Source of the DNA: an uncultured cyanobacterium
GTDB taxonomy: Bacteria > Cyanobacteriota > Cyanobacteriia > Cyanobacteriales > Nostocaceae
DNA length: 64,000 bases
NCBI GenBank assembly: GCA_963706595.1
Contig: OY970166.1
Coordinates: 2,240,001 to 2,304,000 of the forward strand
Direction of reading: 5' to 3'
How positions within the stretch are numbered: position 1 is the stretch's first letter; every line of letters starts with the position of its first letter. The translations under genes and the position numbers were made by a program. Shown in pieces: positions 1-64,000 of the stretch. A model generated the notes under the pieces. The model did no database searches. It saw only the letters and a list, made by a program, of their open reading frames with translations, and had not been told where the DNA came from.

Positions 1-628
1 CTGAACTCCAGTCATCGTTTTTCACAGCAGCTTCCAGTTGACGCTGACGTTCCGCTTCACTCCCATCCACCTTTTCTATTTCTTGAGACAAAGTTGAATC
101 AGCCATTGCTTTCCGCAACTTTAACTTTTTCTCCTCATAAGCGTGGCGTTCCGCTTCTGACATCACCGCCTTAGCCGCCTCACCTACCGTACTCGCCCAC
201 ATTCCGCCTTCAGCAGCATTACCAGGGGGTGTAGTTTCCAATTCTGCTATCCAAGCATCTCGCAAATCTTCCATGTCTTGACGCTTGGGAAACTTAAAAT
301 TCTGTACCCTCACAAAAGCGCACTTTTGCTCACCATATTGGCTAACATGACCATTGAGGGAAAGTAAAACATTCCGAGAATAGCCAATGTACTGGGTTTG
401 GCTGTCTGCATCCAAAACCGCGTATACTCCGGCAATTTTGGCATTGTGGTCAGCCGTGCGCCAACTTTCTAGAGGCATAATATCTACCCCATTATTGGCG
501 AATATAGGCGTTATAGCCAGTTCAGTGGTATCGTGTTCATCGTCGGAACTATACAAAAATTCATGTAACCCACGGTGATTGACTGGTACATTTTGATGCT
601 CAATTGGCAAATTGTTCTCAGATTCCAT
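1..628 (-). CDS. GIY-YIG nuclease family protein (partial, runs off window start)
   Basis: Manual translation from ATG at 628: MESENNLPIEHQ...AGVYAVLD...QYIGYSRNV... contains the GIY/YIG-like pair; frame open to the window edge; not in the ORF track. Confidence 0.7.
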   Translation of the reverse strand, partial: MESENNLPIEHQNVPVNHRGLHEFLYSSDDEHDTTELAITPIFANNGVDIMPLESWRTADHNAKIAGVYAVLDADSQTQYIGYSRNVLLSLNGHVSQYGEQKCAFVRVQNFKFPKRQDMEDLRDAWIAELETTPPGNAAEGGMWASTVGEAAKAVMSEAERHAYEEKKLKLRKAMADSTLSQEIEKVDGSEAERQRQLEAAVKNDDWSS

Positions 629-838
629 CACAGTAAATCTCCGTGTTATTAAATAGATGCCCTTAAAACATTGAAGCTTAAATTTACCCACATCCCCAAG
701 AAAGCTGAATCTGTATTTTTGTGAGTTTTGGTGAGCGATCGCCAATCAAAGGCAAATGTTCGTGTAATATTAATTAGCCTTTTTATCGTACTTCACGGGT
801 GAGGAAATTATCCCCTAAGTCAACTACAAAATGCCTTC

Positions 839-1762
839 ATGAATCAAATTAAGCCTCAAAAGTGGAATTTTATCAAACAAAGATTGACTCCTTACTTATT
901 CTTACTCCCCGCTTTAATTCTCTTGGTTTTAACAGTTTTTTGGCCAGCAATACAAGCATTTTACCTCAGCTTCACCAGCTACGAAGACCTTTCCCAACCA
1001 CCGCAATGGATAGGTTTTGCCAACTTTCTCCGCTTGTGGAAAGATGCAGTTTTTTGGAAAACCTTAGAAAATACTTTTCTCTATCTTGTGGGTGTTGTCC
1101 CAATTTTAGTCATGGCTCCCTTAGTTTTGGCAATTTTGGTAAATCAGAAACTGCGAGGGATGAATTGGTTTAGAGCAGCTTATTACACCCCGGTAGTGAT
1201 ATCAATGGTAGTAGCTGGCATCGCTTGGAAATGGCTGTATGCAGAAAACGGCTTACTCAATCAGTTACTCAAAACTTGGAATATTTTGCCAGAAGGAATT
1301 CCCTGGCTAACTAGCCCAGAAAAGCTACTTGGCATTGTACCGATTTCTCTAGCCAGTGTCATGGCTGTCACCATTTGGAAAGGACTCGGCTATTACATGG
1401 TAATTTATTTAGCGGGGTTGCAATCAATTCCGGCTGATGTCTATGAAGCCGCAGCTATTGATGGTTCAGATGGTATCCGCAAACACTGGGATATTACAGT
1501 ACCCTTAATGAAGCCGTACTTAGCGCTAGTGGCGGTAATTTCTGCAATTTCTGCCACCAAAGTATTTGAAGAAGTATTTATTATGACCCAAGGCGGTCCA
1601 TTAAATAGCTCCAAAACCATTGTTTACTATTTATATGAAGAAGCCTTTAGTAACTTAGAAATTAGCTATGCTTGCACCATTGGATTAGTATTATTTTTAA
1701 TTATTTTAGTGTTATCAGTCTTGCGATTAGCGATCAATCAACAGGAAGATATCACAATTTAA
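839..1762 (+). CDS. Carbohydrate ABC transporter permease (MalF/LacF type)
   Basis: 307 aa, multiple TM segments, EAA loop YEAAAIDGS. Confidence 0.9.
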   Translation: MNQIKPQKWNFIKQRLTPYLFLLPALILLVLTVFWPAIQAFYLSFTSYEDLSQPPQWIGFANFLRLWKDAVFWKTLENTFLYLVGVVPILVMAPLVLAILVNQKLRGMNWFRAAYYTPVVISMVVAGIAWKWLYAENGLLNQLLKTWNILPEGIPWLTSPEKLLGIVPISLASVMAVTIWKGLGYYMVIYLAGLQSIPADVYEAAAIDGSDGIRKHWDITVPLMKPYLALVAVISAISATKVFEEVFIMTQGGPLNSSKTIVYYLYEEAFSNLEISYACTIGLVLFLIILVLSVLRLAINQQEDITI

Positions 1763-1907
1763 ATCCATATTTTGCCACAGAAAAACAAATTTGGCAAAAA
1801 ACACATTTGAGCATTCATGAATATGCCAAAATATTAATTGAGAGCTAACCATTAAATGAATTAGCCCATCAATAAAAACCGCATTAACTACATCACCAAT
1901 TTAAAAT

Positions 1908-2021
1908 ATAGGACTCCTATTTGATTTCTGAATATCAATACAACTTAAAATGGCTTTTTCCCACTCCCCACTCCCCACTCCCCACCTACGCAAGTAAGTT
2001 AAAAAATCAAAGCGGATTACA
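1908..2021. repeat. Dispersed MITE-like repeat containing CCCCACT heptamers
   Basis: Begins GGACTCCTATTTGATTTCTG, also found at about 35236, followed by CCCCACT tandem units; ends in a degenerate inverted end AAATCAAAGCGGATT. Confidence 0.55.
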
Positions 2022-2290
2022 ATATTAATTTATGGCCTTTGACAGATTAATTTTGCCAAGATATTTAGGTACTAATCTATCCAATCACTCGTGAAAATTG
2101 CTTCAAACACTGATTCATCCAAGATCGAGTATGAAATTAACTCTGCCTAAATACTTAATTAACTTTGTTCACTAAAGTTTACTAGATAATTTCAGTATAT
2201 TTAAACTATGCCGTTAGGCTGAGGGACAGTATCCATAAAATTATTAACTATGGTCAGTAATTCTCTACTTAACGGAATTTTCACCAAACT

Positions 2291-2899
2291 ATGAAATTAA
2301 GTCAAAAACTCATAGGAAAAGTATTGTTCAATATAATCACTATAGGCAGTTTAGTCGCTCTATCTGCCTGTGCTGAACCTGTTACACAACGAACTCCACC
2401 CGTGACAGAAGCCCCTCCTGCCGCCCCGCCAGTTGCAGATACTCGTATAGAAACAACTGCTGACCTCAATTTAGCTGAACTGACACAAGCCGCAGCTAAA
2501 GAAGGACAGTTTCAAACGCTAACACGGGCAGTGGAAGCCGCAGGCTTACAGGATCAATTGGCAACGCCGGGACCTTACACAGTTTTTGCACCTACTGATG
2601 CCGCTTTTGCAGCGCTACCCACAGGCACTTTAGACAACCTCTTAAAACCAGAAAACAAAGACCAATTAACCAAGCTCATTGCCTACCACGTCATCCCAGG
2701 GCAAGTTACCTCTAGTCAACTGACATCTGGAGAAGTCAAAACAGTTGAGGGTAGTCCTGTGACAGTGAATGTTGATGACGCTACCCAAGCTGTCACTGTC
2801 AACGATGCTAGAGTGACTCAAGCAGATATTCCAGCTAGCAATGGCGTTGTTCACGTCATCGATCAGGTAATCCTACCACCTGATTTTCCAGGGACTTAA
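2291..2899 (+). CDS. Fasciclin (FAS1) domain lipoprotein
   Basis: Lipobox LSAC; FAS1 motifs YTVFAPTDAAF and NGVVHVIDQVI. Confidence 0.9.
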   Translation: MKLSQKLIGKVLFNIITIGSLVALSACAEPVTQRTPPVTEAPPAAPPVADTRIETTADLNLAELTQAAAKEGQFQTLTRAVEAAGLQDQLATPGPYTVFAPTDAAFAALPTGTLDNLLKPENKDQLTKLIAYHVIPGQVTSSQLTSGEVKTVEGSPVTVNVDDATQAVTVNDARVTQADIPASNGVVHVIDQVILPPDFPGT

Positions 2900-3010
2900 G
2901 AATACAATCCAAACATCATATTTCTTAATAAAAAGAATACCTCCCCGGTCATATTTTTGAGCAAGCAAGAACAAAAACCGGGGAATTTTTCTTTGTGTTT
3001 TTTACTCAGC

Positions 3011-3177
3011 GTGTACACACAAGTTGGAAAACCTTTGATTTGAGTAGGGAGCGTTACGGACGTTAGTCCATAACGCACCGAAAATTGAGGATGGTGCGTT
3101 GTGCTACGCGACAAGACACCCTACAACAAAGGATTTCGAGTAAATTTAATTTAATCATTTGTGTATACACCGTAGCC
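3011..3177. repeat. Dispersed palindromic repeat (MITE/REP-like), copy 1
   Basis: Near-identical core (GCGTTA.GGACG.TAGTCC.TAACGCACCGAAAAT.GAGGATGGTGCGTTG.GCTACGCGACAA) also at 41469-41605. Confidence 0.75.
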
Positions 3178-4591
3178 CTTTGGGACAAGGGGAGACGGCT
3201 ACGCGGTAGCGTATCGGAGGTTATAGCTATGCCTGTCAGGGCTTTACGAGTGCTGCTGAAGTCTAATGACTACGTATAGGGCATTGATTGAGTATTATTT
3301 AGACACATGAAGTTGATCAGCACTTCAGTTAAAAGTCAAAAGCACGGCTCCATAACATTGGGGTTAATTTCTTCCACAAGTTAGAAGAGCATTTGTTATG
3401 CTTGAATGGCAAAGCGAAATCTTGTTCACCAAGCAGAATTGGCTAAATGTCTTAAGGATTAAATATCACAGAATCACAACATTATCTTTAAGCTTAAAGT
3501 ATTATATTTAACAATCTTATTACTGAAAGCCCATCTGCAAGTAGGTTCCAAACCGATGATCAGACTTTTCTATGTTCCAACTTCTCACTGCTAATATCTT
3601 CCAGCGTTGCCGGGGTGATGGCTATTATTGTGCCTGTATCATCTAGAGATTCGCCTTAAGTAGGCTAATATCTGTAATTCTGACTGTCAAATTTCTGCTG
3701 AATTGATTAAAATATCGATGTATACAATAAGAACAGTTTGTCAACTTTCATAGGGTTGAAATTTCAGCAGTGCGCTAATGTGTGAATAAGACCAATCAGT
3801 AAAAATCTCAATTGTTGGCCTCATGGCTGATTCCGCCATCGCCTCAACTCCTTAGTTCAGGCATTTGGCATAATTAAGGTTAACTGTCTTGAGACAAGCA
3901 TCACCGTTCTTGCTGTCTTTACGCTGTGAGAAACTCCACGCAAGTCTTAAGATTGAGCCATTTATGAAGGAAATGTAAAAATGGGTGCATTAATATTTCT
4001 CGCTTAAGTTAACATTAACAAAACTGTTCCTCAGTAATTAATGTTGCACATCATACCTAAAAGTATGTAGTAGCGGGTGTATTTTCCTTTGAATGTCAAG
4101 ATAATGCCACTAGGATGCCAAAAAAATTTGAGAAAAATTTAAGGGCATGACTACCGTTTTCAATATCTTTTTGTTATTGGTGGCTTTACTTTGCACAATG
4201 GCATCATGATTAATACACAAAAAGAGTGCAATTTTTGTGAAACAGGCTACAATCGGAAAAGTCTTTATCAGAGAATATGCCAACGGTCATATTTTGTCTA
4301 TGTGGAGTGGTAGATTTTTGAGATCAAGACAAGCCTTTGTTCAGACGAATTTAGTTAAAAGTTGTATGTCATAGCAACACATGATGATTTCTAACTAAAA
4401 TGAGCAAGTCAGCAGTTACTGCGACTTTTCACATACCGTCAAAAAATCCTCTATGAAGAGGAGCAAACTTCCGAAAAGATTTCCGGGAAATCAGCCTAAA
4501 ACCCGATTTTCGGTAGTTAACTAGCTCGTTTAAAAAGAGCAGTAAACACATCTTGAGTAATTGATTCTGCAAGGAGCATGAGGAACGCGGC

Positions 4592-5767
4592 ATGAACCAG
4601 GCTAACAACGTACTCGAAAGCATTTATCAGCCTGACCTAGAAATAATAAATCAGCCTGAGCTCGAGTTAGAACTCTTAGTCGAAGAAGAAGAAGAAGAAG
4701 AGGACTTGCTGATTAACGATGATGGCGAAGATGAGTTTTTAGAGCCTCAGTCTGATGAGGACGACACAAAGTCTGGAAAAGCCGCTAAATCACGTCGTCG
4801 GACACAAAGCAAGAAAAAGCACTACACCGAAGACTCGATTCGCCTTTATCTGCAAGAAATTGGTCGGATTCGCCTATTGCGGGCAGACGAAGAAATTGAA
4901 TTGGCGCGAAAAATCGCTGATTTGTTGGAATTAGAAAGGGTGCGGGATAGACTGCAAGAACAGTTAGAACGCGAACCTGAATATCGGGAATGGGCGGAAG
5001 CTGTACAAATCCCATTACCAGCATTTCGTTATCGCCTGCATGTTGGTCGCAGGGCAAAAGATAAAATGGTGCAATCGAACCTGCGTCTTGTGGTGTCAAT
5101 TGCTAAGAAATACATGAATCGTGGTTTGTCTTTCCAAGACTTAATTCAGGAAGGTAGTCTCGGTTTGATTCGCGCTGCAGAAAAGTTTGACCACGAAAAA
5201 GGTTATAAGTTTTCTACTTATGCTACATGGTGGATTCGTCAAGCAATTACCCGTGCCATAGCTGATCAATCTCGTACTATCCGCCTACCGGTTCACCTCT
5301 ACGAAACCATTTCGCGGATCAAGAAAACTACCAAATTGCTATCCCAAGAAATGGGACGCAAACCTACTGAAGAAGAAATCGCGACTCGCATGGAAATGAC
5401 CATCGAGAAATTGCGGTTTATCGCTAAATCTGCCCAGTTACCTATCTCACTAGAAACGCCCATCGGTAAAGAAGAAGATTCTCGATTGGGCGATTTTATT
5501 GAGTCAGATGGTGAAACTCCCGAAGATCAGGTTTCCAAAAATCTGCTGCGCGAAGACCTGGAAAAAGTCCTCGATAGCCTCAGTCCTCGTGAACGCGATG
5601 TCCTCCGACTGCGCTATGGTTTGGATGACGGGCGCATGAAGACTCTGGAGGAAATTGGCCAAATTTTTAATGTTACCCGCGAACGAATTCGTCAAATTGA
5701 GGCCAAAGCACTCCGCAAGTTACGTCACCCGAATCGCAACAGTGTTCTTAAGGAATATATTCGGTAG
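4592..5767 (+). CDS. sigA: Principal RNA polymerase sigma factor SigA (RpoD)
   Basis: [55 protein letters not shown], region 4 [20 protein letters not shown]; acidic N-terminus. Confidence 0.97.
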
Positions 5768-5800
5768 TTATTAGTTATTAGTTATTAGTTATTAGTTATT
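5765..5800. repeat. Short tandem heptamer repeat (TAGTTAT)n
   Basis: About 5 copies starting at the sigA stop codon. Confidence 0.8.
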
Positions 5801-5852
5801 GGTCATTAGCTTTATACCAATCTCTGATAACTAAAAAAAGTAACAAACAATT

Positions 5853-5889
5853 AAAAACCTGGTAGTGATGATTCACTACCAGGTTTTTT
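5853..5889. terminator. Bidirectional intrinsic terminator between sigA and hli
   Basis: AAAAACCTGGTAGTGA-tgat-TCACTACCAGGTTTTT perfect stem with A/T tails between convergent genes. Confidence 0.85.
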
Positions 5890-5926
5890 CTTATTTTTTT
5901 ATGTAGCTATTTCTGTATAGTCGAAT

Positions 5927-6115
5927 CTACAGAATTCCCCAGAAATGGAGGAAACCTTGACCAGAGAACAACTCAATGAGCGCTGCTGCTAAAAAGCCAA
6001 TCATTGCCAAGCGACCGTTCCAGATTTCTGCTTGGGGTGTAAAGCCCCAACGCCATTCGTTGCGATTTTCGTTTACGGGAGCATTAACGTTTGTTGCGTT
6101 TGTCATGGTTGGCAC
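5927..6115 (-). CDS. hli: High-light-inducible protein (Hlip/Scp)
   Basis: [19 protein letters not shown] chlorophyll-binding ExxNGRxAM motif, 62 aa. Confidence 0.93.
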
Positions 6116-6146
6116 TCCAAATTAGATTTACGAAGTATTATTGCCT

Positions 6147-6164
6147 TATGTAAACTAATATAAC
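6147..6164 (-). promoter_or_regulatory. HLR1 (RpaB-binding) direct repeat upstream of hli
   Basis: Minus strand GTTATATT-AG-TTTACATA matches (G/T)TTACA(T/A)(T/A)-N2 tandem consensus with 1 mismatch; hli genes are known HLR1 targets. Confidence 0.7.
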
Positions 6165-6220
6165 AAATATTTTCATAAATGCAACCTTTATTTATAGTTT
6201 GTTGCTATATTTTGACTACT

Positions 6221-6322
6221 CTTTGCTGGGGAGTGGGGAGTGGGGAGTGGGGAGTGGGTTCAAACCGTAATGGTGTCTAAGTTTGATTATCCGTTTATGT
6301 TTTAACGTCCTTGGCGATCGCC
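6221..6322. repeat. Dispersed repeat with GGGGAGT heptamers; inverted copy at about 63215-63292
   Basis: AATGGTGTCTAAGTTTGATTATCCGTTTA..TTAACGTCCTTGGCG is the reverse complement of sequence at about 63222-63268. Confidence 0.75.
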
Positions 6323-6392
6323 AGATCAAAATAAAAACCTCACAGGGAGAAGCCGCATGAGGTTAAAATTAGCTGTATTTGGTCAAAGCAGT

Positions 6393-8903
6393 TTACATCC
6401 GCACTTCTATGACTGAGATAATTCTTTCATCGCGGTTAAGTTCAATCATGCTTTCACCCTTAGCATCTCTAGCTAATATCGGCACTGTGTCTACAGGTAT
6501 CCGGACTATACGCTCTTTATTGGTGAGTATTGCTACTTCGGCAGAGGCGATCGCCTTCACCATACCAGCTAAATGATCTGTCTTATTGGCAAATTTCAGG
6601 GATTGGATGCCTAAATTAGCCCGGTCAGCCCGTTTTAAATTACTCGCAGGTAAGCGTTTAGCATATCCTTCTTCAGTCACCAGCAACAAGTTATCGTCTC
6701 CAGCCGCAGTTACACAGCCCACCATGCGTTGATGTTTGAGCAGGCGTAATGCTTGTAACCCCATTGCAGTCCGACCCATCACAGGTAATTGTTGGTCATC
6801 TGCGGCGAACTTTAACAAGCGCCCGCCGGAACTGGCTAAAATCAGATTATCCTTGGAAGTGGTTAACTGGGTAAATAACAATTCATCATCTTCTTTGAGC
6901 TTGAGAATCGTAATTCCCCGACGAGTCAGATTTGTAAATTCTGCTAACGACAGGCGCTTAATTCGTCCTTCCTTGGTCAGGAGAACCATCTGTTGAGTTT
7001 CTAAACTTTCTGGTAGAATCAGGCGACTCACCACGCCTTCTTGAGCGCTTTGAGCCGTGGTACTGAGCATTGTAATTAGTGGTGTTCCCCGTGGAGAACG
7101 TCCAGTAGTGGGGCGAATATCTCCCACATTTACAGGGTAGACTTTACCGCTACTGGTAATGATCAGCAAGTCTTGATCTGTGGCGGTTAAATCGGTTTGG
7201 ATGATGAAGTCATGATCGGGTAGAGCGTTTTCAGCTTTCGATTTTTTGCCTGTTGGCTGAAGGCGACGCACATATCCCCGGTGGCTAAATTCTAAAACTA
7301 CTTCTTCGGCTGGTTCAGTAGAGGGGGAATTTTGCGGATCGATTTCGGCGGCTGTGCTGGGAAGTTTTTCTACACCTTTGACTTTGGCAAATTCTTGACT
7401 ATTTCTAGCTAAAAGCTTAGTCCGCCGGGGATTGTTGTATTTGCGCTTGAGCGATCGCAAATCTTTTTTCAGTGTTTTCAGTAATTCGTGGCGATCGCTG
7501 AGTAATCTTTGCAATTCCCCAATTTGCTGACTCAGTTGCTCAAACTCTTGTTGCAAGTTACGCTGTTCTAAGCTAGTCAGGCGGCGTAATGGCATCGCTA
7601 GAATCGCATCTGCTTGTGACTCACTCAAATCCAGACGGCTACAAAGGCTGATTTTAGCGGTAGTACCATCAGCAGCTGTTCGCAAAATTTCAATTAATTG
7701 ATCCAGTTGCGATAATGCTTTGAGCAACCCGGACACGATATGCAGCCGACTTTCGGCCTTACCTAACTCATAACTGTAGCGACGGTTGAGAGTTTGCTCA
7801 CGGAATTTCAAAAACTCCTGTAACATTTGCCGCAAACTTAACTGGCGGGGTTGCCCATCTACTAAGGCTAAAAGAATCGCCCCAAAGTTGCTTTGCAAGG
7901 CGGTTTGGTGATACAAGTGTTGCAAAAGTTCTTGGGGGTTGGTATCACGTTTGAGTTCAATTACTACCCGCATTCCTTCGCGATCGCTTTCGTCCCGCAG
8001 GTCAGAAATCCCATGCAAACGACCTTGATTGACTAAATCGGCGACTTTCTCAATCCAGCCAGCCTTATTTACTTGATAAGGCAATTCGGTGATAATAATT
8101 GCTGTCCGCCGCTTACTGCCTTTGGTAGGGGCAATTTCTTCGGTATTGGCGACTCCGCGCAGCACAATGCTACCCTTACCACTGGTGTATGCTTCCCGAA
8201 TCCCTGTCTCACCAACGATTTCTCCACCGGTGGGAAAGTCGGGACCAGGAATGATTTCCCATAACTTTTGATCGGACAAATCTGGTTGGTCAATTAAAGC
8301 AATCAAGCCATCAACTAATTCTCCCAAGTTGTGCGGGGGAATATTTGTCGCCATACCCACAGCAATCCCAGAACAGCCATTGAGTAAGAGAAAAGGCAAT
8401 TGAGCCGGAAGTACGGTGGGTTCTTGTTGGGAATTATCAAAGTTACCGATGAATTCCACCGTTTCATCGCCAATTTCTGCCAACATTCCCTCATGGCTGA
8501 TGGGTGCGAGACGCGTTTCTGTGTAACGCATCGCTGCGGGTGGATCATTATCGACACTACCAAAGTTACCATGTCCTGCTAATAGGGGGTAGCGGCTGGA
8601 AAATTCTTGTACTAATCTGACTAAGGCATCATAAACTGATTGATCACCGTGGGGGTGGTATTTACCTAGCACATCTCCGACTACACGGGCGCACTTACGA
8701 TAGGGTCTATCTGGGGTTAAACCTAGTTCGTGCATGGCATATAAAATCCGCCGATGCACTGGTTTTAAGCCATCACGCACGTCGGGTAAGGCTCGCCCCA
8801 CAATCACACTCATGGCATATTCTAGGTAAGACCGTTGCATCTCCGTGTGCAGGGCTGTTGTGATTACCTGTCCCGTGGGGAGAAGGTTTAACTGTTTTGC
8901 CAT
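6393..8903 (-). CDS. gyrA: DNA gyrase/topoisomerase IV subunit A
   Basis: [24 protein letters not shown], catalytic AAMRYTE; C-terminal pinwheel repeats; gyrA versus parC-like paralogue not resolved. Confidence 0.88.
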
Positions 8904-9130
8904 GAGTTTTTTCCCTGAAATTTAATTACACAAAGGTCGCTTGATTTGAACACCGCAGCAAACACAGCATAACGGATGAAATGGGATTCCTAACACAATT
9001 TTGATGGTCAAAGGATAAACAACAGTAGTATTATCCTTGATGACAGGGTGATAATTTGATCATTAAAAAGGAGCGAAACAACTGTTTTTGTCAGGTTGTC
9101 CTCTCCTTCTACTCTATAAATAAAATTCTC

Positions 9131-9535
9131 ATGAAAACTGTTCTAATTGTTGAAGACGATCTGATTAATGCTCGCGTTTTTTCCAAAATTTTGACCAAGC
9201 GGGGTGGCTTGAATGTCAAACATACAGAAAATGTGGAAGAAGTCATGGAAATTGCCGATTCAGGGGCAGCTGACCTGATTTTAATGGATGTTTCTCTGTC
9301 CAGAAGCGTTTACCAAGGTCAGTCTGTTGATGGGATCAAAATTACCCAAATGTTGAAATCAAACCCAAAAACGGCACATTTACCGATTATTCTGGTAACG
9401 GCACACGCTATGCAAGGCGATCGCGAAAACTTTCTCAAGCAAAGCGGCGCTGATGGCTACATTTCTAAACCCGTTGTCGATCATCAACAGTTTGTTGAAC
9501 AAATCATTGCACTTTTCCCCAAAGATATCCATTAA
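9131..9535 (+). CDS. Single-domain response regulator (DivK/CheY-like)
   Basis: VLIVEDD, DLILMD, VTAHA, YISKP; likely ATG at 9131 within ORF 9056-9535. Confidence 0.88.
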   Translation: MKTVLIVEDDLINARVFSKILTKRGGLNVKHTENVEEVMEIADSGAADLILMDVSLSRSVYQGQSVDGIKITQMLKSNPKTAHLPIILVTAHAMQGDRENFLKQSGADGYISKPVVDHQQFVEQIIALFPKDIH

Positions 9536-9796
9536 GAACTGACGGCTGCTGTCAGGAATACTCGCCCACTCAATAATTTGGGCGAATAATTCCTGTATTA
9601 TATAGTATGTATGTACTAAAAAATGGTGTGTTCGGCAAGTGGTCTAGTGAAAAAGCCAAGGGTAAAGAGTTGGGAATTTCTGCCTGTTGGGGATTTCCCT
9701 CAATCCCCAAGACCTGACTGCTGTAAAAATTATGTCAAGCGCTTACGGCGTAGCCTGCCGGAGGCTGAATGACGAATTTAACGGCAATTAGTTTTA

Positions 9797-10663
9797 CTAT
9801 TGCTCTAGAGCCGCTTGGATGCGTGGTAATTCTAAGAATTTTTTGGTATCAGATAGTAATCGTTCACCCCAGAGATTTTCTTTGAGGAAATCTAAATTAC
9901 CATAGCGCTGATCGATGGCGAGTGCAGCTTCTCCCATTGATAGGGCTTGTTGGCGGTCGCCTTGATTATACATGGCCACTGCTAAGGCTAATAAAGGTTC
10001 TGCGGCTTGTTTGTCGATGTTAACAGAAGTTCGCCATTGCTTAACCGCATTTTCAACATCACCCTGTTCGTATTTGATTAAGCCAATGTTATTAATGGCC
10101 GGCCAGAATTTTTTGTCTAAAGAGAAAGATTTATTGTACTGGGCGATCGCTTCTGGTAATCGACCTAACATATAGTAAGCATTGCCCAAATCAAACAATC
10201 CTTCTGGGTTGTCGGGTTTTAACTGCAAACCTTTTTGGTAATACGTCGCTGCTGCTTGGTAATTTTGCTGTTGAAAATTAGCCGAACCCAAAGCAAACAC
10301 AACGTCAGGATTTTGGGGATTGAGGGACTGTGCTTTTTGCAAAGCCGCGATCGCCAGATCAAAATCTTTGGTTTGCAAATGTAAACCACCTAACAGAAAC
10401 CAGACTCTATCATTATTAGGAGCCAGTTGACTGGCTAACTTAGCCCTTGGCAAAGCCAACTCAAATTGCTGAAATTGCCCCAGTTGAGCAGCTTCTTGTG
10501 CTAGACCCAACCCTTGTTTTTCCAAATTCTCTGCATCCAGTTGCAGTGTATGAGGTATCAATGCCTGTGCGTGAACTGCCTTTGGCATACTCCACAAACT
10601 ACAGACCACCAAAAGAGAAATCAAACTAATATGTTTAGGCACACTACCGCCTCTTAGCCACAA
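9797..10663 (-). CDS. Tetratricopeptide-repeat protein with signal peptide
   Basis: Repeated TPR motifs (WFLLG..., LGNAYY...A...Y); likely start GTG at about 10642. Confidence 0.85.
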   Translation of the reverse strand: MWLRGGSVPKHISLISLLVVCSLWSMPKAVHAQALIPHTLQLDAENLEKQGLGLAQEAAQLGQFQQFELALPRAKLASQLAPNNDRVWFLLGGLHLQTKDFDLAIAALQKAQSLNPQNPDVVFALGSANFQQQNYQAAATYYQKGLQLKPDNPEGLFDLGNAYYMLGRLPEAIAQYNKSFSLDKKFWPAINNIGLIKYEQGDVENAVKQWRTSVNIDKQAAEPLLALAVAMYNQGDRQQALSMGEAALAIDQRYGNLDFLKENLWGERLLSDTKKFLELPRIQAALEQ

Positions 10664-11038
10664 ATCAAGGAATCTTCCAGTTAGCTTATACGATATCTGC
10701 TTGAGAAGAAAGGCACTCGTTCAGATCAAAAGGTAATTACAGCATTTGTCATGTAAATAAAATACACCGTAAGCTTGTATTCTCACCGAAGAGGCAGGGG
10801 AGCAGGGAAAATAATTTGTCTCCCAGCAGGTTGCAATTTGCTTACTCCTCATCTGTGTATTGTTTGATAATTTCAGTAAAATTAGTGACTTTTGTCATGC
10901 CCCACAATAGCTTTACTAATGACTTTTGTCATACACAGCCCAGGCACTTTTAGGTAGATAATATCTACCATCAATTGCTCATCTCCTAGTTTAACTAGAG
11001 GGCAATTGCAATTTTATGCCAGTAATGGAGTCAATTTC

Positions 11039-11461
11039 ATGTTGAAACGAATTAGCCCCATCATGCTCTTGACTGTGGCTCTAACAGTTTCACAACTTTT
11101 TTTATCTACACCTGCAAATGCTAAACCAAAATACCAGCATCACTACAATAGAGGACGAAGCAGAGCCAGAGTAGTTAATTCAACTAGAAACGTTGTTACC
11201 CCAAGGAGATCCAGAGTCGCTACCCCAAATAAAAAAGGAGGAGGAGGAAGAATAGTTAGACTGGCTAATGGTAATGTCAGACTTCCCAACGGGCAAGTTG
11301 TTCCTTCTCATAGATTAGTCAGACTACGTAATCAAGGTTACTGGAGACTTCCCAATGGGGATTTTATTCAGCCCAACCAGCAAATTGTTCCTGTGAAAAA
11401 CACAGTCAGAATGCAGAATGGCCACATCAGACTTCCTAATGGAATCATCTTGATCATATAG
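11039..11461 (+). CDS. Hypothetical secreted basic protein with RLPNG repeats
   Basis: Signal peptide ending ANA-K; Arg-rich; RLANG, RLPNG x3. Confidence 0.65.
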   Translation: MLKRISPIMLLTVALTVSQLFLSTPANAKPKYQHHYNRGRSRARVVNSTRNVVTPRRSRVATPNKKGGGGRIVRLANGNVRLPNGQVVPSHRLVRLRNQGYWRLPNGDFIQPNQQIVPVKNTVRMQNGHIRLPNGIILII

Positions 11462-11794
11462 CAATTGATCATTAATACAATCTCGTTCATTTAACCGGGG
11501 CATTGGTGCTATGTACTCCCAGATTTCCCAGGTAATTTCATAATTACTTTTACTGTATGCCCTTCCAATGTTGCTTTGGAGGGGATTTTACTGAGAAAAT
11601 TATTTAATCGCTAACCTACAATCAGCCCTTTTCCTAGCGATAACGTTCTTCAGGACGGGCGTATTGCAATCAGCCTCTTCTATAGATTTTGCATTGATTT
11701 TTAATGGTTCTACTATTTACGCCAACCTCTACTAGCTTATGGTTCTAGCGGTGCAGAACTAGCTCGGAAGCAATTGTTTTTCCTGGAACTTTAT

Positions 11795-13339
11795 ATGAAA
11801 ATTGATACATCACAGCCAGTAGATTCTTCATCTTTGATCACAAAGGTGAACAAAAAGAGTCGAAATCATTGGCTATCTTGGTTACTTATTCTCGGACTTG
11901 TGAGTGGTATTGGCTATGCAGTTTATTACCAATTAGCAGTTCGTCCCAGCCAACAAGCCAGACAACGGGTGTTGACACAGCCTGTAGAACGACAGAGTTT
12001 AACAATCACAGTTTCCGCCAATGGCACAGTGAAGCCGGAACGGTCAATTAACCTCAGCCCTAAAAATTCAGGAATATTAAAAGAATTGTTGGTGAAGGAA
12101 GGAGATATCCTCAAACAAGGACAAATTGTCGCTTATATGGACGATTCAAACCTGCAAGGACAACTGATTTCGGCTCGTGGACAACTGGCGCAAGCCCAGG
12201 CAAATCTTCAAAAGTTAGAAGCAGGTAATCGCCCTCAAGATATTGCCCAGGCTCAGGCACAATTAGAAGAAGTACAAGCAAATCTGCGAAGGGCGCAAGC
12301 AGGTAATCGTCCTCAAGAAATTGCCCAAGCCCAAGCCCGTTTAAACAGCGCTCAAACTAATTTAAATAGAACAGAAGATGATCTCCGCCGCAACCAGCAA
12401 CTATACAATGCTGGCGGCATTTCTCTCCAGATTCTCAACCAAATTCGTGCAGACCGTGATAACGCTCAGTCTCAGGTCAATGAAGCCCAGCAAGCATTGG
12501 CGTTGCAACAAGCAGGATCACGTCCTGAAGATATTGACCAACTGAGAGCGACAGTTAGGCAAAGAGAGGAAGCTGTAGGACTTCTGAGAGCCGGAACGCG
12601 CCGCGAAGATATTGATGCCGCTCGCGCTCAAGTGATGTCGGCTCGTGGTTCGCTGCAAAACATTCAAGCTCAAATTAATGACACGATCATTCGCGCTCCT
12701 TTTGATGGTTTGGTAACGAGGAAATTTGCTGACCCTGGGGCTTTTGTCACTCCTACAACTGCTGGTAGTGACGTATCTTCTGCTTCTTCTTCTTCAATTT
12801 TGTCTCTGGCTTCTATTAATGAGGTGGTAACAAGTTTAGCTGAAACTAATATTTCTCAAATTAGCCTTGGTCAACCAGTCACAATTACAGCTGATGCTTA
12901 CCCAGGAGAAACTTTTGCGGGAAAAGTCAGTCAAATCGCGGCTCAAGCTGTAGTGGTGCAGAATGTTACCAGCTTTGAAGTGAGAGTGTCACTGGTAGAC
13001 CCGGAAAGTTTACTGCGGTCAGGAATGAATGTGGAGGCTGAGTTTCAAGTTGAACAAGTGGAAAATGCTTTAGTTGTGCCTACTGCTGCGGTGGTGCGTC
13101 GAGAAGGTGGTACAGGTGTGTTTGTGGCTGGAGTTGATGGAGAACCTGTTTTTACTCGCATTGAGACTGGGGTGACTGAGAATAATTTTACGGAAGTGAA
13201 GTCTGGTTTGTCAGGAGATGAGGAAGTTTTGTTGAGTTTCCCGCCAGGTTCACGTCCACGCTCTACACCACGAGGGGGTATTCTTCCTGGTATGGGTGGG
13301 GGTGGCGGAGGTGGTCGAAATCGCGGCGCTCGCCCTTAA
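11795..13339 (+). CDS. Efflux transporter periplasmic adaptor (MacA/HlyD-like) 1
   Basis: N-terminal TM, long coiled-coil hairpin, IIRAPFDG lipoyl motif, LRSGMNV. Confidence 0.9.
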   Translation: MKIDTSQPVDSSSLITKVNKKSRNHWLSWLLILGLVSGIGYAVYYQLAVRPSQQARQRVLTQPVERQSLTITVSANGTVKPERSINLSPKNSGILKELLVKEGDILKQGQIVAYMDDSNLQGQLISARGQLAQAQANLQKLEAGNRPQDIAQAQAQLEEVQANLRRAQAGNRPQEIAQAQARLNSAQTNLNRTEDDLRRNQQLYNAGGISLQILNQIRADRDNAQSQVNEAQQALALQQAGSRPEDIDQLRATVRQREEAVGLLRAGTRREDIDAARAQVMSARGSLQNIQAQINDTIIRAPFDGLVTRKFADPGAFVTPTTAGSDVSSASSSSILSLASINEVVTSLAETNISQISLGQPVTITADAYPGETFAGKVSQIAAQAVVVQNVTSFEVRVSLVDPESLLRSGMNVEAEFQVEQVENALVVPTAAVVRREGGTGVFVAGVDGEPVFTRIETGVTENNFTEVKSGLSGDEEVLLSFPPGSRPRSTPRGGILPGMGGGGGGGRNRGARP

Positions 13340-13376
13340 TTTTAGTTTTAAATATTATGGATATCTTAGGGGAATT

Positions 13377-14678
13377 GTGAAGATTAGTTTTTTGACGAAC
13401 CGTCAAGTACGCCAAGGAAACCAAGGGAGTTTACAAACTCGTTCTGTGCCGTTGCTAGAAATTTTGTTAATGGCAGTGGAAACCCTGTGGAGTAATAAGT
13501 TACGCACAAGTTTAACGATGTTGGGTGTTATTATTGGTATTGCTTCGGTGATTGCTATTACTTCTGTGGGTCAAGGGGTGCAAAGGGGTGTTGAGCAACA
13601 GATTCAAGCTTTGGGTACTGATGTCATTCAAGTTCTGGCTGGTACTGCTAGAGGAGGTAATGTTCGTCAAGGCTTGGGTTCTAGTAGTACTTTAACTTGG
13701 GAAGATGCTCAGGCGATCGCTACACAAGCCCCATCTGCTGAAATTGTTTCTGCCTATCTCCAACGCAATACACAAGTGGTTTATGGACAACAAAATACTT
13801 CTACAACCGTTTTTGGCACAGATTTAAATTACCCAGAAGCGAGAAATACTTTTCCCCAACAAGGGCGATTTTTTACTCAAGCAGAACTAGATAAAGCTAC
13901 ACAGGTGGCTATTATTGGTCCTACAGTCCAGAGGACACTGTTTGGACAAAATGCCAATGTCATCGGTGAGAGAATCCGCATTCAGGGAGAGCCTTATGAA
14001 GTGATTGGGGTGATGGAACCTAAAGGTTCTCAAGGACCGAATGATCGAGATGACCAAGTTTTTATTCCTCTCACCAGTATGTCGAGCCGAATTGTCGGGA
14101 ACAATGCTCTTACTGGTATTTCTGTGAATGGGATTTTAATTAAATCTGGTAGTCCCGAGCAGTTAGAAGCGGCTCAGTTTCAAGTGACTAATCTGTTACG
14201 CCTACGCCACAATATCTATCCACCACAACCCGATGATTTTCGACTAACTAACCAAGCTGATATTGTTAGCACTTTTACAAATATTGTCGGTTTATTTACA
14301 GTCATGGTAGTGGCGATCGCCGGAATTTCCTTAGTTGTTGGCGGTATCGGCATTGCTAATATTATGCTGGTTTCCGTTGTGGAACGGACGCGGGAAATTG
14401 GCATTCGTAAAGCAGTGGGAGCCACCAATTCAGCCATTCTCAATCAATTTTTAGCCGAAGCGATCGTTATTTCTACATTAGGAGGCGCAATTGGCATGGG
14501 CGGTGGTATTTTGATTGCCTTTGGTGCTGCAACTGTGTTTAAATTTCCCTTTGTAATTTCGGTTCTATCAATCATCGCCGGGTTCGGATTATCTTTAGGC
14601 GTTGGCTTACTTGCTGGTGTAATTCCTGCCCGTAATGCCTCCAAATTAGATCCAATTACCGCTTTAAGAAGCGATTAA
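13377..14678 (+). CDS. ABC transporter permease (MacB/FtsX family) 1
   Basis: NKLRTSLTMLGVIIG, VVERTREIGIRKAVGA, LDPITALR; start uncertain (ORF opens at 13296). Confidence 0.9.
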   Translation: MKISFLTNRQVRQGNQGSLQTRSVPLLEILLMAVETLWSNKLRTSLTMLGVIIGIASVIAITSVGQGVQRGVEQQIQALGTDVIQVLAGTARGGNVRQGLGSSSTLTWEDAQAIATQAPSAEIVSAYLQRNTQVVYGQQNTSTTVFGTDLNYPEARNTFPQQGRFFTQAELDKATQVAIIGPTVQRTLFGQNANVIGERIRIQGEPYEVIGVMEPKGSQGPNDRDDQVFIPLTSMSSRIVGNNALTGISVNGILIKSGSPEQLEAAQFQVTNLLRLRHNIYPPQPDDFRLTNQADIVSTFTNIVGLFTVMVVAIAGISLVVGGIGIANIMLVSVVERTREIGIRKAVGATNSAILNQFLAEAIVISTLGGAIGMGGGILIAFGAATVFKFPFVISVLSIIAGFGLSLGVGLLAGVIPARNASKLDPITALRSD

Positions 14679-14859
14679 TACCATTTCTTTCCTTTCTTTC
14701 CTTTCTTGCCTTTGTGTACTTTGCGTACTAGCGCCCTGGGGGCATACGCTGCGCGGTAAGCGAAGCTATGCCGAAGGCTTTATGCGGTTCGTTCCTCAAA
14801 TACTCAGCATTCACGCCGAAGCCATCATACAGAATTGATATAACTAATTCATAAATTAT

Positions 14860-15531
14860 ATGACCACAATGATTTGGATGGAGTCCATCACCAAAACTTA
14901 CCATCTAGGAGAAATGACTGTTCCTATACTCAAGGGGATTCAACTCTCCATAGAAGAAGGGGAATATGTCTCAATTATGGGTGCTTCTGGTTCGGGGAAA
15001 TCTACCTTGATGAATATTGTCGGGTGTCTGGATCGCCCCACGGCGGGAAACTATATTTTTGAAGGCAGAAATTTAACTACTTTCGATGATGATGAATTAG
15101 CATATATCCGTAACCAAAGAATTGGTTTTGTTTTCCAACAATTTAATTTATTAGCCAGGGCGACAGCACTAGAAAACGTGATGCTACCAATGATTTATGC
15201 TAATTTACCCAAGCCAAAACGTCGTGAACGGGCATTGTCAGCATTACAAAGGGTGGGACTAGGCGATCGCATCTCTAACCGTCCTAATCAACTCTCTGGG
15301 GGGCAACAGCAACGAGTGGCGATCGCTCGTGCTTTGGTGAATCGTCCAGCTTTGGTTTTGGCGGATGAACCCACGGGTGCTTTAGATACCGAGACTTCCC
15401 ACGATGTGATGAATTTACTCACAGAACTGAATGAGCAAGGAATCACCATTGTGATTGTGACTCACGAGCCAGATATTGCGGCTCAAACCAAAAGAATTAT
15501 TCGTGTTCAGGATGGTTTGATAGTAGGCTAA
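14860..15531 (+). CDS. ABC transporter ATP-binding protein (MacB/LolD-like)
   Basis: [30 protein letters not shown]. Confidence 0.95.
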
Positions 15532-15581
15532 TTCAGTACGATAATTTTTATAGCTGAGAAACCTGATACTAGTCTAAGAAT

Positions 15582-16997
15582 ATGAATTTTAGCTTATTTT
15601 GTGTGCATTCTACCGGGATGGCTGTGGCGATCGCTCTTCTGGTTCCCAGTTTAGCTGGAAGTGTAACTGCTCAAACTCCCCCAGAAATTCCGGCTGATGC
15701 TGTGCAAGTTCCCGATTTTCTCAACCCTAATCCTAATCCTCTGCTGTTTCCCACTCGCCCAGAAGAAGTGAGAATTCAGCGCACTCAGCCGATATCTTTA
15801 GCTGAGGCTTTGGAACTAGCAAAACGCCAAAATCGAGATTTACAGGTAGCAATCTTAGAACTAGAACGTAGTCGCTCGGCATTACGGGAGTCTCAAGCTG
15901 TTTTGTTTCCGAATGTTAATGTCAATAGTAGCTTGACTAACAGAGGTGACGGTTTTACTGGTGACGCATCTCAATCTAGCACTACTTTCAATGGTCAAGC
16001 ACAAATAAATTATGACCTGTTTACTTCTGGTAATCGTCAAGCTAGCATCCGCGCGGCTGAGGAACAGCTACGGATAGATGAGTTAGATGTAGAAAATCGG
16101 TCTTTAGAAATTCAACTGAATGTCACTACTCAATATTACGATTTGCAAGAAGCAGATGAATTAGTCAGAATTAATCAGTCGGCTGTGGCAAATTCCCAGG
16201 CTAGTTTGCGGGATGCTCAAGCTAGGGAACGAGCCGGAGTTGGTACGCGGTTCGATGTGCTGCAATCTCAGGTAAATTTGGCTAATGCTCAACAAAGCCT
16301 GACTAATTCTCTTTCACGACAGCGAATTGCCCGTCGTCGGTTTGCTGCTTTGTTAAATTTGGCACAATCAGCCGAAGTTAGCGCCGCAGATGCTGTCCAA
16401 GTGGCGGGACTTTGGCAACAAACTTTGGAAGAATCTATTATCCAAGCGTTTCAGAACCGTCCAGAATTACAACAGGTTTTGGCACAACGGAATATTTCGG
16501 AACAACAGCGACGACAAGCTATTTCACAGCTAAGGCCGCAAGTGAGTTTGAATGGCAATTACAACGTCTTAGACCGCTTTGACGATGGACTCAGCCTGAC
16601 TGATGGTTATTCTGTGGGAATCAGAGCTAGTTTAACTTTATTCGATGGGGGAGCAGCTAAAGCCAGAGCAGCTCAATCTAAAGTTAATATTGCGATCGCC
16701 CAAAGTCAATTTGCGAGTCAGCGTGAAGGAATTCGCTTTGATGTGGAACAATTCTATGCTCAATTACAGTCAAATCTAGATAACATCCAAACTTCTGGCG
16801 TGGCTTTAAATCAAGCCAGGGAAGCTCTGAGTTTAGCCAGATTGCGCTTTGAAGCTGGCGTTGGAACTCAAACAGATGTGATTTTTGCTGAAAACGATTT
16901 GACAAGAGCTGAAGGTAATCGAGTCTCAGCAATTTTAGATTACAATCGCGCTTTGGCTAATTTACAAAGAACTGTCACATTCAGGAGTGCCAGATAA
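15582..16997 (+). CDS. TolC-family outer-membrane efflux protein
   Basis: Signal peptide, two OEP half-repeats (AGVGTRFDV / AGVGTQTDV). Confidence 0.88.
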   Translation: MNFSLFCVHSTGMAVAIALLVPSLAGSVTAQTPPEIPADAVQVPDFLNPNPNPLLFPTRPEEVRIQRTQPISLAEALELAKRQNRDLQVAILELERSRSALRESQAVLFPNVNVNSSLTNRGDGFTGDASQSSTTFNGQAQINYDLFTSGNRQASIRAAEEQLRIDELDVENRSLEIQLNVTTQYYDLQEADELVRINQSAVANSQASLRDAQARERAGVGTRFDVLQSQVNLANAQQSLTNSLSRQRIARRRFAALLNLAQSAEVSAADAVQVAGLWQQTLEESIIQAFQNRPELQQVLAQRNISEQQRRQAISQLRPQVSLNGNYNVLDRFDDGLSLTDGYSVGIRASLTLFDGGAAKARAAQSKVNIAIAQSQFASQREGIRFDVEQFYAQLQSNLDNIQTSGVALNQAREALSLARLRFEAGVGTQTDVIFAENDLTRAEGNRVSAILDYNRALANLQRTVTFRSAR

Positions 16998-17118
16998 GTA
17001 GGTTGGTGTTCAAAATAGTCGTTGGGGCAAGGTAGGGAGCAGGGAACAGGGGGAAAAAGGGTTTCACCCCTATTTACTTTTCTGCATACATTTTGGTGAT
17101 CTCACCTCCACCTACTTA
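16995..17118. mobile_element. MITE-like element
   Basis: Terminal inverted repeats TAAGTAGGT / ACCTACTTA around a GCAGGGA-type interior; left end overlaps the tolC stop. Confidence 0.5.
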
Positions 17119-17315
17119 ATTAAACTGGCAAAGTTAGTCTATCAGGCGAAGGCGTAAACAAAGACTAAAAGCTAATATAAAGAAAGATTAAGCAATCATC
17201 AAGCTGATTTTCAGTCTAGTTGTTGAGTCTATGGATAAATATGGGTATTTAGTCCACACGTCTTTTAAACTCCTGCACTTGCTTGATCACAAGTGATATT
17301 CGTAGGCTAATATTT

Positions 17316-18782
17316 ATGGTTAGGCAAATCGAAGTTCCCCTGATTGGGAAAGTTAAATATCCCCTACGCTGGGGAATTGGGTTAATAGTTGCAGGTTCTT
17401 TAGCTGTGGGTACAACTATTACCTATAATCTGGCAAATCAGAGAACTCGTGAACAAAGTATTACCGAATTAACTGTGCCGGTAGAAGCACAAAATGTGAC
17501 TTTAAGGATTACCGCCAGTGGTAAAGTGGTGCCGGTTCAAAGTGTGAATATTAGTCCCAAAAACCCCGGTGTGCTGGCAGAGTTATATGTGGAACAAGGC
17601 GATCGCGTGTCACAAGGCCAAGTTCTGGCGCGGATGGATGTAGGCGACATCGAAGCGCAAATTCTCCAGCAACGTGCCAATTTAGCTCAGGCACAGGCAC
17701 AATTAGACCAAGCCCGTGCGGGGAGTCGTCCGCAAGAAATACAGCAAGCTCAGGCGCGTTTAGCCCAAGCTGAAGCACAGTTAAGTCAAGCCCGTGCGGG
17801 GAATCGTGATCAGGAAATTGCTCAAGCCCAGGCTCAGGTAAATTCAGCCCAGGCCCAGGTAACTCTCACGCAATCACGGGTCAAGCGTTATCAAGAATTA
17901 ACCCAGCAAGGGGCGACTTCTCAAGACCAATTGGATCAGTTTATTAGTGAAGACCAAAGGGCAAAAGCGAGTTTAGATGAAGCCCAAAAACGACTATCAT
18001 TGTTAGAAGTTGGTAGTCGGAATGAAGAAATTACAGCCAGAGAAGCTGCTGTTACCGAAGCCCGCGCCGCATTGGTACTGTTAGAAAATGGCAGTCGTCC
18101 AGAGGAAATTGCTCAACGTTTAGCAGCAGTGAAAGGGGCGGAAGCTCAAATTCAAGCGGCCGAGGTGAGGCTGCAAGATACTGTGATTCGTGCGCCCTTC
18201 TCCGGAATTGTCACCCAGAAATACGCCAATATTGGTGCTTTTGTGACTCCGACAACTTCCGCTTCTACCAGTGCATCGGCAACTTCTAGTTCCATTGTGG
18301 CAGTTGCACGGGGTTTAGAGGTGTTGGCGCAAGTCCCAGAGGTGGATATTAGCAGAATTGCAGAGGGACAACAGGTAGAAATTGTGGCTGATGCCTATCC
18401 TGATCAAGTATTTAAAGGTAATGTGCGTTTGATTGCTCCCGAAGCGGTGGTGGAACAAGGTGTAACATCCTTTCAAGTGCGGGTAGCTCTGGATACGGGT
18501 ACAGAAAAACTGCGTTCTGGCTTAAATGTGGATTTGACTTTTTTAGGCGATCGCCTCAGTGATGCTTTGGTATTACCCACGGTAGCAATTGTCACCGAAC
18601 AGGGTAAAACTGGTGTCTTAGTCGCAGATGACCAAAATCAACCCCTGTTTCAGGAAGTGACTATTGGGGCGCAAATCGAAGACCAAACTCAAATTTTACA
18701 GGGAGTGAAACAAGGCGATCGCGTATTTATCAACCCACCGCCAGACTACAAAAAGGGGCGGAATCAACCGCGTCTACCTTGA
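17316..18782 (+). CDS. Efflux transporter periplasmic adaptor (MacA/HlyD-like) 2
   Basis: Paralogue of 11795-13339 (SPKNPG, VIRAPFSG, GAFVTPTT); ORF opens at 17283. Confidence 0.9.
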   Translation: MVRQIEVPLIGKVKYPLRWGIGLIVAGSLAVGTTITYNLANQRTREQSITELTVPVEAQNVTLRITASGKVVPVQSVNISPKNPGVLAELYVEQGDRVSQGQVLARMDVGDIEAQILQQRANLAQAQAQLDQARAGSRPQEIQQAQARLAQAEAQLSQARAGNRDQEIAQAQAQVNSAQAQVTLTQSRVKRYQELTQQGATSQDQLDQFISEDQRAKASLDEAQKRLSLLEVGSRNEEITAREAAVTEARAALVLLENGSRPEEIAQRLAAVKGAEAQIQAAEVRLQDTVIRAPFSGIVTQKYANIGAFVTPTTSASTSASATSSSIVAVARGLEVLAQVPEVDISRIAEGQQVEIVADAYPDQVFKGNVRLIAPEAVVEQGVTSFQVRVALDTGTEKLRSGLNVDLTFLGDRLSDALVLPTVAIVTEQGKTGVLVADDQNQPLFQEVTIGAQIEDQTQILQGVKQGDRVFINPPPDYKKGRNQPRLP

Positions 18783-18882
18783 AAACCATAGTTTTTTATC
18801 ATGAGGTTAAAGTTTAGAACTCAAGCTACAACCGAATCATATACTCTGCTCAAAAACTTCAGGTTTCAATATGGACGGGGTT

Positions 18883-19012
18883 TAAGGGACTTCCAATTAA
18901 AAAAATATCCCATTGCTGAGGTAGGCAGGGGAGCAGGGAGCAGGGAGCAGGGGGGATAAAGAACAAAGATGGTCTAATGAAATGGGGCAATTTATTTTCT
19001 GGAAGTCCCTAA
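18883..19012. mobile_element. MITE-like element with TAA flanks
   Basis: TAA-GGGACTTCCA ... TGGAAGTCCC-TAA; interior GCAGGGA tandem. Confidence 0.6.
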
Positions 19013-19061
19013 TCAATAACAATTTTGGTGCATCTCTGAAAATTACAAATTACGAATTAGT

Positions 19062-20279
19062 ATGAATATTTTAGAAAGTATGCAAATGGCAGGAAAAACC
19101 CTGCTATCTAATAAGTTGCGTAGCGCCTTGACTATGTTGGGGATTGTGATTGGTAATGCTTCAGTAATTGCCATGATTGGGATTGGTGAAGGTGGACAAA
19201 GGTTTGTTAACCAACAGCTAGAATCTTTAGGACCAAATGTGTTATTTGTCATCCCCGGAAATCGTGCCACACAGCGCGTCTCTAGAGAAGTACCGAAAAC
19301 TTTAGTATTTGAAGATGCTAAGGCGATCGAGAGTCAAGTGCCAACGGTAGCAGCAGTCACAGGAGAGTTGAATAGTAGACAGGTACTCACATATAGCAAT
19401 CAAAACAGTAATGTGAATATTGTTGGCACAACTCCCTCTTTTTTGACTGTGCGTGACTTTGAAATGGCCACAGGGCGATTTTTTACTGATATAGATATGA
19501 AGCGGAATAACCAAGTTGTGGTAATAGGCGCAGACTTGGCAGAAAGATTATTTGGTAATAGTAACCCTATCGGTGAGAAGTTGCGGATCAGAAATACCAG
19601 TTTTCAAGTAATTGGAGTATTAGAAAGCAAAGGCTCAAACTTAGGTGTGAATTACGATGAAGCGGCGTTAATTCCATTGGTGACAATGGCGAACAGAATT
19701 GTGGGGCGAACTTCTCCCTTTGGATTAGAGTTAACTTATATTGTGATCTCAGCTAACGATGCCGATAGTGTGGATGCAGCCAAGTTTCAAATTACTAATT
19801 TGCTGCGTTTGCGGCACAAAATTACTGGGGAAGATGATTTCACAATCAATACTCAAAAGGATGCTTTGGAAACCGTTGGTCAAATTTCCAGTGCATTAAC
19901 TGTTATGCTGGCTGCGATCGCCGGGATATCATTATTTGTGGGTGGTATTGGCATCATGAATATTATGCTAGTTTCCGTCACCGAACGCACCCAAGAAATC
20001 GGATTGCGGAAGGCAATTGGCGCAACTGAACAAGATATTTTACTTCAGTTTATGATTGAAGCGGTGATAGTTTCCGTCATCGGTGGTTTAGTTGGGACTG
20101 CGGTGGGTGTGAGTGGTATTGTATTAGTAGCAGTAGTAACTCCCTTAGAAGCTGCAATTTCTCCCATTGCGATCGCCACAGCCGTGGGTGTATCTGGTGG
20201 TATAGGTTTATTTTTTGGTGTTGTTCCCGCCCGGCGTGCTGCTCAACTTGACCCGATTGTAGCCCTCAGAAGTGCTTAG
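19062..20279 (+). CDS. ABC transporter permease (MacB/FtsX family) 2
   Basis: NKLRSALTMLGIVIG, VTERTQEIGLRKAIGA, LDPIVALR. Confidence 0.9.
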   Translation: MNILESMQMAGKTLLSNKLRSALTMLGIVIGNASVIAMIGIGEGGQRFVNQQLESLGPNVLFVIPGNRATQRVSREVPKTLVFEDAKAIESQVPTVAAVTGELNSRQVLTYSNQNSNVNIVGTTPSFLTVRDFEMATGRFFTDIDMKRNNQVVVIGADLAERLFGNSNPIGEKLRIRNTSFQVIGVLESKGSNLGVNYDEAALIPLVTMANRIVGRTSPFGLELTYIVISANDADSVDAAKFQITNLLRLRHKITGEDDFTINTQKDALETVGQISSALTVMLAAIAGISLFVGGIGIMNIMLVSVTERTQEIGLRKAIGATEQDILLQFMIEAVIVSVIGGLVGTAVGVSGIVLVAVVTPLEAAISPIAIATAVGVSGGIGLFFGVVPARRAAQLDPIVALRSA

Positions 20280-20602
20280 AGTCGCTAATTAAGTTGATCT
20301 GGATCGCAAAAATCAAAGTAGGAGAAATGGCCCCGATAGCCGACGTTATTCCCATTTTTAAGTCGATTACGGGTATTTATGAGCAGATTATGTCTAAGCG
20401 ATCGCGTACCCTGATGATCACCTAACCTGAAGGAAACAATGGATAAAGTTGAGATGAGACGCATTGAACCGAAATCCTAGTTTAGCGAAGTAGAAGACCC
20501 TGTAAAAGTTATTCACAAAATCTATCTATAGATATTTCCTACAAATAGGCGATCGCCATTAAACTGCTCAGAATATGTTCAAATTTTATACATATTTTGT
20601 AG

Positions 20603-21913
20603 ATGATAGATATTTACATTCTTGAACTACTGCTTATTGGTCTACTGTTACTAGTAGTTACACTAGGGTCAGGTTGGATTAAGCGCTTACCACTTTCTTT
20701 TGCACTAATATATCTATTAATGGGTATATTTTTAGGTTCTGAAGGCATAGGAATCATCCAACTGAGAGAAAATCAGGTATTTAATGCCAAAATACTCGAA
20801 AGACTAACAGAGTTTGTCGTGATTGTTTCTGTATTTAGTTGTGGTTTGAAAATTATCCATCCCCGACGCTGGAGAGTGTGGAATATCACAGCAAGGTTGA
20901 TTGGCTTATTAATGCCGATTTCTATCTTTGGCTTGGCAATAGTCGGGAGATTATTTTTAGGAATGAATTGGGGAGAAGCAATCTTATTAGGAGCAATTCT
21001 TGCCCCCACTGACCCAGTATTAGCTTCAGAAGTACAACTAACAGATACTAACGATAGAGATGAATTACGCTTTGGTTTAACCTCTGAAGGCGGGTTAAAT
21101 GATGCTTTGGCTTTTCCTTTTGTTTATTTTGGGATTCATGCCATTCAAGATAATAATTGGCAAAACTGGTTTAAGGATTGGTTAATAATTGATGTGCTGT
21201 GGGCAATTACATCTGGGATTGTGATGGGTTTTTTGGTAGCTAAACTCATCGTTTGGGTTGACCAAAAAATTCAAAAAAAGCGTTCTGCTGATGTACACAT
21301 GGAATATTTTGTTGCTATTAGTGCAATTTTAATTACCTATTCTTTAACAGAAATTATCAATGGTTATGGATTTCTAGCAGTATTTGTGGCTGGTTTGATT
21401 ACCCAAGACAGTTACAGAAATCCTGACAAGCCAATGGCACAATTAGAATTTATTGAACGACTAGAAAGATTATTGGAAGTAGGGATAATTTTATTATTGG
21501 GAACAATATTATTATGGCAACCAATGCTTCATTATGCCTCTCATTCTTTAATAGTCATAGTTTTATTATTTTTTGTAATTCGACCTCTAGGAGCTTGGAT
21601 TAGTACAATTGGTCAACGTCCCTTACACTCCCAACGTCGTAATTTTCATCCTGCAACTCGTTGGTTATTTGGCTGGTTTGGTATTCGGGGCGTAGGCTCT
21701 TTATATTATCTGGCCTATTCCTTTAGTCATGGCTTAAAAGGAGAGGTTGGTGAACAGATATCTTGGATAATTTACAATACTGTGGTATGTTCTGTAATTT
21801 TACATGGCATTTCTGCTACACCCTTAATGAACTGGTATGAACATCAGGTTGCTGCAAAACGATCTCTGGTTCACAGTACGATGAGTGAATTAGAAGATAA
21901 TTCTCGAAATTAA
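20603..21913 (+). CDS. Cation:proton antiporter (NhaP/CPA1 family)
   Basis: Many TMs; GAILAPTDPV, EGGLND, WFGIRG motifs. Confidence 0.88.
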   Translation: MIDIYILELLLIGLLLLVVTLGSGWIKRLPLSFALIYLLMGIFLGSEGIGIIQLRENQVFNAKILERLTEFVVIVSVFSCGLKIIHPRRWRVWNITARLIGLLMPISIFGLAIVGRLFLGMNWGEAILLGAILAPTDPVLASEVQLTDTNDRDELRFGLTSEGGLNDALAFPFVYFGIHAIQDNNWQNWFKDWLIIDVLWAITSGIVMGFLVAKLIVWVDQKIQKKRSADVHMEYFVAISAILITYSLTEIINGYGFLAVFVAGLITQDSYRNPDKPMAQLEFIERLERLLEVGIILLLGTILLWQPMLHYASHSLIVIVLLFFVIRPLGAWISTIGQRPLHSQRRNFHPATRWLFGWFGIRGVGSLYYLAYSFSHGLKGEVGEQISWIIYNTVVCSVILHGISATPLMNWYEHQVAAKRSLVHSTMSELEDNSRN

Positions 21914-22102
21914 AGAGCCTATCCCACTCATCTGAGATCGACTTGATCAAACTTGTTGCTGGTTGATGTCTCCAGCATAAGCAGTTAAGGCGATCGCTAG
22001 CATCTGTGCCAGATCGCATGAATTTTCCGGTACATGAAAATCATTTCTGTAGCTTCACTCATACCAATTTCAGCGATCGCCTGGTGTTTTTTTTCGATGA
22101 TG

Positions 22103-22666
22103 CTATTCTGTTAACCAACTAAAAAGTTTACCCACAGTCAGGTTGAATGATTCTGCAAAGGGTGGGACAGGTAAGCGATCGCTTTCTAGTTCAAAAACTG
22201 CAAGGGTGCGATTAGCAAAATAGGCAAATACTACTTCTTCTTCTGGATCAATCAACCAGCCCATCTGAGTTCCGTGGTTGAGACAGTGGAGAATGTTACG
22301 GACGACTTTGGTTTGGCTTTGGTCAGGGGAAAGGATTTCAATTGTCCAGTCTGGTGCGATCGCGAAGGTGTTGGATACTTTACCATTATCGTCGCGGGGG
22401 ATGCGTTCCCATGTAAAAACTGCGATATCAGGAACAATGGATCTACCCCCAAAGGTACAGCGTAGTTCTGAATAAGCACGGGCGATATGCTGGGGTTTCA
22501 GAGTTAAATTGATATCCGCACCAAGGTCAACTTGAAGGGTGCTGTGTTTTCCCTGGGGCATAGGTTTTTGAATAATCTGACCGTCTATAAATTCGCTAGC
22601 TGGTTTGGTTTCCGGTTGTTGGAGGAATTCTTCTAGGGTTAAGGGTTTGGTGGGGGTTTGAACCAT
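22103..22666 (-). CDS. Uma2 family endonuclease
   Basis: EFIDGQIIQKPMPQGKH, PDIAV, PDWTIEILSP, GWLIDP. Confidence 0.9.
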   Translation of the reverse strand: MVQTPTKPLTLEEFLQQPETKPASEFIDGQIIQKPMPQGKHSTLQVDLGADINLTLKPQHIARAYSELRCTFGGRSIVPDIAVFTWERIPRDDNGKVSNTFAIAPDWTIEILSPDQSQTKVVRNILHCLNHGTQMGWLIDPEEEVVFAYFANRTLAVFELESDRLPVPPFAESFNLTVGKLFSWLTE

Positions 22667-22891
22667 AATTCACCTGCATCTTAATTATTAGCTTGATATC
22701 TTTGTTAATAAGATTCCTAAAATTTGAGTAATTTATTAGTGTTCAGAGTTAAATCCGGTGGGTATAAAAACTGCTTAAATTGTAATTTCAATTTTTATAT
22801 AAACGCCTTAGAAATTATTATTATAATTCTTTCTAACACATTGATCCGTATCTCAATTAGATGTAAAATAAATCATGCCATTTATATATTT

Positions 22892-24175
22892 TCACGCTAT
22901 CGCTTCTTGCTTGAGTTTGAAGTAGTAATAAAGATTAGCAACAGTCATGTTTGATATATCTTCCCAATTTGCAGGAGCTAAAGCATTCAATCCCAAAGCC
23001 TTCGCTTGTTGAATAATATAGGATTCATGCGACCGACGCAACTCAGGTTTTAACATCATCTTGAGTTGCTCACGTAAAGATAATGTCTGAGACTTTTTCT
23101 GCAACTTTTCGTAAAACAACACTTCTGAAGGTATTGAATCTGTAGAAGTTTCAGCTACATCTGAATTAGCATTTTCTTCCCACAAAATAGAACCGGAACT
23201 TTGGAGCATTTTCATATCTGACTCTGCCAGTGAAGACTGCCAACTTAGATGATTGCGCCAAGACTCGATTACAACTAAATCATGGTTGTGAATCCGTAAG
23301 ATTTCAGGAAATAACAAGTCAATCTCATCATTTTTAGAAGAAGTTACTAAATTGAAACTATCTTGACTAATTTTATCCTCAATATGATGTAGGCGATCGC
23401 TCACTACTTCATAGGCTTCTTGTAATTGATATGTGAGTGTAATTGTCTGATCAATTGCCCAAACACATTCGAGTCTACGTAGTTTCCCTAGAGTACATAT
23501 ATCTTGATATATAGCTGGATTACTATAATCTGCAAGAGCCTTGTATAACATCCCTTGTATATTTATTATAGCTGCATTCCTAGCACTTTTATCTGGTAAT
23601 TGTAATGAATTTCTCAGCCACTTAAGTGCTTGAAAAAACTGCCCATAAGCCTGGGCTAAAATTGTACGATGATGTTTAAATTCAATTTCTTGAGCAACTT
23701 CATCAATACGTTGAATGATTTCTGTTCCTTGTCCTTCTAAGGCTTGCTTCATGTCAATAAAGCCATCAGAGACTTGCAGTCGTAGTTGCTTGACATCTTC
23801 TCTGAGTTTCAATATCTGATGCAAGTTTACTGCTGATAAAGCTACCGTTGCTACAGTTCCGACACCAATGACTGCTGTAGTCGCTTGTAAAACTCCGACA
23901 CTGTTCTGAAGCTTATCAAGCATTTTATAAGTTTTTTGAAACCCCATGTGAGTTTGAGCCATTTGCAAGCCACCCATGAAAAGTTGAGCAGGCGCAAATA
24001 ACGGATCTATGGCTACTCCAGGTATGTGACGTGCAATACCAACAGCATTAGCTACAAATTGCCCTGTTGTTTTATTTCTGGCTAGTCCTATTAATTCTCC
24101 TGTACCTGTGCGAACAATTTCGTACATACCAGAGTCAATCCCTGCTTGAATGACAGGAGCAAATTGAAACAACAT
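22892..24175 (-). CDS. Hypothetical protein with hydrophobic segment and coiled coil
   Basis: 427 aa ORF; AVIGVGTVATVALSAV followed by heptads; no family recognised. Confidence 0.7.
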   Translation of the reverse strand: MLFQFAPVIQAGIDSGMYEIVRTGTGELIGLARNKTTGQFVANAVGIARHIPGVAIDPLFAPAQLFMGGLQMAQTHMGFQKTYKMLDKLQNSVGVLQATTAVIGVGTVATVALSAVNLHQILKLREDVKQLRLQVSDGFIDMKQALEGQGTEIIQRIDEVAQEIEFKHHRTILAQAYGQFFQALKWLRNSLQLPDKSARNAAIINIQGMLYKALADYSNPAIYQDICTLGKLRRLECVWAIDQTITLTYQLQEAYEVVSDRLHHIEDKISQDSFNLVTSSKNDEIDLLFPEILRIHNHDLVVIESWRNHLSWQSSLAESDMKMLQSSGSILWEENANSDVAETSTDSIPSEVLFYEKLQKKSQTLSLREQLKMMLKPELRRSHESYIIQQAKALGLNALAPANWEDISNMTVANLYYYFKLKQEAIA

Positions 24176-24327
24176 TATTTTATATCATAAAAGCTCATCT
24201 CAGCATATCTTTTGATTTATTCAAACTGTAACAGTATTTTTACTGAATTGCTTAGATTCAATTTAGGGTATATTAAATTATAAAGAATTACTTTTCGCAT
24301 TCAGAGTTCAGTCAAGGTTTACCAATA

Positions 24328-25359
24328 ATGAATAACTACCTAAATACATTTTTTGATGCTAGTGCATCAGTTGACATATTACTGAATAATGATTTAAGTT
24401 CTGAAGAAATTAAGAAATCTGCTACAAAATTACAACAAACAATTCAACCCTGCATTAAAGAAATTCAAGAATCTGCTGCAAAATTACAACAATTGATGTT
24501 GTTATCTTTTGATGAACTGCAATATGGTTTAGATGTTTTGCAAAGCAAGCCTAAAATTGCCAAAGTAGTAACATCTGAAATATGGGAACAGCTTGGTGAA
24601 ATGAGTGGGCATTATATTAAGATTAGTCAATCAAGTAATCGATGCAAAAATGAAGCTATAGAAGATAGTAGAAACTTTTGGAACACTCAAATGAGATTCC
24701 TAAAAAACAAATACTTTATTGATAAAAATGGTCAATCTAAAAAAGCAGTGGGTTGGGATGAGAAAAAAATGTTTGTGAATGATATAAAAAATGAAGTGAA
24801 TAAGCTAGACACAGAATTGTATATAAACATAAAAATGTCATTAGAATCAATATATAAAGAAGTTGCAGAAATTAATCTGGAGACAATGGTGCATTATATT
24901 GAAATATCATATTTTAGTTTTGCTAATCAGTGTAAACTAGCTGATATAAAGCAGCGATTAGAGTTAATAAAACATGAAATTATAACTAAATTTCAAAATC
25001 CTATAGGAAATTCACCTGAATATGTATTAAAACTACTAAATCGCAACAGTGCAGATTTATTTTTTTTGGTAGAAGGAACTTGGGGTAGTATTTTGTGGGA
25101 AGATGTTGTGAAGTTTGAAAATAAAGTATTGAACAACATCGAAAATTTGATTACAGCTATTTTCGACAACAGAATTAAATTGGTAACTGATGCCATCGAA
25201 AAAATAATTGAATTTTACAATAATTTTTTGGCTAAACAACAGCGATATCAGCGAGAAACACCGGAACAGCAATTAGCGGAAAAAACCTGGATTGACAAGC
25301 AACGTCAAGACTTAATGCAAGTTCAGAATTTTTTGGAAGTGATTCTGAATGGGAATTGA
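24328..25359 (+). CDS. Hypothetical all-helical protein
   Basis: 343 aa AT-rich ORF, coiled-coil C-terminus; no enzymatic motif seen. Confidence 0.65.
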   Translation: MNNYLNTFFDASASVDILLNNDLSSEEIKKSATKLQQTIQPCIKEIQESAAKLQQLMLLSFDELQYGLDVLQSKPKIAKVVTSEIWEQLGEMSGHYIKISQSSNRCKNEAIEDSRNFWNTQMRFLKNKYFIDKNGQSKKAVGWDEKKMFVNDIKNEVNKLDTELYINIKMSLESIYKEVAEINLETMVHYIEISYFSFANQCKLADIKQRLELIKHEIITKFQNPIGNSPEYVLKLLNRNSADLFFLVEGTWGSILWEDVVKFENKVLNNIENLITAIFDNRIKLVTDAIEKIIEFYNNFLAKQQRYQRETPEQQLAEKTWIDKQRQDLMQVQNFLEVILNGN

Positions 25360-25417
25360 TAGAAAAGGCACATAGTATTTGAGAGTAGCTCAGTAATTTA
25401 CATTTTTTATAAACATT

Positions 25418-26947
25418 ATGCTTGCTAGAGTTTGGAGTGCATCTATTGTGGGCATCGATGCCGTGAAAGTCGGTGTTGAAGTCGATATTTCAGGGGGTTT
25501 ACCGGGAATTGTGGTGTTGGGTCTTCCAGATTCGGCGGTGCAAGAATCTAAGGAGAGGGTAAAAGCGACGCTGAAAAATGCTGGTTTTGCTTTCCCGATG
25601 CGGAAAATTGTGATTAACCTGACTCCGGCTGATTTACGCAAGGAAGGGCCATGTTTCGATTTACCCATTAGTGTGGGGATTTTGGCGGCTTCTGAGCAAG
25701 TTAGTGCTGATTTGTTGGGAGATTATCTTTTTTTGGGTGAAGTCTCCTTAGATGGTAGTTTACGTCCTGTGGCTGGGGTTTTACCCATTGCGGCTACAGC
25801 CCAAAAAATGGGAATTGCAGGTTTAGTTGTTCCAGTAGATAATGCTCAAGAAGCTTCGGTAGTTGCAGGATTGGCGGTTTACGGTTGCAAAAATATCGCT
25901 GAGGTGGTGGATTTGTTGAATAATCCAGGGCGTTACAAACCTGTACAGCCAGATAATTCACAACCGTTACCCAAAACGGCTTATCCTGGCGCAGACTTAA
26001 AAGATGTCAAAGGTCAGGCTCATGCTCGTCGGGCTTTGGAAATTGCAGCTGCTGGAGGTCATAATCTTATATTCGTCGGACCTCCTGGGAGTGGGAAAAC
26101 GATGTTAGCTCGACGTTTACCGGGTATTTTACCACCTTTGGAGTTTGCGGAATCTTTAGAAGTGACTCGGATTCACTCGGTGGCTGGGTTGTTGAAAAAT
26201 CGCGGTTCCTTAGTACGCGATCGCCCTTTTCGCAGTCCTCACCATTCAGCATCGGGACCTTCTCTGGTTGGTGGTGGTAGTTTTCCCCGTCCTGGGGAGA
26301 TATCTTTATCACATTTTGGGATCTTATTTCTGGATGAGTTGACAGAGTTTAAGCGCGATGTTTTAGAATTTCTCCGCCAACCTTTAGAAGATGGTTATGT
26401 GACAATTTCCCGCACTAGACAATCGGTGATGTTTCCGGCGCAATTTACTTTAGTCGCCAGTACCAATCCCTGTCCTTGCGGTTATTATGGCGATACTATT
26501 CAACAGTGTACCTGTTCACCCAGACAACGGGAAAATTATTGGGCAAAGCTTTCGGGACCTTTGATGGATCGGATTGATTTACAAGTTGCAGTGAATCGTT
26601 TAAAGCCAGAGGAAATTACCCAACAACCTACGGGAGAAGCTTCAACTTCAGTTTTAGAGAGAGTTACAAAAGCACGCGATCGCGCCGTTAAACGTTTTCA
26701 AGGAGAACCAAATCTGCGTTGCAATGCTCAAATGCAAAGCCATCATCTTCAGAAATGGTGCAAGTTAGATGATACTAGCCGCAGTTTATTGGAAGCAGCA
26801 ATTAGAAAATTAGGCTTATCTGCAAGGGCGAGCGATCGCATTCTCAAAGTCGGGCGGACTATTGCAGATTTAGCTGGGGAAGAGGAATTAAAAGCCAATC
26901 ATATAGCTGAAGCGATTCAATACCGCACAATCGATAGGATGCAATAA
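25418..26947 (+). CDS. comM: YifB/ComM family Mg-chelatase-like AAA+ ATPase
   Basis: INLTPADLRKEG, GPPGSGKT, PHHSAS, LFLDELTEF, NPCPCG, SGPLMDRID. Confidence 0.92.
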   Translation: MLARVWSASIVGIDAVKVGVEVDISGGLPGIVVLGLPDSAVQESKERVKATLKNAGFAFPMRKIVINLTPADLRKEGPCFDLPISVGILAASEQVSADLLGDYLFLGEVSLDGSLRPVAGVLPIAATAQKMGIAGLVVPVDNAQEASVVAGLAVYGCKNIAEVVDLLNNPGRYKPVQPDNSQPLPKTAYPGADLKDVKGQAHARRALEIAAAGGHNLIFVGPPGSGKTMLARRLPGILPPLEFAESLEVTRIHSVAGLLKNRGSLVRDRPFRSPHHSASGPSLVGGGSFPRPGEISLSHFGILFLDELTEFKRDVLEFLRQPLEDGYVTISRTRQSVMFPAQFTLVASTNPCPCGYYGDTIQQCTCSPRQRENYWAKLSGPLMDRIDLQVAVNRLKPEEITQQPTGEASTSVLERVTKARDRAVKRFQGEPNLRCNAQMQSHHLQKWCKLDDTSRSLLEAAIRKLGLSARASDRILKVGRTIADLAGEEELKANHIAEAIQYRTIDRMQ

Positions 26948-27127
26948 GGCATAATGTAAAAATAATTAGTACAAAATTTATTTTGAATAGCTTGCTGAAT
27001 CTAACTTTCATATAAAAATTGTTCAGGTTATTTTTACACAAATCCTAATCAAATAACATTTTTCGGATAGGTTAGTTGGTAATTGCAGTTGCATCCAATA
27101 GTTAATCCTTGGTTAAGTCAACTCAAT

Positions 27128-29215
27128 TTATCCCCCGCCAGAAGGATCGCTGCCACATACAGGGCAGATATACATCCATTTTCCTTTATGTTCTGGATGA
27201 TCTGAGTGTCTATGGAAACAGTTAGGAAACTTAAGGATACGGTGATTTTTACCGTAGCAATGTTGGACAACCCAGAATTGACCACATTTAGGACATGAAC
27301 AATATAGACCTGTCCCTGTTCCAGACCTGGAACTACCTGATATTACGCGACTAGTCAATTCTTGTTGACTTATTTTATTTGGTATCCAACTAGTCTGAGT
27401 GTCTTGTTCCAAATTAAGTTTATGTCCGCAAAATAGACAGTCGGTAGAAAAGCTACCGTGGTACTGAAACATTAATCTAATTAATCTATTAAGCTGCCTA
27501 TTCACCCCTACACCTGGCTTAAGTGCAATTGCTCCATATTTGTGGCTAATAAATCTATCTTCACTTCTTCCAAGGGTGTCATCAAACTTTTCCTTTAGTA
27601 CCCTGTTGATAGGGACTTCACCCCAAAAATCAATTTGTTGATCTGTATGCAAAATAAAACTAGCTTTTCCTCTTAAAGAATACAAGTATTTATCTCTAGC
27701 AACATCTATAACATCAGAAATAAACTGTTTACTCCCTTGGTGTTTATAGTTACGATATTTAGCATCAAAATAGTAAGTATTTGTGTCACTATTGGTTGAT
27801 ATATCTATCCTAATATCAGGAATTTTTAATTGATTGGAATTAGTATATTGCTTTGGTTGATACCATAGTGAAACATTGAATTGACTACCATCATCAAAAG
27901 CACCTTGAAGACGAAATACATTATTTGTAGGTATTTTAATCTCTCCTTTCTCAATTCGCATACTCTCAAAAAGAGTAGTTTCATTTAAGGGAGGACGCAT
28001 ATTCAAATTTGTAACAAAAGCATTATAGAGCCTGACAAAGCACCAAATTTCGTATAGTTCCCATGTAGAACGAACTTGACCTTGATAGATAGCTTTAAAG
28101 AGCTTAATAACTGGTTGAATCTTAGGAAAAATACTGCTTTCGCAATTCATGTACTCTTCAAAAATAGGAGCATAAGCGGGAGAGCTAATTAATCGCTGAG
28201 ATGGTAAAGGTAGTTGAGTGGGAGTTAGTACATTCTGTAAAAATGGAGTATGACGGACGTAAGTTGCCCATTCTGCACACTCTTGAAGTTGAGCTACTAT
28301 TTTCGATATATTTTTCCTTTCCTCTTCCCTTTGCTGATTAAATTTTTTAACTCGCTCTTTAGCTCTAGCCAAAAAGCTTAACATTGCTGGTTCATTGGCA
28401 TAATTAAGAGGTGAAAAGAAGCTATCATCAATTCCTAAGTCTTCAAGTGAATGAAAAATCCCATTAACTAAATCCTTTAAATAAACATCTAGTACATAAC
28501 ATAAAAATTCATTTTCAGAGCATTGAGTAGATTCAACTTTGGTTAAAGCTAGAATTCTTTGTTTAGAAGCATCTATCTTGGCTTTGATTATAACTTGAGG
28601 CGAATTGATTAATTTTCGTGTATCAACTAAACCTAACTCTCTAGAAAAACTTTTCAGGGGACGTTTTTCTATTATTGCCCAGTTACTTTGAACAACTGAT
28701 GCTAGTTTTAATATGGAAGTTGCTGTTAATAATAAACCTCTGCTGTCAGAGTATCCCATTCCAATCATTGCAGTTTCTACGTCTTCCCCTACAGAAACTT
28801 GTAATTGATTGGTAACACAACTAGATGTAGAAAGTCCTAGTAATCCTATTTCAGTAATTAATTGTTCTAGTTCCTGCTCTGTTAAGCCAGCTGGTTTCAC
28901 TAACAAAAAAGCTTCAGGACTACTATCTATGGGTTCACCGGAAGCATTCAAGAGTATAGCGGTTATTTGTCCTGTTCTTGACGCTACTCCTTTACTGATT
29001 TCTCGCTCGTGTTTCGTTCTTTGAGGGAGTTCCCACCTATTGCTGCCTATTTTTAGGAGTGGAATTATAGAATCACCCTTTAAACCAACACTTCCATTCC
29101 ATAAACCCTCTATCTCAACATACCAACGTCCACTGTACTGGCGAGTGTATTGTGCATCATCTTCCCAAGGTAGCTCACCTCTGGAGTCAGCAAAATTAAT
29201 TTTTGGATAAGCCAT
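27128..29215 (-). CDS. McrC-like nuclease (DUF2357-like region + PD-(D/E)xK) with C-terminal Cys-rich/Zn-ribbon region
   Basis: WELYEIWCF, IPDIRI...YYFDAKYR nuclease motifs; ENEFL motif; C-terminal CLFC, CSCPKC, CPVC; starts 11 nt after the McrB-like gene. Confidence 0.8.
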   Translation of the reverse strand: MAYPKINFADSRGELPWEDDAQYTRQYSGRWYVEIEGLWNGSVGLKGDSIIPLLKIGSNRWELPQRTKHEREISKGVASRTGQITAILLNASGEPIDSSPEAFLLVKPAGLTEQELEQLITEIGLLGLSTSSCVTNQLQVSVGEDVETAMIGMGYSDSRGLLLTATSILKLASVVQSNWAIIEKRPLKSFSRELGLVDTRKLINSPQVIIKAKIDASKQRILALTKVESTQCSENEFLCYVLDVYLKDLVNGIFHSLEDLGIDDSFFSPLNYANEPAMLSFLARAKERVKKFNQQREEERKNISKIVAQLQECAEWATYVRHTPFLQNVLTPTQLPLPSQRLISSPAYAPIFEEYMNCESSIFPKIQPVIKLFKAIYQGQVRSTWELYEIWCFVRLYNAFVTNLNMRPPLNETTLFESMRIEKGEIKIPTNNVFRLQGAFDDGSQFNVSLWYQPKQYTNSNQLKIPDIRIDISTNSDTNTYYFDAKYRNYKHQGSKQFISDVIDVARDKYLYSLRGKASFILHTDQQIDFWGEVPINRVLKEKFDDTLGRSEDRFISHKYGAIALKPGVGVNRQLNRLIRLMFQYHGSFSTDCLFCGHKLNLEQDTQTSWIPNKISQQELTSRVISGSSRSGTGTGLYCSCPKCGQFWVVQHCYGKNHRILKFPNCFHRHSDHPEHKGKWMYICPVCGSDPSGGG

Positions 29216-29226
29216 AAACGTTCACT

Positions 29227-31473
29227 TTATCCCCAGTAGCTAACATTGCGCCGTCTAGTATCTTGGATTTGATTTCGTAAATTTTCAATTACATCTGGAG
29301 TACCGAACTGAGAATAATTATTTTCAATTTCCTCTAGCCATTCAAGGCAAATATTTTCTCGCTCTTCATCCTTGAAAAAAGAAATTCTAGGCAGAAGTTT
29401 CGTAAAGAGAAAGTATCCTATACATTCTTTGGCTGTTAATCCAATAATTTTAGAAGCAGTATAGAAAACTTTATAATCTCTTTTTACTCGATATCCTAAA
29501 GGTATTCCGCACTGAGATAAGTAACGAGAGTTCCAATTTGAGATAGTATCCCAACCAGAAATTCTGTTGGGAGTTCCGAGAAGTTGATTATCTAATTCTT
29601 TAAATAAAGATGTTATAAATGTTCCTGCAATTGGATTGCTAGAAAGGGGCGAATTTGTATTTTCAGTAAAATCAGGCAAAGGATAGGTAATGATGAAGGA
29701 TTTATCTATTACTTTTGGACTGATGTTATAAGTGGTTTCGTCTGAATTTAGAGTTCCAATCAAAACTAAGTTTTTGGGAATTAAAAATTCCGCAGGATAA
29801 TTACTTAAAATATGTTGAAGTTTAGCCAGTCTGTTAATTTGTTCAGATGTTTTTGATTTTTGGGATTGTAACAGCTTAATTTCTTGCCTAATTTGTATTT
29901 CTATACTAGGTGAGTAGAGAATTAGCTTTTGCGTTGCTTGACCTTTGGAATATTCTAAAGATGAGAGTAAGTCAGCAGCATAGTTTTCAATTCGAGCTAA
30001 ATTGAGTTCATCCAAACAGACTAAAAAAACTTGTTCAAATTTTTCGTGAGCTTGTTGTAATGCAGTTAAAAAACTGGAGGGATGAAAGCTATCATTAATT
30101 GGATTGTAAAATCCTAACAAATCGCTTGAGTCAGTCCAAGCTGGTCGAACAGGAATAATTTTGCTATTACCATTTAAAATTTTAGCAGATTTTTCTACCA
30201 GGCTTGTTTTACCAATTCCAACCGAGCCATTTAATAAAATAATTTGTCCAGTATATAAAGAAGTTAATACAGATAATAAATAGCTAGTTTTAATATAGTT
30301 GGCTAATAATATACCCCTGGCGTTAACTTCAGCATTCCAGTCTTGATAATTGAGTGAAATTTCTTCCTGCCATCCTTTAATTTTTAATTTTTTATGGTTA
30401 GCTATTTCCTCAGATAATAGTTTTTTGTAATGAACCAAATATTTTATATATATTGGGTCATTTTTACCTCTAACCATACCTAAAAATTCAATCTTACCTC
30501 GAACAACATGATGAAAACGTTTTGTTTGTTCACTGCTTCTAATTTTTAAATATTTGTATTTTTTATCATATCTACTACTATACTCACCTGATGCCTTCTC
30601 AATTCCAAACTTTTGCCAAGCATGAAGCAACGCTTGGATTTGTCGGACAAATTTACGATTTACGTTAGGAAGATGGTTAACTGTTAAACCCGTTACTTCC
30701 TGACGATAGTTTTGAGTTTGCAACCTTACTTTATTCTCATTTACTTCAAAATTATTACTATTAAGTATTTCTCGTAATTCTTCTCCAACAAAAAATCTTC
30801 TTGCAGATCCATTATTAACTACACGTCCTAGTCCTTCTGGAAACTCCTCTAAATTATTAGAAAAAGTGATATCATCAGCATATCTTGTATATGTTGCTTT
30901 ATATTTTTTTGCTAGTTCTAGTAATTGCCTATCCATTTTTGCACATACCATATTTGAGACGATAGGTGAAGTGGGTGCGCCTTGAGGTAACTGATCCTGA
31001 TAGCAGCATATTTGTGCCAGTAGGTTAGCTACTTTATCATTCGCGTTATATGGTTGTGCCATAAACATGGCTCGAACTCTTTCAAAGTTAATTGATGCAA
31101 AAAAGTCTTGAATATCTAAATTTAGAACATATTTCTTTTTAGTATGAGCTTTGGCATTAGTTACAATACTTTTTTTTGCTGTAAAACCATGTACGCATGG
31201 CTTAGGTTGATAAACAGGTTGTAGTATTTCTTTGCTGAGTTTTTTTTGTATATCTAGTAAAGGAAAATATCCTTCTCCTTCATATATTTCATAACGTTCC
31301 GAGCTACTTATTGGTGTTCTTATTGTTCTTACACCACCAGATTTCTTAGGAATTTTAAATTCCCTGTATATTTCATCTACTTGTTCAAGTAGCTCAATTA
31401 AACTATGATAATCAATGCCTAGTTTTTCTGCTACAAGTTCTGGAGATAAGCGATATAAGTCGTTTAAATTCAT
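29227..31473 (-). CDS. Retron-type reverse transcriptase fused to McrB-like AAA+ NTPase
   Basis: RT (about aa 1-355): IPKKSGGVR, NAKAH, LDIQDFF, LPQGAPTSP, YTRYADD, RQEVTGLTVN. AAA+: GSVGIGKT, VRPAWTDSSDLLGFYN, LDELNLA, GTLNSDE. Confidence 0.88.
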   Translation of the reverse strand: MNLNDLYRLSPELVAEKLGIDYHSLIELLEQVDEIYREFKIPKKSGGVRTIRTPISSSERYEIYEGEGYFPLLDIQKKLSKEILQPVYQPKPCVHGFTAKKSIVTNAKAHTKKKYVLNLDIQDFFASINFERVRAMFMAQPYNANDKVANLLAQICCYQDQLPQGAPTSPIVSNMVCAKMDRQLLELAKKYKATYTRYADDITFSNNLEEFPEGLGRVVNNGSARRFFVGEELREILNSNNFEVNENKVRLQTQNYRQEVTGLTVNHLPNVNRKFVRQIQALLHAWQKFGIEKASGEYSSRYDKKYKYLKIRSSEQTKRFHHVVRGKIEFLGMVRGKNDPIYIKYLVHYKKLLSEEIANHKKLKIKGWQEEISLNYQDWNAEVNARGILLANYIKTSYLLSVLTSLYTGQIILLNGSVGIGKTSLVEKSAKILNGNSKIIPVRPAWTDSSDLLGFYNPINDSFHPSSFLTALQQAHEKFEQVFLVCLDELNLARIENYAADLLSSLEYSKGQATQKLILYSPSIEIQIRQEIKLLQSQKSKTSEQINRLAKLQHILSNYPAEFLIPKNLVLIGTLNSDETTYNISPKVIDKSFIITYPLPDFTENTNSPLSSNPIAGTFITSLFKELDNQLLGTPNRISGWDTISNWNSRYLSQCGIPLGYRVKRDYKVFYTASKIIGLTAKECIGYFLFTKLLPRISFFKDEERENICLEWLEEIENNYSQFGTPDVIENLRNQIQDTRRRNVSYWG

Positions 31474-31488
31474 TTAATGTATTCAACA

Positions 31489-31623
31489 AGAAAGGCATAA
31501 GGTTTCTCTAATCGAACATAAAAGCCACCCAAAAGGGCAAGGGTTTAATTCCCCTACCAAAATCAGAGATTTGGTAGCTTCCAACTCGTGGGTATTGAAG
31601 CCTTTAACATCTTATACCCTTCT
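31489..31623 (-). ncRNA. Candidate retron-like ncRNA module 2
   Basis: 13-bp closing stem AGAAGGGUAUAAG/CUUAUGCCUUUCU (2 G-U pairs valid only on the minus strand) enclosing hairpins at 31577-31601 and 31554-31577. Confidence 0.5.
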
Positions 31624-31660
31624 GCCTTCTTCACCAGAGTTTTCATCCTTCTAAATTGTG

Positions 31661-31770
31661 GAGGTATATACAGGTCTATTCCTAAGTGTCTTTTTTTCTT
31701 TTTTATGAAACCTTGCGGTAACTCGTTGCAGGATCAACAACGAAAATCAATAGCTACCTATATATACCTC
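31661..31770 (-). ncRNA. Candidate retron msr-msd ncRNA module 1
   Basis: 15-bp a1/a2-like stem GAGGUAUAUAUAGGU/ACCUGUAUAUACCUC followed by unpaired AG, then hairpins UUCGUUGU..GCAACGAG and ACC-GCAA-GGU; starts just after a promoter and upstream of the retron-type RT. Confidence 0.62.
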
Positions 31771-31775
31771 TCTAT

Positions 31776-31805
31776 ACAGTATTTCTCTTTTGCATATTTT
31801 GTCAA
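31776..31805 (-). promoter_or_regulatory. Sigma70-type promoter of the ncRNA-RT operon
   Basis: Minus strand TTGACA (31805-31800), 18 nt, TACTGT (31781-31776); predicted TSS about 31770 coincides with the stem start. Confidence 0.65.
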
Positions 31806-32079
31806 GACTGTTACACAAATTGAACTAGAATGGAAAATATGATAGGTGGAATTAATGAGCTTATGCAAGCCTAAATTGACAATATTGAGAAGTTATAGCG
31901 ATTTCCAAAGTCGTCAGTATTGAGACAAAATTAACCACAGAGCAGATAAATCTATACCTAAGCTAAACTGAGAAATTCTGTCTCACGAATAGGGCAAAAA
32001 TACCTTTGGGAAGATGTAGCCAACTCATAAACCAGTATCAAATATAGCAGGAGGGCAAAATTTCCTAAATCAGGAGACT

Positions 32080-33102
32080 ATGAATTTACAGGCGATTTGG
32101 ACGCTATTTCCAGAAACTTTTAAACAATGGAGTGAAGATAAAGCCTCACGGTTAGCCGCAGCATTAGCTTATTACACGATATTTTCTATTGCACCATTGC
32201 TAATTATTGTAATTGCGATCGCAGGCGCAGTATTTGGAGAAGAAGCCGCCAGGGGTGAAATTGTTCGCCAAATTGAGGATTTGGTGGGCAGAGATGGCGC
32301 ACAATTCCTGGAAATAGCCATTAAAAATGCTAGCAGACCACAAGCCAGTGCGATCGCCTCTATTCTGAGTATTGTAATTTTACTCATAGGTGCTACTGGT
32401 GTATTTGCGGAGTTACAAGATTCCCTCAACACCATTTGGGATGTCAAAGCAAGACCTGGACGTGGCATCATGACCATAATTCGCCAACGCTTCTTATCAT
32501 TCACCATGATTTTAGGTATTGGCTTTTTACTTCTCGTTTCTTTAGTCATTAGTGCCGGATTATCAGCACTGACAACTTATTTTAGCCACGTCTTACCAGA
32601 GATTGATTCCATCTGGCAGATGCTCAATTTTCTGCTTTCTTTCGCCATTACTACAGTTATTTTTGCACTAATTTTTAAAGTTTTACCAGATGTCAGAATT
32701 ACTTGGAGTGATGTTTTAATTGGTGCATTGCTTACGTCTTTTTTATTTGTGATTGGTAAGTTTTTGTTAGGACAGTATATCGGTAGAAGCACTTTAGGTT
32801 CAGCTTATGGTGCGGCTGGTTCACTGGTGGTAATCATCGCTTGGGTTTACTATGCTGCCCAAATTCTGTTTTTTGGCGCAGAGTTTACCCAAGTTTATGC
32901 GAGGCGATACGGTACTGACATCACCCCAACTAAAAACGCTATCCCACGCACTGCTAAAACTGCTGTCGAGGGAAGGGTAATAAATAATCATCCGCAAAAT
33001 ACTCAAAGAAAAAAGCAAGCCTCTCGCTTAATTAATCGTGTTCTCCGTTATTTTAGGCATCCCAAGCGCTTAAAACGCCGCCGCAGAAATCGCCGCTATT
33101 GA
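32080..33102 (+). CDS. YihY/virulence factor BrkB family membrane protein
   Basis: LAAALAYYTIFSIAP, LQDSLNTIW, YGAAGSLVVIIAWVYY, FFGAEF. Confidence 0.9.
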   Translation: MNLQAIWTLFPETFKQWSEDKASRLAAALAYYTIFSIAPLLIIVIAIAGAVFGEEAARGEIVRQIEDLVGRDGAQFLEIAIKNASRPQASAIASILSIVILLIGATGVFAELQDSLNTIWDVKARPGRGIMTIIRQRFLSFTMILGIGFLLLVSLVISAGLSALTTYFSHVLPEIDSIWQMLNFLLSFAITTVIFALIFKVLPDVRITWSDVLIGALLTSFLFVIGKFLLGQYIGRSTLGSAYGAAGSLVVIIAWVYYAAQILFFGAEFTQVYARRYGTDITPTKNAIPRTAKTAVEGRVINNHPQNTQRKKQASRLINRVLRYFRHPKRLKRRRRNRRY

Positions 33103-33177
33103 ATTTATTGCCTAACTGATAGTTATGGTTGGGTTAATTAAACTGTAGAATATGACAGTTGTATTCTGCCGCGAACG

Positions 33178-34473
33178 TTGATTGAGCGTTATACTCTGCC
33201 CGAAATGGGCAACCTGTGGACTGAAACTTACAAATTAAAAACCTGGCTTCAGGTGGAAATTGCAGTTTGTGAAGCCCAAGCTGAACTGGGTTATATTCCT
33301 TCTCAGGCAGTTGAAGAAATTAAAGCTAAGGCGAATTTTGACCCGAAGCGTGTGTTGGAAATTGAAGCTGAAGTCCGTCACGATGTCATTGCCTTTTTAA
33401 CCAATGTCAATGAATATGTGGGTGATGCTGGGCGTTATATTCATCTGGGTTTAACTAGCTCGGATGTACTAGATACCGCTTTAGGACTACAATTAGTTGC
33501 TAGTCTGGATCTCATATCCCAACACCTGGAAGAGTTGATTCAGGTAATTCGCCTCAAGGCGCGAGAACATCGTTATACAGTCATGACTGGCCGTTCACAC
33601 GGTATTCACGCTGAACCGATGACTTTTGGATTTAAGTTAGCTGGATGGTTAGCTGAGGTGTTGCGCCATCAAGAAAGGCTGAAAGTTCTCCGGGAAACCA
33701 TCGCTGTGGGGAAAATTTCCGGTGCTGTGGGAACCTATGCCAATATTGAACCACGAGTAGAAGCGATCGCTTGTGAAAAACTTGGACTCAAACCTGATAC
33801 GGCCTCGACTCAAGTAATTTCGCGCGATCGCCATGCCGACTATGTGCAACAATTAGCCTTAGTCGCCGCCTCCATTGAACGCTTTGCTGTAGAAATTCGG
33901 AATCTCCAAAGAACAGACGTTTTGGAAGTTGAAGAATTTTTCGCCAAGGGTCAAAAAGGCTCATCAGCCATGCCCCACAAGCGCAACCCCATCCGTTCGG
34001 AACGCTTAACGGGAATGGCTAGGTTGGTGAGAAGTCATGCCGGTGCAGCCCTGGAAAACGTGGCTTTATGGCATGAACGGGATATTTCTCACAGTTCTGT
34101 AGAACGGGTAATTTTGCCAGATGCTTGCATTTTGACTCACTTTATGCTGGTAGAAATTACCGGATTGGTGAAAAACTTGCTGGTGTACCCGGAAAACATG
34201 GCGCGGAACCTCAACTGCTACGGCGGTGTAGTGTTTAGCCAAAAAGTTCTACTGGCTTTAATAGACAAGGGAATGAACCGAGAAGAAGCTTATGCCATTG
34301 TTCAAGAAAGCGCTCATACTGCTTGGAACAAGCCAGAAGGAGACTTCCACGCGTTAATTACTCAAAACCCGCGTGTAACTGAAAATCTGTCCCCAGCAGA
34401 AATTGAAGCCTGTTTTGACCCACAGCAACATCTGCGTCATTTAGATCCAGTTTACCAACGATTAGGGATTTAG
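33178..34473 (+). CDS. purB: Adenylosuccinate lyase
   Basis: HLGLTSSD, GRSHGIHAEP, GSSAMPHKRNP signature. Confidence 0.97.
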   Translation: MIERYTLPEMGNLWTETYKLKTWLQVEIAVCEAQAELGYIPSQAVEEIKAKANFDPKRVLEIEAEVRHDVIAFLTNVNEYVGDAGRYIHLGLTSSDVLDTALGLQLVASLDLISQHLEELIQVIRLKAREHRYTVMTGRSHGIHAEPMTFGFKLAGWLAEVLRHQERLKVLRETIAVGKISGAVGTYANIEPRVEAIACEKLGLKPDTASTQVISRDRHADYVQQLALVAASIERFAVEIRNLQRTDVLEVEEFFAKGQKGSSAMPHKRNPIRSERLTGMARLVRSHAGAALENVALWHERDISHSSVERVILPDACILTHFMLVEITGLVKNLLVYPENMARNLNCYGGVVFSQKVLLALIDKGMNREEAYAIVQESAHTAWNKPEGDFHALITQNPRVTENLSPAEIEACFDPQQHLRHLDPVYQRLGI

Positions 34474-34572
34474 GCAGGGAGAAGAGGCAGGGGAGCAGGG
34501 AGCAGGGAGCAGGGGAGAAGACGTTGGGCTTGTACCAAAATTTTTCTTCCTCATCTCCCCTTGCGACTAATA

Positions 34573-35040
34573 TTAAAATACCTGAACTCGTGCTAAACCA
34601 TAGGGAATTTCTCGCATAAAGCCTACGTGATTACCAGAGACTTGATAGTGGAAAACTTGACCAGCCGGCATGGGAGGCGTAAATCCTACATCCATCATGG
34701 CTATTTCTAGGGTAGTTGCAGGAGGTATTGGTTGAGCAAAATTGATTCTCACCATGTCCTCTTCTTTAGAAACCACTGCTTCAATAGTTTCACCCGCTTC
34801 ATCGGTGACTCGAATGTTTTCACCAAGATCCATAAAATCTGAGGGACGAATGGTAATGCTAGATAAAGGCTGTTCCCCAGTATACAGGCTGATGTAATGC
34901 CGATCTGGTAAACCACTGGTGCTGCTAATGCGAGGGGCGCTTTGATTATACTGGATTTGTTGCCCTTGAGCTATGGCTGGAAGATTTATTGTGGCGATCG
35001 CTAAACTTAAAGTCGATAAGCAAATCAATTTTTTCATCAT
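34573..35040 (-). CDS. Hypothetical secreted protein (DUF2808-like)
   Basis: Signal peptide; FAQPIPPATT and terminal YGLARV pattern typical of cyanobacterial DUF2808-like proteins. Confidence 0.55.
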   Translation of the reverse strand: MMKKLICLSTLSLAIATINLPAIAQGQQIQYNQSAPRISSTSGLPDRHYISLYTGEQPLSSITIRPSDFMDLGENIRVTDEAGETIEAVVSKEEDMVRINFAQPIPPATTLEIAMMDVGFTPPMPAGQVFHYQVSGNHVGFMREIPYGLARVQVF

Positions 35041-35231
35041 TGAACTCCAATAAATAAAATTAATCGAGATATACAGATATACAGATACACAGATATATAG
35101 ACGCGATGAATCGCGTCTCTACAAGGGGAAATTTTGGTAATTTCTCAATGGAAACAAGTAATCTGAATACCTCTTGAATTTCACGTTACAAAGGTGAAAA
35201 ATAGATTACGTCTCACTAATGGGATATTTAA

Positions 35232-35368
35232 TATGGGACTCCTATTTGATTTCTGTTGGCCTAGCCTGCGCTTTGCACTTACAACTCAAAAAGCTGTTTC
35301 CCATTCCCCACTCCCCACTCCCCACTCCCCACTCCCCACTCCCCACTCCCTACTCCCTACTCCCCAGC
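35232..35368. repeat. MITE-like end plus (CTCCCCA)n tandem repeat
   Basis: GGACTCCTATTTGATTTCTG shared with the repeat near 1910; about 9 heptamer copies. Confidence 0.7.
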
Positions 35369-35436
35369 TATAAATAAAATAGGGGCGCAAAGTCTCGCGT
35401 CCCCACCAATTTAAGAATTGCTATTTTATGATAAAT

Positions 35437-36604
35437 TTACTGCAAAAGCCCAATTAGATGCAGAAAACCATGACCAGTAACTATCTCAATCACTAAAGCA
35501 ATAAAGCCCAGCATCGCAATGCGACCATTCCAGACTTCGGCGCTAGTCGTCATCCCCCATTCCCAGTTTTCTTGGGGGTACATTTTCACCCTTTTTTTCA
35601 TTTGTGCAGCTTGGGAAAGCTTAAAACTGGGGTTGTTTAGGGCATCAATTACTAGGTCTGCCAGTGCTTTAATAAATACGGGATGAGTATTGGGCGCAGC
35701 AGCGCGACGGAAGTTATGAATTCCTGACTCTTCGGCTATTTCTCGATATTCAATATCAATTTCTTGTAAAGTCTCGATGTGTTCTGAGACAAAACTGATA
35801 GGTACAACCACTAAGTCTTTTACGCCTTCTGCGCCCAGTTGTCTGAGTGCATCTTCAGTATAAGGTTGGAGCCATTCTACTGGTCCGACACGACTTTGGT
35901 AGGCTAGGGTGTAAAGATTGGGTCGATTGAGAGTCTGCATAATTAATGCAGTACATTCTTCAATTTCTTGCTCATAGGGGTCTCCGGCTTCTTCAACGTA
36001 GCTTTTAGGAACGCCGTGAGCGCTGAAAAATATATGAGCTTCATCAGGGTTGGGACATTGGTCGAGTTCTTGGGCTATGAGTTGGGCCATAGCTTGCAGA
36101 TAACTTGGTTCTTTGTACCAAGAGGGAATCACAGTATAGTCAATGGGCTGAAGTTCTGGCTTTTCTCGCCAAAGTTTATCTAACAGCCGAAAGCTAGAAC
36201 CACTAGGTACTAATGGAAAACTGTGGGTACAGTGGTAAAATTACCAGGTGTTCGATATTATCAGCAGCAATTTGTGCGATCGCCTCTTCTGTGTAAGGAT
36301 GCCAATAACGCATTCCTACGTAGATATCCACTTCTTGACCCAAATCACCCAAATGTTGTTTCAGGGCTTGTCCTTGTTCCTCAGTGATTCGCCGTAGTGG
36401 AGAACCGCCGCCAATTTGCTTATAATTCGCTTGAGATGTTGTAGTCCGCCGTGTAGCAATAAACCAAGCTAGAGGTTTTTGCAGCCAGCGAAACGGTAGG
36501 CGAATAATTTCTGGGTCGGAAAATAGGTTATACAAAAAAGGCCCGACATCCTCTAGCTTATCGGGGCCACCGAGATTGAGTAATAAAACGCCTACACGAC
36601 TCAT
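35437..36604 (-). pseudogene. hemH: Ferrochelatase with C-terminal CAB domain, split by a +1 frameshift (probably sequencing error)
   Basis: [23 protein letters not shown] then (other frame) SGSSF...[26 protein letters not shown]; extra base at about 36206-36207. Confidence 0.9.
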
Positions 36605-36888
36605 AGCACTTATTTTCCCCCAATCTTTTCAGGTTTTTTACTAATGTTAACAATATATTATCTTTATTAAATATAAAGCTTTATAGTCAGCAAACACGAA
36701 ATGTCAACAATCTTAAGAGATTGGTGTTACCAGTTCGTAGTTGCGCTTTAGCGCTCTCTCGTTCAGCAATGCCTTGACAATGCTGATAATTTAATTAATC
36801 TTTCTCAATTCTAGACTATTTTTGTAGCAATTATCAAGATAGGCAATTTTCAACAATTTATTCACAAAATGTAATATTCTGCCATTTT

Positions 36889-37788
36889 TTATGAGAAATA
36901 AGCTGTCAAATAGGGTTGTAATAGACCAATGATCACTTCTGGGGTTTCGAGATGGGGTAAAATTCCTGTATGTGCGATCGCATAAAAATCGCGAATTGCG
37001 CCTATATTCAGATTGGCTAAACGTCGCCCTAGCTTGATGCTGGTAAATTGTGCCTTCTCGCCCCAAAACATCACCGTAGGAGTTTTCAGTTGCTGAATGT
37101 ACAAACTCAAATCAAAATACAAGTCTCCCCGCAAAAATGCCAAAGCGGAAAACTTAGCATTGGGCTGTTGTGCAGAAATTAAATAAGCATCGACGATTTC
37201 TTGAGAAACCCGTTCGGCTTGAACAAATAGAAAGTTTTGCAGAAAATTTCTCACAGCAATTTCATTTTCAGCGCCTAGAGTGTAAATTAAATTATCCACT
37301 AGCGGCGAGTTAATAATTGGCAATGGTATTCTGCGTCCAGCACCCTGACCAAAGTCATCAAAGCCAGAGGGACAGACTAAAAACAAGCTGTGAAATAAAT
37401 CAGGATAGTTAATAGCCAAACGGATAGCGAAAGCTGCTGTCAAAGAAGAAGCCACTACCGTCACTGGTTGGCGGCAAGTTTGGGTGATAAACTCCTGAAT
37501 AGTATTCAAATAATCCCTAATTTGATAGTCTCGCACTGGATGAGCCGATTCACCCCAACCAATTAAATCTGGTGCTAAAATTCGGTGCGTAGCTGCAAAA
37601 GCTGGGTAAACCTTAGACCATTCAAACGCAGAAGCCCCACCGCCAAAGTTATGCAGAAATAATAGCGGAGGTAAATCTTCCGTCTCAGCATTTAACCAAG
37701 GTGCAGTGGTTTGGGTATAGTAAACCATAGCCCCTAGAGATGTATTAATAACTTTATGCCCAAAGCCGGGAGGTTGAAACTGAAGCAT
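36889..37788 (-). CDS. Alpha/beta fold hydrolase
   Basis: LFLHNFGG, APDLIGWGES, VVASSL, HLETPE. Confidence 0.85.
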   Translation of the reverse strand: MLQFQPPGFGHKVINTSLGAMVYYTQTTAPWLNAETEDLPPLLFLHNFGGGASAFEWSKVYPAFAATHRILAPDLIGWGESAHPVRDYQIRDYLNTIQEFITQTCRQPVTVVASSLTAAFAIRLAINYPDLFHSLFLVCPSGFDDFGQGAGRRIPLPIINSPLVDNLIYTLGAENEIAVRNFLQNFLFVQAERVSQEIVDAYLISAQQPNAKFSALAFLRGDLYFDLSLYIQQLKTPTVMFWGEKAQFTSIKLGRRLANLNIGAIRDFYAIAHTGILPHLETPEVIIGLLQPYLTAYFS

Positions 37789-37791
37789 AAA

Positions 37792-38283
37792 TTATTTGCC
37801 TGTAATATGAACCAGTTTATCGAGTTGTTCACCACTAATCTCATAAGCTGTCCCAAAACCAATCACAAAACGACCAGCGCTAGGAGTTAAGCGAAAAATC
37901 CGAAAGTCTGGTAAACCCCGAAAAACTTCAATCAGTTCGCCAAAACGCTCTTTAAATTGGGCAACAATTTGATTCCAAGTTTCAGTTTCACGTTCTATCA
38001 AAGTGGCTGTACAATCAAAACTCAACCGCCGACGGGCAAAAATTTGCTCACTTTTAGATTCATCCTCAATAAATAAGACACTCACACGAGGATTGACATG
38101 GATATTTTGAGTGTGAATTGCTAAACCACTAACGTAGATATAGATATTTTTAGCATCATCCATCACAAAAGGAGTGTAACCAGTGTTGGGTATACCTGCC
38201 TGACTAACTGTGCTAATGATTACACTTTCAACAGTTTGAGGAAAAGTTTCATACTCAGCTTGAGCTTGTTCAATTTTGCTCAT
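37792..38283 (-). CDS. Pyridoxamine 5'-phosphate oxidase-like / HugZ-type heme utilisation protein
   Basis: YIYVSGLAIHTQN, SVLFIEDE, FARRRL, GRFVIGFG. Confidence 0.8.
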   Translation of the reverse strand: MSKIEQAQAEYETFPQTVESVIISTVSQAGIPNTGYTPFVMDDAKNIYIYVSGLAIHTQNIHVNPRVSVLFIEDESKSEQIFARRRLSFDCTATLIERETETWNQIVAQFKERFGELIEVFRGLPDFRIFRLTPSAGRFVIGFGTAYEISGEQLDKLVHITGK

Positions 38284-38577
38284 AATAGTTTGATTAGGAA
38301 CATTTCTTGAGTATCCTAACGCGATTCAGCTAGAGGATGGAAGGCGTTTTGCAATGGGGTAGAAAGAAATAACGTTCGCGTAGCGCATACCACAGAGGCG
38401 CAGAGTACACAGAGTGAAGAGAGTTTGAGGGTTTTTTTACGTAAGTCCTATAAATCCAGTCCCCCTCCTCGCTTGCGGGGAGGGGCTAGGGGTGGGGTCT
38501 TATGAGAGGGTTTGGGGGTGAGGTTCTGAGGTTCGTTATCATGTATGTAACAGCAAAAAAATTATGAGGACGCGATT

Positions 38578-40062
38578 GTGGCTGACAAAAATCGTTCTCA
38601 ATGGGACTTAGGTAGGTTTATCGATACCTTGACCTATTTCGAGGTATTTCCCTTGCTTAACTGGGTACAGCAGTTAATTCAAGGTCGTCCCAATGATAAT
38701 CAAAATCTACCCAATGGAGGCAGAAATGTGGGTGTAATACTGGTAGCGGGTGCGACGGGTGGCGTAGGTAAACGAGTTGTGCGGCGACTTGTGGAACGAG
38801 GTGAGAAAGTTCGCGCCCTTGTGCGAGATATTGATAAAGCCCGGTCAATTCTTGGCGATGATATTGACTTAGTAGCTGGGGATATTACTAAACCAGAAAC
38901 CTTAAATTCTATGGTCATGGCTAATATCCAAGCTGTAGTTTGTTGCACTTCAGTTCGTGTCCAACCAGTGGAAGGCGACACACCGGATAGGGCTAAATAC
39001 AATCAAGGTGTAAAATTTTATATGCCGGAAATTGTCGGTGATACTCCCGAAAATGTGGAATATCAAGGTGTGAAAAACTTGGTGGAAGCTGCGGCTAAAT
39101 ATCTACCTCCAGCTAATGAAAAACTGATATTTGATTTTACTAATCCCTCGGCGGAATTAAGAAATGTTTGGGGTGCGGTGGATGATGTAGTTATGGGTGG
39201 TGTTAGTGCCAGTAATATGCAATTATTAGAAAATACGGCTGTGTTTGCTGGTAATGTTTCCACAGCTAACTCCGGTGGCTTTGCTTCGGTGAGAACGAAG
39301 AATTTTGAACCTCCTTTTAACTTATCCGGTTACGAAGGTGTAGAACTGCGGGTTAAAGGTGACGGTCAACGTTATAAACTATTTTTACGGACAGATCAGA
39401 AATGGGATGGCGTGGGTTACAGTTATTCTTTTGACACTGTAGATAATACTTGGATAACTGTTCGCGTTCCTTTTAAAGATTTGGTTCCCGTATTTCGCGC
39501 TAAAGTTTTGCAGGATGCGCCGCCGATTTATGCTGGTAAGGTGGCATCATTTCAACTGATGTTGAGTAAGTTTGAATATGATGGGGCTTTAAATCCTAAG
39601 TTTTCAGCCGGTAATTTTGCTTTACAAATAGAATCTATCAAGGCTTATGGTGGGGAGAGTTTTCCGCAGTTTGTCCTTATTAGTTCCGCCGGGGTAACTC
39701 GTCCGGGAAGACCTGGGATTAATTTAGATGAAGAACCCCCAGCAGTAAGATTAAATGACCAGTTGGGAGGAATTTTAACCTGGAAGTTGAAAGGTGAAGA
39801 TAGTTTAAGAGCCAGTGGGATTCCTTATACAATTATTAGACCTTGTGCTTTAACTGAGGAAGCCGGCGGTAAGGAGTTAATTTTTGAGCAAGGTGATAAT
39901 ATTAGGGGCAAAATTAGCCGTGATGATGTAGCTGAACTTTGTGTGCGATCGCTCCAACAATCCAATGCTCATAATATCACCTTAGAAGTGAAATCAGGTG
40001 AAAATAACGCTAATTATATCAATTGGCAGCAGCTATTTTCTAACTTACAGCCAGATGAATAA
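38578..40062 (+). CDS. NAD(P)-binding SDR with inserted CIA30 domain (HCF173-like)
   Basis: VAGATGGVG, WGAVDDVVMGGVS, SGGFASVR, YTIIRP. Confidence 0.85.
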   Translation: MADKNRSQWDLGRFIDTLTYFEVFPLLNWVQQLIQGRPNDNQNLPNGGRNVGVILVAGATGGVGKRVVRRLVERGEKVRALVRDIDKARSILGDDIDLVAGDITKPETLNSMVMANIQAVVCCTSVRVQPVEGDTPDRAKYNQGVKFYMPEIVGDTPENVEYQGVKNLVEAAAKYLPPANEKLIFDFTNPSAELRNVWGAVDDVVMGGVSASNMQLLENTAVFAGNVSTANSGGFASVRTKNFEPPFNLSGYEGVELRVKGDGQRYKLFLRTDQKWDGVGYSYSFDTVDNTWITVRVPFKDLVPVFRAKVLQDAPPIYAGKVASFQLMLSKFEYDGALNPKFSAGNFALQIESIKAYGGESFPQFVLISSAGVTRPGRPGINLDEEPPAVRLNDQLGGILTWKLKGEDSLRASGIPYTIIRPCALTEEAGGKELIFEQGDNIRGKISRDDVAELCVRSLQQSNAHNITLEVKSGENNANYINWQQLFSNLQPDE

Positions 40063-40157
40063 TTCAAACTAGCAAAACGGGGGAAACGGAGACAGGGAAA
40101 ATACTAAAAACAGATAATCGTTTCCCACCTCCCACCTCCACCGCAGGAGTTGATGAA

Positions 40158-40493
40158 ATGTTTCGCAGATTAATTTTAGCTGGAGTTTTAGTAATTATCG
40201 TTTGGTTGGGATTATTGTCCCAGCCAGTCTCATCACAGCAAATAGAATCTAGATTTAATAATTTACAAGCTGATTTCAATCGTGTCGAGTCGCGCTTAAG
40301 GCGAGTAGAGTCCCAGTTGAATCAAATGGGTAAAACTCCATCACCCAGAACATCACTTACCCGACCGCAGTCAACTGATGCTGAACGTGATTTATCGCCG
40401 CAAGAACAAAAGTTTGAGCGCTTGGCTACCTTAGTAGTGGAATTAAAGCAACAAGTTAATCAATTAGAGAAGAGAGTTGCTCAATTAGAATAA
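40158..40493 (+). CDS. Hypothetical protein (signal/TM + coiled coil)
   Basis: 111 aa; FERLATLVVELKQ coiled coil. Confidence 0.7.
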   Translation: MFRRLILAGVLVIIVWLGLLSQPVSSQQIESRFNNLQADFNRVESRLRRVESQLNQMGKTPSPRTSLTRPQSTDAERDLSPQEQKFERLATLVVELKQQVNQLEKRVAQLE

Positions 40494-40532
40494 CTGTGAT
40501 CAGCAATTTTTAAATGATACCACGAGAGCGTC

Positions 40533-40565
40533 AGATCCCCGACTTCTTCAAGAAGTCGGGGATCT
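40533..40565. repeat. Palindromic REP-like repeat / possible terminator
   Basis: AGATCCCCGACTTCTT-C-AAGAAGTCGGGGATCT between convergent genes. Confidence 0.7.
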
Positions 40566-40769
40566 TTGGATTCTTATTTAGGATTGGCATATATGGATAT
40601 TATATTAATTTTTGATCAAAATTAGCGGTAACAAGTTTATTTCTCTATCACCAAAAACTTTCAACGTTCTCGCTGGGAATAAAACTCATTACCGCTATTT
40701 GTACATCCCATTTATGGGTATGGCTTGCTAGTTTTCGCTAATTCGCAGAAAAACTTAAAAAAGCAACTT

Positions 40770-41189
40770 CTAACCTTCGACAGTTAATTTACCAACCATA
40801 CCAGCACCACGGTGAGGTTCGCAATAGAAGGTGTAGTCACCAGCAGGTGCGTCTGAGGGAATTGTGGTTGTTTGTTTTTGACCAGGACTCATCAGCAATT
40901 GCTTGTGAGACAGGCTTTTTGCCAAATCAGCACTCTTTGCGGGGTTTTTCGCCGCATCAAACACAACGTTATGGGGAGGAACTTTGTTGTTCACCCACTC
41001 AATTGTGTCACCTGGTTTAACTGTCAATTTGCTAGGTTCAAATGCTAGCATTCCTTTGTCACTACCCAGTTTGACCTGGAAGGTTTCAGCTGAAGCGCTG
41101 GGTGTGAAAACGACAAAGCTACTAACAACTAAAAGCACTGTCAACACCGATAGAGTCAAACGTCGCCAGCTTGCAGCAAACAATTTCAT
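40770..41189 (-). CDS. petE: Plastocyanin
   Basis: Cu ligands PHNVVF and [10 protein letters not shown]; thylakoid signal peptide. Confidence 0.97.
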
Positions 41190-41254
41190 GGCTTTCTCCT
41201 AACTATACTTTTTATTTTCCCTTTCCCATTTTAAATAAAATCAACGCCAAAATA

Positions 41255-41267
41255 TGACAATCTGTCG
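41255..41267. promoter_or_regulatory. Putative PetR copper-response operator upstream of petE
   Basis: TGAC-AATCT-GTCG (GAC-N5-GTC palindrome) about 65 nt upstream of petE, near a TAAAAT -10 on the minus strand. Confidence 0.55.
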
Positions 41268-41468
41268 TAGATAAAATTTTTTTTTTATAATTTCGGCTAA
41301 ATCATCAGTTTTTCTGGTGCCATGGAAGATAGTTACAAGGCTACATGACATCCCAGAATTTATGGGTCAAACGTCAGCTTTGCAGAGAATACTTTAAAAG
41401 TGAAGTAGGGACAATTCAGGAATTATCCCTACCATAAACCCCACTCCAAAGCTTTTCTTTACAAACCG

Positions 41469-41605
41469 CTACGGTATATACACCAGTCCAAAAACCTTTA
41501 TTTGGGTAGGGTGCGTTATGGACGCTAGTCCTAACGCACCGAAAATCGAGGATGGTGCGTTGCGCTACGCGACAACACTACAAAAGTTGTGTGTACACGG
41601 TAGCT
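41469..41605. repeat. Dispersed palindromic repeat (MITE/REP-like), copy 2
   Basis: Ends GCTACGGTATATACAC / GTGTACACGGTAGC; core shared with 3011-3177. Confidence 0.75.
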
Positions 41606-41674
41606 TCACGACGGTACTAGTTCTTAGCTACTTATTTACACTCAGTACCCAGGAGTGAGTTATCTACCTGGAGT

Positions 41675-42166
41675 TTAGTAATAAATTTTACCGCCACCCC
41701 ACTTATCACCAACGATTTTTGGCTGGAGAAGAATATGACCAGCCACAGCTTCTAAGTCATCGTCGGTGAAAATTCTCATTTCTGTGAAAATATCTGCACT
41801 CTTGATGCTGGGGTGTAACTCAGAAATTTCCACTTCACCGTCATAGGTTGTGGGATTTTTCATGTAGTCCACCAATCCTTCAATATTATTGCGGTTTGGT
41901 GTGGCTAGTGCCAGAGATTCTGGTTCTAGTCCCACGTTTTGGTTAGTCTTGGTAACACCGCCAGCATGACACTGGGCGCAAGCATATTGAAATAAGCGTT
42001 TACCTTCTTTTACTTGTTTAAGGCTGAGTACAACAGTATCACCCTGGTCATTTAATGGCACTGTTCTGATTGCTTCGTCCAGTTCTAATGCTGTCGCGCT
42101 ACCGACAACTAACTGAAATGTCAGCAAAAGGGTAGCAACAACAACGCCAATTAGTCTTCTAAACAT
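41675..42166 (-). CDS. psbV: Photosystem II cytochrome c550
   Basis: CAQCH heme motif, GLVDYMKNPTTYDG, WGGGKIYY. Confidence 0.97.
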   Translation of the reverse strand: MFRRLIGVVVATLLLTFQLVVGSATALELDEAIRTVPLNDQGDTVVLSLKQVKEGKRLFQYACAQCHAGGVTKTNQNVGLEPESLALATPNRNNIEGLVDYMKNPTTYDGEVEISELHPSIKSADIFTEMRIFTDDDLEAVAGHILLQPKIVGDKWGGGKIYY

Positions 42167-42567
42167 GATTCCCCTTAAAATTTTTGACGCTCAACACAGC
42201 TAATAAAGCGATGCCCAATCTCCATGTTGCTGTAGTCTGCTGCTATCTCTGCGCTCAGTAGGTTTGCAAAACCCATAATAGTGATTAACACAACAGATAG
42301 AGATTGAGTCACTGTAATACCAATATCACGTTCAGAGTGCAATTTGTCGCCCAAAATATGGTGATAGTTGAAGTGGGGATCAACGGCTAATACGTCAATA
42401 TAGACTTCATATTATGTAATATAATCAAATGACCAATAGTTCCTTAATGGTACAAGCCCCCAGATTTATCTGTGGAATCAATCAAAAATCCCAAATCTAA
42501 AATCCTCAAGCCGTAGATTTATCTGTAGGGTCAATCTAAAATCTAAAATCTAAAATTGTTTGACAAT

Positions 42568-43404
42568 TCAACCTTTGCCGCCGGTGAATGTCGCACCTTG
42601 AATAAAGTAACGGTTAAAAAAGGCATAAATGCCTAAAGCTGGGAAGGTAAACATCATCGAAGCGGCCATAATATAATTCCAATAGCTGATATATTGCCCT
42701 TTAAAGCTATTCAAGCCCAAAGGTAGGGTAAACATTTCTGGGTCGAAGAGGATGACGATGGGGAGTAGAAAATTATTCCAACTACTCATGAAGACAAAAA
42801 CCGCTTGGGCTGCGAGGGCGGGTTTGGCTAGAGGTAAGACAATATGCCGAAAAATTCCCAAGGTATTTAAACCATCTAATTGACCTGCTTCTTCTAATTC
42901 TTGAGGAAAATTTACAAAGAATTGCCGCATCATAAAGATGAAGGTGGCGTTAACCATCGCCGGAACAATCATGCCTTGGTAGGAATTTAGCCAGCCAATG
43001 GCTTTTAAAATTAAGAATGTGGGAATGAGGGTGATTTGTGTGGGTACTGCTAGTAATGCCAAAATTAAGAAGAACCAGAAGCGTTTACCGACAAAACTCA
43101 GTCTGGCTAAAGCATACCCGGCCATGGAATTAAATAGTAAGTTTAAGAGGGTGACGCTAACGGCGATGAAGACACTGTTAAAAAACCATCGCCAAAATAA
43201 GGGTTCTTGGACAAATATCTGTCTGTAATTATCAAGGGTGAAATTTTGGGGGAAAAAATTTAATTCTCCACTGATAATTTCTGATAGGGGTTTAAAGGAT
43301 GCGGAAAGCGCCCACAGGAAAGGAATTAATGTGATAACTGCGTATAGGGTGAGGACAAGATATAACAGGACTTTTAACCAAGGGAAACGGGAAATATTAG
43401 TCAT
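42568..43404 (-). CDS. Carbohydrate ABC transporter permease (MalG type)
   Basis: MAGYALAR, ELEEAGQLDG, WNNFLLP. Confidence 0.9.
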   Translation of the reverse strand: MTNISRFPWLKVLLYLVLTLYAVITLIPFLWALSASFKPLSEIISGELNFFPQNFTLDNYRQIFVQEPLFWRWFFNSVFIAVSVTLLNLLFNSMAGYALARLSFVGKRFWFFLILALLAVPTQITLIPTFLILKAIGWLNSYQGMIVPAMVNATFIFMMRQFFVNFPQELEEAGQLDGLNTLGIFRHIVLPLAKPALAAQAVFVFMSSWNNFLLPIVILFDPEMFTLPLGLNSFKGQYISYWNYIMAASMMFTFPALGIYAFFNRYFIQGATFTGGKG

Positions 43405-44312
43405 GTTTTTTCGCCTCCAAAGATGCGCTGCTGAATCAAGGTGACAGCTATGATGATGACTGCCAACAAAAAGGCGATCGCGGCGGCATATCCCATCTGT
43501 AAATTACGAAATACAGCTTGGTAAATTAGTAGTACCATAGTCAAAGTGGCGTTGTTCGGCCCACCTGTACCACCAGAAAAAATGTAGGACTGATCAAAAA
43601 GTTGAAATGTCCCAATAATTCCGATAGCCACGACAAAAAAAGTCACGGGTTTGAGCAGGGGAATGGTAATATAGATAAACTGTTGCCACCAATTTGCCCC
43701 ATCCAGTTCTGCCGCTTCGTAGAGTTTTTGGGGGATATCTTGCAAAGCTGCCAAGTATATGACCATATAAAATGGTGCAGTTGACCAAATATTCATCATC
43801 ATAATACCTTTGAGTGCCACGGCTGGATCACCCAACCAGTTATAGGTAGGCAAACCCAGAAAAGCCAGAACATGATTTAATAGTCCATCGGTGTTATAAA
43901 TCCACATGAATATCAGCGTCAGTACGGCTGAGGATGTGACTGTGGGTAAAAAGAATAATATCCGCCAGGAGTTTTTTCCCCGAATGCCAGAGTTAAGGGT
44001 TACAGCCAGTAATAAAGCTAATATGGTTTGAGTTGGGACAACGATGGCGACATATTCGGCTGTATTTCTCAAAGCAATTCCCACGCGTTCATCTTCAACT
44101 AAGCGGGTAAAATTGCGAAAGCCGATGAAGTCGTAGTCAATACCGCCGAGAAGTTGGACTTTGTGCAAGGAGAGAAAAACGGCGTAGATTATGGGTAGAA
44201 TCACAAAACACCCTAAAACCAAGATTGTGGGCATCATAAAGATATACCCAGCTAAGGTTTCGGTAATATTCCCTCTGGGGTTTATTCGCCGTCTTTGAAT
44301 TGGCAGCACCAT
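43401..44312 (-). CDS. Carbohydrate ABC transporter permease (MalF type)
   Basis: LYEAAELDGA, FQLFDQ; likely start 44312 (ORF opens at 44384); 4-nt overlap with the next gene. Confidence 0.9.
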   Translation of the reverse strand: MVLPIQRRRINPRGNITETLAGYIFMMPTILVLGCFVILPIIYAVFLSLHKVQLLGGIDYDFIGFRNFTRLVEDERVGIALRNTAEYVAIVVPTQTILALLLAVTLNSGIRGKNSWRILFFLPTVTSSAVLTLIFMWIYNTDGLLNHVLAFLGLPTYNWLGDPAVALKGIMMMNIWSTAPFYMVIYLAALQDIPQKLYEAAELDGANWWQQFIYITIPLLKPVTFFVVAIGIIGTFQLFDQSYIFSGGTGGPNNATLTMVLLIYQAVFRNLQMGYAAAIAFLLAVIIIAVTLIQQRIFGGEKT

Positions 44313-44499
44313 TGAACTTTCCTGTAGTTTAGTGTCAAACTGGTGGTGGCGATGGGCAAAGCCCCGCCTCCGGCGATCGCGCAAGGGCTGACTTGTCAGT
44401 TCGCTCGTGGATAATTTTCGATGGTAGCTTGAGTCAGAAGCCCAGAAATATATCTAAATGCTGTTTTTGCTATGGTTGGAAGTAGGGATTTTTGGTTAA

Positions 44500-44752
44500 T
44501 TCTGCGTCAACCAGTAGGTGTTTTTTTGAACATTGAAAATTTTACGCCTGAAATCCTTACCTCGTCTGGCTTTCAACCCTCTCATACCTAAATTGAGGTT
44601 GACGCAAACTCCCAAACCCTTGCTATGAAAGCTTTTAAGCTATTTTAAAAATGTCTCTCTTGACAACCCAATCGCTGAAAAGCTATATTCATTTTAGGTT
44701 GACGGAACAGAACCTTGAAAACCAAATATATCAATGCTTCCAGATGCGGTCC
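44500..44752 (+). promoter_or_regulatory. CRISPR leader with sigma70-type promoter
   Basis: AT-rich; TTGACA (44660)-18 nt-TATATT (44684); repeated GGTTGACG motifs; abuts the first repeat. Confidence 0.65.
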
Positions 44753-46248
44753 ATTGCAATTACAAATAATCCCTATCAGGGATTGAAACATAATTTAAAT
44801 AAGAGGTGAGTAAGTTTTCTGATTATTGCAATTACAAATAATCCCTATCAGGGATTGAAACACTCTCTAAAATTTCATCATTTGATAGTATGGTCATTGC
44901 AATTACAAATAATCCCTATCAGGGATTGAAACTCATGGGTATCGAATTATCACAGCTAGAAGTACAAAATTGCAATTACAAATAATCCCTATCAGGGATT
45001 GAAACGAGCAAAAATAATACCCTCGCGCTGCTACGAACAGATTGCAATTACAAATAATCCCTATCAGGGATTGAAACCTCAAATTACTTTTTGGGGAACC
45101 ACTAGAACAATATTGCAATTACAAATAATCCCTATCAGGGATTGAAACATCTTGGTGGCTCAAGTCATACTGATTTTTATTCATTGCAATTACAAATAAT
45201 CCCTATCAGGGATTGAAACTTCAACTTTTTTTATCTGCGTAGAATTACTCGAATATTGCAATTACAAATAATCCCTATCAGGGATTGAAACCTGGATGTA
45301 TGTATGTTTGTGAAGTAGAGGTGAATTGCAATTACAAATAATCCCTATCAGGGATTGAAACTTCCTGGATATGCCAATATCTTTTTACTAATTAATATTG
45401 CAATTACAAATAATCCCTATCAGGGATTGAAACGGATAGCTTGCTGATAAAGGTAGTTTGACGACGGTGTACAAATTGCAATTACAAATAATCCCTATCA
45501 GGGATTGAAACGTTAGTGAGTGACTGAGTTGATTGCTTCTGTAACTGATTATTGCAATTACAAATAATCCCTATCAGGGATTGAAACTGATTTGTGTGAT
45601 ACAATTAAGTATAGCTTGAATCGCATTGCAATTACAAATAATCCCTATCAGGGATTGAAACTATTAGCTATTCCCTTACGAATTTAGATGTATGCGATCA
45701 TTGCAATTACAAATAATCCCTATCAGGGATTGAAACTTTTTCGTGGGCATCCCCATGTAGTCGATGATAGATTGCAATTACAAATAATCCCTATCAGGGA
45801 TTGAAACCAAAAAGCCTCCAAGCAATATGACAATGCTTCTAAAGAATTGCAATTACAAATAATCCCTATCAGGGATTGAAACCACGGCAAAAAAACCCAT
45901 TCACTACAAAAATCAATTGCAATTACAAATAATCCCTATCAGGGATTGAAACAAGCGGTACAAAGATGAAGCTCCCTCCTTGCCAACGAATTGCAATTAC
46001 AAATAATCCCTATCAGGGATTGAAACATGGTATTAAAACCTTTTTAATTAACAGGCTGGTTCTTCCCAATTGCAATTACAAATAATCCCTATCAGGGATT
46101 GAAACCAACCTCAACCGACAACAAATCAATTTCGTCATCAGATTGCAATTACAAATAATCCCTATCAGGGATTGAAACTCTACTTGCCAAGGAACTACAA
46201 ATAGTTGAAAACATTGCAATTACAAATAATCCCTATCAGGGATTGAAC
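44753..46248 (+). CRISPR. CRISPR array, 21 repeats / 20 spacers, no cas genes in window
   Basis: 37-nt repeat ATTGCAATTACAAATAATCCCTATCAGGGATTGAAAC (internal AATCCCT/AGGGATT hairpin, 3' GAAAC); spacers 33-42 nt; last repeat degenerate (GAAC); resembles Nostocales type I-D-associated repeats. Confidence 0.98.
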
Positions 46249-46361
46249 TCTTATCTTTGCGCCTTTGCGCCTTTGCGCGAAACAAATCCATATTTTCCTA
46301 CAAAGCAAAAAAACTCTAACTCTCTCTCTGCGCCTCTGCGCCTGGTGCGTGAGGTAATAAT

Positions 46362-47615
46362 TTATTCCCTAGCACGAATTTGCTGATTAGCGGCATTTTG
46401 CGCCCGTAGCATCGCAGACTTTAAAGATTGTTGACCAAGCAAAGCACTAAGAAACTGATTATCAAAATTATTAGCGATCGCACCGGGATATTTACCCAAC
46501 TGCCACTTAGTAGCATAATCAACACCAGCCACGAGAGGCGATCGCAAAGCATCCCGATCATAACCCAACTTAGCCGCCACCGATTTCCGTGTAGGCAAAG
46601 CAAACCCCGTACCCGTCCATTTTGCCATTCCTTCCTTACCCGTCAGAAAAGAAATCAACTCCCAAGCTTCGGCCTTATGCTGTGACTGCTGATTCATCAC
46701 ATAAGCCACAGTAAAAACCATCGTACCTTTTTTATCATTAATAGTAGGTATTTCTGCCGTCGCAAACTCCAATTGCGGAAAAGTTGTTTCTAAATAAGGA
46801 ATAGCCCAATTACCCTCAATCACCATTCCCACACGACCTTGACCAAACATTTCCGTCCCTGAATTAGTCCCAACATCACTAGCTTGGGCAGATGTGCGGT
46901 CTTTTTGATACTGGTCTATCACCAACTGCAAACCCTGCAAACCTTCATTACTCGCAAAAGCCGCATTACCATTTTCATCAACCACTTTTCCCCCAAAAGC
47001 CGCAATTTTGTAAGCTTGATAACTCAACTTTGGACTAACTCCAAAGCCATATCTGTTCATTTTCCCGGTCAATTTTTGGGAATAGCTGCGTAATTCATCC
47101 CAAGTCGTGGGAGGACGGCTGAAACCTGCGGCGGCAAAAGCCTTTTTGTTATAAAATAGTGCCAAAGTGGAATAATCTTTCGGCAGACCATAGATATAAT
47201 TTTGGGATTTAAAATTATCCAACAAGCTCTGCTCAAAGTCTTCTAGGTCAAATTCGGGGGTAATGTAAGAATTCAACGGTTCTAGGATATTCTGGCTCAT
47301 GAAGAAAGGCGCTTCTAAGGATTCCAGATAGAAGACATCCGGCGCAGCTTCACCGATTAATCTGGTGGTGATTACATCCATGTATTGGTCAGAGATGACC
47401 TCATATCTGACCTTGATATTTGGATGCTGTGCTTCAAAGTCTTGTAATAACTGTTTTAATAATTTTTGTTCTACCGGATTCCCAGCCCAACCGCTAAGTT
47501 TGATGGTGACGGCGTTGGTTGGGTGCTTTGGTAGTAGGAAATTTTGGCAACTAATAATGGCGATCGCGATCGCTATTACCAGTCCCAAAAATCGCACCCA
47601 GCTTTTTTTGTTCAC
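46362..47615 (-). CDS. Sugar ABC transporter substrate-binding lipoprotein
   Basis: Lipobox IISC, APDVFY, YGLPKD, LFYNKKAF, PPTTWDEL. Confidence 0.9.
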   Translation of the reverse strand: MNKKSWVRFLGLVIAIAIAIISCQNFLLPKHPTNAVTIKLSGWAGNPVEQKLLKQLLQDFEAQHPNIKVRYEVISDQYMDVITTRLIGEAAPDVFYLESLEAPFFMSQNILEPLNSYITPEFDLEDFEQSLLDNFKSQNYIYGLPKDYSTLALFYNKKAFAAAGFSRPPTTWDELRSYSQKLTGKMNRYGFGVSPKLSYQAYKIAAFGGKVVDENGNAAFASNEGLQGLQLVIDQYQKDRTSAQASDVGTNSGTEMFGQGRVGMVIEGNWAIPYLETTFPQLEFATAEIPTINDKKGTMVFTVAYVMNQQSQHKAEAWELISFLTGKEGMAKWTGTGFALPTRKSVAAKLGYDRDALRSPLVAGVDYATKWQLGKYPGAIANNFDNQFLSALLGQQSLKSAMLRAQNAANQQIRARE

Positions 47616-47910
47616 AAACAGATGCCAGTTTTTTCATCTATTTTATTCTAAAATCTGGTTCAGATCAGAATAATTAAACGCCGATAAACGCCGATAAATT
47701 CAGACGTTTGATGGTTTTGTTGGGGTTTTTTCCGATAATCTCCCCTTAAATGAACCCTATGCCTTATATCTTTTAGGGGGGATGAGGGACTAGGTAAGTC
47801 AATTTTGGATTTTGGATTCGCGTTAGCGCCGTGAGTATTTTAGATTAAACTTCAATCTAAAATCTAAAATTCCTATTCCCCACTCCCCACTCCCCACTCC
47901 CCACTCCCTT

Positions 47911-48861
47911 CTATTCAGCGACTGTAGAAGTCAAGCTCATGGTTTCCCACATTACCATGGGGTGTGTAGTTGGTAGGGGTTGGTGCAAAGCAATTAGCTG
48001 GGTTAGGGTATTTTTTAATTGCGTGCGGGATACAATATCATCTACAAATCCATGCTTTAACAAATCTTCTGCGGTTTGGAAATCTTCTGGTAGTTTTTCA
48101 CGCAGGGTTTGCTCAATCACTCGCCGACCTGCAAAACCAATGGTTGCTTTGGGTTCTGCAATGATAATATCTCCCAACATGGCAAAACTAGCGGTAACGC
48201 CGCCTGTGGTGGGATTTGTCAAGATGGGAATGTACAGTAATTTAGCTTGACGATGGCGTTCTAAAGCTGCGGAGATTTTAGCCATCTGCATTAAGGAAAG
48301 CATTCCTTCTTGCATTCTCGCTCCACCAGAGGTGCAAATAATGACTACGGGATAGCGTCTTTGAGTTGCTTGTTCAATTAAGCGGGTGAGTTTTTCTCCG
48401 ACGACTGAACCCATACTACCGCCCATAAAGCGGAAATCCATTACACCCAGGGCGATGGGTAAACCGTTGATTTGACCCAAACCGGTTTTAACTGCGTCTA
48501 CTAAACCCAGTTTATCTTCCATTTCCCGCAGGCGATCGCTATAGAGTTTGCGATCGCGAAATTGCAGGGGATCTGTGGGACGCAGATGTTCATCTATTGC
48601 TTGCCAAGTATTAATATCTATCAACTGGCGGATACGCTCATCGCTATCCACTCGATTATGATGTCCACATTCAACGCAGACCATCTGGTTCGCTTTCAGG
48701 TCTTTGGTATAGCTCAATACGCCACATTTGGGACACTTATGCCACAGCCCATCAGCAATTTCCCGTTCTTGGCGTTCTAAGTTGGTAGCTCCTGATTTCC
48801 GTCGATTTGCAAACCAATCTAACAGAGACTTTAAACCACGCGATTCTTCGTTGTTTGCCAT
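47911..48861 (-). CDS. accD: Acetyl-CoA carboxylase carboxyltransferase beta subunit
   Basis: Zn ribbon [41 protein letters not shown]. Confidence 0.97.
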
Positions 48862-49402
48862 TTTTATCTTTTTTTTAAGTGGGTATGAGGTTGAAAACAT
48901 ATCAAGCCACTATGGGATGTCCAGGTGAAAAAGTTCTAAGTCTAGAGCAACTTAGTTGTGACTCTTGACCTTTGCTTTTAAAGTCTCCAAATTTGCTCTT
49001 GTACAAATGCAAATAACACCCCATTTTAGCTTTTGACTCTTGACTACATCTCAAATTACGCTTATAAGCAATTCAGACCTGATTTTTTATCTGTGGTTGC
49101 CAGCTTAACGAAAATGCTGATGACAACACAAGCCTCTTGCTATGCTGAATTTTGTCAACTGATTGTCAGAGTCAAGGTCAATTAAACATCAACCCCAAAG
49201 CGAGATGCCCTTTTCTCTAACTAACAGCGAACTTATTACCCCAGATAAATCATTCGGCGTTGCTAGTTTGCGAGCAGTGAGCATCTATGATACAGATTAG
49301 TTATGCTTACCAATGTTTACTCTTGATTAAGAGGGTGATACCAGCCATAAGCTGATATTACCAAAAGGTAAAAGCCGCATGGGGTAATGACGGCTACAAA
49401 GA

Positions 49403-49552
49403 GGCAGGGGAGAAGAGGCAGGGGTGCAGGGGAGAAGAGGCAGGGGTGCAGGGGGCAGGGTGCAGGGGGGAGAAGACGGTAACTTCCCAATGACTAATGA
49501 CCAATGACTAATGACCAATGACTAATGACCAATGACCAATGACTAATGACTA
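49403..49552. repeat. Tandem short repeats (GCAGGGG-type and TGACTAA/TGACCAA heptamers)
   Basis: Visible tandem arrays downstream of pilD. Confidence 0.8.
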
Positions 49553-50380
49553 TTAAAAAAATAATCCCAGGTAGGTAGACAAAATTGCTTCACCACCAAA
49601 TACAGTAATTACTGCGCCTAAAGCTAGAAAAGGTCCAAAAGGTATTTTTTGTCCCACTCTTTCGGGTGATAGTAACATTGCACCACCACCGATGATTACA
49701 CCTACTAAGCAGGCAATAAAGCTGGCTAGCAGCAAATACTTCGGTCCTAACCAAACTCCCATCATGGCGGCTAATTTTGCGTCACCTGCACCCATTGCAG
49801 TTTTACCCAGGGCGATGGAACCGATCATTGCGATCGCATCAAACAGCCATAATCCTAATACTGCTCCCACTATGCCCATCATCAGGTGATTAACTAAGCC
49901 TATCCCACCGCCCTGTGAGAAAAAACCCACAGCCATTTGCAAGCCAATCCCTACAACTAAACCCGATTTAGTCAGGACATTAGGTAAGGTCATGGTATCC
50001 AAGTCAATCAGAGATAACGCCAATAGCCAGCTACAAAAAGCCCAGTAACTTATTGTAATAATTGAAACTTGGAATTCCCAAAATATGATTAAAAAAATTA
50101 TCCCCGTTATCCCCTCTACCACAGGATAACGGATGGAAATCTTGGTTTGACAATAACGGCATCGCCCTCTTAACCATAACCATCCCAGCACCGGCACATT
50201 ATCATGAGCTTTAAGCTGGTTTAAGCAACGAGGACAGCGAGAAGGCGGCCACAAAACAGATAACCTAGCAGGTAATCGATAAACTACAACATTAATAAAG
50301 CTGCCAATAGATGCACCCAGCGCGAAGACAATGATACTCGCCGGGACGACCATCAAAATGTCCATATAGTTCTTTGTCAT
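49553..50380 (-). CDS. pilD: Prepilin peptidase
   Basis: GSFINVVVYRLP, CPRC, CRYC, IDLD, MGAGDAKL, IPFGPFL. Confidence 0.93.
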   Translation of the reverse strand: MTKNYMDILMVVPASIIVFALGASIGSFINVVVYRLPARLSVLWPPSRCPRCLNQLKAHDNVPVLGWLWLRGRCRYCQTKISIRYPVVEGITGIIFLIIFWEFQVSIITISYWAFCSWLLALSLIDLDTMTLPNVLTKSGLVVGIGLQMAVGFFSQGGGIGLVNHLMMGIVGAVLGLWLFDAIAMIGSIALGKTAMGAGDAKLAAMMGVWLGPKYLLLASFIACLVGVIIGGGAMLLSPERVGQKIPFGPFLALGAVITVFGGEAILSTYLGLFF

Positions 50381-50536
50381 TTTGCATACACTACTCTAGC
50401 CTTAGTTTCTGTTTTTTCACAGCAACGTGAAGACTTTTTCCGAGAGTATATGTCTGGTCTCAAAATTTAATCATTGACAAATGACCAATGATTTACCCTG
50501 AGCGTAGCCGAAGGGCTAATGACCAATGACCAAGGA

Positions 50537-50798
50537 CTAATACGTATGTGATTCAATTTGACTTAATGGGACAAAACATTCTTGCGGTAAAAGTAACTGG
50601 TTGCTGAGTGAAAATCACTTTACCGCGATGAGTAATGTGATTAATTGCTACACCTGAAGGTTGTCCAGCTATTTCAGGATGTACTTCACAGTGGATGTAA
50701 TAAATCTGCCCGGCTGCTCTGATTAAGGCTGGATCAATCAAAGGAGACTGGTTTTTAGGGGCAGTAAATTTTGTTTGTTCTTGTCGTAATGCGTACAC
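50537..50798 (-). CDS. Small cyanobacterial hypothetical protein, probable +1 frameshift near 50595
   Basis: ORF 50553-50798; removing one T gives ...FTQQPVLLPQECFVPLSQIESHTY* ending at 50537, a more plausible end. Confidence 0.55.
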
Positions 50799-50899
50799 TA
50801 TCGACTGTTATATAAATTGCTAGATTTGTCTTTAGTTTATCTGATACATTCAGATAAAGTTGCCAAATTGCCAAATTAAGGCCAAATTAAGGCGGAAAT

Positions 50900-51988
50900 T
50901 TATGATTTTTCCAGAGCGCTAATTAATGATTCCCCCATAGCGCCACAACCTAAAAGATTCATGCCAGGGGACATAATATCACCTGTGCGATCGCCTTGGG
51001 CTAAAACTTGCAATACAGCTTGTTCCATTTTGTCTGCCGCTTTTGATTGGTCTAACCCGTAGCGTAACATCATGGCGGCGCTTAAAACCTGAGCCAGAGG
51101 ATTTGCTTTATCCTGTCCGGCGATATCGGGGGCGGAACCGTGGACTGGTTCAAAGACACCAGGGCCAGAAGCACCCAAACTAGCAGATGGTAACATCCCA
51201 ATACTACCAGTCAGCATGGCAGCAGCATCTGAGAGAATATCACCAAATAAATTGCCTGTGACAATAGTATCAAACTGCTTAGGAGCGCGTACCAATTGCA
51301 TGGCGGCGTTATCGACGTAGAGGTGAGATAATTCCACATCGGGATATTCTGTTGCTAGTTCCGTGATGCGATCGCGCCACAACTGTGATACTTCTAAGAC
51401 ATTGGCTTTATCTACAGAACAGAGTCTTCCCCCACGTTTCCGAGCTGCTTCAAAGGCGACGCGCCCAATGCGGTCAATTTCTGACTCTGTGTAAACCATT
51501 GTATTCACACCCCGTTTTTCTCCGGTATCAGTAGCAAAAATCCCCTTGGGCTGACCAAAATAAATCCCACCAGTGAGTTCGCGCACCACCATAATATCTA
51601 CCCCTTCCACAACTTCCCGTTTTAAAGTAGAAGCGTCAATTAATTGGGGCAAAATTTGGGCTGGGCGGAGATTGGCAAATAATCCTAATCCCGCACGCAG
51701 TCCCAACAAACCTGCTTCTGGGCGTAAATTCGATGGTAGAGAATCCCACTTATAACCCCCAATAGCAGCCAGTAGAATCGCATCACTATTGCGACAAGTA
51801 TCTAGGGTAGCAGCTGGTAGGGGTTCGCCTGTAGCGTCAATTGCTGCACCACCAATCAGGGCTTCGGAAAACTCAAATTGCAGGTCAAATTGTTTACCGA
51901 CAACTTTTAGCACGTCTACCGCTACGGCCATAATTTCGGGACCAATGCCATCGCCGGGGAGTAGAGTAATGCGGTAGTTCTGTGTCAT
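50900..51988 (-). CDS. leuB: 3-isopropylmalate dehydrogenase
   Basis: [47 protein letters not shown]. Confidence 0.97.
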
Positions 51989-52035
51989 AGTTAATTTTTA
52001 TCAGGTAAATGCTTGTCGATTCAATATCATACTAT

Positions 52036-52133
52036 GGCGGTATGCAATTGAATGAACTAGATCATAGCCCCCTCCTCGCTTGCGGGGAGGGGGTTGGGGG
52101 TGGGGTTCTATCTCACTTAACTGATAACCGCTA
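52036..52133. mobile_element. MITE-like repeat (GCGGTATGCA...GATAACCGCTA ends)
   Basis: Same ends as 57202-57300; interior CCCCCTCCTCGCTTGCGGGGAGGGG hairpin also at about 38461. Confidence 0.6.
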
Positions 52134-52210
52134 TTAATTAAAATACAAAAGTGCGCTGCCATGCTAGACAACGCACCATTTTAATATCACAGATAAAATC
52201 CAGCTAAATC

Positions 52211-53083
52211 CTACACACGCGCTAAAACTGGCTCAGGCTGCGCGACGCTGACAGTAGTTGTATCTGATTCTGTGCAGTAAATTTCACAGGAATTATTGGG
52301 ACTTTCAATCAGTTTGATTTTGTACAGCGTAGCACCCAATTCTTGAATAGGCGATCGCAATAAATTACTAATGTAAAGTGCGATATTCTCAGCAGTGGGG
52401 ACAACTTCCGCAAAGAAAGGGATATCTTTGTTTAAAAAAGTGTGGTCGAATGCTTCTAGCACATAATCTTCCACAGCTTGATTTAAAGCCCCTAAATCCA
52501 CAATCATCCCCGTGCGTGGATCAATTTGTCCTTTCACAGTGACTTCTAAATGGTAATTATGTCCGTGACCATGAGGACGGGCGCACTTACCATAAATTTG
52601 CGAATTTTCTTCGTTACTCAGTTGAGGATGAGCCAACCGATGGGCGGCGCTAAAGTGAGTACTGATGCTGAGGTAAGCTTCCATGTCGTCTCCTATATAA
52701 TCTGCCCAAAGTTCAGGATGTTCAAATAACTGCACACGCACTAAGGGTAAATGCGGTACTAGACGCTGCCAAATCACCCGTGCAATATTTTCAGTCGTGG
52801 GTAAAGTTTCTTGAAATTCTGCCCACACATCATTGAGGTAAGAATAGTCTAGTTGGCTGGTAACTTCGTGCTTAATTACGTGTTTCACATCAGACAAGTT
52901 AAGTACCATGCCATATTTATCCAATTCTCCAGCCAGGGAGATAAATAAAACATAGTTGTGTCCATGTCCGGGAAATCTAGAACCAGCACCAAATTTCTCA
53001 GTATTTTCTGCCTCACTCAGTTCTGGTAAGAAATACCGATGACTAGCTGAAAACTGAGCGCGACGATTAACAATACATTGCAT
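52211..53083 (-). CDS. queD: 6-carboxytetrahydropterin / 6-pyruvoyltetrahydropterin synthase (tandem domains)
   Basis: Two PTPS domains: FSASHR..GHGHNY..PTTENIA and FSAAHR..GHGHNY..PTAENIA. Confidence 0.8.
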   Translation of the reverse strand: MQCIVNRRAQFSASHRYFLPELSEAENTEKFGAGSRFPGHGHNYVLFISLAGELDKYGMVLNLSDVKHVIKHEVTSQLDYSYLNDVWAEFQETLPTTENIARVIWQRLVPHLPLVRVQLFEHPELWADYIGDDMEAYLSISTHFSAAHRLAHPQLSNEENSQIYGKCARPHGHGHNYHLEVTVKGQIDPRTGMIVDLGALNQAVEDYVLEAFDHTFLNKDIPFFAEVVPTAENIALYISNLLRSPIQELGATLYKIKLIESPNNSCEIYCTESDTTTVSVAQPEPVLARV

Positions 53084-53631
53084 GAGTATTCTGTAAACTG
53101 AGCTTAAAATTTCTTAACCTTTCACTATTTCCAGCATAAACTATAATTCGTAATTCGGAAACATGGAATACACGCTATGCAGGAATGGCACTAAGATAAC
53201 GGCAAATCCATTATTTATAAGGCTTTTGGGTGTGGGTAATTAAGAAGATGTTGAACTATTGTCTTAAACACTACACCCTACACCTTGCCCTGACGAAGTT
53301 TCCGCTTATATTAGTGCTATTCAAGCATAAGCAAGTTTTATCAGTATTTTTTCTACATTGCTCTTGATTACCTGTTATATTTGACTCGGAAGTGAGTGTC
53401 TTTGTTGAACACTTACCTAACGATGATTTAAAGAAAGATGCGGGCAATATTGGTTTACTTATAGACTAGAAAAAAACCTATCTAACGCAGTATAATAAAA
53501 CACGCTAAAGCAAGATTTGACAAACATCTATTTCCTGTTTGTGAAGATCCTACATTTTTATTAAAACTTCCTTAATTATACTTTAACCCGTATTAACTTT
53601 TTAATCCGTCATTAATAATAGTCCTGCCAAC

Positions 53632-55266
53632 ATGAAAGTTTTATTCCTGGGATTTAATCCCCAAAATCAGAAATTTCTTGATGTAAACAGAGAAGTTAAT
53701 CTTATTGAGACTGAGCTAATGAAATGTAAAGTTCGTGGTTTAGTAGTCTTTAAGTCATTCGTAAATTTGACAATTGAAGAGTTTCGAGTAAGACTATCAA
53801 ATTCTGAATACGATATCATTCATTTTTCTTGTCATGGTACATATAAAGACATCATCATTACAGATGAAAACCTTCAATATATATATATTTCTATAAGCAA
53901 GTTGACAGATTTCTTAAAAACCAAAAAAATTAAAATTAAGTGTATTATACTGAATACTTGTAATTCAAGAGATAATGCTAAGGCTTTACATCAGGAATTA
54001 GACTTGGACTACGCTATTGGTATGAACGGTTACATTCCTGATCAAACGGCAATTAAATTTTCCAGCGCGTTTTATCAAGCTTTAGGTGATGGAGAATCTA
54101 TAAAACAATCTTTCGATAGAGCTAAAGATATGATTACTAAGAACAATATATTGGGTTGTGAGATACCCTCATTAATAGACATCCCTACAGATTATGTAAC
54201 ACGAGGAGATGAACCAACTCTTCGTAATGCAATTAACAACAGAAATATTTTAATTCGCGTCAAAGGATCTAAGACAACAGGAAAATCAAGATTTATAGAT
54301 CATGTTACTCAAGGCTTAGAACCTGATAAATATCAAATAGTAAGCTTGTATATACCAGAAAATATTTGGGAAACTGTTCATGATACAAACCAGTTTTTAC
54401 AATGGTTTTGTGAAGACATAGCTCGAAAATCAGATCGAAGATATCATTGGGAACAAGGAAATGAAGACCGCTACCTGGCAAATAGCAGATTTACTTCTCA
54501 ATTTATAAAATATTTTCTATCCTCGCAAGACAGTAGAATTTTAATTCTACATTTACGGAATTTTGATAGGATTTATGATAAACCTGAAATTTATAAATTT
54601 GTTCATAATTTGTTCCTTCAATGGGTGAATGAAAGTAGTTCAATATGGAGTGGATTCCGATTGATTTTAGAATACCGCAATGAGGTATACACAGATTCTC
54701 CGTCACATTTATGGTCTAGTGCAGGGGAAACAATTATATTAAAATATTTTAATATAGAACAAGTGCAATCTTTATGGAAGCAATTTGATTTACAAGAAGG
54801 GGAAAAGGATCATCTAATCAAGCTTTTAAATGGACTAAATGGACATCCTCATTTAGTAGATTTAGCTCTTCGGCATTGCCGAAATATCTCAGAGAAAGAA
54901 CAATATGATTGTTTAAAAAACCTAGCAACGATTGCAGCAATAGATGAACTTTTGTCGAGTCATAAAAAATTTTTGAACAACAATTCAAACTTTAAAAAAG
55001 TATTCCAGGATATCCTTTCAGGATCTAACTCAAGAAACAAAGATGATCCCGAAGTTAAGCAACTACTTGATCGAGGGTTAATTATTTTTGACGGTAATAC
55101 AGTAAAGCCTAGTTGCAAGTTCTATACTGAATATTTCACTGAATATTTAAAGAAGACAATTCCACAAGACATACCCAAAAATGTTATATTGGAGCCAATT
55201 AAAAGGAGTATTAAAAAATTAATTAATCGATTAAGTACACAAACATCGAATAGGACTGCTATATAG
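53632..55266 (+). CDS. CHAT (caspase-like) domain + AAA-like (AAA_35-type) protein
   Basis: IIHFSCHG and IILNTC His/Cys dyad, FSSAFYQAL; then YVTR, GSKTTGKS, FLQWFC, GHPHLV. Confidence 0.75.
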   Translation: MKVLFLGFNPQNQKFLDVNREVNLIETELMKCKVRGLVVFKSFVNLTIEEFRVRLSNSEYDIIHFSCHGTYKDIIITDENLQYIYISISKLTDFLKTKKIKIKCIILNTCNSRDNAKALHQELDLDYAIGMNGYIPDQTAIKFSSAFYQALGDGESIKQSFDRAKDMITKNNILGCEIPSLIDIPTDYVTRGDEPTLRNAINNRNILIRVKGSKTTGKSRFIDHVTQGLEPDKYQIVSLYIPENIWETVHDTNQFLQWFCEDIARKSDRRYHWEQGNEDRYLANSRFTSQFIKYFLSSQDSRILILHLRNFDRIYDKPEIYKFVHNLFLQWVNESSSIWSGFRLILEYRNEVYTDSPSHLWSSAGETIILKYFNIEQVQSLWKQFDLQEGEKDHLIKLLNGLNGHPHLVDLALRHCRNISEKEQYDCLKNLATIAAIDELLSSHKKFLNNNSNFKKVFQDILSGSNSRNKDDPEVKQLLDRGLIIFDGNTVKPSCKFYTEYFTEYLKKTIPQDIPKNVILEPIKRSIKKLINRLSTQTSNRTAI

Positions 55267-55368
55267 GATAATAACATTACAAATAATGTATTGGATTATA
55301 AAATAGTAGCACGTTTGTCAGAACCAGATAAGAGCTATCCAACAGATGATATTTAAGGAGCATACAAA

Positions 55369-57060
55369 ATGACTAACGAATCTTATTATAAAGTAGGCGG
55401 ACCTTTGTCAGAAACAGATAAAAGTTATGTGAAAAGGCAAGCAGATGATGACATTATTAACCTAGTAAAAAAAGGTGAACACTGTTATGTTTTTAACAGT
55501 AATCAAACGGGAAAAACAAGCTTAGTACAACATACTGCTAACGAATTGCAAAAAGAAGGATTTGCTTGTATTATCACCGACTTTCTCAATATGGGTAAAG
55601 GAGAGAAACAACAATGGTATAACACTCTAATTAACAACTTAAGTACAGTTAAAACAAATGATAATTCTAATGTATTATCCGAATTTGATGTAGATAATTG
55701 GCTTAACGATCAGGAAAAAAGGAATATAACTCCAGAATTTTTACTATCTACATTTATCAAAGAAGTCTTACTGGAGAAAATTCCCAAAGACAAAAATCTT
55801 GTAATTTTCATTGATGAAATTGGCAGCCTTAAAGATTTAGATTTTAGTGATGACTTTCTTGATTTTATCAGAAGCTCATACACCAATCGTGAAAATGATC
55901 CATTCTTAAAAAGATTGGTTTTTGTTTTATTAGGGGTAACAACAATTGGGAAGTTGAGAAAAGATCCTATGAAAGCTGATAATACTATTAAATCTGTAAA
56001 TTTACAGGGCTTTACAACACAAGAAGCAATAGAGGGGTTAGCTCAAGGATTAAAAGATAAAGCAGAAGATTGCGAAAAGGTTATTGAAGCTATTTTGTAT
56101 TGGACAGAAGGACAACCATTCCTAACTCAAAAATTATGTCAACTAGTCGAACAAGGTGATGACTTTATAGAACAGAATGAGGAAAAAGAATTTATTGACA
56201 AACTGGTTAAGTCATCTATCATTAATTACTGGATAGACGAAAAAATAGACGTTCCAAAGCATTTCGAGCCGATTCAAACCAAACTTCTATCTAAAGATAA
56301 AAACCGAGAAAGTCGTTTACGCTTATATAAGAGAATCTTAGATGATGAAAACCAAAATGCTGATATTGAAGTTATCTTAGAACTTCAATTGACAGGATTA
56401 TTAATTGAAAAAGACAAAAAATTAAAGATATACAATCCTATTTATAAGGAGGTATTTAACAAAGAATGGGTTGAAAGTCAGTTAACTTCCCTTAAGTTTC
56501 AATCAGAATTGTATACTCATCAGAAAAAAAGATGGCTAGAAAGCGGGAAAGACAAAAAGCATCTATTAGTTGGTGATAACTTAACTAAGGCTGAAGAATG
56601 GCAAAAAGAAAGAGCAACATTATTATCTAAAGAAGATAATGAGTTTTTGGACGAGAGTCAAAAAAATAAGGCCAGTGATAATACAAAGTGGCAGATAATA
56701 GCGGTTATTATTGCTGTGTTGCTAATAATCTTAGTCGCATTTAGTTCAATCTATCCCGGCATAGAAAAAACAAAACAAATTGAAATAGAGAAACAACAAC
56801 AAATAGAACTATCTAAAATAAAGGAAAACGCCGAATTAGAAAAATATCGAATAGATTTAGAAAAATCTAAAATAGAGGCAGAACAAAAAAGACAACAATA
56901 TCAACTAGAGGCAGAAATAAAACAATCTCAACTAGAGAGACAGAGGAACATATTCCAAAAAATATGGCACTTTTTCGTAGGGTCAATACTCTTACCAATA
57001 GAATTGGTAAAAATTCCATTTAATATAATTGGGTTTGTTATTCGTTTGGTGGTTCATTAA
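55369..57060 (+). CDS. AAA-like (AAA_35-type) protein with C-terminal TM and coiled coil
   Basis: YKVGGPL..SYVKRQAD, NSNQTGKT, VIFIDEI, WTEGQPFLTQKLC, NPIYKEVF; TM near aa 443-462. Confidence 0.8.
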   Translation: MTNESYYKVGGPLSETDKSYVKRQADDDIINLVKKGEHCYVFNSNQTGKTSLVQHTANELQKEGFACIITDFLNMGKGEKQQWYNTLINNLSTVKTNDNSNVLSEFDVDNWLNDQEKRNITPEFLLSTFIKEVLLEKIPKDKNLVIFIDEIGSLKDLDFSDDFLDFIRSSYTNRENDPFLKRLVFVLLGVTTIGKLRKDPMKADNTIKSVNLQGFTTQEAIEGLAQGLKDKAEDCEKVIEAILYWTEGQPFLTQKLCQLVEQGDDFIEQNEEKEFIDKLVKSSIINYWIDEKIDVPKHFEPIQTKLLSKDKNRESRLRLYKRILDDENQNADIEVILELQLTGLLIEKDKKLKIYNPIYKEVFNKEWVESQLTSLKFQSELYTHQKKRWLESGKDKKHLLVGDNLTKAEEWQKERATLLSKEDNEFLDESQKNKASDNTKWQIIAVIIAVLLIILVAFSSIYPGIEKTKQIEIEKQQQIELSKIKENAELEKYRIDLEKSKIEAEQKRQQYQLEAEIKQSQLERQRNIFQKIWHFFVGSILLPIELVKIPFNIIGFVIRLVVH

Positions 57061-57069
57061 ATTCAGGTT

Positions 57070-57194
57070 AGAGTGTTCCAAACAATAAATGATCCAAAAC
57101 CAGAGATTGTTTCATTCTGCTCTGCTCCATACGGCTAACGCCACACTTTGCTAAGGCAATGACAACTGGGCATTTTTTTGACTTGGAACACTCT
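57070..57194. mobile_element. MITE-like element
   Basis: 12-bp perfect TIRs AGAGTGTTCCAA / TTGGAACACTCT. Confidence 0.6.
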
Positions 57195-57201
57195 TCATAA
57201 T

Positions 57202-57300
57202 ATAGCGGTATGCACCTGAGTGAGATAAAGTCCGCCAAATCCTGTAGGGGCGCAGGGTCTGCGCCCTAGATTGTATTGCATCCAACCGATAACCGCTATA
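57202..57300. mobile_element. MITE-like repeat with REP-like GTAGGGGCGCAG..CTGCGCCC core
   Basis: Ends ATAGCGGT / ACCGCTAT shared with 52036-52133. Confidence 0.6.
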
Positions 57301-57307
57301 TTAAAAT

Positions 57308-60300
57308 TTATGGTTCTTGACAGAGTGCTTGTAGTAATGCTTCCAACCCAGATTCGCTAGTAAAATATGTGAGATGATCACAAGCAGCATCTGGTAATAT
57401 GATCGGCTCAGGAGTGCGGTTTGCATTTAAACTTTTAATACTTTCCAATGTCACCGCTATATCGTTGGGTTGTTGTAAAAATACCATATCCACTACGCGA
57501 TCTACAGATGAGCCAAACAGTTTCTGCATAAGTCGCTGTATCTGACTGGATTGTTTTCCAGGTTCAATGTCTAATGCTTCTGGACGAATTGAGCGATCGC
57601 CAGCAATAATTGTATACTGCACATTGGGGTCAGGATTTTTGACGATGCTTTCAATAAAAAGACTTTGCGGGTTCATTTGGTCTAAAGCGTTATCATTTAC
57701 TTCCAGAAATGCTACTAATCCGGCAATAATTGTTGTAGGCCAAGCCAATGAAGACATTTGGTTCAATCCAATACCAAGGGCTGTAAATGCCCAATCTTGG
57801 ATAGAAGGCCAAGGAGAACCAGCATTGGGCGTACCTAACATTACTAAGTGTTGGACAATTTGATTCCCGCCTTCCTTTTCTATAAAAGTACGAGAAACTA
57901 AACCGCCCATTGAATGGGCAACAATATGTAGTTGTTTCCCGTGGTTTGCGCCTAAACCAATCTCTTCTAATCTTTGTTTGAGTAATCTAGCGTTTTCCTC
58001 AATTGTCGTATGCAGATTTTCGTAGTCGCAGGCCAGAACTAAATCATATTTATCTCGTAGGGTTTTCTGGTGTCCATTTTCTGTAAATGTTGCCTCTTGG
58101 ACACTCGTTACTAAACTTTTTGTGTCGCCGATGATGCCATGAATAAAGAGTAAAATTTTCTCAGATTCATTAACCTTGCTTTTAATGACTTGTTTGTTGT
58201 CTTGATAAGATACACGCCCAGTTGCTGAAACTTCCGCAATCCTCACAAGTGGATAAGTAAACTCTTTTTTTAATATTGGGAACAGTAGTTTTTGGAATAG
58301 TATCTTAATTGAACCTTGTAAACTGCGACTATCTACTGTTGGTTCAGGTAGGCGTTCTAATGTAATTACTGTGTTTCCATTTACTGCCTCAGCTTTACCC
58401 ACAGGGAGGAAAAATTCACCGTCATAAGCAATTGGTAATATATATTCGTTTGATGCTAATGATTTACCAACTACTAATTTGATGGGATTCTCTGGTGTAA
58501 CACTTTCGTGGTTTTGCAAATCAATAATTTCCAAAACGCTAAACATCTCAGGACTGCGAGTTATGTTAAATTCGTATGGTTCAACCAGTATTGGTCGGCC
58601 ATCTCGTAGAAGATTAGGTTGCTCTTGTAATAAAATCGGTGGTATTAAATTACTATTAACATTCCTACTAATTGGAGGTAAGGGGTTTAAACTAAATCTT
58701 CCTTTAAAAGTTGAATGTCCTTGTAAATCAACATAAGGGAATAAAGTAGTAGACTCAGAATCTTTAATTTCTACTCCACCAGGTGGCTTTACCAAATTAA
58801 TTTTAACTTCTTGAGTCATCCAGTTATCAATATATTCATCTTCTTCTGGCTCCGTTTGACGAGTATATATGTTATTCATTAAACGGTTGAGAGCGCCTGA
58901 TAATCTTCCAGAACGATTGATAGGAGGAGGAGAATCAAGTCCTGGTTGCTGGAGCAAGCTTGCATTGAAATCTCTAGTGCTAACAATTAACTTGAAAATG
59001 GTATTGTATTCAGTAATCCCCTTATTTAAATAATCTCTTGGAATTACTAATTTTAATCTTTTACCTTCAACACTTGCACCTTCACTGCCTCTTTGCGGTA
59101 AACCTAAACTGCCTCTTTCTATAAAAAATTCAGGAATCTCTATTGCGTAATCTCCCGCAAGTTCTACTATCTGAAAATAAAGGTCGTGTTCGCTATTATT
59201 TGTAACTTGTATTTCTATTCGTGGCGGTTCCCAATTATTATTTCTAAAAGTGTATTCCCCGCGTATCTCTGAAGTTGCCTGATTTGAGGAATATTGTTGT
59301 TCTCCAGAAGTAACAATAACTTCCATCTCCACATCCCCAGCTTTAATTTGACTGGTAGGTGGAGTTTTCAATTCCAAAATATTCGTCCAACGCGCAATAT
59401 GTTCTAAACGCTTAATAATTATGTTTGCGTTTTGTCGAGTGTATCCTTGTGTATCTGGTATTTCTGGAACTGGTGCCACTAATGGACATTTATCAGCAGC
59501 TTGTATAATCCAGTATTGACCATTAGTAGCTTCTAAATAATAATCTGTATGCTCAGATGAGTCTACTTCCCGAACAAACAAAGAAGGTGTGTTACCATCA
59601 GCTGTTAAAAGTGCTTGACGAGCTTTTTCTATACCAGCATCATCACCTTGAAAAGATACCTTCAATTTTGGTAATGGTACATCTGTAACAACTGCCCAAT
59701 AAGGTACTTCTTGAGATAAATTAGTATTATCACCGCTTAATTCAACTTGACTGACTCCTGTCAATACCTGAGTAACATTAGCTCGACAAATTGCATTTGA
59801 AATTTGACGTAACTCCTCTGGTGTACTTCCCTGCTGGAAAACTGCCAATAAAGTTTCCCCTTCAGAAGTTTGGCGCACACCATGTAAAGCACCAGCGTTA
59901 ATTACCCAACTCTGATATGTTTCGCTGTCATAAGTTAGGGTAAAGTAGTTTGCGCGTTCACCTACAGCCCCACCCAAAAAACTTTGTCTTAAATCTTCTG
60001 GTGGTGCTTCTATTTGTGGCGATTGCTCATAAATTTTACCAGTTATCAAGGCATTAATATCTTGGACTAAATCTGCATAGGATAAACTGCTATTAGTGCG
60101 CTGTAATGCCTGAGTTAGAAAGTAAGAAAAAACACCACGTCGTTTACCATCTTCACCTGTGTACTCTTTTGCCGTTTGATGGGAACGACAAGCAGCGAGC
60201 GCAATATGTCTTGGTAGCTGATAATTCTCACTTAAGCGGTATCTCAGCCATTCTTGATCAAAACCAAAAATAAAATCGGTTAAATTTCTTATTGGTCCAT

Positions 60301-60823
60301 TCGCAGACGTTTGACGTTCAGTTACTTCTGGGTTTCTAGTAGCTGTGCCAGAGTGACAACAATCCAAAATAATAAGGATATGTGGATTCTTCTTGGCTAC
60401 CTGCTCAATTAAGTAGTTTAATTCCTTATCTGCTAAGTCTTGACCTCCTTCAGTCCGGCTATCATAGCAAACTAAAGTTTCCATTTTTCGGTCTGGTGTT
60501 TCAGCCCAAAATGCTTCTGGTGCTGCTTCATAGGAACCATGACCAGCATAATAAAATAATACTACGTCTTCACTGTCAGCATTGCATAAATGTTGCTTAA
60601 AACCGTCAATAATTGCCTGACGTGTTGCTAATTCGTTTGTCAGTTTCCAAGGAACTTCTGAGGTTTCAACTAATTCCCAGTTCTCCTCAGTAGCAATTCG
60701 TTCACGTAAATAAGTTTCTATTGATTCAATATCATTAAGACAACCCCTTAAAGAACTCACTCCTCTTGAGTGAGGATGGTAGTTGTTAATACCAACAAGT
60801 AAAGCATAAATTTTTTTAGTCAT
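57308..60823 (-). CDS. Caspase-family (peptidase C14) protein with C-terminal alpha/beta-hydrolase (lipase-like) domain
   Basis: ALLVGINNY, YYAGHGS, LDCCHSG dyad; C-terminal FIHGIIG, AHSMGG, LGTPNAGS, NDIAV, DHLTYF. Confidence 0.85.
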   Translation of the reverse strand: MTKKIYALLVGINNYHPHSRGVSSLRGCLNDIESIETYLRERIATEENWELVETSEVPWKLTNELATRQAIIDGFKQHLCNADSEDVVLFYYAGHGSYEAAPEAFWAETPDRKMETLVCYDSRTEGGQDLADKELNYLIEQVAKKNPHILIILDCCHSGTATRNPEVTERQTSANGPIRNLTDFIFGFDQEWLRYRLSENYQLPRHIALAACRSHQTAKEYTGEDGKRRGVFSYFLTQALQRTNSSLSYADLVQDINALITGKIYEQSPQIEAPPEDLRQSFLGGAVGERANYFTLTYDSETYQSWVINAGALHGVRQTSEGETLLAVFQQGSTPEELRQISNAICRANVTQVLTGVSQVELSGDNTNLSQEVPYWAVVTDVPLPKLKVSFQGDDAGIEKARQALLTADGNTPSLFVREVDSSEHTDYYLEATNGQYWIIQAADKCPLVAPVPEIPDTQGYTRQNANIIIKRLEHIARWTNILELKTPPTSQIKAGDVEMEVIVTSGEQQYSSNQATSEIRGEYTFRNNNWEPPRIEIQVTNNSEHDLYFQIVELAGDYAIEIPEFFIERGSLGLPQRGSEGASVEGKRLKLVIPRDYLNKGITEYNTIFKLIVSTRDFNASLLQQPGLDSPPPINRSGRLSGALNRLMNNIYTRQTEPEEDEYIDNWMTQEVKINLVKPPGGVEIKDSESTTLFPYVDLQGHSTFKGRFSLNPLPPISRNVNSNLIPPILLQEQPNLLRDGRPILVEPYEFNITRSPEMFSVLEIIDLQNHESVTPENPIKLVVGKSLASNEYILPIAYDGEFFLPVGKAEAVNGNTVITLERLPEPTVDSRSLQGSIKILFQKLLFPILKKEFTYPLVRIAEVSATGRVSYQDNKQVIKSKVNESEKILLFIHGIIGDTKSLVTSVQEATFTENGHQKTLRDKYDLVLACDYENLHTTIEENARLLKQRLEEIGLGANHGKQLHIVAHSMGGLVSRTFIEKEGGNQIVQHLVMLGTPNAGSPWPSIQDWAFTALGIGLNQMSSLAWPTTIIAGLVAFLEVNDNALDQMNPQSLFIESIVKNPDPNVQYTIIAGDRSIRPEALDIEPGKQSSQIQRLMQKLFGSSVDRVVDMVFLQQPNDIAVTLESIKSLNANRTPEPIILPDAACDHLTYFTSESGLEALLQALCQEP

Positions 60824-60952
60824 AGATATTTATGTCGTTTCTAACAAATCAAAAGTTTTAGTAACAGCCTTCTTCCAAAGAGTATAACAAGTAACAGCAC
60901 TAAGATAAGGGAGCATACAGTTTAGTTTAGAAAATTGTGGTTGTCTAAACCA

Positions 60953-61657
60953 TTAACTCACTGATTCTTGTACCTCGTAGTACAATCTCGCAGCTATCCG
61001 GAATAATTCTTGTCCTGTATGCAAATAACGCTCATCGTAGCTCAAAGGAAAGTAAGCTAACTCTTCTACACCATCTGCTACTTGACTGAGACTATGGTAC
61101 AGATAAGCTGCGGCTCTGGCTAAACTGGGGGGATTTGGTAAAGAACGAAAAGTAAGTTGGGCTTGCTTCAAATCGTCTCGACAGGTGTTTAAATATTCTT
61201 GAAATGCTTCTAATAATTCATCATCAAAAGGATCGGCGGCTAGTTCCTCAATTTGATCGTCTAAAGAATTAAGAATATGATCAAGTAGCTCATTGACTGG
61301 TTGATAAACTAAGCGTAGCCATTCCTCAACGTGTTCATCAGCATCTCGTCCGGTTTGTCTGGTTGTTTGGTAACGTTTTTGAGCCGATGCTGCACGCTGT
61401 TGATAACTACTATTATTTAATTTTTGCGACTCGTCTTGCAGGTGTCGGTCATAGCTGAGACGATTTTGACTATCTTTTAAAACCTCATAGGCCGCATTGA
61501 TGCGAATAATCTGCTCTTTATCTGCCGTTTGCTGATTGCTGTCAGGGTGAAACAACTTTACCAAGCGGCGATAAGATTGTTTAATCTCCGCTTGGCTAGC
61601 ATTGGCATTAACTTTGAGCGTTTCGTAGTGGTTAGAAACGTTTTTAGAATCGACCAT
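60953..61657 (-). CDS. DnaJ (J-domain) protein
   Basis: HYETLKV, FHPD, INAAYEVL. Confidence 0.88.
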   Translation of the reverse strand: MVDSKNVSNHYETLKVNANASQAEIKQSYRRLVKLFHPDSNQQTADKEQIIRINAAYEVLKDSQNRLSYDRHLQDESQKLNNSSYQQRAASAQKRYQTTRQTGRDADEHVEEWLRLVYQPVNELLDHILNSLDDQIEELAADPFDDELLEAFQEYLNTCRDDLKQAQLTFRSLPNPPSLARAAAYLYHSLSQVADGVEELAYFPLSYDERYLHTGQELFRIAARLYYEVQESVS

Positions 61658-61672
61658 TTATCTAATTTAACG

Positions 61673-62634
61673 TTAACTGATACTGGCGGCTACTTTAGCT
61701 TCCAAGTCTTGGAACAAAGGTGTACTTAAATATCTTTCGCCAAAACTGGGCTGAATCATCACTATTAAGCGTCCCTCATTTTCTGGACGTTGGGCTACAC
61801 GAATGGCTGCACATAAGGCTGCACCAGTGGAAATACCAGATAGTAGCCCTTCTTCTCTGGCTAAACGCCGACCATAGGCGATCGCTTCGTCATCTGTAAC
61901 AGTAATCACTTCCGAAATCAATTCTACTTTGAGAACTTGAGGCACAAACCCCGCCCCAATTCCTTGGATTTTGTGGGGCCTGGTCGTCCTCCTGATAGTA
62001 CTGGGCTATTGGTTGGTTCAACTGCGATCGCCTGAAAACTCGGTTTACGGGCTTTCAAAACTTCCGCTACACCAGTAATCGTACCACCAGTACCCACACC
62101 TGCCACAATCATATCTACCTGACCATCAGTATCCTCCCAGATTTCTTCAGCTGTCGTTTCCCGATGCACCTTCGCATTAGCTGGATTGCGGAATTGCTGC
62201 AACATATAAGTATGTGGCGTAGTATCAACTATTGCCTGAGCGCGGCGAATTGCCCCACTCATCCCTTCAATTCCCGGTGTCAATTCTAATTCAGCCCCAT
62301 AAGCCCGCAACATCGCCCGGCGTTCTCCACTCATGGTTTCTGGCATAGTCAAAATCAACCGATAACCCTTAGCTGCTGCGGCCATAGCTAAAGCAATACC
62401 TGTATTTCCCGACGTGGGTTCTACCAAGATAGTTTTTCCCGGAGTAATTAACTTCTCTGCTTCTGCGGCGTTAATCATACTTACCCCAATGCGGTCTTTG
62501 ACTGATGCCGATGGGTTCATACTTTCCAGTTTCACCAGTATTTGCGCCACACATCCCTCAGCTTGGGGGATGCGGTTTAACTGTACTAGGGGTGTCCGAC
62601 CAACAAGTTCTGTAATGTTACGCGCAATCTTCAT
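61673..62634 (-). pseudogene. cysK: Cysteine synthase A split by a -1 frameshift (probably sequencing error)
   Basis: [22 protein letters not shown]; adding one C to the C-run at 61975-61978 restores [14 protein letters not shown] and joins ORF 61673-61945. Confidence 0.9.
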
Positions 62635-62685
62635 AATTATTCCTTATCTATTTAGTTATCAATGAACAGTCAAAAATACTTCGGG

Positions 62686-63132
62686 TTAAATGTAGTACAT
62701 AATATCCAATTGCCGGCGGGAATCTCTTTTTTCACAAAGATCCTGAAGTGTGTAGTTTTGCAAAACTAAGTTCGCCGCCTGACAAGCTTCTTGCCAGATT
62801 TCCTTAATCACAGAAGTATCGATACTTTTGGGATTGGCATCTTCTTCACAGGTTCGCACATCTAACCCTTCCAAACATTCTAAAACATCGAAGACCGTAA
62901 TTTTCCAAGGTTCACGAGTCAAAAAATAGCCACCTTTAGAACCGCGTTGACTTTTGACTATACCTCCGCGTCTCAAAGTCGCCAGTAGCTGTTCTAAATA
63001 GCGGTCAGGTATGCTTTGTTGGGCGGCGATTTGGCGAATTTGCATCGGTTCGCCGCTTTGATAATGAGTTGCCATTTCGATTAAGGCGAGAATGGCGTAT
63101 TCAGATTTACAGGATAGTTCCACAAGCAGCAA
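62686..63132 (-). CDS. Rrf2 family transcriptional regulator (CymR-like)
   Basis: YLEQLLATLRRGGIVKSQRGSKGGYFL; directly upstream of cysK. Confidence 0.9.
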   Translation of the reverse strand: MLLVELSCKSEYAILALIEMATHYQSGEPMQIRQIAAQQSIPDRYLEQLLATLRRGGIVKSQRGSKGGYFLTREPWKITVFDVLECLEGLDVRTCEEDANPKSIDTSVIKEIWQEACQAANLVLQNYTLQDLCEKRDSRRQLDIMYYI

Positions 63133-63214
63133 TATGAGTAAGGGAGCAAAAAAAGTCTTAACTTTTCTAGTATACTCCGGTTCTCCACTGGGGTTTGTTC
63201 TTTAATCTGATTTA

Positions 63215-63292
63215 TAGCAACCGCCAAGGACGTTAAGACCTAAACGGATAATCAAACTTAGACACCATTCGGGTTTTAACCCACTCCCCAGA
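63215..63292. repeat. Dispersed repeat, inverted copy of 6221-6322
   Basis: CGCCAAGGACGTTAA..AAACGGATAATCAAACTTAGACACCATT. Confidence 0.7.
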
Positions 63293-63428
63293 AGAAGCAG
63301 GGGAGCAGGGTGCAGGCTTGCCCTGAGCGCAGTCGTAAAGCCTACGGCATAGCTGCGCTTAGAGCGAAGCTTCCCGAAGGTTAGGGGAGTAAGGGGGAGT
63401 AATAAATTATTTTAAACTTCCGGTTAGT

Positions 63429-63583
63429 TAACCTGACTTTTCACGGGATCTGGAAAACCTCGCTTCCATTTCTCTCCCCTTGCAGGGGAGAGGCTTTGAA
63501 TTTTCCCCCTTCCCTGGTAGGGAAGGGGGCTAGGGGGTTAGGTTTCGGTTTGGTTTTTCCACATGACGTGAAAAGTGAGGTTA
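63429..63583. mobile_element. MITE-like element
   Basis: 17-bp TIRs TAACCTGACTTTTCACG / CGTGAAAAGTGAGGTTA (1 mismatch); GGTTAGTTAAC repeated at both ends; two GC-rich internal hairpins. Confidence 0.6.
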
Positions 63584-63739
63584 GTTAACAAGCATTCTTC
63601 CTCTCCCCTGCCCCCTGCCCCCCTGCCCCTTTTCCTCTTCTCCCCACTCCCCACTCCCCAGCTAGACAACAAAAAGCCCCACATGATAGCGGGGCGCAAT
63701 AAAGTTTCAGTTTCAATTTTTTAGCAGATTTGCAAGACT

Positions 63740-64000
63740 CTAGAAGGTGAAGGTAGTTCTGAGAGTACCGATAAACGAATCGTCGTTGCTGCTTTGACCA
63801 GGGTTTGTCACCCAGATTACGCCAGGAGTAACTGAGATGTTATCAGAAACGCGATATTTGTAGAAGCCTTCAACTTGGTATGGAACTTTGTTAGAACCAT
63901 CTACTACACCGCGTGAATAGGGAACAGCACCGCCGAAGATACCCAAGACGTTACCTCTTTTACCAAAGTCAGGTAAGGCTAAACCAACACCGTAACTCCA
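63740..64000 (-). CDS. Outer-membrane porin (OprB/SomA-type), C-terminal part
   Basis: EGFYKYRVSDNISVTPGVIW...GTLRTTFTF, typical cyanobacterial porin C-terminus; frame continues beyond the window. Confidence 0.88.
   Translation of the reverse strand, partial: WSYGVGLALPDFGKRGNVLGIFGGAVPYSRGVVDGSNKVPYQVEGFYKYRVSDNISVTPGVIWVTNPGQSSNDDSFIGTLRTTFTF

Follow-up and report, generated by a model that had tools for sequence, protein, structure and literature searches.

A 64,000-nt stretch of DNA from an uncultured cyanobacterium of the Nostocaceae (GenBank assembly GCA_963706595.1, contig OY970166.1, positions 2,240,001 to 2,304,000, forward strand), here called the window and numbered from its first letter, carries a 4.7-kb cassette on its minus strand (27143 to 31807). 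The cassette consists of a promoter, a noncoding RNA (ncRNA) laid out like a retron msr-msd, a gene for a reverse transcriptase (RT) fused to a McrB-like AAA+ domain, and a gene for a McrC-like nuclease. Here, we describe these features and their relatives, and we argue that the cassette very probably encodes a retron with an unusually short template.

Promoter and RNA element

The sigma-70-type promoter (31776 to 31805, minus strand) has the −35 hexamer TTGACA at 31805 to 31800, invariant in all four orthologues, and two options for the −10 hexamer. One is TACTGT (31781 to 31776; TAnnnT form; 18-nt spacer), with 5 nt (31775 to 31771) between it and the start of the a2 stem; the other, preferred by a promoter scan tool, is AATACT (31783 to 31778; 16-nt spacer). 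Promoter-like sites were not enriched over shuffles (1 found in 900 nt, 3.2 expected).

Downstream of TTGACA on the same strand lies a predicted RNA of 110 nt, for which covariance model R1 sets the limits at 31771 and 31659. Its ends pair over 15 bp, the 5′ arm a2 (31756 to 31770, 15 nt) with the 3′ arm a1 (31661 to 31675). The sole U-G pair of this stem, U31760-G31671, would become a mismatch (A-C) if the opposite strand were read and is replaced by C-G in the three orthologues; the RNA is therefore placed on the minus strand, which is the RT sense strand. Next comes a 2-nt bulge (A31755 and G31754), which reads AA in all three orthologues, and then an inner helix (helix 2) between CUAUU (31749 to 31753) and AAUAG (31676 to 31680), found by RNAfold, by R1, and by covariation. 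The family consensus for helix 2 is GUAUU/AAUAC, so the window's C-G pair is a double change. Directly 3′ of the first strand of helix 2 stands an unpaired G31748 (alignment column 26).

Two hairpins follow. Hairpin 1 (31722 to 31744; 7 to 8 bp; loop UGAUCCU) is the most conserved element and presumably the hairpin recognized by the RT. Hairpin 2 (31710 to 31719; ACC-GCAA-GGU), seen in the sequence and by RNAfold, has a 3-bp stem and a GNRA loop, which is GCAA or GUAA in the four orthologues; no equivalent was resolved across the wider ncRNA family. The remaining A-rich linker (31681 to 31709) forms no helix and is the presumed msd template. A first-pass annotation of this DNA had described the promoter, a1/a2, the AG bulge, the inner helix, and both hairpins, and all are present on the minus strand at the coordinates given here; its reading of the one a1/a2 mismatch as a U-G pair peculiar to the RT sense strand was likewise correct.

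The minimum free energy of the RNA was −34.6 kcal/mol, compared with −17.7 ± 2.9 kcal/mol for 200 dinucleotide shuffles (z = −5.81), none of which folded as stably, and the RNAfold structure was the one described above. The a1/a2 stem is one of 22 inverted pairs of at least 14 nt within 150 nt in the 64-kb window. Because such repeats are not rare and the promoter is not enriched, the case for more than chance rests on homology.

Between the ncRNA and the RT start lies a 187-nt spacer (31474 to 31660, minus strand) with two terminator-like hairpins (31558 to 31525). The spacer may act as an attenuator. It is about 87% conserved in orthologues L002 and L031, and L032 lacks most of it, with a gap of 37 to 41 nt instead. 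A repeat or MITE origin of the spacer was rejected, as it is single-copy in the genome. Metatranscriptomes (four of six runs, each 4 to 6% of sampled words) yielded five low-depth contigs, 90 to 95% alike, covering only 31301 to 31624 (RT start and spacer); such contigs cannot reveal transcription starts, and these have no bearing either way on an ncRNA transcript.

Homology and covariation

The 29-nt core of hairpin 1 is 88 to 100% identical upstream of RTs that are themselves only 46 to 57% identical. Scanning 185,579 species genomes with an IUPAC pattern turned up 58 loci with this core, nearly all cyanobacterial; at 51 of them, the largest open reading frame starting within 600 nt downstream encodes an RT homologue (44 to 57% identical in BLASTP local alignments). 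Thirty-nine related cyanobacterial loci, none from the RT-McrB clade, went into model R1, which matched the window's element over its full length (47.5 bits; E = 7.9e-9), with all 23 modelled pairs standard. The next match in the 64-kb window was not significant (E = 5.9), and the 5.57-Mb genome holds a single match, at the ncRNA site. Three orthologues (L002, L031, and L032) scored 42.7 to 48.2 bits; the ncRNA comparison among orthologues covered these and the window, a Merismopedia orthologue (P0003/P0122) being left out. Among these four, whose proteins are 79 to 88% identical, the msr is nearly invariant and the linker is hypervariable, with indels.

Across 67 distinct family rows, 17 of the 23 pairs show compensatory changes on both sides. 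These include all 11 modelled a1/a2 pairs, 3 of the 5 pairs of helix 2, and 3 of the 7 pairs of hairpin 1, the last also on a plain, unfitted MAFFT alignment. Paired cells made up 96.1% in these rows, versus 30.6 to 53.9% with partners slid by one to three columns, and none of 500 shuffles attained any of five covariation measures. The main alignment was fitted to R1's own structure and many of its rows are close kin, which inflates these cell counts but leaves the number of pair types unaffected; the RT-McrB clade taken alone has only one varying pair. Scored locus by locus, the best stem between 5′ and 3′ parts had a median of 29 (18.5 ± 2.7 for shuffled 3′ parts), and the window's own stem scored 34, versus no higher than 25 in crosses with other loci. 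Plain MAFFT with RNAalifold (51 sequences) recovered hairpin 1 alone and misaligned the 3′ end of the RT-McrB clade; the long-range helices were therefore tested on the model-based alignment. An RNAduplex-type search for a1/a2 over-extended the stems and was dropped.

No Rfam model reached its gathering threshold, the best over the element being a snoRNA model (22.4 bits; threshold, 80). R1 found nothing significant upstream of an Escherichia coli RT/TIR plasmid gene. The comparison with the Ec67 family was made upstream of a Bacillus gene, the E. coli Ec67 ncRNA itself being left out, and gave no significant match there (10.5 bits; E = 2.4). At eight more distant RT loci of the cyanobacterial phylum, the only significant matches were Herpetosiphon L096 (30.1 bits; E = 6.2e-5; three broken pairs) and L020 (E = 0.0017). 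The R1 match and the covariation, together with the stability of the fold, bear out the first-pass annotation's proposal of a retron msr-msd-like RNA that has an a1/a2 stem, is read in the RT sense, and follows a conserved promoter.

RT-McrB fusion and McrC-like nuclease

The gene after the spacer (29227 to 31473, minus strand; 748 amino acids [aa]) encodes a retron RT (about residues 1 to 365) joined to a McrB-like AAA+ domain (about residues 377 to 748). It had been called an RT-McrB-type fusion, and Pfam (RVT_1 and AAA_5) and a match of the AAA half to McrB agree. PADLOC profiles matched the RT part only (RT-Protease_XI, E = 1.6e-124; RT-TIR_XII, E = 4e-117; RT-Toprim_I-C, E = 1e-116) and stopped matching at about residue 364; NCBIfam assigned the same part to Retron_TIR and retron_Ec67_fus (E = 2.1e-87). 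By sequence, the RT appears to group with clade-8 retron RTs, and a quick tree of 54 cyanobacterial relatives places the four RT-McrB rows on a long branch of their own (SH-aLRT, 100). The retron RT motifs NAKAH (residue 106), YADD (198), and VTG (260) are intact in all four orthologues, as are Walker A (416, GSVGIGKT) and Walker B (484, LVCLDE).

The fused C-terminal part is AAA_5/McrB-like, not Toprim, trypsin-like protease, or TIR. Its match to E. coli McrB (6hz4) is weak (E = 2.9e-5), the NCBIfam McrB match reaches 15.8 bits against a cutoff of 637, and the signature region LNSDE aligns to McrB MNTADR (NxD or NxxE versus NxxD in E. coli). PADLOC candidate PDC-M26A matches residues 270 to 547. 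The N-terminal 365 residues are retron RT, and the modified-DNA-binding domain of McrB is absent.

The nuclease gene (27128 to 29215, minus strand; 695 aa; Pfam PDDEXK_7; PADLOC PDC-M26B) encodes a PD-(D/E)xK core between an N-terminal region and a Cys-rich C-terminal region, with the motif PD...DAK (residues 466 to 486) invariant in orthologues. Its AF2 model (pLDDT, 80.8) had McrC chains as the top three Foldseek matches in the PDB (E = 2.7e-5 to 4.8e-4), though at TM scores of only 0.17 to 0.30, and one source labels an orthologue "DUF2357 domain-containing." RT-less versions of the two-gene pair occur in cyanobacteria (L003, L004, and L015; 47 to 51% and 33 to 42% identity) and match the PADLOC candidate PDC-M26A/B. 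HMMER stretches from query residue 226 or 290 had raised the question of an RT remnant in these McrB-like homologues, which was ruled out because BLASTP homology begins at residue 377 and PADLOC gives no RT match.

Mobility and rarity of the cassette

The cassette is 91% identical at the nucleotide level to one in a genome of another genus (G168), where the flanks differ, and the homology ends at 31807, 2 nt upstream of the −35 hexamer. Conversely, positions 26948 to 31972 have no match in two genomes of the same genus (G318 and G376), which keep the flanking ComM-like and BrkB/purB genes and show no protein match either. The promoter and the ncRNA thus travel with the rest of the cassette as one unit. 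The cassette is also rare. The RT-McrB fusion accounts for four 90%-identity clusters among 5.8 billion, with only one full-length representative among the best 150 matches in 1.84 billion representatives. Scans with a single protein gave no confirmed relative in genome contigs and one locus (L031) in metagenome contigs. In the literature outside subscription journals and bioRxiv supplements, and judging in part from titles and abstracts, we found no description of an RT-McrB retron and no paper on PDC-M26.

Candidate priming guanosine and presumed template

According to Khan et al. (PMC10849725), retrons most often have a G both as the branching base and as the first base copied. Our preferred candidate for the branching G, judged from conservation, is G31748. 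In column 26, 66 of 69 rows have G (64 of the 67 distinct rows) and the other 3 have U; G31681 (column 218), which faces G31748, is equally conserved (G in 66 of 69 rows) and would be copied first if G31748 primes.

The first-pass annotation had instead proposed the 2′-OH of G31754, in the bulge, as the primer; on that account, copying would start at G31676, and AAUAG would be the first template. No G within the paired ends other than G31754 is unpaired in the window strain, its UAG context partly resembles the statement that the G is "often preceded by TTA" (Khan et al., PMC10849725), the first copied base would again be G, and the canonical picture has the branching G at the very end of a2. 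However, the position is A in all three orthologues (L002, L031, and L032), whose RT motifs are intact, and column 20 is G in only 30 of the 67 distinct rows and A in most others; the choice of G31754 is therefore unsupported. In 17 of the 67 members, the loop between the two helices has no G at all, among them five RT-Toprim (I-C) proteins of about 610 aa (the L041 group), L016/L037, and an RT-protease member. Priming from G31754 is accordingly an unlikely account, and G31748 is retained as the candidate.

The template had been described as short, A-rich, and hairpin-less. Its shortness is a conserved trait: the interval between hairpin 1 and helix 2 in the RT-McrB clade gives the 4 shortest values of 66 (32 to 42 nt; others, 61 to 131 nt). 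The A-richness belongs to the window strain alone, with an A fraction of 0.48 versus 0.25 to 0.29 in the three orthologues, and does not stand as a general trait. The window's 42-nt interval folds into the 3-bp hairpin 2 only (−3.6 kcal/mol; z = −1.1), and for the would-be cDNA the folding energy is −1 kcal/mol (z = 0.3). A typical msd is a long stable stem-loop (Mestre 2020, PMC7736814), and no such stem-loop appears in the element's fold, so the RNA might go uncopied, or only a few bases of it might be copied.

Such a retron-derived RNA might have lost its template function and serve, with little or no cDNA, as a scaffold or regulator of RT-McrBC through hairpin 1 and the paired ends. That the interval after hairpin 1 is the shortest in the family, that it keeps neither conserved structure nor conserved sequence, and that the usual msd hairpin is missing would fit. 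We hold this to be quite improbable nonetheless. Intact YADD, NAxxH, and VTG motifs in all four orthologues point to an active polymerase, the conserved pair of facing G residues at the inner end of helix 2 has been kept, and the linker is never wholly deleted among orthologues, at least 19 nt being left in L032. Very improbable is a chance or structural inverted repeat in place of an RNA gene (a BrkB-side terminator, a mobile-element end, or the 5′ leader of the RT mRNA), for which the 22 comparable pairs in the window, the position at the edge of a transferable cassette, and the missing Rfam match might speak, against sequence and structure kept upstream of RTs in many cyanobacterial genera, compensatory change in most modelled pairs, a single R1 match genome-wide, a strand-specific U-G pair, and the lack of a copy of the repeat at the cassette's other end.

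Comparison with known systems

Retron-Eco2 (Ec67, type I-C) resembles the locus in its clade-8 RT, in an effector fused to the RT C terminus, and in an ncRNA with a1/a2 upstream of the RT; Eco2 primes from G15, near the 5′ end (PMC12916289). Here, the fused domain is McrB-like AAA+ rather than Toprim, and a separate gene for a McrC-like nuclease follows. Six cyanobacterial RT-Toprim genes (L016, L041, L054, L078, L081, and L089) share the window's ncRNA family, with an interval after the hairpin of 77 to 81 nt, in contrast to 32 to 42 nt in the RT-McrB clade.

In both PADLOC and NCBIfam, the RT part scored best against types XI and XII, which follow the same theme, one RT-ncRNA chassis recruiting varied effectors. 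A canonical RT-protease gene (L068) carries the window's ncRNA family (55.9 bits), and a relative on PCC 7002 pAQ5 has a WYL-containing neighbour, as does TXI_C2like. The window's cassette differs in having no protease, TIR, WYL, or DnaB_C. According to Mestre 2020 (PMC7736814), type XI has no recognizable ncRNA; some type XI ncRNAs have since been validated (Khan 2024, PMC10849725). The main text of Mestre 2020 (PMC7736814) contains neither "McrB" nor "cyanobacteri," mentions AAA once (AAA_21, type I-B2) and "ATPase" once, and lists only Toprim, TIR, and protease as clade-8 fusions; a McrB-like motor with a McrC-like nuclease would therefore add an effector class.

With McrBC (type IV restriction), the locus shares an AAA+ domain with Walker A and B, a PD-(D/E)xK McrC-like partner, and the order McrB then McrC. 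Where McrB has its N-terminal DNA-reading domain, the fusion instead has a retron RT, which comes with an RNA of its own. The main text of a McrBC census (Bell et al., PMC11090510) contains neither "reverse transcriptase" nor "retron."

With the canonical msr-msd, as set out in Mestre 2020 (PMC7736814), the element shares paired terminal repeats, small msr hairpins, a conserved G beside these repeats, a place just before the RT gene in the same orientation, and the RT motifs NAxxH and VTG. It departs from that plan in having no long msd stem-loop, in paired ends split by a bulge (15 + 5 bp), and in a presumed template of about 30 nt that is unstructured and varies between orthologues.

Interpretation

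Retrons are bacterial anti-phage elements classified by the effector that they have recruited. We consider it very likely that positions 31771 to 31659 are a retron msr-msd RNA gene in a cassette with an RT-McrB fusion and a McrC-like nuclease, and we propose the following mode of action. The RNA would be transcribed from the conserved TTGACA promoter with a start near 31771, and its ends would pair through a1/a2 and the inner 5-bp helix. The RT domain would dock on the invariant hairpin 1, prime from the 2′-OH of a guanosine at the inner end of the paired ends (G31748 being the best candidate), and copy the unstructured linker from G31681 onward. The product would be an unusually short (about 20 to 45 nt), T-rich, hairpin-less msDNA. 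This RT-msDNA module would occupy the place of McrB's DNA-reading N-terminal domain and may act as a sensor that restrains the McrB-like motor and the McrC-like nuclease until phage infection disturbs it.

A more specific reading is tentative, and we lean against it: the RT and its msDNA may have replaced the DNA-reading head of a McrB-type motor in such a way that a freely varying, hairpin-less single-stranded DNA of about 20 to 45 nt is the specificity or sensor element of a McrBC-like translocase-nuclease. If so, the cassette would be a retron-programmed machine of the type IV restriction kind, its msd would be a minimal natural one, and the msd hairpin would be dispensable for retron function.

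A McrB/McrC-like effector would connect retrons with type IV restriction machinery of the most widespread kind. The well-conserved cyanobacterial ncRNA family includes a canonical type XI gene and is shared by at least five architectures (RT-McrB, RT-Toprim, RT-protease, an RT next to a WYL gene, and a lone RT whose partners are unknown), and its covariance model is therefore ready for annotating such loci in cyanobacteria. The shrunken, hairpin-less template probes the minimum msd that a retron needs and bears on the engineering of compact retron donors.

The minus-strand cassette of promoter, noncoding RNA (ncRNA), RT-McrB gene and McrC-like gene is very probably a clade-8-like retron whose effector is of the McrBC type and whose msd is minimal, a variant of which we found no description in openly accessible papers. 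All structural elements named in a first-pass annotation were present on the minus strand where it had placed them. A −35 hexamer, TTGACA (31805-31800), is followed by a candidate −10, TACTGT (31781-31776; 18-nt spacer), or by an alternative preferred by a promoter scan tool, AATACT (31783-31778; 16-nt spacer). Five bases after TACTGT begins the 15-nt arm a2 (31770-31756), which pairs with a1 (31675-31661) and encloses a bulged AG (31755-31754), an inner helix of 5 bp (CUAUU, 31753-31749, paired to AAUAG, 31680-31676), hairpin 1 (8 bp, loop UGAUCCU, 31744-31722), hairpin 2 (3 bp, GCAA cap, 31719-31710) and an A-rich linker without helices (31709-31681), the presumed msd template. The fold predicted with RNAfold was the structure the annotation had described (minimum free energy, −34.6 kcal/mol, versus −17.7 ± 2.9 in 200 dinucleotide-preserving shuffles; z = −5.81; 0/200 as good), and U31760-G31671, the sole pair in the long stem that is not Watson-Crick, is possible only on the RT sense strand, as had been claimed. 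The 64-kb window holds 22 inverted pairs of at least 14 nt and at most 150 nt apart, of which the a1/a2 repeat is one, and promoter-like sites were not enriched over shuffles in the promoter scan (1 found, 3.2 expected); because the repeat and the promoter-like site are each unremarkable alone, the argument must rest on comparison. An 84-aa plus-strand open reading frame (ORF; 31588-31842), probably spurious, lies antisense to the ncRNA and overlaps it. In the record of the Nostoc sp. HK-01 plasmid orthologue (L032:3640-3879), a coding sequence annotated as "hypothetical protein" overlaps the promoter as well as the initial 25 nt of the ncRNA match.

The 29-nt core of hairpin 1 was 88 to 100% identical upstream of RTs only about 50% identical to that of the window (BLAST, first loci). 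An IUPAC scan (one genome per species, 185,579 species) found the core pattern at 58 loci, nearly all cyanobacterial, and at 51 of them an RT homologue was the largest of the ORFs that begin in the 600 nt downstream. One of the other seven was cut by a contig end, four had short ORFs only, and two, in noncyanobacterial metagenome-assembled genomes (MAGs) without an RT, are probably chance matches. At every core locus the 5′ flank was complementary to a stretch 60 to 260 nt downstream; the arm sequences (about 10 distinct) differed wholly between subfamilies, yet remained complementary. Each locus's own best stem had a median score of 29, versus 18.5 ± 2.7 with the 3′ part shuffled, a control independent of any alignment or fitting, and the two window arms scored 34 when paired together and no more than 25 when matched to other loci.

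A covariance model of the family, R1, with three helices (11 pairs in a1/a2, five in the inner helix and seven in hairpin 1), was built from 39 aligned sequences, none from the RT-McrB clade. It matched the window once, at full length (31771-31659, minus; 47.5 bits; E = 7.9e-9; 23/23 pairs standard; next match, E = 5.9), which was also its single match in the 5.57-Mb genome; 69 matches were found over 80 sources, the three RT-McrB orthologues scoring 42.7 to 48.2 bits. Covariation among homologues, a check named by the first-pass annotation, was found: across 67 distinct rows, 17/23 pairs had changes on both sides (a1/a2, 11/11; inner helix, 3/5; hairpin 1, 3/7), and 96.1% of cells were paired, versus 30.6 to 53.9% with the 3′ partners slid by 1 to 3 columns. 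None of 500 shuffles attained any of the five measures. This alignment was fitted to the structure of R1 and many of its rows are close kin; a plain MAFFT alignment, independent of the fitting, also gave three compensatory pairs of seven in hairpin 1. The fold, homology and covariation of the RNA are established, and the element is very probably a retron ncRNA; the original msr-msd-like call was right in kind. Two loci, L013 (2642-2785 and 2937-3111, minus) and L066 (2894-3050 and 3293-3495, minus), carry tandem ncRNA copies, two apiece, upstream of one RT gene, and every copy has its own complementary a1/a2 arms. A weaker match (30.1 bits; E = 6.2e-5; three broken pairs) lies directly upstream of a 584-aa RT fusion on a Chloroflexota plasmid, Herpetosiphon aurantiacus pHAU01 (CP000876.1, 855-1001), so the family may extend outside cyanobacteria.

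The G of the AG bulge, G31754, had been proposed as the priming base. This choice is probably wrong: all three orthologues, each with intact RT motifs, have A at the position, its column is G in 30/67 distinct rows and otherwise mostly A, and the loop between the two helices lacks any G in 17/67 rows, including five RT-Toprim members of about 610 aa (the L041 group), L016/L037 and the RT-protease member. G31748, directly after the inner helix, is G in 64/67 distinct rows (U in the other three), and G31681, which faces it just before the inner helix 3′ strand, is G in 66/69. According to Khan et al. (PMC10849725), G is the most frequent base both at the branch and at the first position copied. 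From this conservation and preference, we infer that G31748 is the likelier primer and G31681 the first templated base, with a1/a2 and the inner helix as parts of what may be one interrupted "a1/a2" stem.

The unusually short template without a long hairpin was borne out as a clade trait. From hairpin 1 to the inner helix 3′ strand, the four RT-McrB members measure 32, 41, 42 and 42 nt, the shortest of 66 measurable members (overall median, 73 nt; all others, 61 to 131 nt). The only fold that this interval takes in the window is the small GNRA hairpin (−3.6 kcal/mol), and a DNA copy of the interval is predicted to be essentially unstructured (−1 kcal/mol; z = 0.3). The msr barely changes between the four orthologues: a single stem pair varies, being U-G in the window and C-G in the other three. 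The linker, by contrast, shows both substitutions and indels, and the Nostoc plasmid orthologue has 10 nt fewer. "A-rich" describes the linker of the window strain (A fraction, 0.48) and not that of the clade (0.25 to 0.29 in the orthologues). Between a1 and the RT start lies a 187-nt spacer (31474-31660, minus) with two terminator-like hairpins (31558-31525), present once in the genome, conserved in L002 and L031 (two of the orthologues) and mostly missing from the HK-01 plasmid copy; its role may be to dampen read-through to the RT gene. In the RT-alone subfamily (most main-family loci, e.g., L009, L049 and L058), a run of 6 to 9 T stands directly 3′ of a1, so the a1/a2 stem there looks like an intrinsic terminator; the RT-McrB clade has no such run 3′ of a1.

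The RT-McrB ORF (31473-29227, minus; 748 aa) contains Pfam RVT_1 (residues 93 to 265) and AAA_5 (412 to 510). PADLOC scores its first ~360 residues as retron RT, with RT-Protease_XI (E = 1.6e-124), RT-TIR_XII and RT-Toprim_I-C as matching models; the NCBIfam TIR-retron and Ec67-retron models match the RT part only, and residues 270 to 547 match the candidate-defence model PDC-M26A (PADLOC). Searched against solved structures, the C-terminal half hits Escherichia coli McrB in its AAA+ domain (E = 2.9e-5). NAKAH, YADD and VTG, together with Walker motifs A and B, are present and kept in all three other full-length orthologues. The next ORF (29215-27128, minus; 695 aa) encodes a nuclease with a PD-(D/E)xK domain (PDDEXK_7) and an invariant PD...DAK motif. 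The three best Foldseek PDB matches of its AlphaFold2 model (mean pLDDT, 80.8) were McrC chains (6ut7_G, 6hz4_M and 6ut6_G; E = 2.7e-5 to 4.8e-4); the low TM-scores (0.17 to 0.30) are in line with its being twice as large as McrC. The RT, McrB-like and McrC-like identities are shown, and their motifs are intact. RT-less versions of the effector pair exist in other cyanobacteria (L003, L004 and L015), where adjoining AAA+ and nuclease genes encode proteins 47 to 51% and 33 to 42% identical to those of the window and match PDC-M26A/B (PADLOC); these McrB-like proteins (~586 to 644 aa; genomes G368, G294 and G392) have a different N-terminal region of ~230 aa. With the RT/McrB-like junction at about residue 377 (BLASTP), the simplest reading of the sequences is that a retron RT replaced the N-terminal domain of a McrB-like protein.

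Only four of 5.8 billion 90%-identity clusters covered the whole RT-McrB protein (the window and entries named Dolichospermum, Merismopedia and Nostoc plasmid), every other match covering one half, and only 1 of the best 150 matches among 1.84 billion 50%-identity representatives (HMMER) covered both halves. Among 401 genomes of the phylum, full-length matches occurred in the genome of the window and in one of another genus (G168), with none in two same-genus genomes. In an unrelated genomic context, G168 shares 27143-31807 at 91% nucleotide identity, a stretch that starts where the nuclease gene ends and stops 2 nt past the −35 hexamer. The same-genus genomes retain the flanking ComM-like and BrkB/purB genes and have no nucleotide match to 26948-31972; in Nostoc sp. 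HK-01 the cassette is on a plasmid, adjoining an integrase gene. Promoter and RNA therefore travel with both protein genes as one unit, and the cassette is transferable. At its left edge, between the ComM-like and nuclease stops, lies a 38-nt imperfect inverted repeat (26944-27049; 71% complementary).

The same ncRNA family precedes RT-McrB genes; RT-only genes followed by proteins of ~290 to 300 aa without a Pfam family; full-length RT-Toprim (type I-C) genes (L016, L041 and relatives; PADLOC E = 1e-172); one full-length RT-protease (type XI) gene (L068; PADLOC E = 8e-183); and a plasmid locus of Picosynechococcus sp. PCC 7002 that has an AAA_33/WYL neighbour. In L068, from a record labelled a Clostridiales MAG, the ncRNA (2984-3126, plus; 55.9 bits; E = 6.5e-10) lies upstream of the RT-protease ORF (3233-4846) and has arms entirely unlike the consensus, still complementary. 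In a quick tree of 54 RT domains, the four RT-McrB sequences share one long branch (SH-aLRT, 100). Clade-8 RT fusions as described by Mestre et al. (2020; PMC7736814) are Toprim, TIR and protease only, and they could recognise no ncRNA for type XI; some have since been validated for that type (Khan et al. 2024, PMC10849725), and candidate ncRNAs were given for two protease-less type XI-like lineages by Toro (2026; PMC13712802), whose main text has no mention of McrB or cyanobacteria. Our search of openly accessible papers found no description of an RT-McrB retron.

We propose that the RNA would be transcribed from the TTGACA promoter, that the RT would dock on hairpin 1 and prime at G31748, and that the product would be a short, T-rich, hairpin-less msDNA of about 20 to 45 nt. 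In a putative defence role, the RT-msDNA module would replace the DNA-reading head of McrB and gate the motor-nuclease. The PCC 7002 locus (plasmid pAQ5, NC_010479.1, 19345-23419), where the RT relative is followed by a 301-aa protein without a known family and a 688-aa AAA_33/WYL protein, could offer a tractable system for this ncRNA family in a laboratory model.
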